Source: Vitrella brassicaformis CCMP3155
Taxonomy: Eukaryota > Protista > Chromerida
Assembly: GCA_001179505.1 (NCBI GenBank)
Contig: CDMY01000347.1
Span: 62,001 to 126,000 of the forward strand
Direction: 5' to 3'
DNA length: 64,000 bases
The notes under the pieces are model-generated. The model was not told where the DNA came from. It saw only the letters and a program-made list of their open reading frames with translations, and ran no database searches. Of this stretch, positions 1 through 64,000 are shown piece by piece. Each line of letters begins with the position of its first letter. Positions within the stretch are counted from its first letter, which is position 1. The position numbers and the translations under genes are program-made.

Positions 1-2062
1 GGCGCTTCCGTGTGTGGTGTGGTGTGGTGTTGGGTGGTGTGGTAGGGTGTGGAGAAAGGTGAGGAAGAGGGGGAGAGGGGGGAAATGAGGCCAGCAGGCA
101 AGCACGAGGCCGCATTTTTCCCAGTTAGTGCTGCAGCAGAGCTGACCGACTGACCGACCGAGAGCAGTCGACAGCCCAGCTCGTCTGTCTGTCTCGCGGC
201 AGGCGTTGCGTACATACCAGAGCCAAACACATAGACATACCAGAGAGAGAGAGAGAGAGATACACCCGTTAGGGCATGCATCCCATGCTACACGTCCATC
301 CATCCCATATCCATTTATATCGTACGATGCGGTGAGCGCTGTGCTATGCTATGCTGTGGAAAGCAGCAGGGAGTCAGTCAGTCAAGGAGGAGAGAGAGAG
401 GAGCGCTGGATGGGATATATGGGTGGGAGGACGGAGGCTCGCCCTGCCCCCTCCTCCGTGAGGCTCGCCCTGCCCCCTCCTCCGTGCCGTTAGCTCAGCT
501 GACTACTGACTGATCTGCCTTGCCTACGGAATTGTGACCACGACCAGAGAGGGAGAGGAAAGGGACACACAGAAGCGGGAATGACGTCGTGACACTAAGT
601 GAGGTAGACGGAGAGAAACAAACAGGCCACTCGAGAAAACGGCCGATGATTTTTCATTTCATTCGTTCGTTCCATCCGCATAGGGCATCCATCCATCTCT
701 CTATCTTTCTGTCTCTTCGATGGCCGCTCCAACACACATGAGTGGGCACCACCACACACATGAATGATGCGTAAGGACACGTAGATATGGCAGGTGGGTC
801 AGGCAGCGGGCCGTGAGTCAGTCAGGGGAGCAAGGGAAGGTGTCCACACCCCATTCCAACCACCCATCCGCCGTCCTCTCTCCTCATGTCGTCCTCCTGA
901 ACGCGTCTATTCCTCTTTCCCGCCCTGCCCTGTCCTGCCCTTCCCTTCCCTGACCAACCACCAGATTTTTGAGAGAGATCTGCGTTGATGATTCATGCAT
1001 GTCTTTTGGAGTGCTTGTGTGGACTACCACCTACTCTACCTGGCTGCCTGTTTTGCAGCCAGCCATGACAGCTGCTGAATGGATGGAGTGGAAGAACGAG
1101 CGGGGGAGAGGAGCGCATTATTTGACTGACGGTCGACGGTGCAATTTGCTCGTCGTGCATTCATTCAAATGTTCATTCGCACAAGCCATGGTGGGTCGGG
1201 TGTGGTTGGAGGGACTTTTTGCCTGGAGAGGGAGGGCATGGGGCTTTGGCGTGTGGGTGGGTGGGCGGGCGGGCGGGCGCAACGATCCTGAAAGGAAGAT
1301 GCAGGCCGCCTGGCTGCCCGACCCGCCGACTGACTGACCCGACCTCATGGATGGATGGATGGATGGCTGGCTGCCACATTCTTATTGCTCATTGTTGACG
1401 GCTGGCTGTAGTATGCGAAATGCAGTCTCCACGCGTGCGGCCATCGATGCGTGCGCGTTGCTTGCAATGCATGAGTGATGGATGAATGATGAGTACATGC
1501 ATGGCATTTTTGCGAGAGATCATCTCGCGTGTGGGTGTCGATGTATGGATGTCGTGTGCAAGTTTTCTCCTCCACTCATTCCTTCGTCACGCACATGCGC
1601 GTGATCACAACACACAGACAGACAGAGAGAGAGAGAGAGCGTATTTGTGCTGCAGAGTCAGGTCGGGGGGGGGAGGGGTGGGGAAGGGGTTGTGGTCTGC
1701 GCGCTGAAGTCTTCTTCTTTCATCAGTGTGTGCGTGCGTGTCTGCGTGTGGTGTGGTGTGGTGTCATGACGAGAGGAGTGCAGTGAATGTCCGTCCGTCC
1801 ATCCATATGTCCACGTCTACTGCTGTGATGTGCCTGTATGCCTGTGTGTGTGTATGTGTGTGCGCTGTATTTTTCTGCCCTTGGCAGGCACAGCTGAGCG
1901 GGGGAGATCGATCCGTTGCCACTTTTTCACCACCACCACCACCGTGTGTCATTCTGTGTCATGCTGTGCGATGCTGTGTGACGCTGTGTTGTCTTTCCCA
2001 TCATCCATGTATGCTTGACTGAGTCGGGGAGGGAGCGGGGAGGGGGGGGGGGGAGGGCATGG
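1..2062. repeat. Microsatellite-rich non-coding region ((GTG/GTGTG)n, (GA)n, (GGAT)n, (GT)n)
   Basis: Dense simple repeats; all ORFs here translate to low-complexity repeat-derived peptides with no recognisable domain. Confidence 0.7.
434..485. repeat. Perfect 2 x 26 bp tandem direct repeat
   Basis: GAGGCTCGCCCTGCCCCCTCCTCCGT occurs at 434-459 and 460-485. Confidence 0.9.
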
Positions 2063-2362
2063 NNNNNNNNNNNNNNNNNNNNNNNNNNNNNNNNNNNNNN
2101 NNNNNNNNNNNNNNNNNNNNNNNNNNNNNNNNNNNNNNNNNNNNNNNNNNNNNNNNNNNNNNNNNNNNNNNNNNNNNNNNNNNNNNNNNNNNNNNNNNNN
2201 NNNNNNNNNNNNNNNNNNNNNNNNNNNNNNNNNNNNNNNNNNNNNNNNNNNNNNNNNNNNNNNNNNNNNNNNNNNNNNNNNNNNNNNNNNNNNNNNNNNN
2301 NNNNNNNNNNNNNNNNNNNNNNNNNNNNNNNNNNNNNNNNNNNNNNNNNNNNNNNNNNNNNN
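2063..2362. other. Assembly gap (300 N)
   Basis: Run of exactly 300 N; GGAGGGCATGG flanks both sides. Confidence 0.99.
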
Positions 2363-3986
2363 GGAGGGCATGGTGGGTGAGAGAGAGCCAGAGAGAGCGA
2401 CAGAGAAGAGAGTGTGTGTATGCCATGTAACTACCTGCTTCTACTTACTGTGTTCTTGCACTAAGGCAGCGCAACAGCACATTAAGCTAACAGACACATC
2501 GAGAGAGAGATCAAGAGACGGTGTAGCAGACAGACAAGAGAGAGGACTGATGCGCGAGACAGAGAGAGAGAGAGAGAGAGCGCCGGGGAATGACAAGAGC
2601 GTTCTGTAGTCCATATAATGATATATCATGTCTCATTCATTCAGTCATTCATGGGTCGCTGGAGCTCGCTCGTCCAGCCGCACAGACAGCCAGTACTTCC
2701 TGTGGATGAGTGTTATTTTGAATGGACGTGGGGCTCCCTGCCTGGCTGGCTGGCTGGCTGGATGGATGGATGGCTGCTTGCCCTAGCTACTGACTGAGCT
2801 TCTTCCCTTCCTCCCTCCCTCCCTCCCTCCCTACACAAACCTAGTAACCACAAATTGACTCAAGAGGCCCACCACACGTGTGTGTGACGGACGACTGGCT
2901 GTCTCGTCTCTCTGATATGGATTGTTTCTTTCAAGGGCAGGCAGCGACAAGACCACACAGCACACCAATGAATGCATTGTGGTGCTGTGTTCGTTTCCAC
3001 GTACGTTTGTGCATGTATTTTTCGTCCCACAAGGGCGCACGCGCATCATGCCTGCACCGGACAGCACAGCACCCCAGTCACCAGACCTGACGAATGTGTG
3101 TGTGGTGTGATGGATGGGTTTGGTCGTCCGTTGTGTGCATGTGTGGGCGTCCATCCGTGATACACACCCATCCATCCATCCATCCCCCGCCATGGCATCC
3201 ACCCATGTGCCAGCTGTACATATCATACGCACTGCAGACACACACCGACACACAAGGCCAGACAGCACGTGCGCCTCGTTTTTCTCCCTCGCCGCTCGTC
3301 TGTGTGTGTGTGTGTGTGTCTGAGTCTGAGTCTGAGTCTGATGATGGATGGATATTGTCGCAGCCAGCTCCCTGCCTGTTTCAATTTTGGCTGAGGTGGC
3401 GGAGGAGCAGCTGGCTGCACGCGTGACTGCGTCGCACCCACATGACAGACACCAGTGGACCTTGCGAAATGCTTACATGATTCGTGTAAAACACGCCTGC
3501 CCGCGAAGCATGTCCACCGTGGCTCGATGGATGAGGTGAGTGGCGAGAACGACTTCTTTGCCACCCACCTCATCCCGATTCGTTCGAGCTTCAAGGAAAG
3601 GCACGTAGCTGCAGATCCGCCATCGGTGAAGTCAATGCCTTCATCCTTGAGCACCGCCACGACTAGAGGGCACACGGCTCCGTCTCTCCCTCCTCAATAC
3701 TGTTTGTCTTCTTTTGATGTATGCTGATGGTATGAACGAAAATGGAAGAACCACGGTCGCTGGCTGTGGGAACGAGAGGGGAGACACGTCCGTCAATTGA
3801 GCACGAACATCGATATATATATCACTCTATGTTGGGTCGGAGTGAGTGACAGAGTAAAACGGTGAAAGACAATTAATGCATCAGTCTCGCAGACGTCATG
3901 CGAAGAAGCCATCAGGAAAAGCACAACAAACAGGAGGAGGAGACACAGCTCTTATGTCTGAGACACACAAGCATATGAGCTAGGGC

Positions 3987-4905
3987 CTACTGCGTGTTCA
4001 ACATCCACATAGCTATAACCATCGCAACGTATAGACTCCATAGCAAGGATGAGGACAGATACCATGTCCTATGTGACCTATAGGCGCCTGATTCGCCTTC
4101 TAGCTTCCTCTCTGCGTACTTCTCCATCTGTGAGCGCATCTCATCCGCCGACTTGCACTCACCTGCAGCAGACACACGCACACACAAGCCAGGCGCCCAT
4201 CCAGGCATCCAGGCACTTTCTTTCTTTGAGCAGCTCACCAGATGAGTCATACGTGCTCATGACGTCTCCTGTGCAGACAGACAGACAGACAGAGAGTTGT
4301 CTCTCCCTCTCTTCTCCGTCCGCGGGTACGTGTGCTCGGGTAGGGTACCTACCTTCCCTTATTTGCGTGACGAGGTCGCTCTCCCTCTTGGTATACAGCC
4401 GGTCGTAGCGCAGCTTGTTGTCCTCCGTGTAGAGTCGGACGTCATACACAGACATGCACTTCTTCTCACTGCACACACACATCCATGCCATGCCATGCAC
4501 GTGAGCCGCGCCCATAAAGGGAGTGGGCTGGGCCTCTCTTGCTGGCCTACGTATTGTCAGCTGAGCAGATGGGTGGGATGAATTCGGGACATGACGATTT
4601 ATCGCACTGAGTGATGTCTGCATGCCATGCCATCCCGTTCACAGGCATGACATGACCTTATCCGTATGTCTCTCTCTCCTTTGTGTGTTGCCATGAGTCG
4701 TCGAGTACCGACCGTACCTGTCGGTTTGCCTTTCTGCCAGTCCTTGTTGCCGCACGGACACCTGCAAACATCCACCAGCCGCAAACCGTGTGATTGATGT
4801 CCCTGGCACATGGAAACGCATCACATGCAGGCACACCCGCGTTTTTTGAGGTCTTCCACACGGCCTGTCGAGTGGGGAGTCAGCTGCATGCCATGCCATG
4901 GACGC

Positions 4906-4937
<32 letters not shown>

Positions 4938-6543
4938 AGTCAGAAAGGAAAAACCCACCCATCGGGCTGTGCTGTGCTGTGCTGTGCGTGTGTATCCTGC
5001 CAACTCACTTGGATTTTGTTGTAGGTATATTGTGTGGTGAGAATGTATGTGTTTGTCCAGGGGTCGATCCTCGTCGACTGCACCGTATACGCGGCCTCCA
5101 GCAACAACGCTGCGCACACACACACAGACACACACACAGAGAGAGAGACAGAGGGGCATACGAAGAGCAATTTGTGGATGCATGTGTGTGTGGATGCGCT
5201 TAGAATACCATAGTCCAATGTCTCCTCCTCTCTGGAACACTTGAGCTGCCTGCATGGCATGGATTCGCATACAGACATCCCCCACCCACACGTGCTTTCT
5301 TTCATATGGGTGTTGTGGGGGATGAAGGGGGTACGTGCCTGTTGCTCTTGTGATGGTCGTCCATTTCCAGGTACACGTTGTCACGCGAGTACATTGACAG
5401 AGACTCCCTGCACACACACACATGGGTAGGTAGGTAGGTACAGACGCTCCCGTGCACTGCACCACACAAACCTGAACATGTGTGGTCCGTGCTCCTCCCT
5501 CTCCATCGACGAGCACTCCAGCGACCACTCACCACACAGACGGTCAACTGACCGACAGACAGGCAGACAAACAGACACACAGAGGGCATGTTCGTTCAAT
5601 GCATACAAACTGAGGGACACATACCAGTGGTGACTGGCGTGATGACCCGTTTCCCGGCTCCGTCAGCAGCTGGTGGTCGTGGCTGTTGTGGCTGCTGCCG
5701 ACACGGACATAACTGACACCCTACACGGACGCAGAAACAGAGAGACACCGACGTGTGTGTATGTCTTGGGCATAGGCACACCAGCAACCCACCACTGAGT
5801 CACTGACCTGCCGGCAGAGTCTGCCCCATCAGCGGCCCCTGCAGCCCCAGACCGACTCCAGACGTCGTCGACTGCTGCTGCGGCTGCTGTGGGGGCAGTG
5901 GTTGTGGCTGTGGCTGCTGCTGCGGCTGGAAGGGCTGCATTGGCTGCATTGGCTGGCCCCCCGCTGCTGCAGTGGGCGGCCCAACCTGCTGCTGTGGCTG
6001 CATTGGGGCAACAGCCACCGGCTGACTCACCTGCTGCAGTGGTGGCTGTAGTACGGGCGGGGGCAGGCCGGCTCCTTGCTGCTGAGGTACATTACCACTC
6101 CATTGCTGTGGTGGCGGCACCTGGGGGGGCAGCTGGCGAGCGGCCACAATTGCAGGTGGCTGAGGTGCGCTCACACTGACAGGCGACTGCTGGGGCGGCT
6201 GCTGCTGCTGACCCCCGTTGCCGACAGAGACAGACACTTGCTGCTGCTGCTGCGGCAATGGTGGGGCCTGTGGCGGCTGTTGTGGTGGAGGAGGGACGTT
6301 TGGTGCACCAGCAGCGCCCGCAGCAGCGACAGCCTGGGGAGCGGATACATTAGGCTGCTCTTGCTGCTGTGGGCCGCTGGGCGGCTGCTGTGCCTGCTCT
6401 TGTTGCGGCGGCTGGTTTGTGTCCTGAGGAGGAGCTTCCTGTTGCTGTGGCTGCTGCTGCTGCTGCTGCTCACTGCTGGTGGTCTCTTGTGGGCTCTGTT
6501 GGGTGTCTTGTGCTGGTGGCTGGGCGGCTTGTGTGTCCTGGGC

Positions 6544-6574
<31 letters not shown>

Positions 6575-7403
6575 GAGACAGACAGACAGAATGAGACAAA
6601 CACACAACAGAGCCCTCGGTGCGAATGCGTCTATCTGTTGAGGCTAGTTCGCCGCGCGTACGTCAGTCTGGCCGCCGTCTCCGTCTCCCTCTGAAGCCTC
6701 CCTGACCACCATAGTAGAGGTGTCACGCTGGTGCAGCGACGGACGCCCAGCGGACTTTACATTGGCACCCGGCATCATCATCTCGGCTGCAAAAGTGTGT
6801 GTATCATGCTCATGCCGCACACACACATGGGTCTGGTCTCTCCGCTTAGCTGGCTTACGTGTGATGTATTGTGCCGGTGGGAGTGGCATGGGAGGTGGCG
6901 GGAGGGGCACCATATAGGGGCCATAGGCGTACATGGCCGCTGCTGCCGCGGCCGCGGCTGGCGTCATTGGCGGGGGTGGGGGATACACATACATCGACAG
7001 AGGGTAGTCCTTGCCTGGGTCGGTCGAAACACACACACAGACAGTGAATGAGTGAGAGTGTGTTCCCTTCTCTCTCTGCAACAGTGGCCGGCCAACCGAC
7101 CTCTCTCTCTGTTCTTGATTGAGAGAAATGACAGCGGGGAATCATGCAGAAGCTGCTGACGCCCGTCAGACTCTCTCGTCCCGTTCGCGCAGCTGCGGGC
7201 CCCGCCTTTGCTCCTGCCTTCCCTGCACACACACACACAGACACACACACACACACACACAAGGCAGGCACGCAGGCAGGCGCCACGCGTGTTCGTGCAG
7301 CTGCATTATTGCATTACCTGTGAGCCGTCTCTGCGATTGTCCCACCCATCATGACGACGACGACAACGCACCCGAGTCTCAGCAGCCGAAACAACGATGC
7401 CAT
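3987..7403 (-). CDS. Secreted/surface protein: signal peptide, Pro/Ala- and Gln/Pro-rich stalk, Cys-containing globular domain, C-terminal hydrophobic (GPI-signal or TM) tail
   Basis: Multi-exon model from MASLFRLLRLGCVVVVVMMGGTIAETAH (ATG 7403) through GKDYPLSMYVYPPPPP, the Q/P-rich exon (about 5808-6540), VDRLCGEWSLECS, LLLEAAYTVQSTRIDPW and YDVRLYTEDNKLRYDRLY to SSSLLWSLYVAMVIAMWMLNTQ* (3987). Splice phases checked at most junctions; some internal boundaries are approximate. Confidence 0.7.
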
Positions 7404-7644
7404 GGTTCGCCCTGCAGTGCTCGTGCCACATTCATCTCATCCCTAGGGAGGGATGGGCTTGCAAGGGCTCTCGACGATCGCCGCCTCCCTCCACCATTTG
7501 CGAGCTTGACAGAGCTCTTCCTTCTCTTTAGCTGTTCTGACATAGACAGAGAGCACAGACAGTGCTCATCAAGACGGCTTTGCTGTGTCGTTCTTGCTCG
7601 GTTCTCTCTGCAGCAGTCACTGACAGCCTTGCCTTGTGTGTGTG
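7404..7644. promoter_or_regulatory. Putative bidirectional promoter with TGCGAGCTT at 7499-7507
   Basis: 241 bp between divergent ATGs (7403 minus, 7645 plus); contains the recurrent motif. Confidence 0.55.
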
Positions 7645-8843
7645 ATGCGCCTGCGCTCGTTTTGCTGGCCGTGGCTGTTGGTGTGTGGGTGCAGTGCTGT
7701 CTATGGAAAGCTGAGAACGACACGCTCGGCGCACACGGTATGTCAGCACACACACACACACACACGCATATCTCAGGGTGGCGCATTCTTCGTGTGTGTG
7801 TTTGTGTGTGGTTTGTGTGTTCTGCAGAATGAGACTGGCGCATTAGTCCGTTTGCTGCAAGGTGGCAATGGCGATGGTGATAGCGATGGCGGCAGCGTGC
7901 TGGAGGAGATCGAGAGTATGCCGACACACATGAATACGAGAGAGAAAGAGAGAGTGTCCATCATCATATCTGTGGCGCTCTGTGGTGACACCACAGGCAG
8001 CCCCTACCTGTGGCCGGAGAAGATACACAGCCTCCACACAGCAGAGGACGTACACACACTCACACACACACACACACAACAGGACACACAGAGCTGAGGT
8101 ATGTGTGTGTGTCGATATATACGACATGGTAGGTCGTGTCCGCCACTCGCGAGCTGCTGCTGTCCATATTCAGAGAGTGGTTCGGCGAGAAGAGGGTCAG
8201 TGCACTCACTGCACTCACTGCATACGGCCGTTCGTCTGGGGCGTGTGTGCACGTGTGTGTGTGTGTGTGCTGCAGGTGACGCACATCATAATGGTGGGCG
8301 CTGTGGGCGGCGGCGAAGGTGGGAACATGCAGCACATGAGTCCATCCACAAGCACGTGTTTCTGTGTCTGTGTGCCTTCATTTCCTTCCACAGGCGAGAA
8401 TAAGGGCGACATGGCCATCAACTGGGCGCAGGACATCCTCTTCAAAGAACTCGGTACACACGCAAACGCACACCCACGGCGGCAACACAAAGCGACAAGA
8501 ACGACACATTGATGTGTGTGACGCGTGTGAGTGTGTGTGTGTGTGTGTAGGCATCAGTGTGTGGCGGTATTGCCAGCTGCAGAGCGGGTGCGACTTCAAA
8601 CAGATGAAGAGGGAATGGGCCAAGGAGAAAGACAAACATGAAAGTACCCTCACACGCATTCACACGCACAGAGAGAGAGAGAGAGAGAGATCTGCCACAC
8701 ACACATACACATACACTGTGTGTTGACGCAGATGCCCAGCTGTGTGTGGTGTCTTTGGCTGGCGGCAACTTCAACGACAAGTGGGGAAGGGTGATGCAGG
8801 TGCGCTGTGCGGCCAGCCATACTCATCTGCACAGAGGGGGCAT

Positions 8844-8877
<34 letters not shown>

Positions 8878-9610
8878 TGTGCAGAAACTGCGAATCGACA
8901 TGGCCAAGAACTTCCAAGACGTTCCCATGATGATCCTCCCACAGGTAGCTCTCACGGGCATGCGCCTGAATGAGATGCACTTCTTTCTCTCTCTGTCTCT
9001 CTCTCTGCGCGACTGACTGCACACACAGAGCACCAAGTACGCCGACGCGTCCATCGAGAAGAAGCATGCCCAGGGCATGAAGCACCCTGACAGCGGTGCG
9101 GCCAACACACACATAAGCGACCACACACACAGTGGTGTGCTGTGTGGCCCTACAGCCTTCTGTGCGCGCGACAAGGCCTCATATGAGTGGACCATCAAAT
9201 CGCAGTTCAAGAGCACCTTCACACGTACGCCGGATGCCTCAACCCACAAACACACACACACACACACAGAGCCATTCATTCTCACGTGTGTGTCTGGTTG
9301 CCCAATGAACGAACGACTGACTGCAGGGATATTCCACACGCCCGACATCGCCTTCATGCTGGGCACACTGCCGAAGCCGGCCGTGGAGCAGCAGAGAGAC
9401 GTGCTGTGGCTGGAGGTAAGTCTGTCTGTGTCTGTGTCCCCATCCCGCCACCTCTCTCTCCGTCTCTCTCTCTGTGTGTGTGGGGGGGGTGGGTGGATAG
9501 CGCACTGACGGCGAGAAGGCCGCTTACGAGCTGCCCACTTTCCCTGAGGGCGTCTCTCAGTGACCAAACCATCCACACACACAACACACGCACAATCAAA
9601 TGAATGCGCG

Positions 9611-9644
<34 letters not shown>

Positions 9645-9966
9645 TAGTTATGTTGAGGATTGGTTCACGTGGAAGGTCATGGACATCCCAGCCTGGGAAA
9701 CATGGGATCAGTTCGTCGACCTCCTGGCCAAGCCGCGCACCCTCAATGGACTGGAGTACGCACTCAAATAAGCGGCACACACACACGCATCTATGGATCT
9801 GTGTGTTCGTTCCTTCGTGTGTGTGTGTGCAGGTTCCTTGCGCGCGGCCGAGTGGTGGTGACAGACAGGCTGCACGGGCACATTCTGTGCACTCTGATGG
9901 TGCGTCCGTTGCCCATTGCCCATCCGGACACTCATGCAGTGTGCCCAGGCGTCCATCGACGATATC

Positions 9967-10005
<39 letters not shown>

Positions 10006-13000
10006 TCCAGGGCCACCCCCATGTGGTGCTCGACAACGTGTACAGGAAGCTGGGCAACTATCTCGACACATGGACTGGGGGTGAGCAAGCCAAGCAACCC
10101 AGCCACCCTCCCACGAACGAAGGAGCTACACGAGATCACACCATTGTGTGTGTGTGTGTGTGTGTATGTGTGTGTAGGTGTGAGCAACATCATGTACACG
10201 ACCGACGCGCAGATGGCCATGAGGCTCGCCATGTTTTTGCTCTCACGGTGTGTGCGTGTGTGTCACCCTCTGTGCCCATCCATCCATCCGCGTGCGCGTG
10301 TGTGTGTGTGTGTGTGTGCGAAGCTACAAGGATGAGTCCCATTTCGACAAGAACTCGTGCTTCATGCGCGACGCCGGTGTGTGTGATCGGCATGGCATCC
10401 ACACACACACGCTTGCCGATCGTTCCTTCGTGTGAATCTCCTTCTCTCCTTCTGCCTCTGTGTGTGTGTGCGTGTCATTCTGCAGGCCTCACACCGTCTC
10501 TCTGCTGCGTGCCGGAAGGTATCTATCGTGCCACACACACACACACACACAAATCACATGATGCACGCCACACGTGTGTGTGACTTGTATGTGTGTGTGG
10601 GTGGGTGTGTCCACTGTAGGCGACAATTCCTCGACAGAGGGCGACGCCAAATACCTGAGCGGCAAGTGCTGGGTGAGTGAGTGAGCCAGCCAGGCAGCCG
10701 TGCAGTGTCTGTGTGTCTGTGTCTGTGTCTGTCCATCGCTCCATGGACTGGACGTGTGTGTCTTGTCTGCAGGGCGGCAAGTACACCTACAAGTCGTGCT
10801 GTGGCGGCGAGGGCGGGGAGAGCCCCGTCGAACAACAAGTAGCACTTACTGCCTGTGCTGTGATGATGATGCGATTCCCTCTGTGCTGTGTGCGATGGCA
10901 TCGATCGCATTCTGTGTGGTGTGCAGGAGCTGGCGTCACTGGCCGACCGAATGCGCGAGAAGGAAGCAGACGAGGACGGACCTGCTATAGGTACACACCG
11001 CACACACCTGGCCTGGAGGGAGGGAGGGAGGGAGGGATGGGCACACACGCGATGCGATGCCATGTGTGTGTCCGTGTGGCCCATACATCCATCCAGTGTC
11101 TGACCCCGACGCCATGCTCAAGGAGGCCCGCGATCAGCAGCAGGGCGGCACCACCAGCGGCAGCAGCAGCAGCAAAGAGGGCAACTCGCAACAGGCCGAC
11201 GGAGATGAAGTGGCCGAGGAAACAGGTATACGTGTGGTTGTCCACACACACACGCCCGGGGCATGTTTGTTTGTCTGTGTGTGTGTGTGTGTGTGCGTCG
11301 AGCAGAGGAAGACCAGCAGCAGCAAGGGCAACAAGAGAAGCAGCAAGAGGCCCCCCCAGCACCACAACCAGCAGCACCACAACCAGCAGCAGCAGCAGCA
11401 GCCGACATCATCAGCACGGTAAACCCACACACACACCCCTCCGCTCATACACACACACTGTAGTTGCTCCCTACCTGCAGCTGGCCAGCGACCCTTCCCA
11501 CTTCCCCAACGCCATTAGGAAGATAACCGACGCGCAGGAGCTGGTGCCCTCTCTCCGTCTGGTGCTCCTCACCGCTATGAAGCAAGCCTTCGTTGACGAG
11601 TAATCACTCTTAAACACACACTCTTCAACACACACCCGCACAGAGAGAGAGAGAGGGGGGGGGGAGAGGGAGAGTCTGTGTGTATGTGTGTCTGTGCAGT
11701 GACGGCCAGCCGATAAGGCGCGGCATAATGGTGGGCGCTGAGGGCGGCGGCGAAGGTGGGAACAGCACATGAGTCCATCCATCCACAAGCACGTGTTTCT
11801 GTGTCTGTGTGTGTTCATTATTTTCCTTCCACAGGCGAGAATAAGGGCGACATGGCCATCAACTGGGCGCAGGACATCCTCTTCAAAGAACTCGGCATCG
11901 ACATCATCTGGTGCGGCTTGGGCGTGGCGTGGCGTCCGCCCACAAATTGTCCACCCACACTGGTTGGTGTCTGTGTGCGCGTGTGTGTGCAGGTATTGCC
12001 AGCTGCAGTACAACTGTGACTTTGGCAAGGCGCTGGAAACCATCGAGAGAAGCGCAGACGACAAGTCGCCTGTGGCCGTCATGTCCATCGCCGGCGGCAA
12101 CTTCAACGACTTCTCGCCCATGCAGGCAAGCCCACCACACGCCCCTCCCGACACACCTGACAGACATGCACTGTGGACGACGGCTGATGTCGATGTGTGT
12201 GCAGGAGTTGCGCGTCAACATGAGCAAGGCATTCCCCGACCAGCCCGTCTTCATGCTGCCGCAAAGCGTGCGCTCCCTGACACACAATCATGGCATGGAC
12301 CTTTTGTTACCCATATATGTGTGTGTGTGCGTGTGCGCGCGTGTGTGTGTGTGTGTGTGTAGGTGGTTTACAACGACGCTAAGCTGCTCAAGCGGCATGC
12401 AGACGGCATGGCGCACGACAGAAGCACCATGTTCGCGAGAGATGTGAGGGCATGCCACACACACACACACATTCCTCTGTGTCTGTGTCTGAGTGTGTGT
12501 GGATCCTCTGTGTGTGTGGCTGGCTCGGCTTGTTGTGTGTCGGGTATGGGTGGGTGCAGCTGCCCTCCTACACGAAGCTGCAGAGCGGTCCATTCAAGGA
12601 CGCATTCAAACGCATTTACCTGGTTAGTGCAGTGCCTGTCTGTTCTGTGTCCACACGCACAGGTCTCTCTCCCTCCCTCTCTCTGTGCGCGCGTGTGTGT
12701 GTGTGCAGGTGCCGGACATCGCGTACATGCTCGGCATGCGGCAAGATCTCGAGGCAAGAGCACAGCCACACACACACACACACACATGAAATGGAGGCTT
12801 CCTGTGTGGTGTGGTGTGGTGTGGTGTGCACTCACTGCACAGCTGGATCCGCCTGTACACGATCTGCTGTGGCTCAAGAGAGTGGACAACGAGAGGCAAC
12901 GGTACCTAGAGACTTACTGATTGCGATAGATAGAGTAATTAGATGCTCGCTCGTGGACGTGACGTGCAAATGTGGCTGTGCACTGCACTTCGTAGGTATA

Positions 13001-13278
13001 AGCCGCCCGTCTTCTCAGAAGGCGTCGACTTCGTTGTCGAAGACTGGTCAGCCAGCATCTCCATCCATCCATCCAGCCATGTCTGTGTCCATGTCTGTGT
13101 CTGTGTGTTGGCAGGTTTCCTTACATGAAGACATCGGCCAAGTGGACGGACTGGTCGTCTTTCGTCGAGAACCTCGCGGAACCCAGGACCATCAACGGCT
13201 TCAAGTGGGTGTCTGTCTCTTCCGCCCACCCACTCTTCCACACACACACACACACGCATCAGCTCTCCCTCTCTCTCC

Positions 13279-13313
<35 letters not shown>

Positions 13314-15411
13314 CAGGTTCCTCTCTCGGGCGCACGTCGTGGTGACGGACAGGCTGCACGGGCACATTCTCATGACGCTCCTGGTGCGCACATGTCGCAT
13401 CGACACACACACACACACGCACACACACACCTCTCTCTACGTGTCTCTCCCTCTCTCTGTGTGTGTAGGACAAGCCGCATGTGGTGCTGGACAACAAGTA
13501 CAGGAAGCTGGGCAACTACTTGGACACTTGGACTGGGGGTAAGAGATTGATACACCACACACAACGGAGACGCATGGCTGTGCATGATCTCTCTCTCTGT
13601 CTCTCTCTCTCTCTCTGTGTGTGTGTGCAGGGTTGTCGAATGTGCTGTATACGGACAGCCCCGACACAGCCATACACATGGGCGAGTTCATGCTCACCAG
13701 GTGCTCACGGTGCTTTCATGTGTGTGGTGTGTGTGGGCCGTGCTGCGTGCTGTGTCAGTCATGGTGTCTGTGCTCTCATAATGCGCATCTCTGTCTCTCT
13801 CTGTGCGGTGTGCGTGTTCTGTGTGTGTGTGAAGGTATCGGCCAGACGCGGAGTTCTCGCAAGAGCTCTGCTTCAATGACAACGGTGAGCGACACACACA
13901 GACAAACACACACGCACACACTGCATCTCTTTCTGTCTCTCTGTGTGTGTTTTGCCTGTGCAGCCAACCTGAGTGAGGCCTTCTGCTGCAACACCGAGCA
14001 GCAGCAGCAAGCCGACGACACCCCAGCCCTCATAAACCCTCAGAAATGCTTCGTAACCCAACCACACAACCACACACGCGCCCCTCAACACAGTGTCTGT
14101 GTGCTTCTTGTCTGCACACGCAGGGCGGGCCCTACACACGAGAGAAGTGCTGTCCTGACGGGAAGCCGATGGCGGCAGCGGCGCCCTTGACATACAGCAT
14201 GGTGCGGGCCATGGTGGAGGGCACCAGCAGTGCACAAGAACCACAACCACAACCACAACCACAATCGCAATCGCAGAAGCAAGACCAAGACACAGCAGCA
14301 GCAGCAGCAGAAGGGCAACAACAGCAGCAGACAGCGAGGTCAGAGGAGGTTGCTCCCCCTGCCGTGCCGATGGCGTCGCAAGCAGAGCTGAATGCACTGG
14401 GCAGCCGGATGGACACCATCACTGCAAAGGTAAGGACACTACCTCCACCCACCCCACACACCACACCCACAGGCATCATCTATGTCGCTATGTGTGTGTG
14501 TGAAGGTGACCGACGTCGATAAGAAGGAGGGCGACGTCGAGGGCCGAGTCGACAGGCTGGAGAAGTCCTTAGCCGAGCTGGCGGGCACCGTCAAGACGGA
14601 AAAGGGCAAAAGAGAAACCGTCGAGTGAGTGAGTCTCTCTGTCATTCATTCAGCTCGCACCCATCCCCTACCCACCCCATCCCCACAAACCTGTCTGTGT
14701 GTCTGTGTGTCTGTCTGTGTCCATGCCATGTATGTGTCTGCAGGTCGTCTGTGTCTGCGCTCACAGCCGACCTGCAGAAGGTCACGGGCAAAGTCGATGG
14801 TCGGTATACACACACACACACACACAAAGCGCTGTCGACGCAGATTGGTCACACACGTGTATTGTGTTGTGTTGTGTTGTGTGTTGCGCTTGCAGGTTTG
14901 GACAAGAAGCGCCAGACAGACGCAGACAGCGTCAAGGGCGAGGTATAGTATAGAAGGAGACAGACAGACAGACTGACTTACACCCACCCAGTCAGCCAGC
15001 TATCCGTCTGTCTGAGAATCTTGGTGTGTTGTGTGACATCACACATGGGTGGGGTGCAGATCAAGGGCATCAAGCAGCAGATGGAAACTGAGCGCATCGA
15101 AAGGTACGGACGGACCTCTGTTGCTGTTGGTGCTGGTTGGACCCCATTCTCTGTCTGTCTGTCTGTGTCAATCTGGATGACAGAGAGTCGTCTCTCTTCG
15201 CGAAAAACCAGTTCCCCTTCGTCGCAGCCCTCATCGCATGGATCCCTCTCGTACTCGGTGGGTGTCATGGCTGGATGGATGGATGGCTGGCTGGATGGAT
15301 GGATGTGTTCATGTCATGGGTGTTTTGTCTTGTCTTGCAGGTCTGTTCTACTGCTGCTTCCGGCGGAACTCGCAGCACTACACCCTGCTGCCCACCACCA
15401 AGAACGGATGA
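7645..15411 (+). CDS. Type I membrane protein with two tandem polysaccharide pyruvyltransferase (PS_pyruv_trans, Pvg1/EpsI-like) domains
   Basis: Signal peptide MRLRSFCWPWLLVCGCSAVYG. Domain 1 motifs: ENKGDMAI, GGNFND, LPQ, ARDKAS, PDIAFMLG, VVTDRLHGHI, DNVYRKLGNY. Domain 2 motifs: ENKGDMAI, GGNFND, LPQ, ARD, PDIAYMLG, VVTDRLHGHI, DNKYRKLGNY. Linker exons splice in frame; a coiled-coil stalk, TM FPFVAALIAWIPLVLGLFYCCF and tail RRNSQHYTLLPTTKNG* (TGA 15409-15411) follow. Confidence 0.8.
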
Positions 15412-16248
15412 ATGAATGACCGACAGACAGACGGACGGAGGGAGGGAGGGAGGGTGTGAGAGTGGATGAGTGCCGTGCATGGCTCGACTGAGTCTGTCCG
15501 TGTCTGTGTCTTTCCCCCCTCTCTCTCTTTTTGCGTCTATGTGCAATTCGTGCATACCATCGCACAGTGGGCGCAATTCAGACATTCAGACAGACAGACA
15601 GACAGACAGATGGCGGCCTTGTATGTGCGCCGCATGTTTTTGGGTGTCTTGTGTATATGACGATATGGTGGTCTCTCTCTGCTTGCGTGTGTGTGTGTGT
15701 GAGTGCGTGTGTGTCCCTATCCATCCATCCATCCATCCATCCATTCAGGTGTGTTAATTCATTCATTCGTTCATCAGACAGGCAGGTAGCGTAGCGTAGA
15801 CAGCCTCGGTTGATTGGTATGATTGCCCCGGCCTCTCTCTCTGTGCTGGGTGTGAGGATTCAGACCTTGGCCCATTCATTCATCGTGTCCAGTCCACTTC
15901 ACGCACTACCGAGCATGGACAAGCTGGCATTGCCCGCCCAAAGCTGCCGCTTGCGACACACGGCTCCGCTCTTTGGCAAAGACAAAGGCTCCATTTCTAC
16001 GCATTCGCATCCTCCGTAAGGGGAGAATAGATGCACACACAAATTGATCAATTGATTCATGTCCGTCTGGTTGTCATGATCACACCCACACACACAGCCT
16101 CATCGAATCAAGCCGACAATATTGTCAACAACACAAAATGGTTGATCGTCACCCTCTCTCGGCATCACCATAACCAACATACCACACCAACACAAAAACA
16201 CCACCCACTCACTCCACTCGCCGACCGGTCGGTAAGTCAGTCGGACAG

Positions 16249-16515
16249 TCAGCCGGCCTTGAGAATGGCCTTGACCATGTGGCTCCTCACCGCCCCGCCG
16301 TCACTGTAGTGCCCCCCGCCCATCAGGTGTGTGTCAGGGGGCATCGACGGCATCGCGTTGGGGCTATGGACGGCGAAGTCCTTGATGTAGAGGGTCCAGA
16401 AGGTCTTGTAGAAGCGGTAGATCTGCACCTCCCCTGTTGCCTTGAGGTCGGGCAGCTGCCCCTCGCCCCGCTGCAGCTCGCGACGAACCGCCTGCGCGCA
16501 CACACACACACTGCA

Positions 16516-16553
<38 letters not shown>

Positions 16554-16722
16554 TGTGTGCTTTCTGTGCTGCGGCTGTGGGTGCATTCGCGTCGCCTACC
16601 TTGAGGGCTTCAGCGTGCACTCGTTGTGCAAGTTCCTTGGTGAGCAGTGACTCGCTGGTCATGGCCCGGAGGGTGTCCTTGAGGGCGGCTATCACCTTTG
16701 ACTTGCCGTAGACGTCATCCAT
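16249..16722 (-). CDS. TOA2: Transcription initiation factor IIA gamma (small) subunit
   Basis: Two exons (16600-16722, 16249-16491): MDDVYGKSKVIAALKDTLRAM..LTKELAQRV..KAVRREL..ATGEVQIYRFYKTFWTLYIKD matches the TFIIA-gamma pattern (Y..S..G..L..TL..L..I..LA..V / G.L..YRF...WT). The start may lie further upstream. Confidence 0.75.
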
Positions 16723-17061
16723 CGGTGTGGCCGTGAGTGCGATGGATGGACAATAGGCAAGGCAGCAGACACTCCACGCCACACCACGCGACGTGCGAGA
16801 TCTCCTCCTGCAGCAAAACAAACATGCAGCAGGAAGCGATGCATTTGATGATGATGTGCTCACATCGTGTGGCTCTGCTTCACCTGCGTCTGTCTTTCCT
16901 CGGCGGCTTGCGATCTAAGCTCGCAGCTTTCGAGGTGCGTGAGACCGCTCTTTCAGGTGCGTGAGACCCCTCAGGAAGGCGCAGGCGGTCAACAGGTGCG
17001 TCAAAAGAGAAGTCTTTCACACATCTGTCAATTGCATGCACTGTCTTGCCCTTCCCTGCAG
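16723..17061. promoter_or_regulatory. Divergent intergenic region with AAGCTCGCAG (reverse complement of CTGCGAGCTT) at 16917-16926
   Basis: Between TFIIA-gamma (minus) and orphan pseudogene copy 1 (plus); contains the recurrent motif. Confidence 0.45.
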
Positions 17062-18359
17062 ATGTCTGACTTATTCCGCTCACGCCGCCTCGTCTGACGG
17101 CCATTGCCAGCCACCCCGTCGGCAATGAGATCCTCGGCTTCACCATTAAGGCCATCGAGGAGAGCGGCACACTTCGACTCATCAACAGACGCGACTTCCA
17201 CCGACAGCTCGTCGACCGCACCTTCTTCCAGCGTTGGATTGGTGAGCAGCACCCGGCGGCTCTCCGCGCATTCATCGTCTTCGAGGTGCGTCGCGAGGCC
17301 AATATCCTCTTCGTGGCGATGTGCCTGGTGAGGGATGGCGGCAGATGGGACGACTGGCCTGACTATCTGAGCGTGCTGTCGGCTGCCCGTGAGGTGACGC
17401 TGCCGATCCGCATCACCGATGCCGACGTGGAGCTGCTGCGGGCGTCTGTGCCCCGCCTGGTCCGGCGGCTCAAGACCAGGGACCGTGACGACCTGAAAAA
17501 TCATCAGCACGAGTGGCTGCAGCCGCGCTTTGGCCCCAACGTGCGGCGCATCATCGTCCGTCAGGATGAGCAGCAGTAGGCGACGGCGCGACTGAGCGGC
17601 ATCGGACGGCCGTCGCGTTTCGTGATTGATTGGGAGGGAACAGTGTTCCGGGTCTCCAACAACCACTATTGCCGCGATGTGCTGCTTCGCGACTTCGCCT
17701 GCCGTCAGTCCATCCGCATCGGACTCCGATTCTCATTCCGCAGCCCGCCATCGCCCCCGCCCAATGGTGTCTGTCTGAGTGTGCTGCAGTTCCTCGCCAA
17801 CCAGGCCCGGCCCCTCACACCCACATACACAACTTACCTCGAGAGACCGCCAGCTGCAACCCAATACACACATACTGCCGCGACGATAACGGTGAAGGGG
17901 CCATATGTCTACGTCCTGCCTGAGGGCGACGATGGCCCTCCGTGCGTCGTGTCCCTGCTCAGAGAGTTCCAGCTCTCCCCGCCTACTGGTGCCACTCTCG
18001 ACATGGTCATGACGAGCCTGATCAGCCCCCACCAATGGCAAGACAGCCCCGTCGACCATCGCCGCCATCTCGAGTCACACGACCTCGCCTTCGTCCCACC
18101 GACGTCGGTGCTGGCCAGTGCTGAGGCATTGCCTGATGGTGTGGAGCGCATCGCCTCGCCGGCTGGGGCTGGTACTGTGAGTGTGGCGCCCGTCTTGTCG
18201 TTCATCGGCGACCAGCTCAACACCAACGGCCGTCCGCTGGTGCACCAGGGCGTGACGGACCTGCTGACATTCGTCAGTCAGCTGGGAGGGTCCTTCCCTC
18301 AGGACGGCGTGACGGTGGAGAAGTGCTTCCTGATGTACAGACCGGAGGCCATTGAATGA
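17062..18359 (+). pseudogene. Disabled paralog 1 of an orphan lineage-specific family (possible F-box-like N-terminus)
   Basis: Homologous to 20827-22110. It has a 1-nt deletion just after the ATG and an in-frame TAG at 17577-17579 where paralog 2 has CAG; the downstream ORF 17622-18359 continues the alignment. Confidence 0.65.
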
Positions 18360-18931
18360 GGGGGCGGGGCAGGGGAGGGGGGAAGGGAGGGGCCTTGACG
18401 GTCGGTTTAGTTGCCCATTCGTTTCCTTCTTTGGAATGATGACGCTTTCGTTGGAAATGGTTGACACATAAATGGATGGATATCTGTCAGCTCAAATGCG
18501 TATCCATCCCCTCCCCTTCACACATACGCACAAAAAGACAGAGAAGCACTGACAGCAAAGGAGCCTTACAACGATCAAGAACGACACACACACATAAAGC
18601 GCATGGCATACAGACAGAAAGAAGACAGACAGACAGATCGACCTACGCACATTGCGTACTTCCTTACACACACGGATCCTTGTCCCTCCCCTTTGAGCCA
18701 TTGATGTCGACTCAATCGAACCATTGAGGCACCGCACCCACAAAACCACTGACTACCTCGTATCTACATCAAATGTCAGCTCGACAGGAGGAAAGTGGCT
18801 GACAGACACGAACACCCCCGCACCACGCAACACTCAACAGAGGCACTTGAACAAACATGCGCCCATCCATCCATCCATTCATCCATCCATCTGCACATCA
18901 CTCACTTCATGCTCCCGTCCTTCCCTCCCCC

Positions 18932-19231
18932 NNNNNNNNNNNNNNNNNNNNNNNNNNNNNNNNNNNNNNNNNNNNNNNNNNNNNNNNNNNNNNNNNNNNN
19001 NNNNNNNNNNNNNNNNNNNNNNNNNNNNNNNNNNNNNNNNNNNNNNNNNNNNNNNNNNNNNNNNNNNNNNNNNNNNNNNNNNNNNNNNNNNNNNNNNNNN
19101 NNNNNNNNNNNNNNNNNNNNNNNNNNNNNNNNNNNNNNNNNNNNNNNNNNNNNNNNNNNNNNNNNNNNNNNNNNNNNNNNNNNNNNNNNNNNNNNNNNNN
19201 NNNNNNNNNNNNNNNNNNNNNNNNNNNNNNN
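18932..19231. other. Assembly gap (300 N)
   Basis: Run of exactly 300 N flanked by poly-C. Confidence 0.99.
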
Positions 19232-19295
19232 CCCCCCCCCACCCCTCGCCCATCTCGCTCTTCGTGTATTGGCCGCATACACACCACACGCCCAA

Positions 19296-20251
19296 CTACG
19301 CCGCAAAGCGGGTGACAACCATGGGCGTATCGGAACAAGTCACCGGCTGGTTGTTCGGCACTGGCGGCCTGGCCTGCTCTACTTCGACAAGGACGCCATC
19401 CTGTCGGAGCCACCATTGGTCGCTGCCCTCTGATCGGCCGTGGCTGGCTGCTCCATCTCCGGCCGCCACATCCGCTGCGGTGGGCGCCGGGGGACTGGTC
19501 GACGCCTCCCCGCTCTCTTCATCGTGCGTCGACTCCTGCCCGTCGAAGTGGATGGTAATGGTGTTGCGCCAGAGCTTGTAGGTCGTGAGCCTACAGAGAG
19601 AAGCAGATGCAACAAACAAACAGAAGCCGGATGCCAATCAAGCTCACGCCGTGTTCAAGGAGATTCGATGTACCTGCCGCTAATAGACTTGCGGGCGGCG
19701 TCGAAAGCGCCGGTCAAGTCCACACGGCGGCTCCCGCACCTGCCCTCTCTTGTCTCGCACCACGACACGAGTCCAGTAGCCATGTTGTAAAAGCCTTCAA
19801 TCTTGAACTCGGCTGCGGCTCCGTCATCGCCTCTGCCCGTCACAGTGCCGTCGTGCCCGAATGTGAGCAGGTATTTGATCGGGGCTGTCTCGTCTTTCTC
19901 CACGGACTCGGAGGTCTCGAGAATTTTTCCTTCCTCGGTGCCGCGCCATACGCCAGACGAAGGTGGTGTGACGGTCGGTGTCGGGTTGATGCGCCTCTCT
20001 CGGCTGTAGTCGAGCCAAATGTTCCTGCACCTCAGGACACCCGGATAGACGACGTGCACGAGGATGATTTCGACGAGGGCGCCAACTAGAAGCCAAACTT
20101 TCCATGAGTCCATGGGGTCATCACTCGAGAATCCTCTCAACCGGCGGCCCTCATGCGCGTCAGCAAGAGTCAGGATGGTCGACAGAAGCACCGCTGCAGT
20201 GGGCAGCACCGACGAGGACAGACGGGGACGGGAAGAGAGCAGACTCGCCAT
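19296..20251 (-). CDS. Orphan membrane protein (signal peptide, TM helix, beta-rich domain)
   Basis: Two exons joined in phase 2 (SISG-R-LTTYKLW). It has N-terminal hydrophobic AAVLLSTILTLADA, TM VWLLVGALVEIILVHVVYPGVL and a beta-strand-rich region SGVWRG..YLLTFGHDGTVTGRGDD..FKIEGFYN..WCE. Confidence 0.6.
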
Positions 20252-20826
20252 TTCTTCGACCTTGGACAGATTCCTTCAGCGATGATGCAGATGAGCTTCT
20301 TGGAGCTGCAACCGCCTCAAGACAGAGGTAGACGGGGTAGCACAGAGACAGCTAGAGAACAGAGAGGTAAGAGAGAGAGGTAAGAGAAGTCAGAGAGGTG
20401 AGAGAAGTCAGAGAGGTGGCGAGGAGATGGAGATGGGACGAAGATTAGGCAGATCCAGGTGTCACTGACTAGAGGCTCATACGGTTAGATCGCAGGCAGA
20501 TACGGTTCGCCTGATGGCCCTTGACCCACTGGCAGGAGCGAGGCTCCGCGGGCGTTATCAACGTTGATAGGAATAACGCCCAAGGATCGTCGCTCTTGCA
20601 AGAGGAGGCAAGGCCATCGTCGCCTCGGACCACGAGGGTTTGTGGAAGCTCGCATCAGTATGCAAGGGTGCGACATGAAACCGCTGCTGCAAGGAAACTG
20701 TGCAGGTTGCGTGCGTTCCCCCACCTGACTTGAAGCCCACAGGTCCATGCAGGTGCATCAATCAAAAGAGAGAGAAGTCTTTCACACATCTGTCAATTGC
20801 ATGCACTGTCTTTCCCTTCCCTGCAG

Positions 20827-22110
20827 ATGTCCTACTCTCTCCCGCTCACGCCGCCTCGTCTGACGGCCATTGCCAGCCACCCCGTCGGCAATGAGATCCT
20901 CGGCTTCACCATTAAGGCCATCAAAGAGAGCGGCCCACTTCGGCTCATCAACAGACGCGACTTCCACCGACAGCTCGTCAACCGCACCTTCTTCCAGCGG
21001 TGGATTGATGAGCGGCACCCGGCGGCTCTCCGCGCATTCATCGTCTTCGACGTGCGCCGCGAGGCCAACATCCTGTTCGTGGCGATGTGCCTCGTGAGGG
21101 ATGGCGGCAGGTGGGACATCTGGCCTGACTATCTGAGTGTGCTGTCGGCTGCCCGTGAGGTGACACTGCCGATCCGCATCACCGATGCCGACGTGGGAGT
21201 CGCTGCGCGACTCAATGCCCCACCTTGTCTGGCGGCTCAAGAGGACTTGTGGCAATCGCGACAATACTCGGCACGAGTGGCTGCAGCCGCGCTTTGGCCC
21301 CAACGCGCGGCGCATCATCGTCCGTCAGGATGAGCAGTGGCAGGCGATTACGCGACGGAGCGGCATCGGACGGCCACCGCGATTCGTCACGGAGAGAGCA
21401 TTATTCTTGGCCAGGTGCAACCGATACGGCACGGATGTGCTGTTTCGCGACTTCGCCTGCCGTCAGTCCATCCTCGTCGGCCTCCGATTCTCGTTTCGCA
21501 GCCCGGCATCGCCCCCGCCGAATGCCTGACTGTGCTGCGGTTCCTCGCCAACCAGGCCCGGCCCCTCACACCCACATACGCAGCACACCTCGAGAGGCCA
21601 CCAGCTCCAACCCAATACGGCGCCGCGGAGAGAGGTTTTTCTTCCCCATGGGTTTGGGTGCTGCCTGAGGGCGACGATGGCCCTCCGTGCGTCGTGTCCC
21701 TTTGCATACGGGTCCAGCTCTCCCCGCCTACTGGTGCCACTCTCGACATGGTCATGACGAGCCTGATCAGCCCCCAGCAGTGGCAAGACAGCCCCGTCGA
21801 CTATCCCCGTGATCTCGAGGGCCAATGTCGTTTCGGGGTCAAACCGACGTCGGTGGTGGCCAGTGCCGAGGCCTTGCCCGACGGTGTGGAGCGCATCGCC
21901 TCGCCGGCTGGGGCTGGTACTGTCAGTGTGGCGCCGGTCTTGTCGTTCATCGGCGAGCAGCTCAACACCAACGGCCGTCGGCTAGTGCACCAGGGGGTGA
22001 TCGACCTGCTGACATTCGTCAATCAGCTGGGAGGGACATTTCCTCAGGACGGCGTGACAGTCGAGAGATGTTTCCTGCTGTACAGACCAGAGGCCATCGC
22101 AGACTTTTAG
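20827..22110 (+). pseudogene. Disabled paralog 2 of the same orphan family
   Basis: MSYSLPLTPPRLTAIASHPVGNEILGF... aligns to paralog 1. There is a +1 G insertion near 21196 (GTGGGAG vs GTGGAG) and a short frameshifting deletion near 21525. The 5' intron acceptor region is shared with paralog 1. Confidence 0.65.
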
Positions 22111-22554
22111 TTGCTTCTATGCTGCAGAGGGGGAGGGTGAGAGTCTCGATGATCGGTTTAGTTGCCTGTGTGTGTGTATGTGTGTGTGTATGTGTGTGGG
22201 AAGGCTTTTTTGGCTGTGGTGGCGCTTTCGTCGAGTCAAATGGAGGGACGAGGGGATGCGTTAATGGATTCAGTCAGTCGCCCGTGTGTGAGTGCGAAAT
22301 GAAGCGTCTTGGCGATTTAATTTGCGTGGCTCGAATGAGACTTGCTTATGCCCTTTCAATGTGTGCCATCTAGCGTGAGACGAATGTGCCGGCACTGTGG
22401 CGCAAGTCATGCCCACAGTCAGTCCGTACTCAACCCTTCACCGCACACATGCAAGCAGGAGGTCGATAATCATGCACACACTCATAGGCTATCTTCCCCT
22501 CCTCTATCCATCCATCCATCCACCGATCTCCGGCCATGCATGGCTATCGTCTCG

Positions 22555-23971
22555 TCACTGCACCTCCGCTCCCTCCACCCTGTCTACGCCTCCTGCTGAT
22601 GCTGCTGCTGCTGCTGGTGGCTGTGGCTGGAGGAATGGGTGTTGCAGCACCTGCGATGCGCTCGGACGCTTCTCGGGGTCGTACTCCCACAAACTAAAGA
22701 CACAGGAGGCAGGCAGGCAGGCAGGCAGGCAATGCAGACATGGCAGCGTGTGCGTGCATGAGTACCTACCTCCATATGAGGTCGGCCATGTCGGTGTGTA
22801 TGTCGGGGAACCGCTCCTTGAATGCCTCCACCGACGGCACCTCACACGCCTCGTCCTTGTTCCCATACTGCACACACCCATCCATCCATCCATCCATGCA
22901 CCATCTCACTTGCACCATAACGTGTCTCACCCACCTCGAGCATCGACCCCTTGAAGCTGACCATCCTATCGAGGGCGCGGAAGGTCCCCACACCCCTCAC
23001 GCCATGCATCCGCTGCAGGTCGGCGAGCTCCTGCATGTCCGGCAGGAAGGGCGAGGGCTGCCCAGTGGCCATGCAGAACAGCACACACCCCGCCGAGAAC
23101 ATGTCGGCCTTGCTCGACGGCTGCTGCTGCTGGCCCTGCCAACAGACGGGACCGATCAGCACCTCGGGCGCATGCTGGCCGAGCGTCCCTGACATACATG
23201 AGAAAAACGAGACAGTGGCATGGTGGTGTGTGTTGTGTTGTGTTGTGGTGTGGTGTACCCATGTAGTCGCGCCATGGGATGGCGTGCTTATCCTTGGCGG
23301 CCCACGCGAAGTCACACAGCAGCACACCCGCTATCCTCCCCCTGCTACCCCCCTCTCCCTCCCCCTCCCCCCTCTCCAAATTGAGCAGGACATTGGCCGC
23401 ATTCACGTCGCGATGCGTGACTCCTTTGCCGTGGACGTGCTGCAGTGCCGACATCAGCCCGCGGGTCACCACGCGCTGCTCGTCGACCTGCAGGGGGCCG
23501 TGGCTGTTGACGTGTTGTTCGAGGTCGGTGTGTGCGAGGGGCATGACGAGGTGGATGAAGCCGTCCTTCTTGTAGGCGTTGAGGCACTGGATGATGTTGG
23601 GGTGCGGCACCGGGTTGCTATTCGTGCCAGCACCACGGGGGAGATGCTGCACGTACTGCAACAACAGAAACCGCCAGAGGGAACAACCATCCATCCATCC
23701 ATCCGGCCATCCGGCCATCCGGCCATCCGGCCATCCGTCCATCAATCCCGTGTACCTGGTGAGCTGCCACCTCCTGGTGAGCCTTGGCGATGTCATCCTC
23801 CCCCTTCGCCGCTATCTTCTTCACCACGAGTGTGAACACCGGCACCGGCGCACGCGAGTCGTCACCGCCGGCAGCAGACGAGGATGTGTCGGCATACTTG
23901 GCACGATAGAGGGTGCCGTGGCGGCCTTCAAAGAAGGCGTGCTCCTCGAAAATGTACTCGGGGGGTGGCAT
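22555..23971 (-). CDS. Atypical Ser/Thr protein kinase (CMGC/CDK-like features)
   Basis: Five exons: EGRHGTLY (Gly loop), LVVKK, HQEV, HPNIIQCL, HRDVNAAN, CDFA, GTLGQHAPE, ADMFSAGC, LWEYDPEKRPSASQVLQHPF; stop at 22555. Confidence 0.85.
23693..23737. repeat. Intronic (CCAT)n array converting to (ATCCGGCC)4
   Basis: Seen directly in the first kinase intron. Confidence 0.8.
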
Positions 23972-24452
23972 CGCTTGATGCGCTTTGCAATGACGGCTAT
24001 CTGTTTTACACCATGGGAGGGCAACCTACCACAGCGGCATGACAAAAGACTGTTTGGCTGTCATGTCCACCGCAATTTCACTCTGCGAGCTCGGATCGGC
24101 AAGGCTGCGCGCTTAGCTGTCGCGGAGCGCTGCTGGGCTTGGCGAGGGCCTTGTGGCTGCGTGCATTCAGGCGCTGCTGCAGATCTTGACCCTCGCGAGG
24201 CAGATCTCGGTCCGTCGGCCTTCGCCGCGTCAGCCCATCCCATCCCTCCCATCCCGGTGACCCTTCCTCCGAAGGCTCGAGCGCAGCCTTCCTCTCATCT
24301 GGCGCCGCTCGTGTGACCGGCGCCCTTTCACCGTGCTGCCGAGTTTTCAACCCGCCGCCGTCCCTGCCCCACTCAGGGACGGCGCCCTTGTTTTCTTCCC
24401 CTTCAAGCCTCCCTAACACACGCCCACAGCGGGGGGAGGGAAGCAGGCAGGG
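23972..24452. promoter_or_regulatory. Putative bidirectional promoter with TGCGAGCT at 24084-24091
   Basis: Between the divergent kinase and AdoMetDC-ODC ATGs; contains the recurrent motif. Confidence 0.5.
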
Positions 24453-27400
24453 ATGGCACCCGACATGCGAGAGGGGATGGGTGGTGTGGGTGTCGGTGTG
24501 GGTGACGTATGCGGGTTTGGGTTCGAGGGCGTGGAGAAGCGGTATGTGCTCCGGCTGAATGAGGGCGTGTTCGCTCATCTGGATGTGGGCAGCCTGCGAG
24601 AGGTGGAGGATCACCAGTGGCAGGGGGTGCTCGACAAGGCCGGTGAGTGCTCAGACTCAGACTCAGACAGCCCGCTTCTGGTGCCCTGCCCATGTGCAAA
24701 TGCGTGTTGTTCTGTCGTTTCCTTCTTCTTTTCTCCGTGTGTGTCGCGTGGCGTGTCTGCCTGCCTGCCTGCCTGCAGTGTGTCACATATTGTCCAAGAT
24801 CAAGTCGGTGCCTGCCGTCGGCCCCCCCGACAAACAGGCGGTGGACGCCCTCGCCAAAGTGACCAGCAAGAAGAAACGAAAAACCAAGAGAAGAAAGACC
24901 AAAGTCAGTATGAGAGAGATGACAGACACAAACATCCACTCGTTCGCTCACCCAATGCGTTGCATCCCGTGTGCATCTCTGCACTCGCAGGGGAAGCGTG
25001 CGAGTGCTGTGGTGGTGCGGTCGGACGAAAGCAATGGGTCGCCCCTGAGAGGGTGTGTCGGTGCCGCTGGTGTTGGTGGCGGCGATGGGAGCGTCACTGC
25101 GTATCTGCTGTCGGAGAGCTCCCTCTTCGTCTATGACGACACCATCGTCCTCAAGACCTGCGGGTATGTTGGTACCAACACACTGCTCTCATCCAGTCCA
25201 GCACTCACTCGCCCGCCCCGACATGCACTGCACTCGTGTGTGTCTGTCTGTCTGTCTGTCTGTGTGTCTGCAGGACTACGACTCCCCTGTTGTGCACGGA
25301 CGCGTTGCTCCACCTGCTTCTCCCCGACCACATCCTCTCTCGCATCGCCAGCCACCACTTGGGGGACAGCTGCAGGTCGTCGGAGTGTGAGTGGCCCTCG
25401 ATCGCTCTGTCGAGTGTGGTGGACTACGCCCTGTTCACGCACCTCAACTATCGCCAGCCACAGCTGCAGACCTACCCACACAGGACATTCAATGAAGAGG
25501 TCCGTCCGTGAGCATGAGCCGCGGCTGGAGGAGGGAGAGGGGGTGTGGTGGGACGGTTGTGTGTGTGTGTGTGTGTATGTGTGTCAGGTGAGTTTCCTGA
25601 AGAGGTATTTCCCCAGTGGCGAGGCCTTCGAGCTGCAGACGGCCCCCGATTCCACCTTCTCAATATTCCTCTACCAAAGCCCCATCAGCAGCAACCAGCA
25701 GCGCCAGGACCAGCCCCCGGCAATCGCCCACCCCTCCCTCCCATCCCCCCACACCACCACGGCGATCCTCTCTTCACCCAACGGCCGCAGGCACCACTCC
25801 CAGCCGCACCAGCAGACGCAGAAGCGGCGCAACATGCCCCCCCTGTCGGCAGTGCAGGCAGGATCTGCGCCTGACGGGAGCCATCGACCTAGGGGAGGGC
25901 AGCGGGAGCAGGTGGTCACTCTGACCGAGTGGCTGCTCATCGGCATCGACCCCAAATCGGTGGAGAGGTTCGCCGGCAGGGGCGAGTATGAGCACGGTGA
26001 TGGTGGGGAGGGCGGGGAGGGCGGTGGGAGGGGGCTGCATTTTTGCGGCGCGCTGCGGGACCTCCTGCCCTCTGGTGCAGAGGTCGACCAGTACTGGTTC
26101 GCGCCTCAGGGTTACTCCTGCAACGCCCTTGCCGGCCCCTTCTTCCTGAATGCCCACATCTCGCCCGAGCCGGAGACGTCCTACGCGTCGGTGGAGGTCA
26201 ACTTCCCTTTTGGCATCGATCATGGCATGTCGTGCGAGGCCATCCAGAGGGTGGTGGTGGAGTGCTTCAGGCCGAGGGAGGTGCACCTGGTGCACATACG
26301 CCCTACTGAGGTGAGTGTGTGTGTGGGTGAGGTGACATGAACACGGCACCGGCACACGCATCGGCCAGTGTGTGGTTTGTTTGTGTCAGGATGGGTTTGT
26401 GGTGCCTGCTCCCTCTCCCCTGCACCAACCGTGTGGCGGCGACTCGTCATCTCACCACGTGTCGGCAGTGCCCTATTCCAAGGTGCGTCAGGTGGAGGCT
26501 TCGGGCAGCAGCTACCGCGTCGTGCACAGCCACTACTCCCTGCAAGAGTGAGTGACCAGCATCCGCAGTGCGTTCCCCTCCCCTCCTTGATGTAACTCTC
26601 TGTCTGTCTGTCTGTCTGTCTGTCTGTGTGCTCATGGGTGTGCAGGCGGCATTCAGTGAAGCAGGCAGGCGGCCCACTGCCGCCCCTGTCTTCGCTGCTG
26701 CCCCCTTCACCTCTCCAGCTCCCCTCCCCAATGCGGTCCCCGCCCCTCCCCTCCCTCACAGACAGCAACAACTCAGACAACGACTCGTCCGGACGGTCGT
26801 CGTCATGCACCAACACCTCCGCCACGCCATCGTTCATCCTCAATGTCGACGGACTGGACGAGAGCATCAGCAGCGATGGCGACGGTTCGGTGTCTGGAGG
26901 TGGTGGTGGGTCTGAAGCGCTGGAGGATCTGCTTGAGCGGCTGAAGGTCGAGGTGGGCATGGCGTGTGTGGATGGTGCCGGTGGTGGCGGTGGCGGTGAT
27001 GGTGAGGTGGGGGTGGTGCGTGAGCTGGTGGATCAGAAAAGGGTCGACGGGCCGTTTGTTGTCGTGGACATCCAGAGGGTGAGTGAGATAACTCACGACA
27101 CATACAGAGGGAGAATAGACGGGCAATGAGGTCTGCGCTGTATTGGCGTACAGGTGATCGATCAGTATCGTCAGTGGCAGCGGCTGCTCCCCAAGATCAC
27201 ACCTTACTACGCCGTAAGCAACCGCCCCACACACACGAGAGACCACACACAGACGAATCCATCCAGGGTGGTCTCTGCAATGATCTGATCCATCAGGTCA
27301 AGTGCAATCCTGACCCCGTGTTGGTGCGGGTGCTGGCCGCCCTCGGCGCACGATTCGACTGCGCCTCACAAAACGAAATCCGACAGGTACAAAGCCCCTG

Positions 27401-28741
27401 TCTGTTGCCGTCCGTTTGTGTGTTCGCATCCATTCCATGACTTGTCTGCGTGTGGATGCAACGGATGCAACGGCTGCAGGTGCTGGACCTGGGTGCGCAG
27501 GGCAGCGACATAGTGTACGCCAACCCCTGCAAACAGGTCTCCGGCCTGGCTTATGCGCGCCAGCACAACGTGCAGCTCATGACTTTCGACAACCAGGACG
27601 AGCTGCACAAAATCGCCGTAAGTTAGCAGACACGGAGACACAAAAGCCGGAGACTCCAGCATTTCAGACGAAGAATGGATGTGTCTTCCTTCCGCCCTGC
27701 CCCTCTGCTGCTGCAGGCCCACCACCCGTCATCCAGCCTCCTGCTGCGCATCCAGACCGACGACACCCACGCCGTCTGCCCAATGTCGTGCAAATTCGGC
27801 GCCCCGGAGCAATCGTGGCGGGTCCTGCTGCAGTGCGCCAAAGCCCTCAACCTCTCGGTCGTGGGCGTGTGCTTTCACGTGGGATCGGGCTGCAAGCAGA
27901 AGGGGGCCTTCTCGCGGGCGCTGCGCGATGCGAGGCGGCTGTTCGATTTGGGCGTGGGGGCGGGCTTCGACATGCGGGTGCTCGACATTGGCGGCGGGTT
28001 CCCGTGTGAGGTGGAGGATGGCGGGGTGTGTGAGGGGGTGGTCACCTTCCCTGAGATGGCGAGAGAGATCACCGACACGCTTGACGAGCTGTTCGACAAA
28101 GATGTAAGGACGGGGAGGATCCACACACCGACGCACGTGTGGGGGGGGAAGGTATGTGTGTCTCCATACGTGTCCATCAGGTGCAAGTGATAGCCGAGCC
28201 AGGGCGGTACTTTGCCGGTGCCTGCCACACACTCGCCGTGCGGGTGTTTGCGAGGAGGGCGCCGACTGAGACCACCGCAGATGAGGGGCGGTACCTCTAC
28301 TACGTCAACGACGGCCTCTACGGCTCCTTCAACTGCCTCCTGTACGACCACGCAACCGTCACACCAGAGCTGCTCAGGTACAGCCATGGGCACACACACA
28401 CAGACGCGACATGGAGCCATCCATCTGTGTGTGCGGAATCTGTGTGTGTCAGGGAGCATGATGGGGGCCCCGTGTATCGGTCCACCGTCTTCGGGCCGAC
28501 GTGTGACGGCTTCGATGTCATTCTCAAAGACGTCATGCTGCCCATCATCGAGGTGAGTGAGGCACAGGCAGACAGAGCGCCGGCGGAGAGCGGGATGAGG
28601 TGCTTTGGATGTTTTGTGTGAGTGCAGATGGACGAGTGGCTGGTGTTCCGCAACATGGGTGCCTACACGACGGCGGCGTGCTCCACATTCAACGGATTCA
28701 GCAAACCCAAACCGTTCTACTGCAGAGTGGCGCGAGAGTGA
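24453..28741 (+). CDS. Bifunctional S-adenosylmethionine decarboxylase / ornithine decarboxylase (AdoMetDC-ODC fusion)
   Basis: AdoMetDC motifs: FEGVEKR, YLLSE|SSLF (autocleavage 25114-25119), KTCGTT, YPHRTFNEEV, FAPQGYSCN, HISPEPETSYASVE. ODC motifs: YYA-VKCN (PLP Lys), FDCAS, YANPCK, TFDN, KFGA, FHVGSG, LDIGGGF, AEPGRYF, NDGLYGSFN, GPTCDG, NMGAYT. Hinge exons splice in frame (26310/26390 phase 0, about 26547/26646 phase 2, 27078/27154 phase 0) with no stop. Confidence 0.9.
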
Positions 28742-30535
28742 TTTCGGGGTGCATGTCTGTCTTGCGTGTATGTGTCTTGCGTGTGTGTATGTGTGCGTGC
28801 GTGTGTGATTGTACCTGTGCTCATGACCATGACCATGGCATATGCCCTGCCACTGAGTGGGGGCCCACATTTTCCTAGCTACCTTCCTGACGGCACTTTC
28901 GCTGCTGTTCGTGTGTGTGTGTTGTTTGTCGTGAAGAAGAGTCGCCGACGGCGATCAACCAACATGACGGGAGGGGGGCGTATCGCAACGTATGGCATCG
29001 CAGCGTATCGTATCGATCTTCCTTCTCCGTGTTGTGCGGCACATCCGTGAAGTGTCGTGCCCCTTGTCTACGTCTCCTCGGGAATGTGTCTCGACATGCA
29101 CTCACTGGTGTCTTGTCGGGAAACATCCCCAAGGGCGAGAGGGAAGGGGGCACGACACACACGCTGGCTGGCCGTGATGGAAGCATGCAGGGCAGGATGC
29201 ATGCGTATGCAGCAAAGATGCATGCCATGCTGGATGATTCGTTCATTCTTGACCTAGCGGCGACGTGTGGACGAAATGTGAGCTCCCTCCTTCAACAGTC
29301 ACCTCTCAACACATTGGGTCTGACCTGCGACAATGGTGAGATCTCGTGCGTTTAGGGCGAGCTGGAGTGGCAGGGCACTGACTGACATGCGTCACACAGC
29401 CAAAAGACTGACTCTGCTTGCCTTGATCGACTCTCGCGTTTCCTGTGGCGAGGTAGGTGTGAAGAACTCCTCCGTGACGTTTGTCTCCTGTTTTTTCGTG
29501 CGAATTAGGGGACACTCGTGACGGCTGGCGGGCTCATCCCTGCCTGGCCTCGGAAACGAAACAGCAGATTCCTTGCCCTGACTGACTTACTCAGCTAGGT
29601 TCCTCTCTGTCTGCTTGCTCAATCAAGAAATGCGTTGACGTTTGTTTCTCGTCCTGCCTGCCTTGGATGGATGAGGCCTGCGTGTCATGTTTGTACAGCG
29701 TGTATGTGTGTGTGGTGCATTGCTATGCTATCAACTGTATGCCTGTCTGTCTGTCTGTCTGTACAGAGCGATTACTGCATTCTTTCGTCCGTGTGTCATG
29801 TTCCTCAAAGGCGCCGTCAGCCAGCCAGCCAGCCAGTCAGTCCGTCATGCCCGTCCCGCCCATCCTGTTTGCCTGCGTGTAGGTGCCGAGCAGCGAGGAT
29901 TGCCGCTCGCTGACCACTCGGCACGTACGTATCGCAAACAAGGAAGGCGTGGCACACGTCACATGCAGCCCATGCCGATGGAGGGGTCGGTCGATTTTTC
30001 AAGGAAGGAAAGTGACAATGAATAGAGGGGCCGTGTTGAAGGATGCGTAAGGACGTAGGTAAGCTGCCTGCCTAGCTCATGAGCACACGATTTTGGCGAT
30101 AGAGAGGCATCCATCCCCATCCCACGGGATGGGATGATGGCTGGCCTCCAGGCAGTTTTGTGTGTGCTCTTCCATCGCTTCGTACGACGTACACGAATGC
30201 ATCGTCCATCTCATCCGTCGCTGTGTCGTCCATGCTGTCTCTTCCGTGGTGGTTTTAAGCCTCTCTCTCTCTCTCTCTCTCTGTGAGTGTGCCTGTCCTG
30301 GCTGGCGTTTTCGATGGGGCGGCCGGCGATCCTTGAACAAGACACCGCCGCCTGGCTGGCCGACTGATTATGCATGGCATGCTGTGTGATGCGTGTGTGC
30401 GTGTGCGTGTGAGTGTGGTGCTAAATTAATTGACTCAGTCAGCGAGAGACTCTGCGTGACGGGCGTGGCGTGTTGAGGTGAATATGAACATGAAGGCACT
30501 TACTGGTGTCGTCCACAGAACCGAATCGCGGCTAT

Positions 30536-31383
30536 CTATCCTTCGCTATCTCCTCCCGCCCTCACTCGTCTGAAGACCTGCCTGATGTGCCCGTCCTTGC
30601 TGGGCCCCCGCACCGTCCACAGACACTCAAACTCATCATCACTCACAAACCTCATCTGCACACAGTACACGTCATCCACACACACATGCTCAGTGCACCT
30701 GACCTGCCCACCCTGCCCCTCATCCCCGCCATCGCCCCTCTCTATCGAATGAAAGTGCCGCAGACACCCGCACACCGCCCCCTCATCTCCCTTGCCAACG
30801 GCAGCCAGCAGCTTTGCGAGGTCGTAATCGGAGTCGACAAAGTACACGTCCGTCTTAATCTGTTTGCGGCAGTCGTAGACATACCGGCGATAAGCCGCGA
30901 ACGACCCGCCGCTGTCCTCCAGTGTCAGTGTGCCCTCTTCGGTGTAGAGCAGGATGGGCAGCGGAGTGTGAGCATTGTCACCATCACCGTGCCACCCATC
31001 GAGAAGGGATGTGATGGGTCTGAAGTGGACGGTGCCGTCCATGGTGCCCCTCCCGCCACCCAGTCGGTAGTCGATGGCCTTGGATGTCCGCCACTCGCCC
31101 TTCAGATAGTCGTACATGTTGGCTGCCGGTGACGTAGGACTCTCAACAGAGGCCCTTGGCTGCATCGTCGACCCCTGGACCACAGACGAGCACCTCACCT
31201 GCATGAATGCATTAGGACAGAAGGAAGGTGAATGAACAGAAAGCACCGATGGCATGAGTTGCAACGCACCTGCATGATCTTAGACGGCGATGGCATGAAC
31301 GCAGATGTGATGGATTGCGCATGGCACGTCCCGACAAGCCTGAGAGGCCGTAGATGAGTGGGCAGCGTCCTCAGCGGCTTCAC
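30536..31383 (-). CDS. DUF6314-like (MoaF/lipocalin-like beta-barrel) protein, possible mitochondrial presequence
   Basis: Two exons (31270-31383, 30536-31198): YLKGEWRTSKAIDY, LYTEEGTL, YRRYVY, VYF, HFH, HVCVDDVY, WTVRGPSKDGHIRQVFRR; Arg/Leu-rich, acid-free N-terminus. Confidence 0.7.
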
Positions 31384-31665
31384 TGCTGGAGCGATGAGCA
31401 GAGCACAGACACACGAGAGGCGGGAGATGATGAATGGCGGCGCCAGATCTGTTGCTTGGCACGTTGGAACAAACGAGAAGGGCCCCCGGCGCCTCCTGTC
31501 TGGCGAGCGGTTTCACGGGCCCGCGCGAGCTTTCCGAGATTTTCCTTCCTTCCGCGTTGCGTGCCTTGCGTGAGGCTCATTCGGCAGAGATTGATCCTTC
31601 TGACCACGGTGTGTGTTCAGCACACAGCAACTTCAACGTTTTCTGTCGCTTCTCGCGTGGTGACG

Positions 31666-33716
31666 ATGTTCGAGCTCTTCTCAGAGTGGGAGGACGCCGA
31701 TGCGCTGATCAGGTGGGTCGAGTCAGAATCCTGTGCAGCGGGAGGCGATTATCGTGTATGTTGGCTTGGTTTGGGGTGTGTGTTGGCCGGCCCATCAGGG
31801 AGTTCCGTTCGTCGTTCGACAGTCTTCAGGAGAGGCTTCTCGATGCCAAGACCACCATCGAGAAGACCCTGGCTGATGACATCCAGGGGATGTTAGCGGC
31901 CAAGGGCGCCGTTTGCCGCCCGGCTGAAGCCACGGGCGAGATCCTCGTGAATGCCGGTGAGCAACCAACGAACGAATGGACGGACGAACGGATGCTGAGT
32001 GATTCACTGACTGCATTGGCCTGTTGTTTGTCTGCTGTGTGTGTAGGGGGCGTCGTGTATCCCGTGAGTCGCTGCGCCCTCCAGCTGCCCCTCATGAAGC
32101 GAAGGTATATCTCGGTGTTGCTGCTCTACTGCACCGAGGGCATGCCCAGAGACCCCGACGGCCGCGTGTACCTCGAGGTGTCACCGGCCTGGTTTGAGAC
32201 TTTTCTTGACGAGCTGACTCTCTTCAACACGGGCCGCACTGACAGAGTGGCGCTGCCCCACTCCAAGGAGAAAGATCCCGCATACGCCGAGTACCACGAC
32301 CTTTTCATGCGAGAGGTCGGCCGCGTCCCCTCAGCTCACCCCGAGCACGGCCGTGCAGCCGCAGCTGCTGCAGCAAGCGCCGAGCCTCGCGGCAAGTCAC
32401 GCAGCGACGGTGCTATCCTGGACGGCATTCACGACTCTGTCGACGACCTCGCCAATGCCATGAAGAGGGTCATGAAGCGAAAGGAGGAGCTGAGCACCTT
32501 CCTGGCGGCGATGGATCCCTTCCTGAAGGACAATACCGAGGATGGCAGTGTGCTGCTGACGCTGGAGGTTCTCGGACGCACATGCACGATCCTCAAGAGA
32601 ACTCTGCGTCGTCTCGGGGCGAACCACACTCTGCTGATGCGATTCTCCGAGTAGGCGCGCACATGAGGCAGGGGGGAACGGAGATCACACAGACAGATAA
32701 CTGCGAGGCTCTCTTGTGTTGTCTTTTGTGGTGTGTTTGCAGTACTCCTCCCTGCTGGGGTGATCGGCGTGTCCGCGCGACGCCTGGGCGTCACTTCATC
32801 CACGTGGTTGAGTTCGCAAGGCGCATCGCTGTCCTGCCCAAGGGTCAGTACATCCGCCCCCCGATGATGGACCAGGCAGAGCTGGAGCTGTTTAGGGAGG
32901 ATCTGGCCATGGTGATGCACTGGGAGGGACAGGAGGGAGAGACACAGACAATATCGCCCTTCCTCTTCCTATCCATGGGTGCAGTACAATCTTTCCTACT
33001 CTCCCGTCCTCGACCTGCCCGCCGGTGATACGACCATTATCAAGTCGGCGGAGGAGTGGGGAAAGGTGCTCGAGATGATCGGCAAGCCGCGATGCAGACC
33101 GACCCTGCTGTACAAGTCGTCGCGTCATGGTGTCAAGTTCTCGACGATGTTTGGGAGGGTGACTTGGTACAGCGGCGTGTTGTTCCTCTTCCAACACAAG
33201 GAGACCCATCGATTCGGCTGCTTCGTCGACGGCTGTTTGAATTTTTTAACTTGGTCTTCATGTGACCACGAGGACCAGCGCTCATCGCTCAGGCAGTTTT
33301 TCATCTCACTGAGCGGCACCTACCCTGCCGCCACCAAGGTGCCGCTGCGCCGAGACAGACATGGGATGTGTGTCAACGTCAAGGGGTATACCAAGACCGC
33401 CGGACGTGAGTGCAGCATGGTGCTCGCAGGCGGCTACCTCTTGGTCGCTGTCGACCCTGTCTGGTCCTCTAAAGATGGCGTTTTGCGCTGCTACAACTGC
33501 TTTGACGACGGTGTGTTGCCCTTGGGCCAGCTCGGCGACAACACCGACACTCTGGCGGGGGAGAAGGACTTCACAGCCGATGAGGTGGAGGCATGGTGGA
33601 TGGAGCCGATCGGCATCGATTGGCAGGCCCAGGGGGCAAGATACAACCGGCGGGCTGCTGGGAGACGCAACTTCTCCCTTGGCCGCCTCTGTGGTGGCGC
33701 CTGGGCAGATGAGTAG
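31666..33716 (+). CDS. BTB/POZ (KCTD-like) plus TLDc domain protein
   Basis: The likely start MFELFSEW (31666) splices in phase 2 to REFRSSFD. BTB-like LVNAGGVVY..DGRVYLEVSPAWF; TLDc LLYKSSRHG..F..RV, HRFGCF, FFISLSG, LAGEKDFTADEVEAW. The ORF-track start 31434 does not splice in frame. Confidence 0.75.
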
Positions 33717-34282
33717 AATGGGCAGACACGCAGACGGGAACACACATGTGGATGGAGAGGGGCATGACGGGAGCGCCGAAAGGCGTGTGCTTTGTTTATG
33801 TTGTTTATCAAGTGACTGTGTCGTGTATGTGTGTCTCTGATGAGTGTTTCGTTCGTTTTTACGTCACCTTTTGTCGTCACTCCCTCCTGTAGTAGTAGCG
33901 ACGGTGCTTTACTGTACTGGTAGTGTGTGTGATATGTCCTGTTGTGACGTGTCTGATTTGTTTGCGCCATTGTGCCAGTGTGTTACAGGGGAACTGTCGG
34001 TGGAAAGTCATGCAGATGAGTACTAGTGATGCGTAGATTCACTCACTCACTAATTCATGACCGTGTGGACTGATTTGTGTGTCTATGGACCATGTGTGTC
34101 TCTGCAGCATACAAGTCAAGCCACTAATAGACACGCAACCCGCCCATGTCCCATTATCGCCGTGCCGCACCCCTCTCCTTCTGCCCCATTGCGGCTCGTC
34201 GCTCCCACAACCGTAGGCTGCTGAGCGCTCAGTGTGATGGGCCTGACGGCTTCCGCTGCTGCCTCCCTCCCTATCAGCTTCC

Positions 34283-35722
34283 CTAGCCGGGCCCACTAAC
34301 CACCACTCTGTCGGGCCTCCGCCGCTTGACCTTCCGCAGCATCTCGAGGAGCTGCAAACTGTCCAACGTGTCGGTCGACCCTGTGTCGCTCTCGCCCCCA
34401 TCTTGGTCATCATCGCCACCAGCTGCTGCAGCTGCTGCTCTGCTGTCTCGTTTGGTGGCTGCACGGGGGGCCACTCGGTCGTCAGCGGCAGGGGCGGCCG
34501 CCTCAGCCGCACTCGTTGCTAAGCCCTCACCTGAGCCGCCTCCCTGTCGGTGGTCCGCACTAAAAGGACAGGTGAGTAGTGCAGAGAAGCGCAAGTGGAG
34601 TCTTGTTGGTTTACCTGCCCTGCCGCTGCTGCTGCTGGGTGGGAGCGAGGGCGAGAGGCGCGTGCATGCCCGAGAACATCCCAGCGTAGGGGTTTGGCGC
34701 CTCACACGCCCGCACCAATATGCCGTAGGGGATGTTGCCACCAGGTACATTGGACGTCCACTCCTCTGTCACTCGGCCCTGCACGTGTGAGGGAACAACA
34801 CGCGCCAATACGCACACACATATAGGGGAGAAGCAGGCGGGACACGGATGCGATATTCGACTGACCTGCAGGCCTCTCGCAGTGACAGTTCCCCCCTGCC
34901 GTCATGGCAGACGAAGGTATGTGGGTCTATCAGCAGCTGAAACACGGCCTTATACGGGCACCCATCCATCTGCACATAAACACACTCACAGGGACAGAGA
35001 TACTACAAGAGATGGCCCCGCTTGTATGTACTCTCTCATCTCACCACGAAGCGCTCAGCAAAACCTGTTTCGGAGCCCTCAACCAACGGCGAACAGAACG
35101 AGTACCCCGTGTGACCCATGGCCATCCAGCCCCTCTCCCACACGTCAGCGAGTGACGCGCGCCACTTTGGTGCCCGAATGGACCTGTCCTCAACGATCTT
35201 CTTGTAGGTGCCAATCCGCGTCCCGTGGTATGCCGGCACGTAGCTGCCGAACCTCCTTCGCTCGTCATCAGTGAGCTTGATGGCGCGTCGATACCAGCCA
35301 AGGGGAGGGATGTAAGGGACTGGTGGGTCGCCCCTGAGGATACCAACAATACAGAGAGCAAGTCTTCTTCGGGCGGCTCCCTCGTGTGTGTGGCTGGTGT
35401 TCCTGTGCTCTACCTTGTGTACGGTTGGGTCGGCGGACTGTAGCACTTGAGGCAGAAACACTTGTCATGCCTGATGTGATGGAGGGACAAACACATTGCA
35501 GACACAACCGTGCTGAAGAGGTGCAGCGATGGCCCACCCTCTGGCCGTCATCTGCTGACCGCGAGTCGAGTAGATGGGATGGGATATCGAGGAAACGCAT
35601 CACCTATCAAGACAGAAACCACACACAGCAGGCATGCAGATCAGAGAGAAGGCTGTGCGCTTTGCGTTCACCTTCTCGCTTTCCTCCTTCATGCGGCACG
35701 GGCTGTCTTCCCTGCGACTCAT
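34283..35722 (-). CDS. Stand-alone NEURL4-type ADP-ribosyltransferase-fold protein (one frame discrepancy)
   Basis: FLDIPSHLL, CFCLKC..RGDPPVPYIPPLGWYRRAI, AYHGT, FCSP, YKAVFQ, EW..YGILVR match the NEURL4 C-terminal ART-like domain. The junction near 34866/34779 is out of phase by one base unless the C6 run at 34891-34896 is C7. Confidence 0.6.
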
Positions 35723-35803
35723 GCTGATGCTTCTATCACTCGAGCCTCAGGTGGCCTCAGCACAAACCAATTGGAAGTCAGGTGCACGAAGGAGCAGAGC
35801 CGG

Positions 35804-37616
35804 ATGCTGATTGCGCTTCACTGGAGTCCCGATGACGACACTGATACGATGCCTGCTCCCTGGACTGCCATCAGGAGCACCAACACTCGAAAGATCCCAG
35901 TGTTGGAAAGATCCGATTTCAGAAATGGAGGGCGACCCAAAGGTGAGTTCAAGCTTGCACTAAAAAGAGCGCAGAAAAAGTGAAAGAAAAGGTTCCACTG
36001 AGAGACAGTGGCGTTACTGACGTGTCCATTGCTGCATGGGCTCCAGCTGTGTGCCACCGAGTCGTCGAATTGCCCATATATTGATACAATCCGGCTGGCG
36101 AAGCCCACAGAGGCATTTCCCTCGGAAAGGCATTGCAAAGGCACTCAATACCCTTGGATTGACATTGCTCAACGCTCGGGTTCGATGAGGAGGGCCGGGG
36201 CCACCCAAGGGATGGAGGTATGGACGGGATGCATTCCCCGCACTGGTCTATAAATAAATGCATTTGCTGTCGGCATGTGTGGCTGATCAGATGGACGAGT
36301 GCAATGTGGATGCCCGGAAGTCGGCAACACCAAAGCTGTTCGCCAGATTCAAACCGAAGTTTCTCGAGGTGAGACGATTTGAGAAACGGAAAATTAATTG
36401 CTGTGGCTGTCTGCCCATTGCAAGAAGGTCCCCATGGATGGATGTCTGCCTGGCGGCTGCCTGGCGCTACTGGTGAGCGTCGACAGACAGAGGTTTGTCT
36501 GCTTCTGATCTTTGTGGGGACGTTCACCTACCGCTCTCAGTTGCGTCGCAAGTGCCAGTCCGTGAGTGGGAAGGACAAGGTGCAGCTCGAGAAGATGCGC
36601 GACAGCGATGGCTCACGCACCACGTGTGATACGGAGGGCATCGGGGAGGACGGCGTGCACCTCCCTCGCCGCCTCACTCAGGTAGTAAGTGGCTGGGGTA
36701 GGCGCATACTCGTGTCATCCATCCATCCATCCATTGCATTAGTGGACTCTCTGTTGTGTATGTGCCTGCCTGCAGGACTTCGATAGTGTGTTCGAGGAGG
36801 CTGCTGCCGGTTCGTCCAGCGACGAAGGAGCAAAGGGGCCGGCCCTCAAGCAAATCGCCTTGCAGAAACGCATGGATGCCGTCTTGTACGGACACCTGGA
36901 GGGGGTGAGACGAGACACACAAGGCGGCGAGACACCAACCGCCAAACAACATGCACTGTGTCTGCGTGTCTGCGCAGAAGCTGGATCAGGCCTTTCACGG
37001 TCGGGCGCCGAGAGGGTACGATGGCGACAGGGACGGTGGTGATGGCGATGGCGACAGCGACAGCGAGTCGGCTGAGTCGTCGGTGTGGTTCATCTACAAC
37101 CATAGTGAGTTGCCGGAGGGGGGCTACGGGAAGGGCACGGCCCACTGGCTGCCGAAGTGGCGACAGCAGGTGAGGGAGAGGTGGAGACATGAGGGAATGA
37201 AGGGCCTCCCACTCATCAATGGCCGAATGGATGGATGGATAAATGGACTGTGTGTGGTGATGATGCATTCACGCGTGCAGGAGATCGATGCGGCACTTGA
37301 CATGATGCGATTTCTGCGGGACGATGCCGATGCTGAGTCGGTGCCCGTGAGGCGCTGTGAGTTCCATCCACTGAAACCACTCACGTGGGCGACACCTGAA
37401 TGGATGGCCGTGCCGCTCACACTCACTCATTTGTTCATGTCACTTGCTGTCTGTGTGTGTGTGCCTTTCAGGTGATGGAACGCATGCAGCACGTGTGTGG
37501 GGCTGTAAGCTGGCTCGATGGACGGATGGGCAGATGGTGGTGCGACAGACATGGCTCTCTTGCTGCCGCCTGCCTGCATGGTATGTCTGGCTGGCTGACG
37601 TGATGTATAGACGTGA
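35804..37616 (+). CDS. Hypothetical protein (multi-exon orphan)
   Basis: Phase-consistent exon chain: ..RNGGRPK-VALLTCP..GME-MDECNV..FLE-KVPMDG..ALL-LRRKCQ..LTQ-DFDSVF..LEG-KLDQAF..WRQQ-EIDAALDMMRF. Start (35804 or 35849) and end are uncertain. Confidence 0.45.
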
Positions 37617-37850
37617 CACGCGGCGGATGCTTCCCTCCCTCTCCCTCTCTCTCCCTCTCTCTGCGGGGAGGGGCATCCGTGTGAGTGACTCCCTCAGTCC
37701 ATGTGAGTGCTTCACGCGACCGACTTACTCGGTGCATGTCCAGCCATGTCCGGCGACACACAAGAGTCGTTCACGCCTCACTCATTGAATATGTACATGT
37801 ATAATAACCATTACACACAAACTCATCTCATCATCGCACCTCTCTCCTAA

Positions 37851-40800
37851 TTAACTCATCTGAACCCCGCCACCTCCACTATGCCATTGCGCACTCTCCA
37901 CCGGCCGATCATGCTCGTGGCCGTTAGCCCTCCCCTCCCTCATTCCACCACCAGTCAGAAAGACATCATCACCGACGTCCACCAGCTGCGGCGCCGCAGA
38001 CGGCATCTCTGCACTGAACGGGTCAGCTGAGGGATGGTCCATTGCTGTCGGGGGGGAGGGGGGAGGGGCCGGGGAGGGGGAGGGGGATGGTGATTGGAGG
38101 TCTTGCTGGCCCTTGTGCGTGTGCTGCGGTTGCTGTGTGGGTGGGCTGGGCTGGTAGCTGACGCGGTAAAGACCCTCCGCCTCCATCGCAAGAACGAGAC
38201 CACGCTAATTGACACAACAAACAGGCAGACAGGCAAAGCACCATCCATCAGAGGCCGACACATGCAGCGTGACTTATATCTATCACTCACCTGGTCGATG
38301 TGTGCCTGAGTGCCGTAGATGGCCGCGAGATGGGAGGCAACCAGAGGGATCAATATCTCGGCATAATGCTGCACACACATGGACAATGAGTGCGCGTCAC
38401 ATACGCACAGACATCGGCGTGTTCGGATGCTCACCTTGCACATCAGCGTGAATTCGTTTTGCTTGGATGTGGCGGATGAAGTGGTGGCACTGAGGGCGGT
38501 GGGCGACCCCTTCGGTCCCTTGGTGAGCACCTCCCCCTCTCCCCCGATGCAGTCCCTCTGAACGCCCTTGAGCAATGATAGACCACCCATCAAACACTCA
38601 GTGCAGTGCCTGCAAAGACAATGAAAAGCCAATGGGGCAATGGTGTGTTGTGCGTTTCCGTGGGGTGTCCGTCCTTACTTGACGACTAGCGGCCGCAGGC
38701 TGCGCAATGCACACTGCCTGGATTGGATTGGATGGAGAGAGAACAGATAGGAAGGAAGGAGCTATGCGTTCGTGTTTTGGTCAGCCAACGTACCTTAGCT
38801 CGTTGCACATGGCGATCCACTCGTTGGCGAAGATGGCCTGAGAGAGCAAGGCAACGCAATTGCGGGGAGTGAGCGCATTACTCAGCCTCATTGCTGCTTG
38901 CTCACCAGCGGCCGGTGTCGCGTCAACTTCAGGGTCTTCTGGTGCGAGATGGCTGCAGAAAGGAGCAGAGACAACACACGTCAGAAGCAATGGACGGCTT
39001 GTGTGTGAGTCCGTGTGTTCTGTTGCTCACGTGCTGCTGGGTCCGTTTGCGCCTCTGTGCCGTTGTGCGTCTTGTCTGCCTGCTCCTGCTGCGATGGTGG
39101 CTGGGTGCTGAGGGCCGTCGATGGCACCCAGTTGTACCGTTCCAACTCACTGCACGCTCACACAGACACCGAGTTGAGCAGTGGGTGGCCCTTTTCGCCT
39201 GTCATCCAGTTCACGTGTTGAAGTTGAGTAGCGCCCGATCGAGCATGCCGCACACGTAATCCTGCAGACAGGCAGGCAGGCAAGCAGGCAGGCAAGCCAG
39301 TCCCATCAATGCATCAGGAAGATCATTCCTCGGCCCCCTCGCCTCTCGTCCCACCTCCAAATAGAGGTCGAAGATGACAGCAGCGCTTGGGAAGAACTGA
39401 CAGCCCAGCCGCTTGAGTGTCGATGACGTGTGCAGCGTCTGACGGTACAGCGCCGCCAAAGATGACGCGTCCATCGGGGGGGCCGGCACCAGCGTGCCGT
39501 CTGGCATGTCGTCGACACACGAACGGAGAGAGGGAATACCACTCTGTTGTGTGCAATGGGTACCTGGTGATTGGTACAGTGGTTGTGTGGCTGGGTAGAG
39601 GTGGTGGTACTTGGTGGGCAGGAGGGCGGCCCGCAGCAGCTCCACGAACCAGCACACCTGGTCCAGCAGCCACGCTGACAGGGGTCCTTCAGTACCACCA
39701 AACAACGCCCTGTTTGACACATCGGGTCGGGAGAGACTAATGACGTGTGTGGTATCTATCGACTCTCGGTCTGTCTTTTGGTCGGGCTCGGCTCACTTGT
39801 AGTGCATGCCGACGTCGCATATGTGCGTCCGCAGCAGATCAGCCGCGCCACGCAGACCACTGAACGAAGGAACAACCACAGACAGACAGACAGGCCAATC
39901 AGACAGCCCGGCGACCTCAGCGTTGCGTTGCGTGATGTGGCGAAGGTGCGTTCGACTCACTTGGCGCAGTTTGAGATGGTGAGTGTCTCTGTTTGTCTCC
40001 TGTGTGTGTCGACGTAGTCGCTCCGCCTCGCGAGGAATTCGGCCTGCAACTCCTCCTCACTATACACACCCAGACGACGCAAATACCTTAACACCAAACA
40101 CATTCACGGCAGACAGTAGACAGACGTAGATGAGCTCTCTTTGAAGACGTGAAGTGGGTGTGCGTGTGTGGGGGGCAGGGCAGCTCACCCCACGATGCGC
40201 ACACATGCCGGCAGGTGGATGTCGCCCTTGAGCTGATGCAGCAATATACTCTGAAGAGCCAGCTTCTGGTCCGCCACCTGCACACAGACAGACCATACAC
40301 ACACCACACCCATACACGAAGTACGTCCACGAATCACTCTGTGTGTCCACGTCTGTCTATCTGCCAACTTGTTTCTCGAGCATGGTGAGTAGTTCGCTGT
40401 CGTGTCCGCGGCTGCGGAAGAGGTGGAACAGCTGCTGGGCGAAGGCCAGCCCGTCCAAAGTCTCGTCATACTGGCCGTTGCGGCTAGCCGTAGACAGCAG
40501 CTGAGGAATCTCCAAAATCTAGACAGACAGACGCACACGCGCACACGATCAGCACATCCGTCCGTACCAGCGGAAACTTTTGTGTTGAGAGCCATTTGTG
40601 TGTTGGTTCGTCGCTTACCTCTATGAGTGTGTTGTGGTGCTGCAGGAGATTCCTGAGGCCCTGACGCTCACGATCCAAACCGCTGGCCGTCGATTGAAAC
40701 GACTGTCGCATCATCATACACACACACACACACACAGACCATGGGACAGGCGCTTATCCGTCTTTTTGCTGCCTGCCTGACCTGGAGTCCCCTTTGCAGT

Positions 40801-40975
40801 GGCTCCAGCTGCCCCAGTACGTCATCGAGCTGTCCCTCGATGGACGTCAGCTGCTCGCGCACGCCCGTGATTGTCTTGGCGCTGGCGATGAAGGCGCCGT
40901 AGTTCTGCACAGCCAGGGTCTCCATCTCACTCGACAAACGCTCCTGCTCCAACTGAAGAATCGTCTGGTGGAATT

Positions 40976-41012
<37 letters not shown>

Positions 41013-41391
41013 ATAGATGCGCGATGCTGTTCGTTACTCTGTGTGCGTGTGTTGTGTTGTGTTGTGTTGTGTTGGTCACCGGTTCTTTGAGGAGCCGTTC
41101 CATGGTGAGTGACGTCAGGTGCGGCACGTAGCTCTGCGCTATCCCAAACAGCGGATGCTCCGTCACCGAACGCTCCCCCTTCGTCCCTTCCATCCCTTCA
41201 CGCCGCGCTGCATCACCACCAACACCACCAGGAGCAGCCGCCGCCGCCTTCTGGGCCTCATCGTCCGAGTGATCCGCCAGCAGGAATTTGAGGAACTTGT
41301 CTGCCGTGGCATCTGCGATGAGCGGCGCGTGGGATGAGGCCGTCAGCGGCGACAGACTCTGCGCTTCAGTCACGTCAAGCGGAGGGTCCAT
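37851..41391 (-). CDS. COG8: Conserved oligomeric Golgi complex subunit 8 (Dor1 family)
   Basis: YVPHLTSLTMERLLKEP, LAVQNYGAFI, LLQHHNTLIE-ILEIPQL, RNGQYDETL, LPACVRIV, YLRRLG, YKALF, LSAW, NEWIAMCNELR; multi-exon. Confidence 0.85.
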
Positions 41392-42117
41392 CAATTCGAC
41401 GAAAGATGAAGTGGTCTCTGTTGCCCCACTGGACTGCGCTGTTGACCACCTACGTCTGCGATGCCCGTCGAGCTTTCTGAGCGGGAGATCTGCATCAAGC
41501 TCGCAGAGCTTTAGGGTGCATCTGACCCCTCCCTCCACATTCCTGCGCGGATCTTTGAGATCAGTGCATGGTGATGAGCGGCGGCCCCCCACGCACAGGA
41601 TGCACACACGTGGCTGACACAGGCGGGGCGGCTGCTGGCGGCACTAACAGACAGACATCGGTGCGGGCAGTTCGGTGAGCGACCAGCAGATGACACGCCG
41701 AGGTGATGCATGGCGCTGTGATGCGACGGGTGGTGGTGGTTGTCATCTGTCTGTTTGTGCGGTGTGCTGCAGATGTCGTGTGGGGTGCGGGGCGGCGGTG
41801 CTTGGCGACAACACTGCACTCGACCAACTGGTATGCAGAGAGAGATGGGCACACACACATGAGGACACAGGCAGGACTCACACACACAGACGTCTGTCTG
41901 TCTGTCTCAGACTGTCTGTGTGTCCTCAGTGTGTGACTGTCTGAGTGGCTCTCTGATGGCTTCGACGCGCTGATGGCGATGATATGTGCTGAAGGGAGAG
42001 AGATCGGCCGATGAGCCGACGGACGGGCTGACTGAACTGAACTGACTGAATCTCTCACTATGTCGCCTTTTGGTCGTATGTGCGTCGATCTCACTGTGTT
42101 GTGTTCTGGGGCTTTGC

Positions 42118-42815
42118 GTGTCGGTCGGTCTGGCTGCCATTGTCATTTGTCCTTTATCTCCCACTTCTCAGCCGTCTGCTGCGATGAGTGTGTCGGCTAG
42201 TGAGTGGGGGGCGGGGGAGAGATGACAGACAGACAGACAGAGAGGGATCAGTGGCTGGCTGGCTGCACAAAGGAATCGCTGTGTGGTGTGGCGGTGGCCG
42301 TCTGTCTGTGCATCTGTCATGTGTGACGTGTGCTCGCGAGAGTGTGTTGATCTCTCGTCGATGCATCCGTCACACACGGCCGGCTCACGGACAGACAGCT
42401 CGACACACACACACACACTGATCTGCCTGAGAGAGAGAGAGAGAGTCTTCGCCACTGTTTTGTGTCGGCACCGCCCTACAAGGTGCGGCGAAGAGCTGGC
42501 GCTTCGGCCGGCAAGGTGGCTGAAGTTTCCACCCAGAGAGCTGGACAGACACTCACAAAGCCACCCAGCGCCACGGAAAGCTCTCCGCCTGTCGAGTGGA
42601 TGAGAGAGACACTGACCTCTCTATCATGTCTTGTATCTGGTACCATGTGTTGGTTTTCCTCGTGTGTGTCCCCCCCTCTCTCTCTGTGGGCATCTGTTTT
42701 CTGCACCGGCAACTCCAGAGCGTCAGCCCACGAAGGGTGTTGGTGCTTTAGGGTTGCCGGGCGGTGACAGAGATGCGCGCAGAGGGGGCGGGCGAGGGAA
42801 TGAATGGACACACAC
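42118..42815. repeat. Segmental tandem duplication, copy A (about 700 bp)
   Basis: Nearly identical to 43438-44139, from GTGTCGGTCGGTCTGGCTGCCATTGTCAT to GGAATGAATGGACACACAC; offset about 1.32 kb. Confidence 0.9.
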
Positions 42816-43437
42816 GACTGCTGAGAGAGAGAGATATCTGTTTGTTTGCCTGCTTGTCTGCCTGTGGGTCATATGTGGCACACACACGAGTGTTTTGTCT
42901 GAGTGGTGGCGATGACATGTGCTGAAGGGAGAAAGATCGGCCGATGCGCCGACCCCTGCTGCCCAATACGTGCTGACTGCCTGGCCTTAGCTGACATCTC
43001 TCTCTCTGTCTCTCTGTCTCTCTCTCTCGTGGCCCTTTTGCGTGTTGGTGTCGGTCGTCGACTGACGGACGACAGCCGGACAAGACGAGAGCTCATTATG
43101 CGGCGGTGTGTGGCGGTCTGATGATGGACTTTGGTGTCTGCGAGCAATGGTACACCGACAGACACACAGAGAGGGAGGGACACACAGACGGACAGAGAGG
43201 GGGGGCCGATGACGTCTGTGTGTCTGTGTGTGTGTGTGTGTCAGCTGTGGTTGGTGTGCTGATTCACTCGCTGGAACAAAGCGAGACGACGGCCGAGCGG
43301 CTGCCGCTGTGAGATCGGCCGATGAGTCGACGAGCTGATGTGAGTGAACTGACTGTCTATCTCTCTGCCGCGTGGACGGCATCGATGGACTGACGGCTGT
43401 CGTGTTTATGAGAGTGTATTGTGTTATGGAGCTTTGT

Positions 43438-44139
43438 GTGTCGGTCGGTCTGGCTGCCATTGTCATATCACATCAGCCCTCCACTCGTCAGCCGTCTGCT
43501 GCCATGAGTGTGTCGGCTAGTGAGTGGGGGGCGGGGGAGAGATGACAGACAGACAGACAGAGAGGGATGAGTGGCTGGCTGGCTGCACAAAGGAATCGCT
43601 GTGTGGGGTGGCGGTGGCCGTCTGTCTGTTCATCGGTGTGCGCGTGACGGCTGTTCGCGAGAGTGTGTTGATCTCTCGTCGATGCATCCGTCACACACGG
43701 CCGGCAGACAGACAGACAGCTCGACACACACACACACACTGATCTGCCTGAGAGAGAGAGAGAGAGAGAGTCTTCGCCACTGTTTTGTGTCGGCACCGCC
43801 CGACAAGGTGCGGCGAAGAGCTGGCGCTTCGGCCGGCAAGGTGGCTGAAGTTTCCACCCAGAGAGCTGGACAGACGCTCACAAAGCCACCCAGCGCCACG
43901 GAAAGCTCTCCGCCTGTCGAGTGGATGAGAGAGACACTGACCTCTCTATCATGTCTTGTATCTGGTACCATGTGTTGGTTTTCCTCGTGTGTGTCCCCCC
44001 CTCTCTCTCTGTGGGCATCTGTGTTCTGGACGGGCACTTCCAGAGCATCAGGCCATGAAGGGTGTTGGTGCTTTAGGGTTGCCGGGCGGCGACAGAGATG
44101 CGCACAGAGGGGGCGGGCGAGGGAATGAATGGACACACA
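43438..44139. repeat. Segmental tandem duplication, copy B
   Basis: See copy A; differs by scattered substitutions and microsatellite length. Confidence 0.9.
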
Positions 44140-45236
44140 CATGGATGGACCGATGTGCGAATGAGACGGTCGCCTTCCCTTTCAAGGCTCAGCGTGCAGA
44201 GCCCACCCCACTCAATCAGCAGCCAGATGCTGATGCATTCCGCTGACATGGAAGAACGTGTCGCACATACACATCTGTGAGTGTCCCGCAATGCAAATCA
44301 CACGTCAGGTGGTCGGTCACTCACACATTCCACTCACACTGACAACCAACACACACGCACACGAGTCGACAGCCGGCACGCCACCCTCACTCAACGGCAC
44401 GGACGTCAGGCCCATGACGGCCAACATCCGTCACGTGTCGTGAGGAATGACTGAGCCAACCGCTCGATCTGTCACGATCACAGCATTGCCAAATGTTCAT
44501 CCGTCCATCCATTCAAGACTGCGCGACAAAAGCGTCCCTGGCCACCCAAACCCCTTTCGCCGTCCCTCCGTACAAAGCGACTAATAGACACTGTACGTCC
44601 GTCCGCCCCTCCCTCCCTCCCTCCCTCCCTCCCTCCCCAGTCAAAAATGGCAGAGGACAGGGGAGGGAGGCTGTGCCTTTTACACAGATGGTATGTATCA
44701 TTCATGTGTGCCCACGGATAGATAGATACACCTCTCCCTCCCTCTCCGTTTTTCTTTCTTTGTGCGGACTGGCTGTATGCGTTCGCATTCATCCATCCAT
44801 ATGTCGCCCATTTGCCCCCCGGCCCCTGTACACTACGTCGGATGAAAAAGCTCACTAACACGCACACACGCGAACACGCAACACGCACAGCTCATGGATT
44901 CGATCACGCCGCAACAAACAAAGAGGGAGGAGTCTGCACCCGCATCCAAAAGGCAAAAGCGGCGCCAATGCAGAGACACCAAAAAGAGGCAGAGGGGAGG
45001 ATGGGGGGGCACACACTCAGACGGGTCGAAATGCATGATATAGTGGGTATGCATCTGCATGCACGAGTGCACTCAGGGAGGGAGGACCTAGCTATAAAGC
45101 GCGACGCACGGACCGCCAGCAACAGCACAGCACCCGTGAGGCGCACACTGTTGCCGCGTCAATTGTATGCACTCATCGAATCGATAGCAGCATGAACACA
45201 CGCACCACCCATTGCCACCCATCACCACCCATCCCA

Positions 45237-47053
45237 TCAGTGCATCCGCCAGGAAAGCCCCAGCTCGCTCTGGGATATCCAATTCGACATGTGGTCCAGG
45301 GACCTCTCTACCCCTCTACTCGCGTCGGATGATGGACGTTCGGCCCGCGGCGACCCCACATAGCCGAAGGGATCGGAGCCCGGCACGCCCATGACGCTCT
45401 CCTCGATGGGGATGTGGAGGCTTACCAGCGAGTCATTGCTCCGTTTGGGCTCCAGTGGACAGCGGCTGTCCTCTGTCTCGGTCGTCTCGTCGGTAGCCAT
45501 GGTGGTGCCCTTGGCCACCGGTGTCACAATGACGTCATCTGATGGACGGACACCAACACAACCCCCCCATTCATGTCGGCCACCATGTTCGCCGTGTTGA
45601 CGGACGTACCTGTTTGTGTGTCTGTGTCTTTGAGGCCCGATTGCTGCTGCTGCTGCTGCTGTGCGTTTGGTACGGCCGCCTTCTGCTTACGGCTCCGCTG
45701 TGCCCACCATGAGGCGAGGAACGCGTCAATGAGAATCTGCGTGAAGTGACCCAAAATCGCCCCGATAACCATCACACCCTGCAGCAAAGGAAAGGACAAG
45801 ACGAAGCAGCAGAAGGTGATTCGGATCCGGTGATGATTTGACCAGTGGTCTTGTCTCACCCGTGCGCCGAGGGCAGCCGGGAGGAATTCGATGACGGTCA
45901 CGCACACGGGGAGTGTCTTCTGCGACGCGCACACGACCACTGCCTTGCTGATCGCTGCAGTCAACACACACGGACCATGATTGAGCCGGCTGTGTGCAGA
46001 GGTCGGTGCGTTTCTCACGTGTGGGCAGCCGCAGGAGGAGAGATGCTGATGCGTTGATAGCGAGGTAGACCAAATGGAGGCCCACACCAAGGGCAGCCGT
46101 CGCAATGACCATCTCCACATGTAAATCGGCAATCTGCACGGACGACACACAGCAACAAGCCATCACGCTTGTCTGGCGTGTTGATGTCTGTGTGCAGTGT
46201 CCTCTGGTGACTGACTGACCTGATCGACCGCCTTCGAGACGCTCATCCAGACGATGACAATAAGAAAGAATGCCGACGAGTGCTTCATGAGCTTCTTGTG
46301 CCTGTTGGCGAAGGCCAGTATGGGCTTCCACAACGACAGCAGTTTGCCCACGACCAGCGGGACAAGGATCGAGTACGTCAGGTTGAGCAGCATCTGCACC
46401 CCGTCAATCCGCACCGTAATGCTCTCGCCCTCTTCCGCGCCGCCTTGTGACACATCGACTAGCAGCGGGACGCTGACGGGCAGCGTGAAGATGGCCAAGA
46501 AGTTGGTCACAACAGTGAAGAGCAACGCCAGTGGCTGGTTGCCCTCCGCTTGCTTCGTCAATATGACACCACTCGTGAGCGTCATGGGCATCAGAGCGAA
46601 CAGCGCCAAGCCGAGGGATAGCTCCATTGGCACCAGCGGCACAAACACCAGGGCGAAGCCTGCCAGCGGAGTGATGACAATAATGGAGAAGACGCCATAG
46701 AGGGCTCCCTGCCAGCACTTGAGGCCCTCTTTCACTTCAGCGAACTGCAGCTTGAGGCCGGAGAGGACGAAGATGATGCACACGCAGATCCGGGAGACCA
46801 AGCCCGACGGCACAGGGGAGTCCACACCTGCCAGCCATTCGCCAGGCAGAGGGACCTGATCACACGACAAACACGTCACTGGGAATGCAGCCATCCTCTG
46901 TGTCATCTGTGCTGCCCGCTCATCCCTTACCAGTGCTCCAAACACCACAAACACAACGAGACCGACAGGTAAGAAGTGATTGTCGCAGAAATTGAATATT
47001 CCACGGCCCAGTCTTGCCAGCCAGCTTGGCTTTGCTTCTACTGAAGTCATCAT
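45237..47053 (-). CDS. Bile acid:sodium symporter family protein (SLC10A7/BASS4-like, SBF_like)
   Basis: [97 protein letters not shown]; multiple TM segments. Confidence 0.9.
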
Positions 47054-47179
47054 TGCCGATTTTGCCTGCGAGCTAGGCGATCAGCACTGTTTGCGAGCTT
47101 AACCCCGAAGAAAGAGGAAAAGCGGCTTTGGTGGCTTGAAGAGCCGACTTGGTCGCAGAGGCATCCCTGCTGGACGACA
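47054..47179. promoter_or_regulatory. Very short bidirectional promoter with two TGCGAGCT copies (47067-47074, 47092-47099)
   Basis: 126 bp between divergent ATGs; direct tandem pair of the motif. Confidence 0.65.
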
Positions 47180-47470
47180 ATGGCAACCTCAAGCTCAGGA
47201 GCTGTCGCTGCTCAGGCGACTCCTTCGTATTTGCCGCTTGCTCTCATCGACAAGTGCATCGGGAGCAAGATCTGGATCATCATGAAGGGCGACAAGGAGC
47301 TGGTGGGGACGCTGAGAGGCTTCGACGACTTCGTCAACATGGTCCTCGATGACGTCACCGAGTACACCTTCACGAGTGAGGGCAAGCAGACGACGCAGCT
47401 GGACTCCATCCTGCTCAACGGCAACAACATCACGATGCTGGTGCCGGGAGGACAGCCGCCCGAGGAATGA
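47180..47470 (+). CDS. LSM5: U6 snRNA-associated Sm-like protein LSm5
   Basis: Intronless ORF: [63 protein letters not shown]. Confidence 0.97.
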
Positions 47471-48520
47471 TTGACTGGCGATGATGATTTGATTTGAGTG
47501 CCTGGTTGAAGACTGAAGATGAGATGGCTCGTCGCTGTGTGATGTACAGTTGGGGGTCTACATTTGGTTAATTGCTGAGACGGACGGACTTGCTTTCTGC
47601 ATGACAGCTGCAGCACTGTCTGTGCTGTGCCTGACTCGCTCAGCTGTGGCTTCGGTGGTGTCGTGTCCACTCTCTCTTTCTATGATATATGCCGCATTGG
47701 TTGTCGGGCAATGATGCGTGCTGTGTTGTGTCTGCCGCGAGGATCTGCCGTGACCTCATCCTGGTGTATTCATGGGTGGAAGGTGCCTGGTGATGGCGTG
47801 AGACTGCTGGAGATTCGCCCCTCACGAGGTCATCGGCAAATCTCCAATGGTACATGCCGTACCCCAGCATTTTCTCACCTGTGAATGAATGTGTACAAGA
47901 TATGCAACAGGGAGGACAGAGAATGCTCACCGTGTTGTCGCTTACTGATGGTGTCGGTTTGATGACTCGCCGTTGCCCTGCTGTTATAACTTCCATGCCT
48001 CTCGGCGATGTCTATCGGCTTTCATTGGTCGGGATGAGAGCAGCTGTGCATCGCCGAGAGGCAGGAACGCTACTGAAGGATCATCACACTGACCGCATTC
48101 AATGCTGAGATGGAGTCACTGACAAAAAACGTCCCCACACGGATTTACAAACCGTTAGAAACGGCTGGACGGCGCGCGGGCGCGCACACGAAAGCGAGGG
48201 ACAGCGAAGCGGAGGCAGGGCGCCAGCGGTCGGCAGCGCCACCCTGTGAGCCAGCCAAGAAGTGTTTGGCCGTGTGTACTTGTCTATCTCTCCGCTTTCC
48301 GTCTTTTGTAAGCCTGCCCCGCACCGCAGCGCACCCTGCCTCCCGACCCGACTGCCTTGCCTTGCCTTGCCTAGCCTGTCTATCTCTCTCTTTATATATT
48401 CTGACAGCTGCCTGCTACAGCCCTGCAGCAATTTATACTCAGAATTGATTTCCTTCCTCCTGGACTGACTGACGACTGCACATCGCACCCATCGAACACA
48501 ACTGTCTGCAGACTATCGCA

Positions 48521-51500
48521 ATGCTCATACAAGACGACACAAGACAGCAACCGACAGCCGGCGACCCCCCTCCCGCCCAGACACAGCCCGCCACAACCAG
48601 CAGCAGCAGCACCACCACCACCAGACGGCGGCACCCCCCTACCGCCTCCCTCCCCCTCCGCCTTCCCTCTCTCAGCTCTTTCAGCTGGGTCCTTGCGGTG
48701 CTGCTGATCGTCCTTTTGTCGTCCCTTCCCCTGTCGGTGCGTGCGCAGCGGCTTGAGATATGTCCATACGACGAGGGCTACGGCGAGTACGCGTTCTCGC
48801 CGAAGAGCGGCAAGTGCGAGAAGATCCACCTGGGCGGCGACATCTTCCCCGTCATCAATGCGACTGACGAGCTGTTCCTCTACGGCAAGTTCGAGGCGCG
48901 CATCAAGGCCTTCCAGTGCAGCGGGGCGATTGTGACCTTCTTTCTCTATAAGCCCAACTCTGACAAGCCCGGCAGCCAGTGGCAGGAGCTCGATATCGAG
49001 ATATTCGGGTCGACGGCCCACCTGTGGGAGGAGGGGACGGAGAGCGGCGTGCCCAACACGTTCCAGTCCAACCTGATCACGGGCATCACGCCCGGCCGTG
49101 AGCTCAAGGAGGCCAAGCACGTGACCGACACCCGGCTTGACACGGAGTTCCACACCTACACGATGGAGTGGACGCCGACGCGCATCGCGTGGTTCTTTGA
49201 CGATGAGCTGGTGCGGGAGGACACCGACCCCGACTCGATGAAGAAAATGAACGAGTCCATGACGCTACACATCAACGCATGGGTGGTCAACCCTCGTATC
49301 GAGATGTGGGCGGGCGTCTTCGACCCCGACTGTCTGCCCCTCACCGCCCAGTTCGATTACGTCAAGGTGTGGGACTACGATAACAAGACCGATGACTTCA
49401 CGCCTCGCTGGTCCGACACCTTTGATGAGTTCAAGGAGTACAGCAAGGGCGGCAGGTGGGGCATCGGCGAATACACTTTCGACTTCAACCGCGTCCAGTA
49501 CGAGAAGAGCCAGGTGACCGCCAAGAACGGCACCCTGCATGTCGTGGTCGACCGGAAGAATCTTACGGCCGAGTACCCGCCCTACGGTGAGTGAGCCCCC
49601 AGGCCGCCCCGCACTCCTCTGCGGTCGATCATTCTGTCTGTCTGTCTGATATCCATCCTTGCTGCCTTGCCTCAGAGTCGATAGACAATTCGTGTTGGGA
49701 GCTAGACACGGCCATCAACGACTTCACTCTGGGGATAGAGGAGCTCGACAAAATCACGGTGCCGCTGTTCGAGAAGGCCAACACCTCCGACGCGTGCCAG
49801 GCGGCGTGCCAGGCCGAGTGGCGGTGTCGCCACTTCACCTTCACAGAGGGCTACGGCTGCGAACTCAAATGGAACCGCACACAGGACAGCGTCAAGATCG
49901 CTGAGGGCGCCACCACCGGGCCAAAATACTGCGGTAAAGAGCCAACAGAGTGACCACACACACATCGAAGGAGAGACACACTACTACATGTGCTGTCCTT
50001 TGTGCCTCGTCCGTCATCAGTTGAGTGGTGCATTGAGGAGCTTGAGGATGGCACGGACGTCAACCAGTACTACCAGCTCGAGAACCTCAAGGCCAAGTCG
50101 CGCAAGGCCTGCGCCGACACGTGCCTGGAGACCACATTGTGTGGGGGCTACGTGTACCACCCCAAAAGCCACAACTGCCAGATGAAGGGCTTCCCCTCCG
50201 TCCCCAAGAACGTCAGCGACGAGAGCCCCCATTTTCAGGGCGGTGTCAAAATTGCGTGCGGCTACCCGGCGACCACCCCACCGCCAGAAGGTCGCCCCGC
50301 CCACACAGGCGGACACACATGGCCACATGGCATGGCCCCATTGATCTGTGTGTGCGAATTGCGTGCAGAGATATCGTGTTACAGCATGCCTGCCGACTAC
50401 AAGGGTCTGGATGTGGGTGGCAAAGCCAAGGGCGTCAAGACGGCTTCCGAGTGCCAGGCGCTGTGTCAGGAGAACAAGCAGTGCTTCAACGTCGTCTATG
50501 GCGAGCAGTGGGGCGGGTGCTACCTCAAGGGTTGGGAGGTCGAGCTGGACAAAAAAACAACTGGCCTCATTGCAGGACCCAGAAGCTGCGGTGAGCGAGC
50601 GAGGAGACAGCGCACAAACAAATCGTCAAACCAGCACATCGGTGTCTGTCTTTCTTCTGTCGTCTTTCTGTTGTGGTCAGACCTGGATTGTGTCGAGGAG
50701 GGCTTCATCTACCACAGCAACGACACGCTCGGCCTGATGGACACCCCCTCAGACGCGCACAAGTCACCCGACACCTGTGCCATGGCCTGCGAGGACACGG
50801 CAGAGTGCTCCATCTTCACTTGGCGGGGGCCGCAGTGCCACCTGTTCGGCAAGGAGGACGACAAAACCCCCCTGCACATCATCAAGGGCACACCCGACAA
50901 GGGGGACAAGTCGCTCAAGGCCGCCAAGAAGGAGTGCGAGTCGGTGTGCAAGGACGACACGAGCTGCCACAGCAGCCGTATACTGGAGGCCCAGTGCATG
51001 CTCATGCCACACGAGGAGAACAAGCCCGTCGTCAAGGTGCCCGTCTACGGCTACTACCACGACGCCTTCGTGCCCTACGTCTCCGGCCCTGCCGCATGCC
51101 CCTCCCGCGCCAGCAAGGACCTCATCAACGACCTCGTGGCTGCGGGCATGCAGAACCTCACCGTGGCCCAACGCAAGAGGAACACCAACACACCCGACAA
51201 GTGCCCAGATGGGTATATCCGCGGCACCAACGGCGTCTGCTATCGTCTGAGCTTCGAGCGTGCCACGTGGGAGGAGGCGGAGGCCATCTGTGAGGGCGAG
51301 AAGGCGCACCTGGCCACTCCCACAACTGCCGAGGACCAGGCGAGCATCCTGGAGCTCTTCTGTCTCGACGACGGCATGTGCCTCGTCCCCAGGGACGGCT
51401 TGCACGACGGCGACTACTTCATCGGACTCAGAAGGACCAACAAGGTGGGTGGGATACATTGACGGGGCAGGGGGGGATGTGAGCAAGCTGTGACGGTGGA

Positions 51501-54500
51501 TGGTTTGTGCAGGGTAAGTGGCGGTGGATTGACGGCGAGAAGGTGACCTTCAGCAACTGGGCGGGGAAGCGCAAGACGCCGCTGCTCGACTACGGCCAGG
51601 GTGTGGCCCTCAAGATGCCTGCAGACGACAAGGGCAAGAAATGCGCATACATCTACGTACGCACCAAGCAGCACAGAACACACAAGACCAGAAGAAAGAT
51701 TTCGGCCAATGTTCCCCTGTGCTGTGCGCCTTTGTTGCCCGGCTGCAGCCGCAAGATTACTCGACAGGCAAGATCAACGGCGGCTGGGGCTCCATCGAGT
51801 GCCACACATCCGCCACAGCAGACTTCCGCCCCAAACGCGTCACCCGCAGGTACATCTGTGAGTACGATCCATCCTTCAAACCGCCGCCGCACGAGAAGAA
51901 ACCTAAGGAGGGCAAGAAGAAACCCGTCACCAACACTACGTGCCCCTGCTGCTCTGACGGCGACATGGACGGCAGCGATGTGGGCGGGCTGGCCAGCGGG
52001 GTGGAGTCGATCGCCGAGTGCCAGAAGATGTGTGACCAGACGGCCGACTGCTTCTATGTCGTGTTCGGGCGGCAGTGGGGGGGGTGCTACCTCAAGGGGT
52101 GGGACGCTGTGCCCGCTGACACCACCACCGGCAGCAACAAGAAGAAAGAACGGACCGACCTTGTGCACGCGCCAAGGAGCTGCGGTGAGTGAGTGAGGGT
52201 GAGAAAGACCCACCAAGGCCCCACGCGCCCCCACCTACGCTATTGTATTGTCTTGGTGTTTTTGTTGTTGGTTGCAGAGATGAGCTGCAGTGCGCAGGGC
52301 TTCACGCTGCCTTTGGGCGGGGACGACATCATCAAGACGGAGCCGGCCCACAGCCCGTCTGTGTGCGCCACCCGATGCAAGCAGATCAAGGGCTGCGAGA
52401 AGTACCTCTGGCGGGGCAGCAGGTGCCTCCTGCAGCAGCTTATGACGGTGAGTGAGTGAGTGAGTGAGTGAGTGGACAGACAGACAGACGGCCGAGTACT
52501 GATGTCATTCATGTCTGTCCGTGTGGCATGATGGTCTGTCTATCGATCAGAACTCCTCATCCCCGTCGCCCATCTTTGAGATGGCGGCCCTCGACGCGGC
52601 CACGTGCAACACTCTCTGCATGGACGACCCCCAGTGCACGGCGGGCGGCGAGTACCACCCCCCGTCATGCACCTACTCCAGCGACAAGTCGGCTCTCTTC
52701 ACCCCAATCCACCCCTACTACCACGAGAGCATCGTGCCATCGGCAGTGGGGCCGGCCCCCTGCCCATCCCGCAACAGCACGGCTGCCTTGGCGCATGTGC
52801 AGGTGCAAGGGGGCGGCAAGTGCCCTGACGGCTACCAGATGGGGTCGAATGGGGTGTGCTACCGGCTGTCCTTCGAGCGGGCTTCGTGGAAGGAGGCCGA
52901 GGGCATCTGCGAGCAGGAGTTCGGTCATCTGGCCACCATTAATGACGAGGTCGGAAGGAACAGAGACAACGAAATGCGCCACGTCTCTCTTCCCATCCAT
53001 CCATCCATCCATCCATCTGTGTCATGCATTCAGGCCGAGCACAAGGCGATCATGGGTCTGTTCTGCAGCAGCAGCGGCGGCAACTCGTCGACCACCACGT
53101 CGCCCCACTGCTGGGTGCCGCAGGAGGGCCACCACGACTCGCAGGTGTTCGTCGGTCTCAAGATGACGTCCAACGGCTGGCACTGGCTCGACGACATTGC
53201 CGAGAAGGGCAAAAAGGCGGGCGACCACAAGCTGATATGGGGCAAGAACCTCGGTGACGACCTGTCAGGCGAATGCGGATTCATCGCGGTATTTCCGTCT
53301 GTGAGTGGGGTGTGGTGTTTGGGTATGTCCTCATTCTCTCTCTGTGTCTGTGTGTGTGATGTGTGTGCAGCCGCAAGACCCCTCGACGGGTGCCTTGGTC
53401 GGCAGCTACGGCACCCTGGCCTGCCACAGGGCGTGTGTGCCGCAGCCGGCCCACTTCCCCTCTCCATCCCATGTCGACAAGTGGATCAACCTGCCCTCCT
53501 GCCTCACACCCGACAATAAGCACGGCAAGATCGTCCGCGTCACACGCCGATACGTCTGCGAGGCCCACCCCAAGTACGACGCCAAGAGCATGCAGAAGGA
53601 GATCGACATTGCCGAGCCGGCGGAGATCGGCGAGCCGGCCACGGACGAGGTCAAGTGCGCGTGGCCGCGGGTCGACCTCGATAGCAAGACCATTGCAGGT
53701 GGCAGGGGCGATGGCGTCAAGAGTTTGGCGGATTGTCAGGACATATGTGGGGACGTCATTGGCTGCCATTATGTGGTGTTCGAGCCGGACAAGGGCGCGT
53801 GCCACCTGAAGGGCTGGGAGGTGGGGCGCATCCGCACCGACGAGCGGCTCATCAGCGCCCCCAGGAGCTGCGGTAAGACAGACACCAAACCAGCCCGCCG
53901 CCGCTCAAACAACACATAAAAGTGTGGTGCGTTGTTTGTTCTTTCTTTCTCTCTCGCTGCGAGACAGACATGAGCTGCACCGACACAGGATACGAGTATG
54001 GTGTGGGTGATGGTTCTGCCATCAAGACCATCAAGCTGCAGCACCTCGACCGGAGCGACGCCAAGGCGCAGGAGCGGTCCGTTGACGAGTGCCGGGAGGC
54101 GTGCAAGAATGAGGAGGCGTGCCGCTTCTTCACCTGGATGCAGCCCGCCTGCCAGCTCATCGGCCGCCCCGAGGAAGACGCCAAGAGCGGCCTCTCCACT
54201 CTCCACCTCATCGGCGCTTCCAGCCAGTCGGAGTGCAACATCATCTGCGAGACCGACCCGGCCTGCAGACAGACCACCTTCCAGCCGCCCACATGCACTC
54301 TCAAGTCGCAGAACGCCCTCACGCAACGACACGCGCCGCTGTTCACTCAGTCCGTGGTCACTTACATGTCCGGCCCCGCACCGTGCCCATCGCGGCAATC
54401 GGACTTTGACAGCGACCCGAGGATGCGCGAGGACGGTGGTGTGGTTGGCGACGGGTGTCCGGAGGGATACTACCGTGGCGGCGACCGTGGTGGCTGCTAC

Positions 54501-56300
54501 AAGGTGCATCTGGAGCGGCTCAGCTGGGACGAGGCAGAGCACGTCTGCATGGACGAGGGCGGACACCTCGCGTCTATCGGAAATGCGGTCAGTCAGTGTT
54601 AGAGGACAGGACACATCACATCACAACACGCCACGCCACGCCACGCCTCCCGGCATTCATTTGTGTCAATCAACTGGATGTGGTGATGTGGTGTGTGCAG
54701 GATGAGGACTCAGCGTTCCTGCAGCTGTTCTGCTCGGATGAGAAGGCGTCGAGCTGTCTGCTGCCCCGCGGCGCCCGGCATGACGGGGAATACTACATCG
54801 GAGCCAAAAACGACCCCGCAAGCGTTAGCAGCACACACACACACATTGCTCGTCAATCCGTTTCCACCCCAATCAATCTCATCACCTGTGTCTCGTGTTT
54901 GGTCCTTGATGCGATGCAGTGTGAGGGTGCGTCGTGCTGGTCGTGGTCTGACGGCACGACATGGAAGTACACCCACTGGGGCGGCAACCGCGGCCACCCT
55001 GAGCTGAAGTACAGGAAACTCGCAAAGATCAACCCCGACACCGAGCCAAAGGAGAAGGAATGCGCTTTCTTCTACGTAGGCACGCCACACACGCTCCCAA
55101 ACAGACCAGACCACCAACACACCAACACACACACATTCAACACACACACGTGTCTCTCTGCCTGCGTGTAATGCAGCCGCAAGACGCCGACGGCAAGCCT
55201 AATGGCGGTTGGGGTGCGAGACAGTGCGAGTCTCATCGGCGGTTTGTGTGCGAGAAGCGGGAGATCCGGGGCAAGAGCGGGCTGGAGGAGCTCAAGGGCC
55301 GCACGGGGCCACTGCTGGCCGTCAAGCTGCTGCACCAAAACTATGACGCCGTCATGATGGTACGCTGCGGTGTGGGAACAGAACAGTGGATCGATCGGTA
55401 GATGTCTCGTGTGTGTGTGATTGTGATTGTGCAGAGTGTGTCGAAGCTTCAGGCGTTGGTAGGGAAGCTCAAGGCGGCCATCGCTGCAGACCTGCACGTG
55501 GCCTCCGATGACGTCCACATACGGCAGCTACTCTCGGGATCCATCGTCGCACTTTTCGAGTCAGCCACCACACCAACACACACACACACACACGCACACA
55601 CACACACAAATGCGGACAATAATAATCTGGCCTATCCTGTCAACGGATCAGGTTGACGGAGTCGAGCACAGTGTCTTTGGTGGATCAGTGGAAGGCCATC
55701 CTGAGGGACCCCTACTCCCACACCCGGCGGGCCTTCGCCGTCGACCCCCACTACCCCCCCTCACTCACCATCTCACCCAACGGCAAGATCGTCCCACCTG
55801 CCTTCTCCTCATCTGACATTCCCCGGGCAACCTACCTCTGGCTCATCATCCTGCTCGTCTTCGGCGTGGTCATGTTCATGACGGCCGCCGTGTGGCTGGT
55901 GCTGACGGTCCGGTGCAAGCGACGGATGAAGCTCGTCAACACCGACCACCCCCGGAAGATCCACAAGATCGTCATCTCCAGCGATGGCACCCGGCACACA
56001 ACCCGGTCCCACAGCCGGACCCCCACACGGACACCCGCCGCCGCCAGAACGCCTAGCAGGACCCCGCGGTCTCGACGGCACACAGATGGCGTGAGTGGGA
56101 GCGGCAGTTGCAGCAACAGGAGCAGGCGGCGGCAGCCGTCGCGGGAGGGCCCGACGCCCAAGCAGAGCATCCTGGGGGCGGTGGCAAGGGACGCGGAAAT
56201 GGACAAGAAACCGATGACAGCCACAGGGGTCCCGCCGGGCGGGGGCGTTGGGGGGCATCCTATCAGCCCGTCGGTCGAGAGGCAAGACAAGGTCCTCTGA
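48521..56300 (+). CDS. Large single-pass surface protein: GH16 beta-glucanase domain, PAN/apple domains, three C-type lectin domains, SEA-like domain, TM, basic tail
   Basis: GH16 motifs YGKFEARIK, WQELDIE (48986-49000), FHTYTMEWTP. Repeated CxxxCxxxxxC..C..GPxxC PAN modules; three CTLDs (CPDGY..CY..SFER.TW.EAE..C....HLA..W.W..C..Y.CE); SEA-like VHIRQLLSGSIVALFE; TM YLWLIILLVFGVVMFMTAAVWLVL; stop at 56300. Confidence 0.85.
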
Positions 56301-58562
56301 GCGATGCGATCATGTTGATTCATGTCGTCATGCCTGTCCGTCTCTGTGGTGTGGTGTGGTGTGGTCCGTTCCGGACTTTGTCGATAGGGGCGGGTTGGGG
56401 TGGGGCGTGTGGATACGGTACCTGTGTCGGTGTCCGTGTTTGCTGGTTTTATTTAAGCCTCACGTGTGGATGATGGATGGATCGATGCGTGTGTGAGTGA
56501 AGTGTGGGCGACGGTCGCGGTGTCGTGTTGTGTGTGGGAGGGAGTGCAATGCAGTGGAGCGTGGAGTGAGTGGCGTGGAGAGTGCGTGAGAGGGCGTGCG
56601 GTGCGGTGCGGCAGTCACAGAAGTGTGTGTGGTTGTGGTTGTGTTGGTGTGTCTGCATCCAACCCACCCATCCCATCGATCGGATCTATCCTTTGATCTC
56701 ATCCAGATGTTCATGCCGGCCATGCGTGTCTCGGCTGGTGGGGTGGCACGGCACTCACTGGTGTTATTTAAATCTCCTCTATCTTGCCCTATATGATTTA
56801 CTCTCCCTCTCGCCCTCTCAGATCAGGTTGTTTGATTGTCAGTGGTCTATTTGACACCATTTTCACCGGACACGCCCGCCTACTAGCCACCTAGCCACGT
56901 AGCAACCCAGCGTCACGGGACATTTTATAGTGACAGATCGATGGATGGATGGATGTGTGCACGCGCAGCAAAAGGGCCTAGGCCCGGCCCACGAGTGTCG
57001 ATCCGTTTTTGGTTCCCTACCTCCCTCTCTCTCTCTCTCTCTCTCTCATTCATATCCCTCTCTCAGACGAGTGGCATGTCGGCCCGCACGCACGCACAAC
57101 AGCTCACAGTCAGACTAACAGGGGTTGGTTGTACCTACCGGATGTATGCATGTATCGTAGCCACACTGACGCCCAATTTTCTATTTGTCAGTCTGACTCT
57201 TCGCCCCTCTCTGTGTCTCTGTGTCTGTGTGTGTGTGTCATCACCCATATATATCAAAGTCCACCCCTCTCCTCTGCCCCCACTCCTCTGCCCCCACTCC
57301 TCTGTCTGTCTACCGCCGTACAGTACATACTACACACACACGGTAGATAGCGGCCGGCGTGGCGAGGCGTGGCGAGGCGAGGTTACCCATTACCCTAACT
57401 AATTGTCTGTCTGTCTGGCTGTCTGTCTGTCTGGTCAAGACTTCACACACATCCATGCCAGGTGTACTCGATGCGATGCAGGTTTTGACGGACTGTTTGT
57501 GTGGATGCCATGCCGGCGTCTCTTCCCGTACCGACGCAGAGAGAGCGAATGATAAGTACTTAAGGGTCCTTGCCGCCTACCTATACCTACCGGGTACCTT
57601 GGTGGTGTGTCTGGTCTGGACCCTGTTTGTTCGTGTGTCGGTGTGTTTTGGTGCAGTGCAGTGTATATGATGCTGTTGTTGGTGTAAGTGTCGGTGTGGC
57701 GATGGATGGATGGATGGATGGGCGCTGTGTCCTGCGTCCGGTAGGTATAAGACGAGATGGATGTAGGCAGTCAGTGTCTGAGTGGGCGTGCGTGGGGTGC
57801 ATGATGTGGTGCATAGTTTCAGTCAGCGCACATTATATGAACGCGCTTTCACGCTGATGTGTGTGTGTGTGTGTTGGTCTGTCTGTCTGTCTATCTCCGT
57901 TGGTGTGTGGCTGTCTGCCTCTTTCTCTCTCTCTCTTTTTGCGTCAAGGGAAGGCGAGACACCAAGCCAGGGTGGAGGTACTGATGGGCGCTGACGCGAC
58001 ACAACAAATGCATTACTGCTGGCCGGCACCCATGATGCATCTTGTGGACGGACTTGCGTCGCGCTCACACACACACACAGCCATCAGACACTCGGCCACC
58101 CACTTAATCGCCTCATTCGTCGTGTGCCTGACCGCCAACGGTGCGTGGCGTGCGTCTCCCTCTTTCTGTCCACTCCTCCCAGCTCTCGTCAAGTCTCGCT
58201 CTCCAGCTCGTGTGTCGTGTGCTCATGTGTGTATGTGAATGTGTGTGTGTGGGTGTGGGTGTTGGTTTCTGGCCGACACACCCAGGGTAGCGGGCACATT
58301 TGGTACCTAGATCTTTCTGCCCGCCTGCCCGACTGACTGACTGACCCGTTGAGTGCTTTGCGTGTGAGTGAGACCAATCCACTTAAGTGACTTACTGTCG
58401 CATCTATCTGTCGTCCGTAGGGTTCACACACACACACACGCACTCGTCTGTCTGTCTGTTGGTCTGTCTGTCTGTCTGCACCCACACAGATTCGTCCGCT
58501 CCACAAAACACACCACCGCCGTGGAGTCGTTGAATCGCTCGCATCCTTCCTTCGTTTCTTCC

Positions 58563-60684
58563 TCAGCCTTGCTGAGTGAAATGCCGCCTCTGGGGAGCCG
58601 ACGCACCACCGCCACCAGAAGGACCTGTGGGCAACAACCATACCAGACACACAGAATGAAGAGGACCATAACACCCACACGCACCCATCTCCTGTCTCTG
58701 TCTGCCTGGCTGCCTGGCCACACACACACCTGACCTGGTACCTGGTAGGTCTGCCAGTGTGTCGTCGTCGGCTGTCCTAAACTGTGAGTCTCTTGGCTTG
58801 CCGGACATGAAGCCCACACGAGCGCGGGCACCGGACTAAAGCAAGCAGCACACGGACGGAGAGCAGGGTGAGTTTCTGCCCGCGATCCGATCGGTCTGGT
58901 CCGTCTGTTCGTCTCTCTGCCTAACCGACTGACCTTGTTGAAGTGTTTCTGCCAGCTGGATTTCTTCTTGTTGGCTTCCTCCTCCTCCTTCTCCTGCAGC
59001 CACAGCCACAGCCACAGCCACACGACAGACACCATTCCACGCCCGAACGACATGCAGCTCGTGTGGTGTGGCTGGCGCGGCTGGCTTGGACATAGCCCAG
59101 CTTGTCGATATCATTCATCACCACACCCACCCAACACCTCACATGCCACGCACCTGCTTCTGTTTTGCCTTGATGGAGTGCATCCTCTTCTTCTTGGACT
59201 TCTTCTGATCCTCTGTGTCTGCGACACAACAACACACACACACACACAGACACAGACACAAGCGATATGATGCACGGCGTGTTCGGTCCCATGACCGGTG
59301 GTTCATTCGCTTGGCTAACCAGTGGGTTTGATGGTGAGGTGTTCGGGTATGCGGTAGCCGCCTGGGGTGAGTATCTCCTTGACCCGCCTCTTGTCACCAC
59401 CACGGCCGTCCTTGCCCCTCTTGCCGCCAGCTTGCGCGCCACCGCCCGTCCCCGCCAGACGCACCTGACACACACAGAGGGAGAGGAGAAGAGACAGCTG
59501 CGAATGTGTGTGTGTGTGTGTGTGTGCGGGCCACGGCCGTGTGTTGGTTACAGTACACACCTGGTCGGCCTTGACGTGTTCTTGGTTGCCGTATTCGGTG
59601 AAGGTGACCTTGTACCCCAACTCGGTCTGCTCATCTATCGTGCAGTCGTACCACAAACTGGTTTGTTTGACACAACACACCAAGGAGGGAGGGAGGGAGG
59701 GAGGAAGGACCACACACACAGAGAGACAATGGGAGGGAGGACGAAAGCAGCAGAGTTAACCCAGCACTCATTGCGTACCCGTCTTCGTCGTAGATGGCCT
59801 GGCAGGCTGCGCCGGGCTGCAGGAGCGATGGGTGTGGGGGCTTGAGGATGCGCACCTTGCCCGACTGCGGCGCATACTCCTCCCTGTTCTTGTAACCCGT
59901 GAACTCCACCACCAAAGTGTCGTCAGGCTGACACACGTGACACACAAGCGACACTTTGACACACACAACGGCTGCCCTGCCCACTAGCTAATTGCCAGAC
60001 CCACACACCGCACTGGCCCATCAGTGCACTCACTCCACTCACCCTGACATCGACGATCTCGCCGTTGAACCATGTGCCCTCGTAGTTGGCCTCGCAGCTC
60101 CGCCCCAGATACCGGAGGTAGGGCGACACACGCTCAAGAACCTCTGCACTCTCACCAAACCCATCCCCCTCCTCATCCCTCCCCTCAGCCTCTGCGCCCT
60201 GCTCCTCATCGTCAGGGTACTCGTAGCCAGACGGCTTCTCCCCTCCCTCACCGACGGCACCGGCAGCAGCGGCGGTCTCTGCTGCCTCTGGCGGCAGCTG
60301 TGCGGCCACATGCTGTTGTGGCGGTGGCTGCTGCAGGGCCTGCTCCTGCTGCTGTCTTAGGCGTAGGAGGTCTTCTGTGAGACCGATGACCTCCAGCAGA
60401 TCACTGCGGAGCTTTGTCAGGGCCTGCAAAACAAGATAACCAATCAAGCCACTCAGATGGTGACGACATTCTCCTCTCGCTGCATGACATACCTGGTCGC
60501 CGGGCTGCTGTTCCAGTGCTAGCTCGATTGGCGCAAGGTTCTGGCGGTACTCGGCAAGCTTCGCCTGCACCAACACACACACACACACACACAGAGGATG
60601 ATGCCTTGGGAAATGGATCTTTGGCGTCCTGTATAGATTCACCTCGAGCACTTCAATAGACTCTTCCCCCGTGATGTCCGCCAT
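58563..60684 (-). CDS. SMNDC1: Survival-of-motor-neuron-related splicing factor 30 (SPF30/SMNDC1-like), tandem Tudor
   Basis: N-terminal LAEYRQNL..IELAL..P.D..L.KL..DL.EVI.LTEDL; Tudor-like CEANYEGTWF..VEFTGYKN and CQAIYDEDGLWY..VTFTEYGN; IPEHLTIKPT; KKKSSWQKHF; GFMSGKPRDSQF; stop at 58563. Confidence 0.85.
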
Positions 60685-60805
60685 CTTTGCACTCTGCGGC
60701 TCGACACCCGCAGCGGTTTTCAAACTAGGCCTGCGAGCTTAGCTGGCGAATATGTCTAGCTCGCATCCTTGTCAGTGGTGCGCGTTCCTTCGCCATCGTG
60801 AAGCC
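60685..60805. promoter_or_regulatory. Very short bidirectional promoter with an inverted pair of TGCGAGCT (60732-60739 plus; 60758-60765 minus)
   Basis: 121 bp between the SPF30 and RPL44 ATGs. Confidence 0.65.
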
Positions 60806-61688
60806 ATGGTAAGCTTTGGACAGCTCACACAAAGATCAGGAGAAACCAAGATCGAAACGCAGCGAGGGCGGTGGAGGGAGGCAGGTGTCTGGTGGAGGCA
60901 GGACAGGAGGCAGGGGGAGGGAGGGAGGGAACAGGGGGAGAGGCAGCGAGGCAGATCCAGCGGCGCACACCGACAGACAGACACAGAGAGGCGGGCGGTC
61001 GTGGATGTGGGTGTGTTCTCGCTCTGGGAGTCTGTCACATGTACGGCGCTGCGGTTGTGTCGTGTGTGATGTGTGATGTGTTGTGTTGTGTTGTGTCCCC
61101 AGGTGAACATTCCGAAGACGCGCAACACTTTTTGTAAGCACCCCAAGTGCAATAAGCACACGCCGCACAAGGTGTCGCAGTACAAAAAGGGTGAGTAATA
61201 CGCTACACACACAGCACACAGAGCGACCACACCACACCACACCACACACGAAGGCGGACCTCTGTGTGTGACTGACTGACTGATGTGTCCTGTCTGTCTG
61301 TCTGTCTGTCTGTGTGTCAGGCAAGGAGTCTCGGTTTGCCCAGGGTAAGCGTCGGTACGACATGAAGCAGGCCGGCTTCGGAGGACAAACCAAACCCATC
61401 TTCCACAAAAAGGTAGGGAGGGATGCCATATGGCAGGCACGCAACACACACCCACACACATAGCCAGCCATTGATGGGGGGAGTGAGAGCGAGGGCGGCT
61501 CCACACATGTCTGTCTGTGCGTCCCTGTGTGTGTATGTGCGTCATCTCACCAGGCCAAGACGACCAAGAAGATAGTGTTGAAGTTGGAGTGCACCAAGTG
61601 CAAGGTGAAGCGGCTGCTGCCCATCAAGAGGTGCAAACACTTCGAGCTGGGCGGCGACAAGAAGAGCAGAGGAGGACCCATGTACTAG
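60806..61688 (+). CDS. RPL44: 60S ribosomal protein eL42 (L44/L36a)
   Basis: ATG-only first coding exon, then [73 protein letters not shown]. Pro is present at the cycloheximide-sensitivity position (TKPIF). Confidence 0.98.
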
Positions 61689-62113
61689 ACCAACCAGGCC
61701 GCGTCGTCAACCGACCAACCGAAGGGCGGGCTGTCTTGGTGTCACGCAGTGGGTCTGGGTGTGTGTGGTGGTGGTGGTGGTGTGCGTGGCCAATGTGAGA
61801 GGGAGTGCGTGGCCCAATACTGTCGTGCCGTGCGTGGTGCACAGTAGATGGGTGGATGTGGACGGACGGATGGACCTTTTGAATTATGCGACTTGGCCTG
61901 TGCGCCTGCGTGGCTGGCCGGGCCGCCCCCATGTGACGGTTGAATAAAGCTCGTTGCATGCCCGGGTTCATGAGTCATCACACCACCAGATCGTCTTATC
62001 CCTGTCTGTGGTGGCACACTTTTCGCGTTGAAACAGGGCTGGAAAGGCACATCGTACACATCAGATCAGCCACACACCAAATAAAGGGGCGAGGGCGTCC
62101 TCCCGTCCAGCCG

Positions 62114-64000
62114 TCATCTCAGTGGAGGGATGGTCATGTTGAACACAGCACCCTCAGCATTGTGCACACCGCAGAGGCCCCCAAGCTCCTCGCACTGCCG
62201 TGCCTCGGGCCGCCACTCGTACCACACCTCCATCCGCGACACATCCACGCGGCGACGCATCGACACGCTGACACACAGAAGAGCATGAGAGCAGCCACAC
62301 CGTCATGCGACTCGAGCACTTGTCTCACTCCCCGCCTGGCCTGATTGACCGCCAAGGTACCTGAGAGTGTCATTTTGTGAGAGCATGAGGGGGCGCACGA
62401 ATGGGACGAACAGCGGAGCGAACAGCTGCCCGATGACCGACTCCCCGGGGAGTGTGGACACACGGACGTCCTTGTAGAGGGTCGCTTTGAAGAACTTCGA
62501 GAGGCCGTGCACCACTGCAGCAACACTCATGGTGAAGTCACCCTGATTGATGAGACAGACACGCAGACACGGACAGGCGCACATTCACACACACAGGTGG
62601 TCGGTCACTTGACGACTGAGTGGATGTGTCGGCCAGCGCCACGCACCTGGAATGACCGCTCTCCCGCCTGAATGGTCGTGAAGGTGCTGTCAGGGTGGTG
62701 GAACGACCACACCTTCTCGACACGCACCTTGCCGGAGGATTCCCTGCATCAAGGAACGCAGCACATCCTCACTGGACTACAGCCGACGTGTGCCGCTCCT
62801 TCCTCTGCTGACACACCCTCCCGCCCACCTGGCAGGGAAGAACTGTGCCTTGCTGTGCACTAAAAAGGGCGTCTGCAACAGGTCCTGCGTCTGTGCCAGC
62901 CTCGTCCACAGGCGGGCGGTGCTGACGGGCGTCACGAAGGTGCTGTACTCGCTGGGGATGACCACACCATCGCGAGCCAACAGACTGCCGCCCTTCAAGG
63001 CAACTGATGCGCGCGATAGAGACAGACGACACACATCCGTCCCATTCATGTGTGTGGGTGAGTGGATGGTTTGCTAAGGCACCGTACCGTTGATGTATTC
63101 GGGTGAGTGGTGGTTTTCGGCGGGGGGGGCCACCAGCACGTGAGCCCTCTTGCCATGCGGCAGCGAAAATGTCCTCAGATCGCCTGGGGTGACCTTCACT
63201 TTGCGCCACATCAGGTCGCCAGCGCCGCTGACACGCTTCCTGAACACGAGGTGGGCATTGCATTCATCGCAGTGCCTTGTGGAAATGTGACCCTGTGTGT
63301 CTCTGTATGGGTACCTGAGTGCGTCGACTGCCTCGTCAGAGCCCTCAACCACATGAACATCCCACTTCTGCACAGTCACTCAGACAGAAGCAAGCTTGGC
63401 ACCTTTGTTAACAGAAGCAAAAGCGAAATCCGCATGTCAGTCAGATTGCACCTTGATCTTGGCCTTGCTGACGGCATTGAGCACCGACTGCACGAGAGCA
63501 CCGCGGCCTCCGCCGCTGACCTGATCCATCCATCCATCCATCCACGACAACAACACAAATGCACACACCGATGCCACGACTGTCTTTGCATCCTTAACTC
63601 ACCACAATGGTGGCGTCCAGGTGTCCGGCCACCAGTCGGTCCGAGAGGCATCGTGCGAGGGCCTCCTCGTACAGCATGTCGGTGGCGGGGTCGCTGTGGA
63701 AGTAATCGGCCGCTGACTCGTCAACCTGCTCAGGGATGGGCGCCAGTAGCGACACCAGCACGTCCTGATACAGAACGTCGAGAGCCCGCTCGACCTTCTC
63801 CGCCTGCACAACACCACAGGAGAGTGCATCCATGTTTCGGAGACCTCTGGTGTCTTTCCTCCCTCCCACCTTTGTGGCCGGCTGTCTCCTCTCCTCTTCT
63901 TGGGCAACCGTCTCAGCCACAGCCGAGCCACACTCGGCCAACAGACTCTGACCAGGGGAGCCGACAACTGGGTAGCCGTAGCCCTCTCCCTCATACTCGA
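62114..64000 (-). CDS. Divergent PRMT5-like protein, C-terminal part (5' end outside window), catalytic glutamates absent
   Basis: Co-linear with PRMT5: DYFHSDP..LYEEALARCLSDR, TIVVSGGGRGALV, HVVEGS, GDLR, VLVAPPAENHHSPE, DGVVIPSEYSTFVTP, VVHGLSKFFKATLYKDV, PLFVPFVRP, VWYEW, VHNAEG; stop at 62114. Confidence 0.8.

What the first reader, a model, noticed from the sequence alone, without database searches (positions are those of the whole stretch)
7645..15411. One polypeptide with two pyruvyltransferase domains in type I membrane topology
Seen: two complete PS_pyruv_trans-like domains, each retaining the RD, PD and TDRLH motifs, joined by in-frame linker exons, then a coiled-coil stalk, C-terminal TM, a CC pair and a YTLL tail. 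Known: characterised members (S. pombe Pvg1, bacterial EpsI/WcaK types) are single-domain, and Pvg1 is a type II Golgi protein. Inference: a two-site enzyme ketal-pyruvylating wall or surface glycans in an alveolate, possibly sorted by the YxxL motif.
Basis: partly seen in the sequence, partly recalled or inferred. Interest (0 to 1): 0.75.

Follow-up and report, generated by a model that had tools for sequence, protein, structure and literature searches.

The report
Tandem two-domain pyruvyltransferase, C-terminally membrane-anchored
This is one real, expressed 47-exon gene of an alga (most likely Vitrella brassicaformis) whose 1209-residue protein carries two complete copies of the enzyme domain that caps sugars with pyruvate, on a long helical stalk anchored by a C-terminal membrane helix; no close relative found here has this layout, but its activity is untested.

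Summary
I rebuilt the gene as 47 exons: ATG at 7645, TGA at 15409-15411, CDS 3630 nt, 1209 aa.

**One transcript.**
- Spliced contigs in three runs match the model to the base.
- Two JGI transcript scaffolds (L001, L002) carry CDS nt 327-3630 as one gap-free ORF. That stretch runs domain 1, linker, domain 2, stalk, TM, stop.
- No stop codon and no transcript end lies between the domains.
- Database protein P0121 (1090 aa) equals the model from Met120 to the end.

**Family.**
- P0121 scores 134.9 bits on PF04230 (cut-off 25.3), in two stretches.
- Both domains keep the Pvg1p residues D106, R217, D240 and R337-L338-H339.
- The fold predicted for unit 2 matches Pvg1p (5AX7, TM 0.82).

**Rest of the protein.** Each domain is followed by a C-x11-CC-x19-C-x9-CC module. 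After domain 2 come a 111-residue heptad helix, one TM helix and the tail FRRNSQHYTLLPTTKNG.

**Origin.** The two units are sister to each other (100/100), share 7 intron positions and are 47% identical. One exon has been homogenised by gene conversion.

**Novelty.** Of 288 relatives fetched, only this protein has two full domains. Earlier scan notes describe other pyruvyltransferase genes elsewhere in this genome, including transporter and GT8 fusions.

Activity, substrate, topology and YxxL sorting remain inferences. I rate it a new variant of a known kind.

The parts
7510..15944 (+). Transcribed span. The 5' UTR starts at or before 7510. The 3' UTR reaches at least 15944, and in scaffold L001 reaches 16811 with a further intron at 16494-16598.
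   Evidence: JGI transcript scaffolds L001 and L002 align at 100% identity to the window exons.
7645..15411 (+). Coding sequence: 47 exons, 3630 nt, 1209 aa. Forty-four introns are GT-AG and two are GC-AG (12126-12204 and 12754-12842).
   Evidence: Exon table. The model reproduces the RNA contig lengths and coordinates exactly. P0121 is identical to residues 120-1209.
7645..7707 (+). Signal-peptide-like N-terminus MRLRSFCWPWLLVCGCSAVYG (residues 1-21).
   Evidence: Sequence reading: a basic n-region, a hydrophobic core and small residues before Lys22. This is a heuristic only; no signal-peptide predictor was available.
7997..8318 (+). N-terminal helix and first strand of unit 1 (residues 63-114; exons 3-5).
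   Evidence: Aligns with the equivalent part of unit 2. Present in the transcripts.
8394..10247 (+). Pyruvyltransferase domain 1 (residues 115-407; exons 6-17). Key residues are D119, R234, D259 and R350-L351-H352.
   Evidence: Local family HMM 191 bits, E 1e-60. Pfam PF04230 stretch on P0121. Exon-level PF04230 hit. 297 PF04230 homologues found with two of its exons.
10324..10838 (+). Cys module 1, C-x11-CC-x19-C-x9-CC (Cys 419, 431, 432, 452, 462, 463; exons 18-21).
   Evidence: The same spacing recurs after domain 2. No Pfam match.
10927..11418 (+). Acidic, Gln-rich, low-complexity interdomain linker (residues about 476-577; exons 22-24).
   Evidence: In-frame exons spliced in RNA contig '1547' and in L001/L002.
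11481..11755 (+). N-terminal helix and first strand of unit 2 (residues 578-636; exons 25-26). The donor GT at 11600 removes the TAA at 11601-11603 that would otherwise end the frame.
   Evidence: Sequence. Contig '1547' continues 72 nt past 11599, made of exon 26 plus 16 nt of exon 27. Contiguous in L001 and L002.
11835..13700 (+). Pyruvyltransferase domain 2 (residues 637-923; exons 27-38). Key residues are D641, R752, D777 and R868-L869-H870.
   Evidence: Local HMM 184 bits. Pfam. Pvg1p 5AX7 by sequence, E 1e-30. AF2 pLDDT 88 with Foldseek hit 5ax7_A, TM 0.82.
13835..14153 (+). Cys module 2 (Cys 937, 949, 950, 970, 980, 981).
   Evidence: AF2 confidence is low here.
14154..14378 (+). Pro/Gln/Ala-rich low-complexity spacer (residues 982-1056).
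   Evidence: AF2 pLDDT below 50. Composition.
14379..15199 (+). Helical stalk with one heptad register (residues 1057-1167; exons 41-46).
   Evidence: AF2 gives a single 111-residue helix at pLDDT 87-95. Heptad test. Only weak coiled-coil Pfam hits.
15206..15357 (+). Transmembrane helix FPFVAALIAWIPLVLGLFYCC (residues 1170-1192). It is split by intron 15258-15340 and ends in a CC pair.
   Evidence: It is the only segment with Kyte-Doolittle above 1.6 over 19 residues. AF2 predicts a helix. The joint 15257/15341 is in the RNA contigs.
15358..15411 (+). 17-residue tail FRRNSQHYTLLPTTKNG plus the stop codon. YTLL lies at 15379-15390.
   Evidence: Sequence.
8276..8453 (+). Gene-conversion tract shared with 11713-11894: exon 5, intron 5 and exon 6 against the end of exon 26, intron 26 and the start of exon 27.
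   Evidence: blastn gives 91.5% identity over 176 nt. Exon 6 is 60/60 identical. Intron 5 is 83% identical to intron 26, against 50-60% for other homologous intron pairs.

Best explanation
What is shown: a single gene makes a single mRNA and a single 1209-residue protein.

Order of parts:
1. A signal-peptide-like N-terminus.
2. Unit 1: a helix, a Pvg1p-type ketal-pyruvyltransferase domain, then a six-Cys module.
3. An acidic disordered linker of about 115 residues.
4. Unit 2, with the same three parts.
5. A disordered spacer.
6. A 111-residue heptad helix.
7. One transmembrane helix.
8. A 17-residue basic tail.

How it arose: an old internal tandem duplication at the intron-containing DNA level. 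One exon-intron-exon tract was later homogenised by gene conversion.

What is inferred:
- The N-terminus enters the secretory pathway. Both enzyme domains then face the lumen of the Golgi/TGN, or wall-forming vesicles.
- They sit away from the membrane, on a probably oligomeric coiled-coil stalk anchored at the C-terminus. This mirrors the usual type II Golgi transferase.
- Each domain uses phosphoenolpyruvate to put a pyruvate ketal on a sugar of a glycoprotein or wall polysaccharide, galactose by analogy with Pvg1p. This adds negative charge.
- PEP would be supplied by a TPT-family carrier. The nearest relatives of these domains are fused to such a carrier.
- The PEP-binding core is 79% identical between the two domains, while the rest is about 43% identical. 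The two sites may therefore share a donor but differ in acceptor.
- The tail's YTLL and the juxtamembrane CC pair are candidate sorting and palmitoylation signals only.
For: Single transcript and ORF:
- Spliced contigs in runs X1, X7 and X8 are absent from DNA run X3.
- The exon model predicts the 1547-nt contig exactly. It also predicts the record coordinates 42, 973, 1279 and 1619 of the 1883-nt contig.
- L001 and L002 carry CDS nt 327-3630 contiguously.
- P0121 is identical to residues 120-1209.

Family:
- Pfam PF04230 134.9 bits against a cut-off of 25.3, in 2 stretches.
- Local HMM 191 and 184 bits.
- All 15 invariant columns of a 77-sequence alignment are kept by both domains.
- The Pvg1p residues D106, R217, D240 and R337-L-H339 map to conserved residues in both.
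- AF2 plus Foldseek put 5AX7 first: E 7.8e-19, TM 0.82, rmsd 2.6 A.

Duplication:
- D1 and D2 are sisters at 100/100 support.
- They share 7 intron positions.
- They are 47% identical over 405 columns.
- The conversion tract is described.

Topology:
- The only strong hydrophobic segment is residues 1170-1192, and RR follows it.
- The stalk is a long helix with heptad periodicity.
- Twelve cysteines lie in two identically spaced modules, and there are four N-x-S/T sequons.
- The Pvg1p crystal structure has a C68-C373 disulfide, and the enzyme uses PEP imported into the Golgi by Pet1p/Pet2p.

PEP link: the nearest relatives P0250, P0263, P0265 and the Chromera protein P0285 pair the domain with a multi-TM N-terminal region. 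Pfam finds TPT in P0250, P0263 and P0265; for P0285 no transporter family was recorded.
Against: - No biochemical data exist for this protein or any close relative.
- The signal peptide is judged by eye only. Its 19-residue hydropathy is modest (1.1).
- Contigs cannot show the true 5' and 3' ends or isoform ratios. An isoform that skips from the first identical exon to the second, giving a single-domain protein, cannot be excluded.
- The three RNA-like runs gave identical contigs, and one shares a sample with the DNA run. The two JGI samples may be the same strain. Independence is therefore limited.
- The Cys modules fold with low confidence.
- A stalk of this length is unusual for a Golgi enzyme, and a surface location would lack PEP.
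- Domain 1 was not folded here.
Confidence: 0.72

Rival explanations
1. Two adjacent tandem-duplicate genes, each with one domain, that only appear joined because of read-through or assembly across a repeat.
For: The assemblies break or gap exactly at the identical exon. The Logan contigs split there. L001 and L002 have a 100-N gap at the first copy. Without splicing at 11599/11600 the frame would end at TAA 11601-11603.
Against: The 1547-nt unitig runs from domain-1-specific sequence through five spliced linker exons into domain-2-specific exon 26 with no repeat in between. The frame stays open throughout. L001 and L002 cross the second repeat contiguously. No stop codon, no second signal peptide and no start context precede domain 2. 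The GT donor at 11600 is used.
Confidence: 0.03
2. A tail-anchored protein. The N-terminus is not a functional signal peptide, so both enzyme domains face the cytosol, where PEP is abundant. Only the 17-residue C-terminus would be luminal.
For: The TM lies 17 residues from the C-terminus, as in tail-anchored proteins. N-terminal hydropathy is only moderate. PEP is cytosolic.
Against: The N-terminus has the n/h/c layout of a signal peptide. RR lies directly after the TM, so the positive-inside rule puts the tail in the cytosol. There are two conserved six-Cys modules and four sequons. Pvg1p and the transporter-fused relatives point to luminal action.
Confidence: 0.07
3. Only one domain is catalytic. 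The other is a pseudo-enzyme serving as a glycan-binding or dimerisation partner, an intramolecular stand-in for the second protomer of the Pvg1p homodimer.
For: Pvg1p is a homodimer whose active sites lie far from the interface. D2 has the longer branch, 0.95 against 0.55. Outside the PEP core the domains are only about 43% identical.
Against: Both domains keep every invariant family residue and all proposed PEP and acceptor contacts. Nothing marks either as degenerate.
Confidence: 0.12
4. A plastid-directed protein, where the signal peptide is the first half of a bipartite leader as in other complex-plastid algae.
For: The organism is a chromerid alga. A short basic, hydroxylated stretch (KLRTTRSAHT) follows the signal-peptide-like region.
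Against: The following 40 residues are acidic and Gly-rich (DGDSDGG, EEIE), unlike transit peptides. The C-terminal TM plus YxxΦ tail and the coiled-coil stalk fit the endomembrane or surface route. Relatives are Golgi-type.
Confidence: 0.04

Closest known systems
Schizosaccharomyces pombe Pvg1p (PDB 5AX7), Golgi 4,6-ketal-pyruvyltransferase of galactose
   Same: Same Pfam family and same fold: sequence E 1e-30, Foldseek TM 0.82. The same NKGD, RD, PD and TDRLH residues are present, that is D106, R217, D240 and R337-L338-H339. Action is probably luminal and PEP-dependent.
   Different: Pvg1p has one domain, is about 400 aa, is type II with an N-terminal anchor, and forms a homodimer. The protein here has two domains in one chain, each with an added six-Cys module. 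It has a long helical stalk, a C-terminal anchor and 27% identity to Pvg1p.
Bacterial Pvg1p-like pyruvyltransferases annotated EpsO, EpsI or PssK (300-360 aa)
   Same: Full-length domain homology at 27-31% identity, with 15 shared invariant residues.
   Different: The bacterial proteins are soluble, single-domain and cytoplasmic, and act on lipid-linked precursors. They form the sister side of the tree to the eukaryotic clade.
Transporter-pyruvyltransferase fusions: P0250 on Vitrella contig CDMY01000243.1, Chromera velia P0285, P0263/P0265, and many molluscan proteins
   Same: They are the closest sequence relatives of both domains, at 33-40% identity and in the same eukaryotic clade. They are membrane-anchored eukaryotic pyruvyltransferases.
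   Different: They have one pyruvyltransferase domain, anchored by an N-terminal multi-TM region. Pfam identifies that region as TPT in P0250, P0263, P0265 and the molluscan proteins. No tandem repeat, stalk or C-terminal TM is present.
Pyruvyltransferase-GT8 fusion P0264, from the same transcriptome sample as this gene
   Same: It is the nearest single relative in the tree and comes from the same organism. It too is a multi-domain glycan-modifying enzyme.
   Different: Its second catalytic domain is a GT8 glycosyltransferase, not a second pyruvyltransferase.

Membership tests
Pfam PF04230 PS_pyruv_trans (Pvg1p-like ketal-pyruvyltransferases) | Match to the family profile above the curated gathering score | tested here: met
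   P0121, identical to residues 120-1209, scores 134.9 bits against a cut-off of 25.3, E 7e-39, in 2 stretches. Single exons alone gave only 17-20 bits.
Pfam PF04230 PS_pyruv_trans (Pvg1p-like ketal-pyruvyltransferases) | Two complete copies rather than one copy plus a fragment | tested here: met
   The local family HMM (337 positions) matches positions 40-334 at residues 115-407 and positions 40-332 at residues 637-923, with 191 and 184 bits (old numbering 142-434 and 664-950).
Pfam PF04230 PS_pyruv_trans (Pvg1p-like ketal-pyruvyltransferases) | Proposed catalytic and PEP-binding residues of Pvg1p: D106, R217, D240, R337-L338-H339 | tested here: met
   Mapped through the 5AX7 alignments and the papers. 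The equivalents are D119/R234/D259/R350-L-H352 and D641/R752/D777/R868-L-H870. All 15 invariant alignment columns are kept in both domains.
Pfam PF04230 PS_pyruv_trans (Pvg1p-like ketal-pyruvyltransferases) | Two-lobed alpha/beta/alpha fold of Pvg1p | tested here: met
   Unit 2: AF2 pLDDT 88, pTM 0.89. Best PDB match is 5ax7_A with E 7.8e-19, TM 0.82, rmsd 2.6 A. Unit 1 was not folded; it is 47% identical to unit 2.
Pfam PF04230 PS_pyruv_trans (Pvg1p-like ketal-pyruvyltransferases) | PEP-dependent transfer of pyruvate to a sugar | not testable with these tools
   Needs an enzyme assay.
Type I single-pass membrane protein | Cleavable N-terminal signal peptide | tested here: inconclusive
   MRLRSFCWPWLLVCGCSAVYG has the n/h/c layout, but no predictor was available. 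The best 12-residue hydropathy is 1.58.
Type I single-pass membrane protein | One TM helix near the C-terminus with a basic cytosolic flank | tested here: met
   Residues 1170-1192 have hydropathy 2.34. AF2 predicts a helix and RR follows directly.
Coiled-coil stalk | Long helix with hydrophobic a/d heptad positions in one register | tested here: met
   111-residue helix at pLDDT about 90. 67.7% of a/d positions are hydrophobic, against a shuffle mean of 40% and a maximum of 61% in 2000 shuffles. The oligomeric state is unknown.
YxxΦ (AP-adaptor) sorted cargo | Functional tyrosine motif in a cytosolic tail | not testable with these tools
   YTLL is present at residues 1200-1203, 8 residues after the TM. 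Four-residue motifs occur by chance: nine Y-x-x-Φ matches in this protein.

The most novel reading that the evidence does not exclude
The two fused domains form an intramolecular equivalent of the Pvg1p homodimer, with two different acceptor specificities. An oligomeric coiled coil holds them more than 15 nm from the membrane. The enzyme would then work on bulky wall or mucilage polymers in wall-forming vesicles or at the nascent wall, rather than on membrane-proximal glycoproteins. It would install two kinds of pyruvate ketal in one pass. With the transporter- and GT8-fused paralogues, this would mark pyruvylated glycans as a major, undescribed wall component of chromerid algae.
Probability: 0.2. 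Interest if true: 0.65.

Novelty: new variant of a known kind. Interest (0 to 1): 0.45.

Why it matters
Among eukaryotes the 2019 review names only S. pombe Pvg1p as a functionally studied ketal-pyruvyltransferase, and information on eukaryotic pyruvylated glycans is scarce. This gene shows the domain in a new arrangement: two apparently active copies in one chain, and an anchoring mode opposite to that of Pvg1p.

The same alga also has transporter-fused and GT8-fused paralogues. Together they give concrete targets for asking whether chromerid walls carry pyruvate ketals, how PEP reaches the secretory lumen, and whether the Pvg1p dimer can be replaced by a tandem fusion.

The sequence-space survey in that review was limited to proteins of 250-600 aa, so it would have excluded this protein. 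The only public protein record I found for it (P0121) lacks the first 119 residues, signal peptide included, because of a scaffold gap.

Tried and rejected
- Exon-by-exon Pfam scans gave only sub-threshold PF04230 hits on the VVTDRLHG exons. The linker, Cys modules and N-terminal exons gave nothing. The stalk gave only weak coiled-coil hits.
- My first 5' model kept 7916-7996 as coding (1236 aa). The transcripts showed it is an intron, so the model was corrected to 1209 aa.
- The first word search could not return the gene's own product because of the length filter.
- The whole-protein word search was swamped by low-complexity words: 8000 candidates and 5 hits. I repeated it on domain 2 alone.
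- The ESM Atlas search gave only single-domain PF04230 clusters at scores of 0.81 or below.
- Literature searches found no paper on tandem pyruvyltransferases, nor on pyruvyltransferases in chromerids, dinoflagellates or Perkinsus.
- The joint '13206 goes back to 9855' and the joint '11899-A-11983' are alignment artefacts. They come from paralogous exons laid on the wrong copy or on masked repeats, and are not back-splices.
- Most of the 40 'multi-domain' hits of the local HMM are one domain split in two. P0122 has one domain plus a repeated C-terminal half and may be an assembly artefact.
- The joined exon model was used only inside the sandbox: translation, self-alignment, a local HMM and the tree. 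It was never sent to a search tool. The joined first 119 residues therefore went unsearched as a unit.
Full report
**Setting.** The window is intron-rich eukaryotic DNA of about 57% GC. Exons are short and introns are full of (CA)n and (CT)n runs. A DNA self-comparison showed two paralogous halves inside the finding: 8287-8454 matches 11724-11895 at 91.5% identity, and 9817-10085 matches 13301-13543 at 71%. Pfam scans of stop-free pieces hit PF04230 only weakly, on the VVTDRLHG exon of each half (E 9.5e-4 and 5.3e-3). That is expected for exons of about 24 residues.

**Transcript evidence from sequencing runs.**
- Four runs hold about 28% of the stretch's words, which fits exons only. Four other runs hold 64-92%, which fits DNA.
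- I laid 9450-15449 (6000 letters) on X1, X7, X8 and DNA run X3.
- The three RNA-like runs each gave the same two spliced contigs, 1547 and 1883 nt. Their GT-AG joints are absent from X3.
- I then read the sequence and built an exon model.
- The model predicts the 1547-nt contig to the base. It runs from 8429 in exon 6, through domain 1, the Cys module and the linker exons, into exon 26 and 16 nt of exon 27.
- Both contigs start or stop exactly 30 nt from the last mismatch between the two near-identical exons. A k=31 assembly graph must break there.
- The model also reproduces the 1883-nt contig's record coordinates at four exon starts.
- The apparent stop TAA at 11601-11603 is removed by a canonical GT donor at 11600. 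The frame continues as ...QAFVD-D-DGQPIRRGIMVGAEGGGE-GENKGD.

**Independent confirmation from the protein and transcript databases.**
- An exhaustive HMMER search with two domain-1 exons (reference window:9828-10082) found P0121, 1090 aa, with four matched stretches.
- P0121 is identical to my model from the Met inside ENKGDM to the end.
- It is encoded on two JGI transcript scaffolds from two samples, L001 (5209 nt) and L002 (4415 nt). Both match the window's exons at 100% identity.
- They corrected my 5' model: 7916-7996 is an intron.
- In each scaffold the 5' piece covers CDS nt 1-359. A 100-N scaffold gap then sits at the first identical exon. The 3' piece covers CDS nt 327-3630 without interruption.
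- The gap explains why the public ORF call starts at Met120 and lacks the signal peptide.
- The final model has 47 exons, 3630 nt and 1209 aa, with ATG at 7645 and TGA at 15409-15411. An in-frame TGA at 7621-7623 lies upstream in the same exon.

**Caveats on the transcript evidence.**
- The contigs are identical across runs.
- One RNA-like run shares a sample with the DNA run.
- Contigs cannot show transcript ends or isoform ratios.
- An isoform that skips between the two identical exons cannot be excluded.

**Family membership.**
- Two exons of domain 1 alone retrieved 297 proteins, and all those listed carry PF04230 (EpsO, EpsI, PssK types).
- An HMM built locally from 107 of them matches residues 115-407 (191 bits) and 637-923 (184 bits), over profile positions 40-334 of 337.
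- Pfam on P0121 gives 134.9 bits against a cut-off of 25.3, in two stretches.
- The only solved relative is S. pombe Pvg1p, 5AX7.
- Using the chain-to-native offset of 53, Pvg1p's proposed catalytic and PEP-binding residues fall in four motifs: D106 in NKGD, R217 in RD, D240 in PD, and R337-L338-H339 in TDRLH.
- Both domains keep all of them: D119/R234/D259/R350-352 and D641/R752/D777/R868-870.
- In a 77-sequence alignment both domains keep all 15 invariant columns.
- AF2 of unit 2 gives pLDDT 88 and pTM 0.89. Foldseek ranks 5ax7_A first, with E 7.8e-19, TM 0.82 and rmsd 2.6 A.

**The rest of the protein.**
- The repeated unit is about 400 residues: 63-463 against 582-981, 47% identical over 405 columns.
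- Each unit comprises an N-terminal helix, the enzyme domain, and a module of six cysteines with identical spacing, C-x11-CC-x19-C-x9-CC. This module has no Pfam match and low AF2 confidence.
- Between the units lies an acidic, Gln-rich linker.
- After unit 2 comes a disordered Pro/Gln spacer.
- Next is a single 111-residue helix at pLDDT 87-95. It has no proline and one heptad register, with 67.7% hydrophobic a/d positions. None of 2000 shuffles reached that value.
- Then comes the only strongly hydrophobic segment, 1170-1192, ending in CC.
- The tail is FRRNSQHYTLLPTTKNG.
- The N-terminus MRLRSFCWPWLLVCGCSAVYG looks like a signal peptide. The basic residues after the TM fit a cytosolic tail. 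The layout is therefore type-I-like, the reverse of type II Pvg1p. Orientation and cleavage are inferred, not shown.

**Origin.**
- In a maximum-likelihood tree D1 and D2 are sisters (100/100).
- They sit inside a eukaryotic clade whose nearest members are three proteins:
  - P0264, a pyruvyltransferase-GT8 fusion from the same JGI sample as L001.
  - P0250, a TPT-transporter fusion encoded on CDMY01000243.1. That accession series is the Vitrella brassicaformis assembly according to PMC4501334.
  - A Chromera velia protein, P0285.
- Seven intron positions are shared between the units. The duplication therefore happened in intron-containing DNA and is old.
- Exon 6 is 60/60 identical to the start of exon 27, and the preceding intron is 83% identical to its counterpart. 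Other homologous intron pairs are 50-60% identical. This is a gene-conversion tract of about 175 bp.
- Outside that tract the PEP-binding core is 79% identical and the rest 27-43%.

**Novelty.**
- Among 288 relatives fetched from the multi-billion-protein collections, only this protein has two full domains. P0122 has one and a half.
- The domain-restricted search among long proteins found fusions to TPT, GT8, GT2, methyltransferase or TPR modules, but no tandem.
- The Atlas and literature searches found no tandem.
- The sequence-space survey in the 2019 review was limited to 250-600 aa.
- More distant family members were not enumerated, so the layout is rare, not proven unique.
- Earlier notes of this scan name the genome as Vitrella and list other pyruvyltransferase loci. 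I confirmed only the existence and provenance of the TPT and GT8 fusions.

**Verdict.** The function is a well-founded inference: a two-site, PEP-dependent ketal-pyruvyltransferase facing the secretory lumen. Substrate, activity of each site, orientation and YxxL sorting are open. It is a new variant of a known kind of moderate interest.

Noticed in passing
window 8276-8453 and 11713-11894: A gene-conversion tract of about 175 bp lies between the two halves of the gene. One exon is 60/60 identical. The flanking intron is 83% identical, while other homologous introns are at background level (50-60%). This identical exon is what breaks or gaps every short-read transcript assembly of the gene.
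   Followed up: yes
L001:495-594 and L002:479-578 (JGI transcript scaffolds): A 100-N scaffold gap sits at the first identical exon, with 33 nt duplicated on either side. It makes the public ORF call (P0121) start at Met120. The record therefore lacks the signal peptide and the NKGD aspartate of domain 1.
   Followed up: yes
proteins P0250, P0263, P0265, P0147, P0168, P0266-P0284: Fusions of a TPT-family sugar-phosphate/PEP-type transporter to a Pvg1p-like pyruvyltransferase are widespread. They occur in gastropods (Haliotis, Lottia, Nucella, Gigantopelta, Physella) and on a Vitrella contig. The Chromera protein P0285 also has a multi-TM N-terminal region, and a Tigriopus protein (P0277) carries the pyruvyltransferase domain; no transporter family was recorded for either. 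This Rosetta-stone link matches the Pet1p/Pet2p-Pvg1p pathway of fission yeast.
   Followed up: partly
window 12126-12204 and 12754-12842: Two GC-AG introns, both with a GCAAG donor, occur among 46 introns. Both are confirmed by the transcripts.
   Followed up: partly
window 15412-16811; L001:3899-5190: Scaffold L001 runs on through a 3' UTR with a further intron (16494-16598). It continues into the region of a convergent minus-strand ORF at 16249-16863, so neighbouring transcripts overlap or were merged at their 3' ends.
   Followed up: no
protein P0122 (568 aa, source not looked up): This pyruvyltransferase has its C-terminal half (RSRFPAVRSALVPDMA...VITDRLHAHIL...) repeated almost verbatim after a short spacer. 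It is either a recent partial tandem duplication or an assembly artefact.
   Followed up: no
window 48521-49594; L005: An intron-free GH16 ORF of 357 aa is directly followed by a PAN-domain ORF. It is found in a Logan assembly of run ERR558151. I used it only to try to identify the source organism.
   Followed up: no
window 5800-6603 (minus strand): A long Gln/Pro-rich ORF lies upstream on the opposite strand, divergent from this gene. Runs of N lie at 2063-2362 and 18932-19231.
   Followed up: no

What the first reader, a model, noticed from the sequence alone, without database searches (positions are those of the whole stretch)
24453..28741. Plasmodium-type bifunctional AdoMetDC-ODC in an intron-rich, apparently free-living alveolate
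Seen: AdoMetDC and ODC joined in one reading frame, in the same order as Plasmodium, via a hinge of roughly 200 aa rich in S/P/G/D. Key residues of both halves are intact (E|S cleavage site, YSCN Cys, H-x-S-P-E; PLP Lys, HVGS, GPTCD Cys). Known: this fusion is usually described as a Plasmodium hallmark and drug target, while most eukaryotes have separate genes. Inference: the fusion predates parasitism and was lost in other apicomplexans, or arose convergently.
Basis: partly seen in the sequence, partly recalled or inferred. Interest (0 to 1): 0.8.

Follow-up and report, generated by a model that had tools for sequence, protein, structure and literature searches.

The report
Fused AdoMetDC-ODC gene of Vitrella
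This is a real 14-exon Vitrella brassicaformis gene, spliced into one mRNA, that joins the two rate-limiting polyamine enzymes in one protein, but the fusion is already in the public gene models and occurs widely (Chromera, other apicomplexans, dinoflagellates, green plants, glaucophytes), so it is an ordinary orthologue.

Summary
Window 24453-28741 (+) holds a 14-exon gene of 3114 coding bases (1037 aa): AdoMetDC, then a disordered hinge, then ODC, in one frame.

- **Splicing:** all 13 GT..AG introns are removed in assembled transcript contigs. This includes the critical joint 26547>26646, which links the last AdoMetDC exon to the hinge. One 4917-nt contig is laid on exons of both halves.
- **Catalytic residues:** those of both halves are intact.
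- **Identity:** the window is Vitrella brassicaformis CCMP3155. Its public 1029-aa protein model is identical from the third ATG on and already carries all three Pfam domains.
- **"Plasmodium hallmark" does not hold:** 162-169 of the 334 proteins fetched are fused, always in this order. Named sources are Chromera, Cardiosporidium, Selenidium, Ancora, four dinoflagellates, many green algae, bryophytes, a lycophyte, ferns and two glaucophytes.
- **Trees:** both domain trees put Vitrella in a supported clade with Chromera and the apicomplexans.
- **Gap:** no Plasmodium sequence could be fetched, so that link rests on the apicomplexan bracket.
- **Prior literature:** Woo et al. 2015 already reported polyamine synthesis shared by chromerids and Plasmodium and lost in other apicomplexans.

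Verdict: real, correctly read, not new.

The parts
24453..28741 (+). Whole coding region of the fused AdoMetDC-ODC gene. The 14 exons are 24453-24642, 24779-24903, 24991-25163, 25274-25499, 25588-26310, 26390-26547, 26646-27078, 27154-27213, 27297-27386, 27480-27617, 27717-28103, 28181-28377, 28453-28552 and 28628-28741. That is 3114 nt, or 1037 aa from the first ATG.
   Evidence: Sequence reading. Exon-by-exon match to P0001 and GT..AG ends. Spliced contigs. 100% identity to the public Vitrella protein.
24453..26547 (+). AdoMetDC (pyruvoyl proenzyme) half, exons 1-6. It carries two low-complexity inserts, at P0001 residues about 65-132 and about 262-384. The self-cleavage site E|S lies at 25114-25119, the catalytic Cys at 25159-25161 and the His at 26155-26157.
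   Evidence: PF01536 on exons 1-5. Alignment to human AdoMetDC proenzyme 1msv/1jl0. AlphaFold core pLDDT 85-95, inserts below 50, and the last two strands at residues 500-522 lie in exon 6.
26548..26645 (+). Intron 6 (98 nt, phase 2), the junction between the two halves. If it were retained, the frame would read GAG TGA and stop at 26549-26551.
   Evidence: The joint 26547>26646 is seen in runs X1 and X6. The TGA follows from a GTGAGT donor in a phase-2 intron, so it is not evidence of an old stop codon.
26646..26904 (+). Disordered hinge, the first part of exon 7 (P0001 residues about 525-610), rich in S, G, L, P and D.
   Evidence: No Pfam hit. pLDDT below 50 over residues 527-610. Composition.
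26905..28741 (+). ODC half: a pre-barrel helix, then the PLP-binding barrel and the C-terminal sheet domain, from the second part of exon 7 to exon 14. PLP Lys at 27300-27302, His of FHVGSG at 27876-27878, Cys of GPTCD at 28502-28504, stop at 28739-28741.
   Evidence: PF02784 and PF00278. E = 1e-111 to human ODC over residues 659-1024. pLDDT mostly 85-99.

Best explanation
This is the Vitrella brassicaformis orthologue of the bifunctional S-adenosylmethionine decarboxylase / ornithine decarboxylase known from Plasmodium.

Shown:
- One 14-exon gene is transcribed and spliced into one mRNA with a single 1037-codon frame.
- The N-terminal half has the eukaryotic pyruvoyl-AdoMetDC fold and residues.
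- The C-terminal half is a eukaryotic PLP-dependent ODC whose matched region is strongly similar to human ODC.
- The two halves are joined by a linker of about 85 aa that is predicted to be disordered.

Inferred from the established chemistry of the two families and from the Plasmodium enzyme:
- The proenzyme cuts itself between Glu and Ser (E147|S148 in the 1037-aa numbering). The Ser becomes the pyruvoyl cofactor.
- This leaves a small beta chain of about 147 aa and a long alpha chain of about 890 aa that stays joined to the hinge and ODC.
- ODC works as a head-to-tail dimer, with Lys and Cys contributed by opposite subunits, so the complex should be a dimer of processed protomers.
- It would make putrescine and decarboxylated AdoMet, the two substrates of spermidine synthase, in fixed one-to-one enzyme amounts from one promoter.

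Evolution: the fusion was inherited vertically from at least the common ancestor of chromerids and apicomplexans, and probably of dinoflagellates too. It is much more widespread than that.
For: - Domains and colinear profile positions.
- All 13 introns spliced out in transcript contigs. Joint 26547>26646 appears in X1 (50 letters on the shorter side) and X6 (160 letters), which belong to two studies.
- One 4917-nt X6 contig is listed on exons 1-5, 7, 11 and 12, with record coordinates that leave room for the unlisted exons. Run X4 lies unspliced, as DNA does.
- No intron-6-retaining contig: the depth in that bin equals the exonic share of the spliced contig.
- The public 1029-aa model is identical except for the start codon and carries PF01536, PF02784 and PF00278.
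- Catalytic residues match human AdoMetDC and ODC. They are invariant or nearly so in 60 fused proteins.
- AlphaFold gives two confident domains and a low-confidence hinge.
- The Chromera orthologue is one uninterrupted 1041-codon ORF on a 3543-nt run contig.
- Trees: AdoMetDC half, chromerids plus apicomplexans 99/97, and the set that adds the dinoflagellates and 13 unnamed fused proteins 100/98. ODC half, 95/94 and 100/99.
Against: - No enzyme activity, self-processing or quaternary structure was measured.
- The runs are held as assembled contigs, and a contig can in principle bridge two transcripts. Only the splice joint itself directly links exon 6 to exon 7.
- Transcript ends, and a possible internal start for an ODC-only mRNA, cannot be seen in contigs.
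- Runs X1 and X6 are not on record as RNA. Their RNA nature is inferred from the spliced contigs.
- Plasmodium itself is missing from both trees.
- The apicomplexan AdoMetDC branches are long (1.6-2.4 changes per column), so their placement carries some long-branch risk. Another long row, P0007, did not join them.
Confidence: 0.9

Rival explanations
1. Two adjacent genes are wrongly read as one. AdoMetDC would end at the TGA at 26549-26551, with intron 6 not removed. ODC would start at the ATG inside exon 7 (the M of MRSPP, near 26731) and have its own transcript.
For: An in-frame TGA follows exon 6 directly, and exon 6 ends exactly where the AdoMetDC fold ends. An in-frame ATG lies in the hinge. 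Contigs cannot show transcript starts.
Against: The GT..AG joint 26547>26646 is present in two runs from two studies, and no contig keeps the intron. The TGA is what any phase-2 GTGAGT donor gives. Fused orthologues exist in Chromera as one uninterrupted ORF and in more than 160 other proteins.
Confidence: 0.04
2. The fusion is convergent. Vitrella, or chromerids, joined the two genes independently of Plasmodium.
For: Plasmodium itself was not in the trees. Gene fusions of polyamine enzymes have arisen more than once in bacteria (my recollection of Green et al. 2011, which is not held).
Against: The domain order is the same in all 162 fused proteins whose order could be checked. Both halves form one supported clade with three named apicomplexan fusions, including Cardiosporidium, which I recall from the literature as a close relative of the blood parasites (not checked here). 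The two domain trees are congruent.
Confidence: 0.04
3. The protein is fused but one half is an inactive regulatory pseudoenzyme, as with the trypanosome AdoMetDC prozyme or antizyme inhibitor.
For: Two long low-complexity inserts interrupt the AdoMetDC half. That half matches human AdoMetDC only in four separate stretches.
Against: Every residue checked for self-processing and catalysis is present and conserved across 60 fused proteins. The ODC half scores far better against ODC (E = 1e-111) than against antizyme inhibitor (E = 8e-83).
Confidence: 0.03

Closest known systems
Plasmodium falciparum bifunctional AdoMetDC/ODC (Muller et al. 2000, J Biol Chem 275:8097, as cited in PMC10216422)
   Same: AdoMetDC is N-terminal and ODC C-terminal in one polypeptide, joined by a non-conserved hinge. 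Low-complexity inserts lie inside the catalytic domains. It is the only source of the two substrates of spermidine synthase. Both organisms belong to the apicomplexan plus chromerid lineage.
   Different: Vitrella's protein is 1037 aa, against about 1400 aa in P. falciparum (my recollection). Its hinge and inserts are shorter and GC-type (S/G/P-rich). The gene has 13 introns. The organism is free-living and photosynthetic.
Fused AdoMetDC-ODC proteins of Chromera velia (P0004), Cardiosporidium cionae (P0005), Selenidium serpulae (P0003) and Ancora sagittata (P0312)
   Same: Same three Pfam domains in the same order. They are the nearest relatives of both halves in the trees. The AdoMetDC half is 45% identical to that of Chromera.
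   Different: Hinge and insert sequences are not alignable. Lengths range from 836 to 1070 aa.
Fused AdoMetDC-ODC proteins of dinoflagellates, Viridiplantae and glaucophytes
   Same: Same architecture and invariant catalytic residues. Named examples:
- Dinoflagellates: Gymnodinium, Togula, Biecheleria.
- Viridiplantae: Klebsormidium, Chlorokybus, Marchantia, Selaginella, Ceratopteris, Pyramimonas, Dolichomastix and others.
- Glaucophytes: Cyanophora, Gloeochaete.
   Different: They form separate, well-supported clades in both trees. Most are shorter (740-990 aa). Some green-lineage gene models also carry the plant AdoMetDC leader-peptide domain PF08132.
Stand-alone human AdoMetDC (PDB 1msv, 1jl0) and human ODC (PDB 1d7k, 2on3, 4zgy)
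   Same: Same folds and catalytic residues. The ODC half matches human ODC residues 38-408 with E = 1e-111.
   Different: These are separate genes in animals. The human ODC chains are longer at the C-terminus, whereas Vitrella's protein ends a few residues after the core. Vitrella's AdoMetDC has two large inserts and Gln in place of human Cys226.

Membership tests
Eukaryotic pyruvoyl-dependent AdoMetDC (Pfam PF01536) | Profile match above the curated cut-off, colinear over the domain | tested here: met
   Exon 5 scores 59.9 bits and exons 2-3 score 33.8 bits, against a cut-off of 22.2. Exons 1 and 4 match below the cut-off but at the expected profile positions. PF01536 is precomputed on P0001.
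Eukaryotic pyruvoyl-dependent AdoMetDC (Pfam PF01536) | Self-cleavage motif LSE|SS and the residues for processing and catalysis (human E8, E11, C82, S229, H243, E247) | tested here: met
   Alignment to 1msv and 1jl0 shows FEGVEK, YLLSESS, KTCG, GYS and HISPEPE. These residues are invariant or at least 90% conserved in 60 fused proteins.
Eukaryotic pyruvoyl-dependent AdoMetDC (Pfam PF01536) | Autocatalytic processing and decarboxylase activity | not testable with these tools
   Needs recombinant protein.
Eukaryotic ODC (group IV PLP decarboxylase; PF02784 + PF00278) | Both domains matched above the cut-off, with ODC rather than DAP or arginine decarboxylase as the best solved relatives | tested here: met
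   PF02784 scores 108 bits on exon 11 and PF00278 scores 33 and 25 bits. Human, mouse and trypanosome ODC give E = 1e-107 to 1e-111, against 1e-20 for DAP decarboxylase.
Eukaryotic ODC (group IV PLP decarboxylase; PF02784 + PF00278) | PLP Lys (human K69), H197, GGG loop, E274/R277, D332, C360/D361 and Y389 | tested here: met
   All are aligned and identical, and invariant (K690, H818, G856-858, E899-R902, C976, D977, Y1005).
Bifunctional AdoMetDC/ODC (Plasmodium type) | AdoMetDC N-terminal and ODC C-terminal in one reading frame and one mRNA | tested here: met
   Exon model. Splice joint 26547>26646 and a contig laid on exons of both halves.
Bifunctional AdoMetDC/ODC (Plasmodium type) | Common descent with the apicomplexan fusion in both halves | tested here: inconclusive
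   Met for Cardiosporidium, Selenidium and Ancora (99/97 and 95/94). Plasmodium itself could not be fetched: it is not among the 120 listed hits.
Bifunctional AdoMetDC/ODC (Plasmodium type) | Both activities present in one heterotetrameric complex | not testable with these tools
   Needs biochemistry.

The most novel reading that the evidence does not exclude
The AdoMetDC-then-ODC fusion is one very old invention shared by Archaeplastida (green lineage and glaucophytes) and Myzozoa (dinoflagellates, chromerids, apicomplexans). It would either be ancestral to a large part of eukaryotes or have moved once with an algal endosymbiont. The separate genes of seed plants, squirmids and other lineages would then be secondary fissions or replacements. 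In the clean ODC tree all fused domains lie on one side of a branch against unfused opisthokont and oomycete ODCs (91/83). This is neither shown nor rejected.
Probability: 0.3. Interest if true: 0.5.

Novelty: already known. Interest (0 to 1): 0.25.

Why it matters
It corrects a common textbook line. The fused AdoMetDC/ODC is not peculiar to malaria parasites. It is an inherited algal-type enzyme that Plasmodium kept while most other apicomplexans lost polyamine synthesis. Its value as a drug target is unchanged, because the human enzymes are separate.

Free-living, culturable Vitrella and Chromera could serve as safe sources of a shorter, less insert-laden homologue for structural work on the fused enzyme. 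No solved entry was named as a fused AdoMetDC/ODC among the Protein Data Bank matches here.

For the scan itself, this is a correctly read but ordinary gene.

Tried and rejected
- **Plasmodium sequence not obtained.** Two whole-length homologue searches, with Vitrella P0001 and with Cardiosporidium P0005, listed only their best 120 of 297 and 246 hits. The Protein Data Bank matches were stand-alone enzymes only.
- **Unfused AdoMetDC sequences not obtained.** The length window of the homologue search excluded them and the single exhaustive search went to the ODC exon. The AdoMetDC tree therefore holds fused proteins only and cannot test independent fusions on that side.
- **Literature.** Ten full-text searches found no paper that describes the fusion in chromerids or its wide spread. 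Green et al. 2011, which I recall as reporting the fusion in Micromonas, is not held.
- **First architecture call by BLAST was too insensitive.** Using the Vitrella AdoMetDC half as query, it missed Klebsormidium and Closterium. An HMM of 34 fused proteins corrected this.
- **Unnamed ODC-only hits from short metatranscriptome contigs were left out of the clean tree.** Many are probably fragments of fused proteins. For example, the cluster of P0128 holds an 820-aa member.
- **The TGA after exon 6 is not a fossil stop codon.** I considered that reading and rejected it, because any phase-2 GTGAGT donor gives this TGA.
- **Odd joints in run X4 are repeat artefacts.** Examples are 24776>26311 and 24776>26982. 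They have only 20-21 letters on the shorter side and arise at CTGC/GTCT repeats in introns.
- **Other notes.** Earlier notes of this scan near the locus concern other genes.
Full report
**What is in the sequence**

Reading 24300-29000 on the + strand gives a 14-exon gene. It runs from the ATG at 24453 to the TGA at 28739-28741.

- The exons sum to 3114 nt, or 1037 codons.
- All 13 introns are 75-136 nt long and begin with GT and end with AG.
- No ATG lies in 24100-24452, so 24453 is the first ATG in that part of the leader.
- Pfam, run exon by exon by reference, puts SAM_decarbox on exons 1-5 at colinear profile positions 3-293 of 343. It puts Orn_Arg_deC_N on exons 9-11 (positions 24-230 of 247) and Orn_DAP_Arg_deC on exons 12-13.
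- Exon 6 and exon 7 have no Pfam hit.

Whole-length work used P0001, a protein that a search returned.

**Whose gene it is**

The AdoMetDC part of the open frame 24559-26337 finds one protein at 100% identity. P0001 is 1029 aa, named "unnamed protein product [Vitrella brassicaformis CCMP3155]" by NCBI and "ornithine decarboxylase" by UniRef. PF01536, PF02784 and PF00278 are precomputed on it.

Each of my exon translations is an exact substring of P0001, in order, with one residue between them at the four split codons. The only difference is the start: the public model begins at the third ATG, 8 codons downstream. The fusion is therefore already in the public gene models.

**Is it one transcript?**

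If intron 6 (26548-26645) stayed in, the frame would read GAG TGA and end exactly where the AdoMetDC fold ends. An in-frame ATG lies in exon 7. "Two neighbouring genes" was therefore a real rival.

Laying the contigs of four public runs on 24300-28900 settles it as far as contigs can.

- Run X4 lies unspliced across introns (24300-25229 and 26795-28774 are continuous), as genomic DNA would.
- Runs X1, X2 and X6 show the GT..AG joints.
- Joint 26547>26646 is present in X1 (50 letters on the shorter side) and X6 (160 letters), which belong to two different studies.
- One X6 contig of 4917 nt starts upstream of 24300. Its listed pieces lie on exons 1-5, 7, 11 and 12, with no differing letters and with record coordinates that leave exactly the room for the unlisted exons.
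- Depth in the bin that holds intron 6 equals the exonic share of the spliced contig in both X1 and X6, so no intron-retaining contig is present.

Limits of this evidence:
- These are assemblies, not reads.
- The runs are not on record as RNA, and that is inferred from the splicing.
- Transcript ends cannot be seen.
- The TGA needs no special explanation, because any phase-2 intron with a GTGAGT donor gives it.

**Are both halves competent?**

Against human AdoMetDC proenzyme, Vitrella keeps these features (P0001 numbering):
- FEGVEK (human F7, E8, E11).
- YLLSE|SS, with the cleavage pair at E139|S140 (window 25114-25119).
- KTCG (human C82).
- F401 (human F223), S407 (human S229) and H420 (human H243).
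- E424 and E433 (human E247 and E256).

Human C226 is Gln here.

Against human ODC (E = 1e-111 over residues 659-1024), all of K69, D88, E94, R154, H197, the GGG loop, E274, R277, D332, C360, D361 and Y389 are identical.

In an alignment of 60 fused proteins these residues are invariant or at least 90% conserved.

An AlphaFold model built on that alignment (mean pLDDT 74.9) has two confident domains, with cores at 85-99.
- It has low confidence at residues 87-127 and 272-334, which are the two low-complexity inserts in AdoMetDC.
- It has low confidence at residues 527-610, the hinge.
- Residues 500-522, encoded by exon 6, form the last two strands of the AdoMetDC fold.
- The true linker is therefore about 85 aa, followed by a confident helix at 611-626.

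**How it most likely works**

This part is inferred from the chemistry of the two families and from the Plasmodium enzyme.

1. The proenzyme self-cleaves at E|S and makes its pyruvoyl group.
2. A beta chain of about 147 aa stays bound.
3. The alpha chain remains covalently tied through the hinge to ODC.
4. ODC dimerises head to tail, with shared active sites.
5. The cell thus makes the two substrates of spermidine synthase from one promoter, in one-to-one enzyme amounts.

None of this was measured here.

**How common the fusion is**

Whole-length searches with P0001 and with the Cardiosporidium protein list well over a hundred proteins carrying PF01536, PF02784 and PF00278.

By my own domain calls, 162 (BLAST) to 169 (HMM) of the 334 proteins fetched are fused. 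All 162 whose domain order was checked have AdoMetDC first.

Named sources:
- **Chromerids and apicomplexans:** Chromera velia, Cardiosporidium cionae, the gregarines Selenidium serpulae and Ancora sagittata.
- **Dinoflagellates:** Gymnodinium catenatum, G. smaydae, Togula jolla, Biecheleria cincta.
- **Green algae:** Pyramimonas, Dolichomastix, Nephroselmis, Cymbomonas, Bryopsis, Ostreobium, Neomeris, Nannochloris, Myrmecia, Trebouxia.
- **Streptophyte algae:** Chlorokybus, Klebsormidium, Mesotaenium, Netrium, Closterium, Coleochaete.
- **Land plants:** the liverworts Marchantia, Riccia and Calypogeia; the lycophyte Selaginella; and Ceratopteris and Psilotum.
- **Glaucophytes:** Cyanophora and Gloeochaete.

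The Chromera protein is one uninterrupted 1041-codon ORF on a 3543-nt run contig. The Cardiosporidium gene lies on a 114-kb genomic contig.

**Trees**

Support values are ultrafast bootstrap / SH-aLRT.

| Tree | Chromerid + apicomplexan clade | Set that adds the dinoflagellates and 13 unnamed fused proteins |
|---|---|---|
| AdoMetDC half, 54 fused proteins, careful search | Vitrella, Chromera, Cardiosporidium, Selenidium, Ancora and one unnamed EukProt transcript: 99/97 | 100/98, against green lineage plus glaucophytes |
| ODC half, 67 rows, careful search (bootstrap not fully settled) | Same taxa plus the squirmids Digyalum and Platyproteum: 95/94 | 100/99 |

Rows left out of the ODC tree: unnamed ODC-only rows, the 1018-aa Logan protein P0124, and the frog protein P0122, whose ODC match spans nearly its whole 1170 aa.

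The two halves tell the same story, so the pair has been inherited together in this lineage. Convergence within the apicomplexan plus chromerid group is not supported.

All fused ODC domains lie on one side of a branch against unfused opisthokont and Albugo ODCs, at 91/83. This neither shows nor rejects a single origin of all fusions.

Caveats:
- The apicomplexan AdoMetDC branches are long.
- There are no unfused AdoMetDCs in the tree.
- There is no Plasmodium sequence in either tree.

**Literature**

- Woo et al. 2015 (PMC4501334) already state that polyamine synthesis is shared between chromerids and Plasmodium and was lost in all other apicomplexan lineages.
- A 2023 review still lists the bifunctional enzyme among the "peculiarities" of Plasmodium (PMC10216422).
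- I recall, but could not open, Green et al. 2011 (Mol Microbiol 81:1109), which reports the same fusion in Micromonas.
- No searchable paper describes the chromerid fusion or its wide spread. That is a gap in prose, not in data.

**Surroundings**

- Upstream, on the - strand, a protein-kinase gene is transcribed divergently. Its ORF pieces lie at 22966-23971, with a Pkinase hit.
- Downstream, on the - strand, there is a DUF6314 gene at 30536-31264.
- Nothing in the neighbourhood relates to polyamines.

**Verdict**

The "predates parasitism" reading is supported. The "Plasmodium hallmark" premise is not, and the gene, its architecture and the pathway-level conclusion are already public.

Noticed in passing
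P0280 (Leptophrys vorax, EukProt) against P0283 and P0285 (Closterium): The fused protein attributed to the vampyrellid amoeba Leptophrys nests inside Closterium with 100% support and very short branches in both domain trees. It is most likely prey (zygnematophyte) RNA in the amoeba's transcriptome, not a rhizarian fusion.
   Followed up: partly
P0125 (Digyalum oweni, 436 aa) and P0127 (Platyproteum vivax, 533 aa): These squirmid transcripts encode ODC only, and Digyalum's is marked as a complete ORF. Yet they nest inside the fused chromerid plus apicomplexan ODC clade. This is either a secondary fission of the fusion or partial transcripts.
   Followed up: partly
P0267 (Cymbomonas), P0303 and P0310 (Trebouxia): These fused AdoMetDC-ODC proteins are named 'Mitochondrial 2-oxoadipate and 2-oxoglutarate transporter' in NCBI records, although they carry only PF01536, PF02784 and PF00278. 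This is probably a propagated mis-annotation.
   Followed up: no
P0073 and P0086 (Chlorokybus), P0285 (Closterium): These gene models also carry PF08132, the plant AdoMetDC leader peptide that is normally a separate upstream ORF. The green-lineage fusions therefore seem to derive from the uORF-regulated plant type of AdoMetDC, and the models may have merged the uORF. No ATG, and so no uORF, lies in 24100-24452 of the Vitrella leader.
   Followed up: partly
window 25230-25275, 25547-25589, 26589-26635 and 24750-24778: Introns of this gene hold short GTCT/CTGC and GT repeats. The read tool skipped them, and they produce false long-range joints in the DNA run X4, such as 24776>26311 with 20-21 letters on the shorter side.
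   Followed up: partly
window 24453 against 24477: The public protein model starts at the third in-frame ATG (24477). The first ATG of the known leader is at 24453, which adds 8 residues.
   Followed up: yes
window 22966-23971 (- strand) and 30536-31264 (- strand): The neighbours are a divergently transcribed protein-kinase gene upstream and a DUF6314 gene downstream. The 4917-nt X6 contig runs about 1.4 kb past 28900, so the gene has a long 3' UTR or the contig overlaps the downstream gene's transcript.
   Followed up: no
P0121 (Oppiella), P0123 (Medioppia), P0002 (Ephemera), P0122 (Gastrophryne): Several animal 'ODC' models of 670-1170 aa matched the single ODC exon in two or three separate stretches. 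They are likely tandem ODC copies merged by gene prediction.
   Followed up: no

What the first reader, a model, noticed from the sequence alone, without database searches (positions are those of the whole stretch)
62114..64000. PRMT5 pseudoenzyme candidate: the double-E loop is destroyed in an otherwise maintained gene
Seen: PRMT5 IIVSELLGSFADNELSPE corresponds here to VLVAPPAENHHSPE (about 63100-63140). Both catalytic glutamates (human E435 and E444) are gone with a deletion of about 4 aa, and the FSW loop is replaced. The specificity Phe (DYFHSDP), the Gly-rich motif I (GGGRGAL) and the post-I Glu remain, and the frame and splice sites are intact. Known: trypanosomes use catalytically dead prozyme paralogs to activate PRMT1 and AdoMetDC. 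Inference: a SAM-binding scaffold or allosteric partner of the true PRMT5, conceivably replacing MEP50.
Basis: partly seen in the sequence, partly recalled or inferred. Interest (0 to 1): 0.7.

Follow-up and report, generated by a model that had tools for sequence, protein, structure and literature searches.

The report
Catalytically dead PRMT5 paralog in Vitrella
The alga Vitrella brassicaformis expresses a correctly spliced second copy of the arginine methyltransferase PRMT5 that keeps the enzyme's fold but has lost its catalytic residues and gained a hydrophobic N-terminal helix. It is probably a non-catalytic "pseudoenzyme" found so far in this species only.

Summary
The minus-strand gene at window 62114 to beyond 64000 (11 exons, 783 aa, P0001) is a true PRMT5 homologue. 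Pfam scores PRMT5_C at 7.8e-29 and PRMT5 at 3.3e-15, and the AF2 model matches human PRMT5 with a TM-score of 0.77-0.80.

The double-E loop reads VLVAPPAENHHSPE. Both glutamates are gone (E435P, E444H), four residues are deleted, and the FSW loop is replaced. The cofactor contacts Y324 and K393, and the invariant pocket residues K333 and Y334, are also lost. Motif I, E392, D419 and F327 remain.

Spliced transcript contigs from three studies confirm every intron. No alternative exon encodes a double-E motif.

A canonical PRMT5 with an intact loop lies on another contig. All eight of the paralog's introns in the homologous region share position and phase with introns of that gene.

The ORF is stop-free where about 24 stops would be expected. 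Invariant residues are kept at 76% outside the active-site segments and 37% inside them (p=1.7e-4).

No orthologue was found anywhere, so dN/dS cannot be computed. The prozyme or MEP50-replacement role is untested, and the N-terminal hydrophobic helix (aa 73-91) may argue against it.

Verdict: an expressed, maintained PRMT5 pseudoenzyme of unknown partner. It is a new variant of a known kind.

The parts
62114..62267 (-). Exon 11 (last): end of the beta-barrel (VWYEW at 62207-62227) and the stop codon at 62114-62116.
   Evidence: Spliced contigs in X1 and X7; PRMT5_C match; coordinates.
62361..62542 (-). Exon 10: beta-barrel. The FSW/THW-equivalent loop is replaced by GQLFAPLFVP (62402-62431).
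   Evidence: PRMT5_C scores 2.9e-9 on this exon alone.
62647..62743 (-). Exon 9: beta-barrel.
   Evidence: Joints 1041/1146 and 1242/1328; model.
62829..63003 (-). Exon 8: end of the Rossmann fold and start of the beta-barrel (DGVVIPSEYSTFVTPVS).
63088..63239 (-). Exon 7: motif II (GDLR, 63167-63190) and the destroyed double-E loop (VLVAPPAENHHSPE, 63098-63139).
   Evidence: This exon has no PF05185 match.
63315..63367 (-). Exon 6: the post-I strand with the retained Glu (HVVEGSD, E521 = human E392).
63452..63520 (-). Exon 5: motif I, G-G-G-R-G (63491-63517).
63603..63803 (-). Exon 4: the N-terminal helices of the methyltransferase domain. F327 is kept (ADYFHSDP, 63687-63710). Y324, K333 and Y334 are lost.
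63870..64000 (-). Exon 3, the part inside the window. The exon runs on to window-equivalent 64867 and encodes the TIM barrel. Exons 2 and 1 lie at window-equivalent 64933-65092 and 65182-65292 (L003 3433-3592 and 3682-3792). They encode the start codon and the hydrophobic helix (aa 73-91).

Best explanation
This is a single-copy, expressed and evolutionarily maintained paralog of PRMT5 in Vitrella brassicaformis that can no longer methylate arginine. It arose by DNA-level duplication of an intron-containing PRMT5 gene. It kept the three-domain PRMT5 scaffold (TIM barrel, Rossmann fold, beta-barrel/oligomerisation domain), diverged extremely fast, lost the arginine-binding and catalytic elements, and acquired a 160-aa N-terminal extension with one strongly hydrophobic helix.

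Shown here: homology, fold, loss of catalytic residues, expression and splicing, an open frame, and preferential retention of non-active-site invariant residues.

Inferred: it works non-catalytically, as a binding or scaffolding protein built on the PRMT5 fold, possibly tethered to a membrane. Its partner is unknown; the canonical PRMT5 is one candidate.
For: - Family and fold: full-length Pfam gives PRMT5_C 101 bits and PRMT5 56.8 bits, both above their cut-offs. The AF2 model (pLDDT 72, pTM 0.69) matches 4gqb_A at E=7e-42 with TMt 0.77-0.80.
- Lost residues: E435P, E444H, deletion of 437-440, W579F, F580A, Y324A, K333T, Y334D and K393G. All are invariant in 21 canonical PRMT5s. The roles of Y324, E392, K393, D419, M420, F327, E435, E444 and W579 are taken from PMC9228412 and PMC13430611.
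- Pattern of loss: invariant residues inside active-site segments are kept 18 and lost 31. Elsewhere they are kept 35 and lost 11 (Fisher p=1.7e-4). Divergent canonical members used as controls show the opposite pattern.
- Expression: spliced contigs from three studies give identical joints, with no differing letters. The resulting model equals database protein P0001.
- Maintained coding sequence: no stop in 783 codons against about 24 expected (P about 4e-11). GC3 is 0.74 against an intron GC of 0.55.
- Origin: 8 of 8 introns in the homologous region share position and phase with the canonical gene on C206.
- Copy number: the genome holds only these two PRMT5 loci.
Against: - No orthologue was found, so purifying selection cannot be measured by dN/dS. 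The searches were the HMMER scan of 1.84 billion representatives with the N-terminal 443 aa, word searches and a metagenome scan.
- The branch is 7-10 substitutions per site, which could also reflect relaxed constraint.
- The Rossmann-core SAM contacts are retained, so residual or altered activity is not excluded.
- The active-site segments used in the enrichment test were defined by me from textbook PRMT motifs after I had seen the list of losses.
- No binding partner has been shown.
Confidence: 0.7

Rival explanations
1. Prozyme model. The dead paralog hetero-oligomerises with the canonical Vitrella PRMT5 through the conserved head-to-tail PRMT5 interfaces and stabilises or activates it, in the manner of TbPRMT1 PRO, possibly taking over the role of MEP50. 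This is a special case of the best explanation, not an exclusive alternative.
For: - An active paralog coexists in the genome.
- The beta-barrel/oligomerisation domain is the best-conserved part: 22 of 32 invariant residues kept, and PRMT5_C at 7.8e-29.
- There is precedent in the same superfamily. TbPRMT1 ENZ-PRO forms the canonical antiparallel dimer, and PRO lacks the double-E and THW elements and does not bind AdoHcy (PMC12925635).
Against: - There is no interaction evidence.
- The TIM barrel, which forms half of the PRMT5 dimer contact and the MEP50 site, is the least conserved domain. It falls below the Pfam cut-off at 26.9 against 30.2 bits.
- The N-terminal hydrophobic helix (Kyte-Doolittle 2.36 over 19 aa) has the more positive flank on its N side. 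If that makes it a type II anchor, the PRMT5-like body would lie in a lumen, away from cytosolic or nuclear PRMT5.
- Whether Vitrella has MEP50 was not tested.
Confidence: 0.25
2. Neofunctionalised active enzyme. The protein still binds SAM through the intact Rossmann core and methylates a different acceptor, not a guanidinium held by two glutamates. The remodelled loops form a new substrate pocket.
For: - Motif I (G-G-G-R-G), E392 and D419, the universal class I methyltransferase SAM contacts, are all retained, as is F327.
- The frame is maintained.
Against: - Four invariant residues of the cofactor pocket are lost (Y324, K333, Y334, K393).
- Eleven of 17 invariant residues in the N-terminal lid helices (human 304-334) are lost.
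- The remodelled loop is modelled with low confidence (residues 572-574 below pLDDT 50).
- No new conserved catalytic motif can be recognised, because there are no orthologues.
Confidence: 0.1
3. Decaying relic. The gene is a transcribed duplicate on its way to loss, with no function. The catalytic lesion is simply the first visible sign of decay.
For: - The branch is extremely long.
- It is an orphan found in one species only.
Against: - It shares only 29% identity with its paralog yet has no stop, no frameshift and ten intact splice sites over 2.35 kb of CDS.
- Coding-type GC3 is maintained.
- Scaffold invariant residues are kept at 76%, against 29% overall identity.
- The predicted fold is intact.
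Confidence: 0.1

Closest known systems
Canonical PRMT5 (human PRMT5, PDB 4GQB; Vitrella's own copy on G000:C206)
   Same: - The same three-domain architecture and fold.
- Motif I, E392, D419 and F327, and the C-terminal VWYEW strand.
- All eight introns of the homologous region are shared with the Vitrella canonical gene.
   Different: - Only 26-29% identity.
[quoted passage not shown]
- Y324, K333, Y334 and K393 are lost.
- It has an extra 160-aa N-terminal extension with a hydrophobic helix.
- Its branch is roughly 20 to 35 times the median PRMT5 branch.
Trypanosoma brucei PRMT1 prozyme (TbPRMT1 PRO, formerly PRMT3)
   Same: It is a catalytically dead PRMT paralog that lacks the double-E and THW elements and coexists with an active paralog. 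It is the model for how a dead PRMT can work.
   Different: It is a type I PRMT, with no TIM barrel. Its heterotetramer with the enzyme and its loss of cofactor binding are shown experimentally. Nothing of that kind is shown here.
Acanthamoeba castellanii ACA1_061190 (noted in PMC12925635)
   Same: It is a PRMT5-like (type II cluster) protein reported to lack motif II and the double-E loop, next to a canonical PRMT5. It is uncharacterised.
   Different: The Vitrella protein keeps motif II (GDLR). The HMMER search gave no hint of a shared clade.
C-terminal dead methyltransferase modules of PRMT7 and PRMT9
   Same: They are inactive PRMT modules that serve as the structural partner of an active module.
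   Different: They are fused in one chain with the active module. Here the dead copy is a separate gene.
PRMT8 (membrane-bound through N-terminal myristoylation)
   Same: It is a PRMT whose N-terminal end attaches it to a membrane (PMC10908127).
   Different: PRMT8 is an active type I enzyme with a lipid anchor. Here the anchor would be a predicted hydrophobic helix on a dead type II fold, and membrane association is only inferred.

Membership tests
PRMT5 family (type II protein arginine methyltransferase) | Rossmann methyltransferase domain matching Pfam PF05185 above its cut-off | tested here: met
   56.8 bits against a 22.9 cut-off, E=3.3e-15. The match stops at profile position 140 of 171, where the double-E loop begins.
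PRMT5 family (type II protein arginine methyltransferase) | C-terminal beta-barrel/oligomerisation domain (PF17286) | tested here: met
   101.2 bits against a 30.3 cut-off, covering profile positions 1-165 of 167.
PRMT5 family (type II protein arginine methyltransferase) | N-terminal TIM barrel (PF17285) | tested here: inconclusive
   26.9 bits, below the 30.2 cut-off. However, the AF2 model aligns over about 675 columns with full-length human PRMT5, and the Atlas structure search aligns residues 127-779.
PRMT5 family (type II protein arginine methyltransferase) | Motif I GxGxG, the post-I acidic residue and the motif II Asp (core SAM contacts) | tested here: met
   G493, G495, R496, G497, E521 and D551 align with human G365, G367, R368, G369, E392 and D419.
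PRMT5 family (type II protein arginine methyltransferase) | Double-E loop with two invariant glutamates (human E435, E444) | tested here: not met
   E435P, E444H and a 4-residue deletion. Twelve of 16 invariant positions in 434-451 are lost. Transcripts confirm the sequence.
PRMT5 family (type II protein arginine methyltransferase) | FSW (THW-equivalent) loop with W579 | tested here: not met
   S578 is deleted, W579 is F and F580 is A.
PRMT5 family (type II protein arginine methyltransferase) | PRMT5-specific residues of the cofactor pocket: Y324, K333, Y334, K393 | tested here: not met
   Y324A, K333T, Y334D and K393G. Roles come from PMC9228412 and PMC13430611.
PRMT5 family (type II protein arginine methyltransferase) | Symmetric dimethylarginine-forming activity | not testable with these tools
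   Needs a biochemical assay.
Prozyme-type pseudoenzyme (dead paralog that activates its active paralog) | Catalytic residues lost while the fold is retained | tested here: met
Prozyme-type pseudoenzyme (dead paralog that activates its active paralog) | An active paralog is encoded in the same genome | tested here: met
   Canonical PRMT5 on G000:C206 with an intact SELLGSFGDNELSPE and MFSWFP.
Prozyme-type pseudoenzyme (dead paralog that activates its active paralog) | Physical hetero-oligomer with the active paralog and stimulation of its activity | not testable with these tools
   Requires co-purification and activity assays. No usable computational evidence was obtained.

The most novel reading that the evidence does not exclude
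The protein is a membrane-tethered pseudoenzyme on the PRMT5 fold. The dead PRMT5 body still recognises arginine/glycine-rich clients or the canonical PRMT5 itself. The N-terminal helix anchors it to an endomembrane. It would therefore either recruit or sequester methylosome components at a membrane, or, if the helix acts as a type II signal anchor, work inside the secretory or plastid-bound lumen, where no PRMT is known. Either case would be the first PRMT5-derived pseudoenzyme with a defined non-catalytic role.
Probability: 0.15. Interest if true: 0.75.

Novelty: new variant of a known kind. Interest (0 to 1): 0.5.

Why it matters
Dead paralogs that regulate their active relatives are known for type I PRMTs (the trypanosome PRMT1 prozyme) and for DNMT3L. 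No PRMT5-derived pseudoenzyme has been characterised.

[quoted passage not shown] PRMT5 is being pursued as a drug target in those parasites, and its cofactor requirements outside animals are unclear.

A maintained PRMT5 scaffold without catalytic residues, carrying a putative membrane helix, would give a natural experiment on what the PRMT5 fold does apart from catalysis. Limits on its weight: it is seen in one species, it has no orthologue, and there are no functional data.

Tried and rejected
- **Word-index protein searches.** The 443-aa open stretch found nothing. Residues 425-783 of P0001 found only the protein itself.
- **Exhaustive HMMER search with the N-terminal 443 aa.** Apart from the protein itself it returned only weak hits (E 2e-6 to 9e-4), almost all ordinary PRMT5s or fragments of them. 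The best-looking divergent hit (P0006, on contig L011) turned out to keep an intact double-E loop, so it is not an orthologue of the dead copy.
- **Metagenome scan with P0001.** No relative was found. dN/dS could therefore not be computed.
- **Phylogeny.** The paralog's branch is 6.8-10 substitutions per site and its position is unresolved. The AU test of a paralog + Vitrella-canonical clade gave p=0.04, which I do not trust with such a branch. A second AU test did not finish. Rows left out of the second tree: envL011, P0003, P0010.
- **Complex prediction.** I tested paralog residues 160-783 against the single-exon TIM barrel of the canonical PRMT5. The tool returned 'no answer' (score 0.00, controls not run). 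This is no evidence for or against binding.
- **Scan for a cryptic alternative double-E exon.** I scanned all three coding-strand frames of the whole gene region, including the two flanking introns. Nothing was found.
- **Assembly error in the 8-C run inside the lesion.** Rejected, because four independent contigs agree.
- **Retrogene origin.** Rejected, because of the shared introns.
- **Joined gene models.** The spliced model of the canonical PRMT5 on C206 was joined only inside scripts, for alignment and trees. It was never sent to a search or fold tool; the only tool call that took canonical PRMT5 sequence was the complex prediction, which used its first exon by DNA reference. The paralog's spliced product was used in tools only as database protein P0001. 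Before P0001 was found, the paralog was searched by exon or ORF reference.

Full report
**Identity of the genome.** The window is G000:C347:62001-126000, in a genome of 72,700,666 bases in 1064 contigs. These are exactly the figures published for Vitrella brassicaformis CCMP3155: "1064 Vitrella scaffolds, 72,700,666 bp" (PMC4501334). The organism is therefore this chromerid alga, a photosynthetic relative of the Apicomplexa.

**Gene structure and expression.** The gene lies on the minus strand and runs past the window edge, so I fetched C347:123501-133500 as L003 (window position = L003 position + 61500).
- Laying public runs on L003:550-4300 gave one spliced contig in each of three runs from three different studies (X1, X6, X7). 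All three show the same joints. One contig of a fourth run (X3) is unspliced and collinear with the genome.
- No differing letters and no indels were reported.
- After adjusting for the stated cut ambiguity, nine introns are GT-AG and the 5'-most is GC-AG.
- The joints give 11 exons. In window coordinates they are 62114-62267, 62361-62542, 62647-62743, 62829-63003, 63088-63239, 63315-63367, 63452-63520, 63603-63803 and 63870-64867, then 64933-65092 and 65182-65292 beyond the window.
- The translated model is identical over its 743 residues, counted from the second in-frame Met, to database protein P0001. P0001 (783 aa) starts at an upstream in-frame ATG. A transcript-derived cluster member (P0013) has the same sequence.
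- The double-E exon (63088-63239) appears in every spliced contig as it does in the genome.
- A scan of all three coding-strand frames over the whole gene region, including the two flanking introns, found no cryptic double-E-like motif.
- The refutation condition 'alternative exon restoring SELLG..NE' is therefore not met in the available data. Contig data can miss rare isoforms.

**Is it PRMT5?** Yes.
- Exon by exon the Pfam signal is weak, but full-length P0001 gives PRMT5_C at 7.8e-29 (101 bits) and PRMT5 at 3.3e-15 (56.8 bits), both above their curated cut-offs. PRMT5_TIM scores 3.5e-6, at 26.9 bits just below its 30.2 cut-off.
- The PF05185 match ends at profile position 140 of 171, which is where the double-E loop begins.
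- phmmer against PDB sequences finds only PRMT5 chains.
- An AlphaFold2 model built on a 36-sequence alignment (A1) has mean pLDDT 72.3 and pTM 0.69.
- The best Foldseek matches of that model are human and Xenopus PRMT5 (4gqb_A E=7e-42, TMt 0.77-0.80, about 675 aligned columns). Type I PRMTs follow far behind at 1e-15. The ESM Atlas look-up agrees.

**The lesion.** I aligned P0001 with 21 canonical PRMT5s from animals, plants, green algae, stramenopiles, Amoebozoa and uncultured protists, plus Vitrella's own canonical copy.
- Opposite the invariant S-E-L-L-G-S-F-x-D-N-E-L-S-P-E the paralog reads A-P-P-(4-residue gap)-A-E-N-H-H-S-P-E. In human numbering this is E435P, L436P, deletion of 437-440, D442E, E444H and L445H.
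- In the FSW loop, S578 is deleted, W579 is F and F580 is A.
All of these positions are invariant in the canonical set.
- Published structure descriptions give the roles. Y324 and E392 bind the ribose hydroxyls. K393, D419 and M420 line the purine pocket. F327, E435, E444 and W579 form the arginine pocket (PMC9228412; PMC13430611).
- Three of the four arginine-pocket residues are therefore gone. About half of the cofactor contacts are gone too.
- The universal class I methyltransferase contacts survive: motif I G-G-G-R-G, E392 and D419. F327 also survives.
- Arginine methylation is very unlikely. SAM binding cannot be judged from sequence.

**The canonical partner gene.** Whole-genome searches with the three PRMT5 Pfam models and with P0001 find exactly two loci: this one, and C206:~35290-38360 on the plus strand.
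- The C206 gene has TIM at 8.6e-54 and an intact SELLGSFGDNELSPECLDG and MFSWFP.
- I built a homology-guided 14-exon, 649-aa model of it inside scripts only.
- It is 43-51% identical to other PRMT5s. The paralog is 24-29% identical to all of them, and closest to Vitrella's own copy.

**Origin.** All eight paralog introns that fall in the homologous region coincide in alignment position (to within one gap-shifted column) and in phase with introns of the canonical gene. The canonical gene has five more.
- This rules out a retrogene and shows duplication of an intron-bearing PRMT5 gene.
- In the canonical gene the double-E loop is a 58-nt micro-exon, and the phase-0 intron just before SELLG is one of those the paralog lacks.
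- The paralog's 4-residue deletion and the A-P-P replacement therefore sit exactly at a lost intron site. An imprecise intron loss is a plausible cause, but this is speculation.
- Trees cannot date the duplication. The paralog's terminal branch is 6.8-10 substitutions per site against a median of 0.29-0.36, and its placement is unsupported.
- Dinoflagellates are reported to have an expanded PRMT5 family (PMC4751559), so paralogy in this part of the tree is not unusual.

**Is it maintained?** Direct dN/dS is impossible because no orthologue exists in the data I could reach.
- The exhaustive HMMER search of 1.84 billion representatives with the N-terminal 443 aa found only the protein itself below 1e-10.
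- Two word searches and a metagenome scan were blank.
- The limit of this evidence is that the C-terminal half was searched only with the less sensitive word index.

The indirect evidence for maintenance is nevertheless strong.
- At 29% identity to its paralog, the 2352-nt CDS has no stop. The other two frames have 19 and 20 stops, and shuffles average 23.8, giving P about 4e-11.
- All ten splice sites work.
- GC3 is 0.74 against an intron GC of 0.55.
- Residues invariant across canonical PRMT5s are kept at 76% (35 of 46) outside the active-site segments and at only 37% (18 of 49) inside them (Fisher p=1.7e-4).
- Long-branch canonical PRMT5s used as controls show the opposite: their active sites are almost untouched.
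- This reversed pattern is what a pseudoenzyme that keeps its fold but not its chemistry should show. My caveat is that I fixed the segment boundaries from standard PRMT motifs after I had seen the losses.

**New feature: the N-terminal extension.** The TIM barrel starts near residue 165, with GFDFL at 193-197. About 160 residues with no Pfam match precede it.
- The extension consists of an Arg/Glu-rich stretch, a Ser run, and then a segment with Kyte-Doolittle hydropathy 2.36 over 19 residues (aa 73-91).
- AF2 models that segment as part of a long helix (68-99, pLDDT about 70).
- Exons 2 and 3 encode it, and the same spliced contigs join them to the rest of the gene.
- It could be a transmembrane or signal-anchor helix. 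The N-side flank is the more positive one, which by the positive-inside rule would put the PRMT5-like body on the lumenal side. I could not run dedicated predictors, so this stays an inference.
- None of the canonical PRMT5s in the alignment has such a segment.

**Mechanism.** I commit to a maintained, catalytically dead PRMT5 scaffold acting by binding rather than catalysis (confidence 0.7).
- The prozyme idea is that it pairs with canonical PRMT5 as TbPRMT1 PRO pairs with ENZ. The co-existing active paralog and the relatively good conservation of the oligomerisation barrel make it attractive.
- It is unproven, the poorly conserved TIM barrel weakens it, and the putative membrane helix possibly weakens it too. 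I give it about 0.25.
- A neofunctionalised enzyme and a decaying relic each get about 0.1.

**Comparison and novelty.** Dead PRMT paralogs or modules are known: TbPRMT1 PRO, and the second modules of PRMT7 and PRMT9 (PMC10908127).
- A 2026 review notes in passing an Acanthamoeba PRMT5-like protein that lacks motif II and the double-E loop (PMC12925635).
- My literature searches found no characterised PRMT5 pseudoenzyme.
- This finding is therefore a new variant of a known kind. What stands out is its extreme divergence, its restriction to one species so far, and the hydrophobic N-terminal helix.
It is not independent evidence.

Noticed in passing
window 61073-61688 (+): A ribosomal protein L44e (eL42) gene in at least three exons lies convergent with the PRMT5 paralog. 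Pfam Ribosomal_L44 scores 4e-12 and 5e-10 on two exons. The two stop codons are about 430 bp apart. One 5.5-kb transcript contig (X7) spans both genes, which suggests overlapping or abutting 3' ends.
   Followed up: partly
L004 6187-6244 (G000:C206:37187-37244, +): In the canonical Vitrella PRMT5 the whole double-E loop (SELLGSFGDNELSPECLD) is encoded by a 58-nt micro-exon. The intron in front of it is one that the dead paralog lacks, at exactly the site of the paralog's 4-residue deletion.
   Followed up: partly
window-equivalent 65093-65181 (L003 3593-3681, minus strand), outside the window: The 5'-most intron of the paralog uses GC-AG rather than GT-AG. Spliced contigs in three runs support it.
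   Followed up: yes
L011 612-3016 (environmental contig, Logan SRR32281773): This is a very divergent PRMT5 from an uncultured eukaryote, with long low-complexity inserts in the Rossmann and barrel domains. It still has an intact double-E loop (SELLGSFGDNESSPE). Its TIM barrel resembles the Vitrella paralog's slightly more than canonical ones do (36% identity over 78 aa).
   Followed up: partly
L003 3881-4236 (window-equivalent 65381-65736): Just upstream of the paralog's 5' end, short contigs (189 and 197 nt) break at the same places in every run and have much higher depth in X6. Loose ends occur at 3878 and 4236. This may be a repeat or another transcript's end. It was not examined.
   Followed up: no
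window 63520-63545 and 61765-61790: There are simple repeats here: a (CCAT)n run inside intron 4 of the paralog, and a (GGT)n run in the intergenic 3' region. The reads tool skipped the first as a repeat.
   Followed up: no
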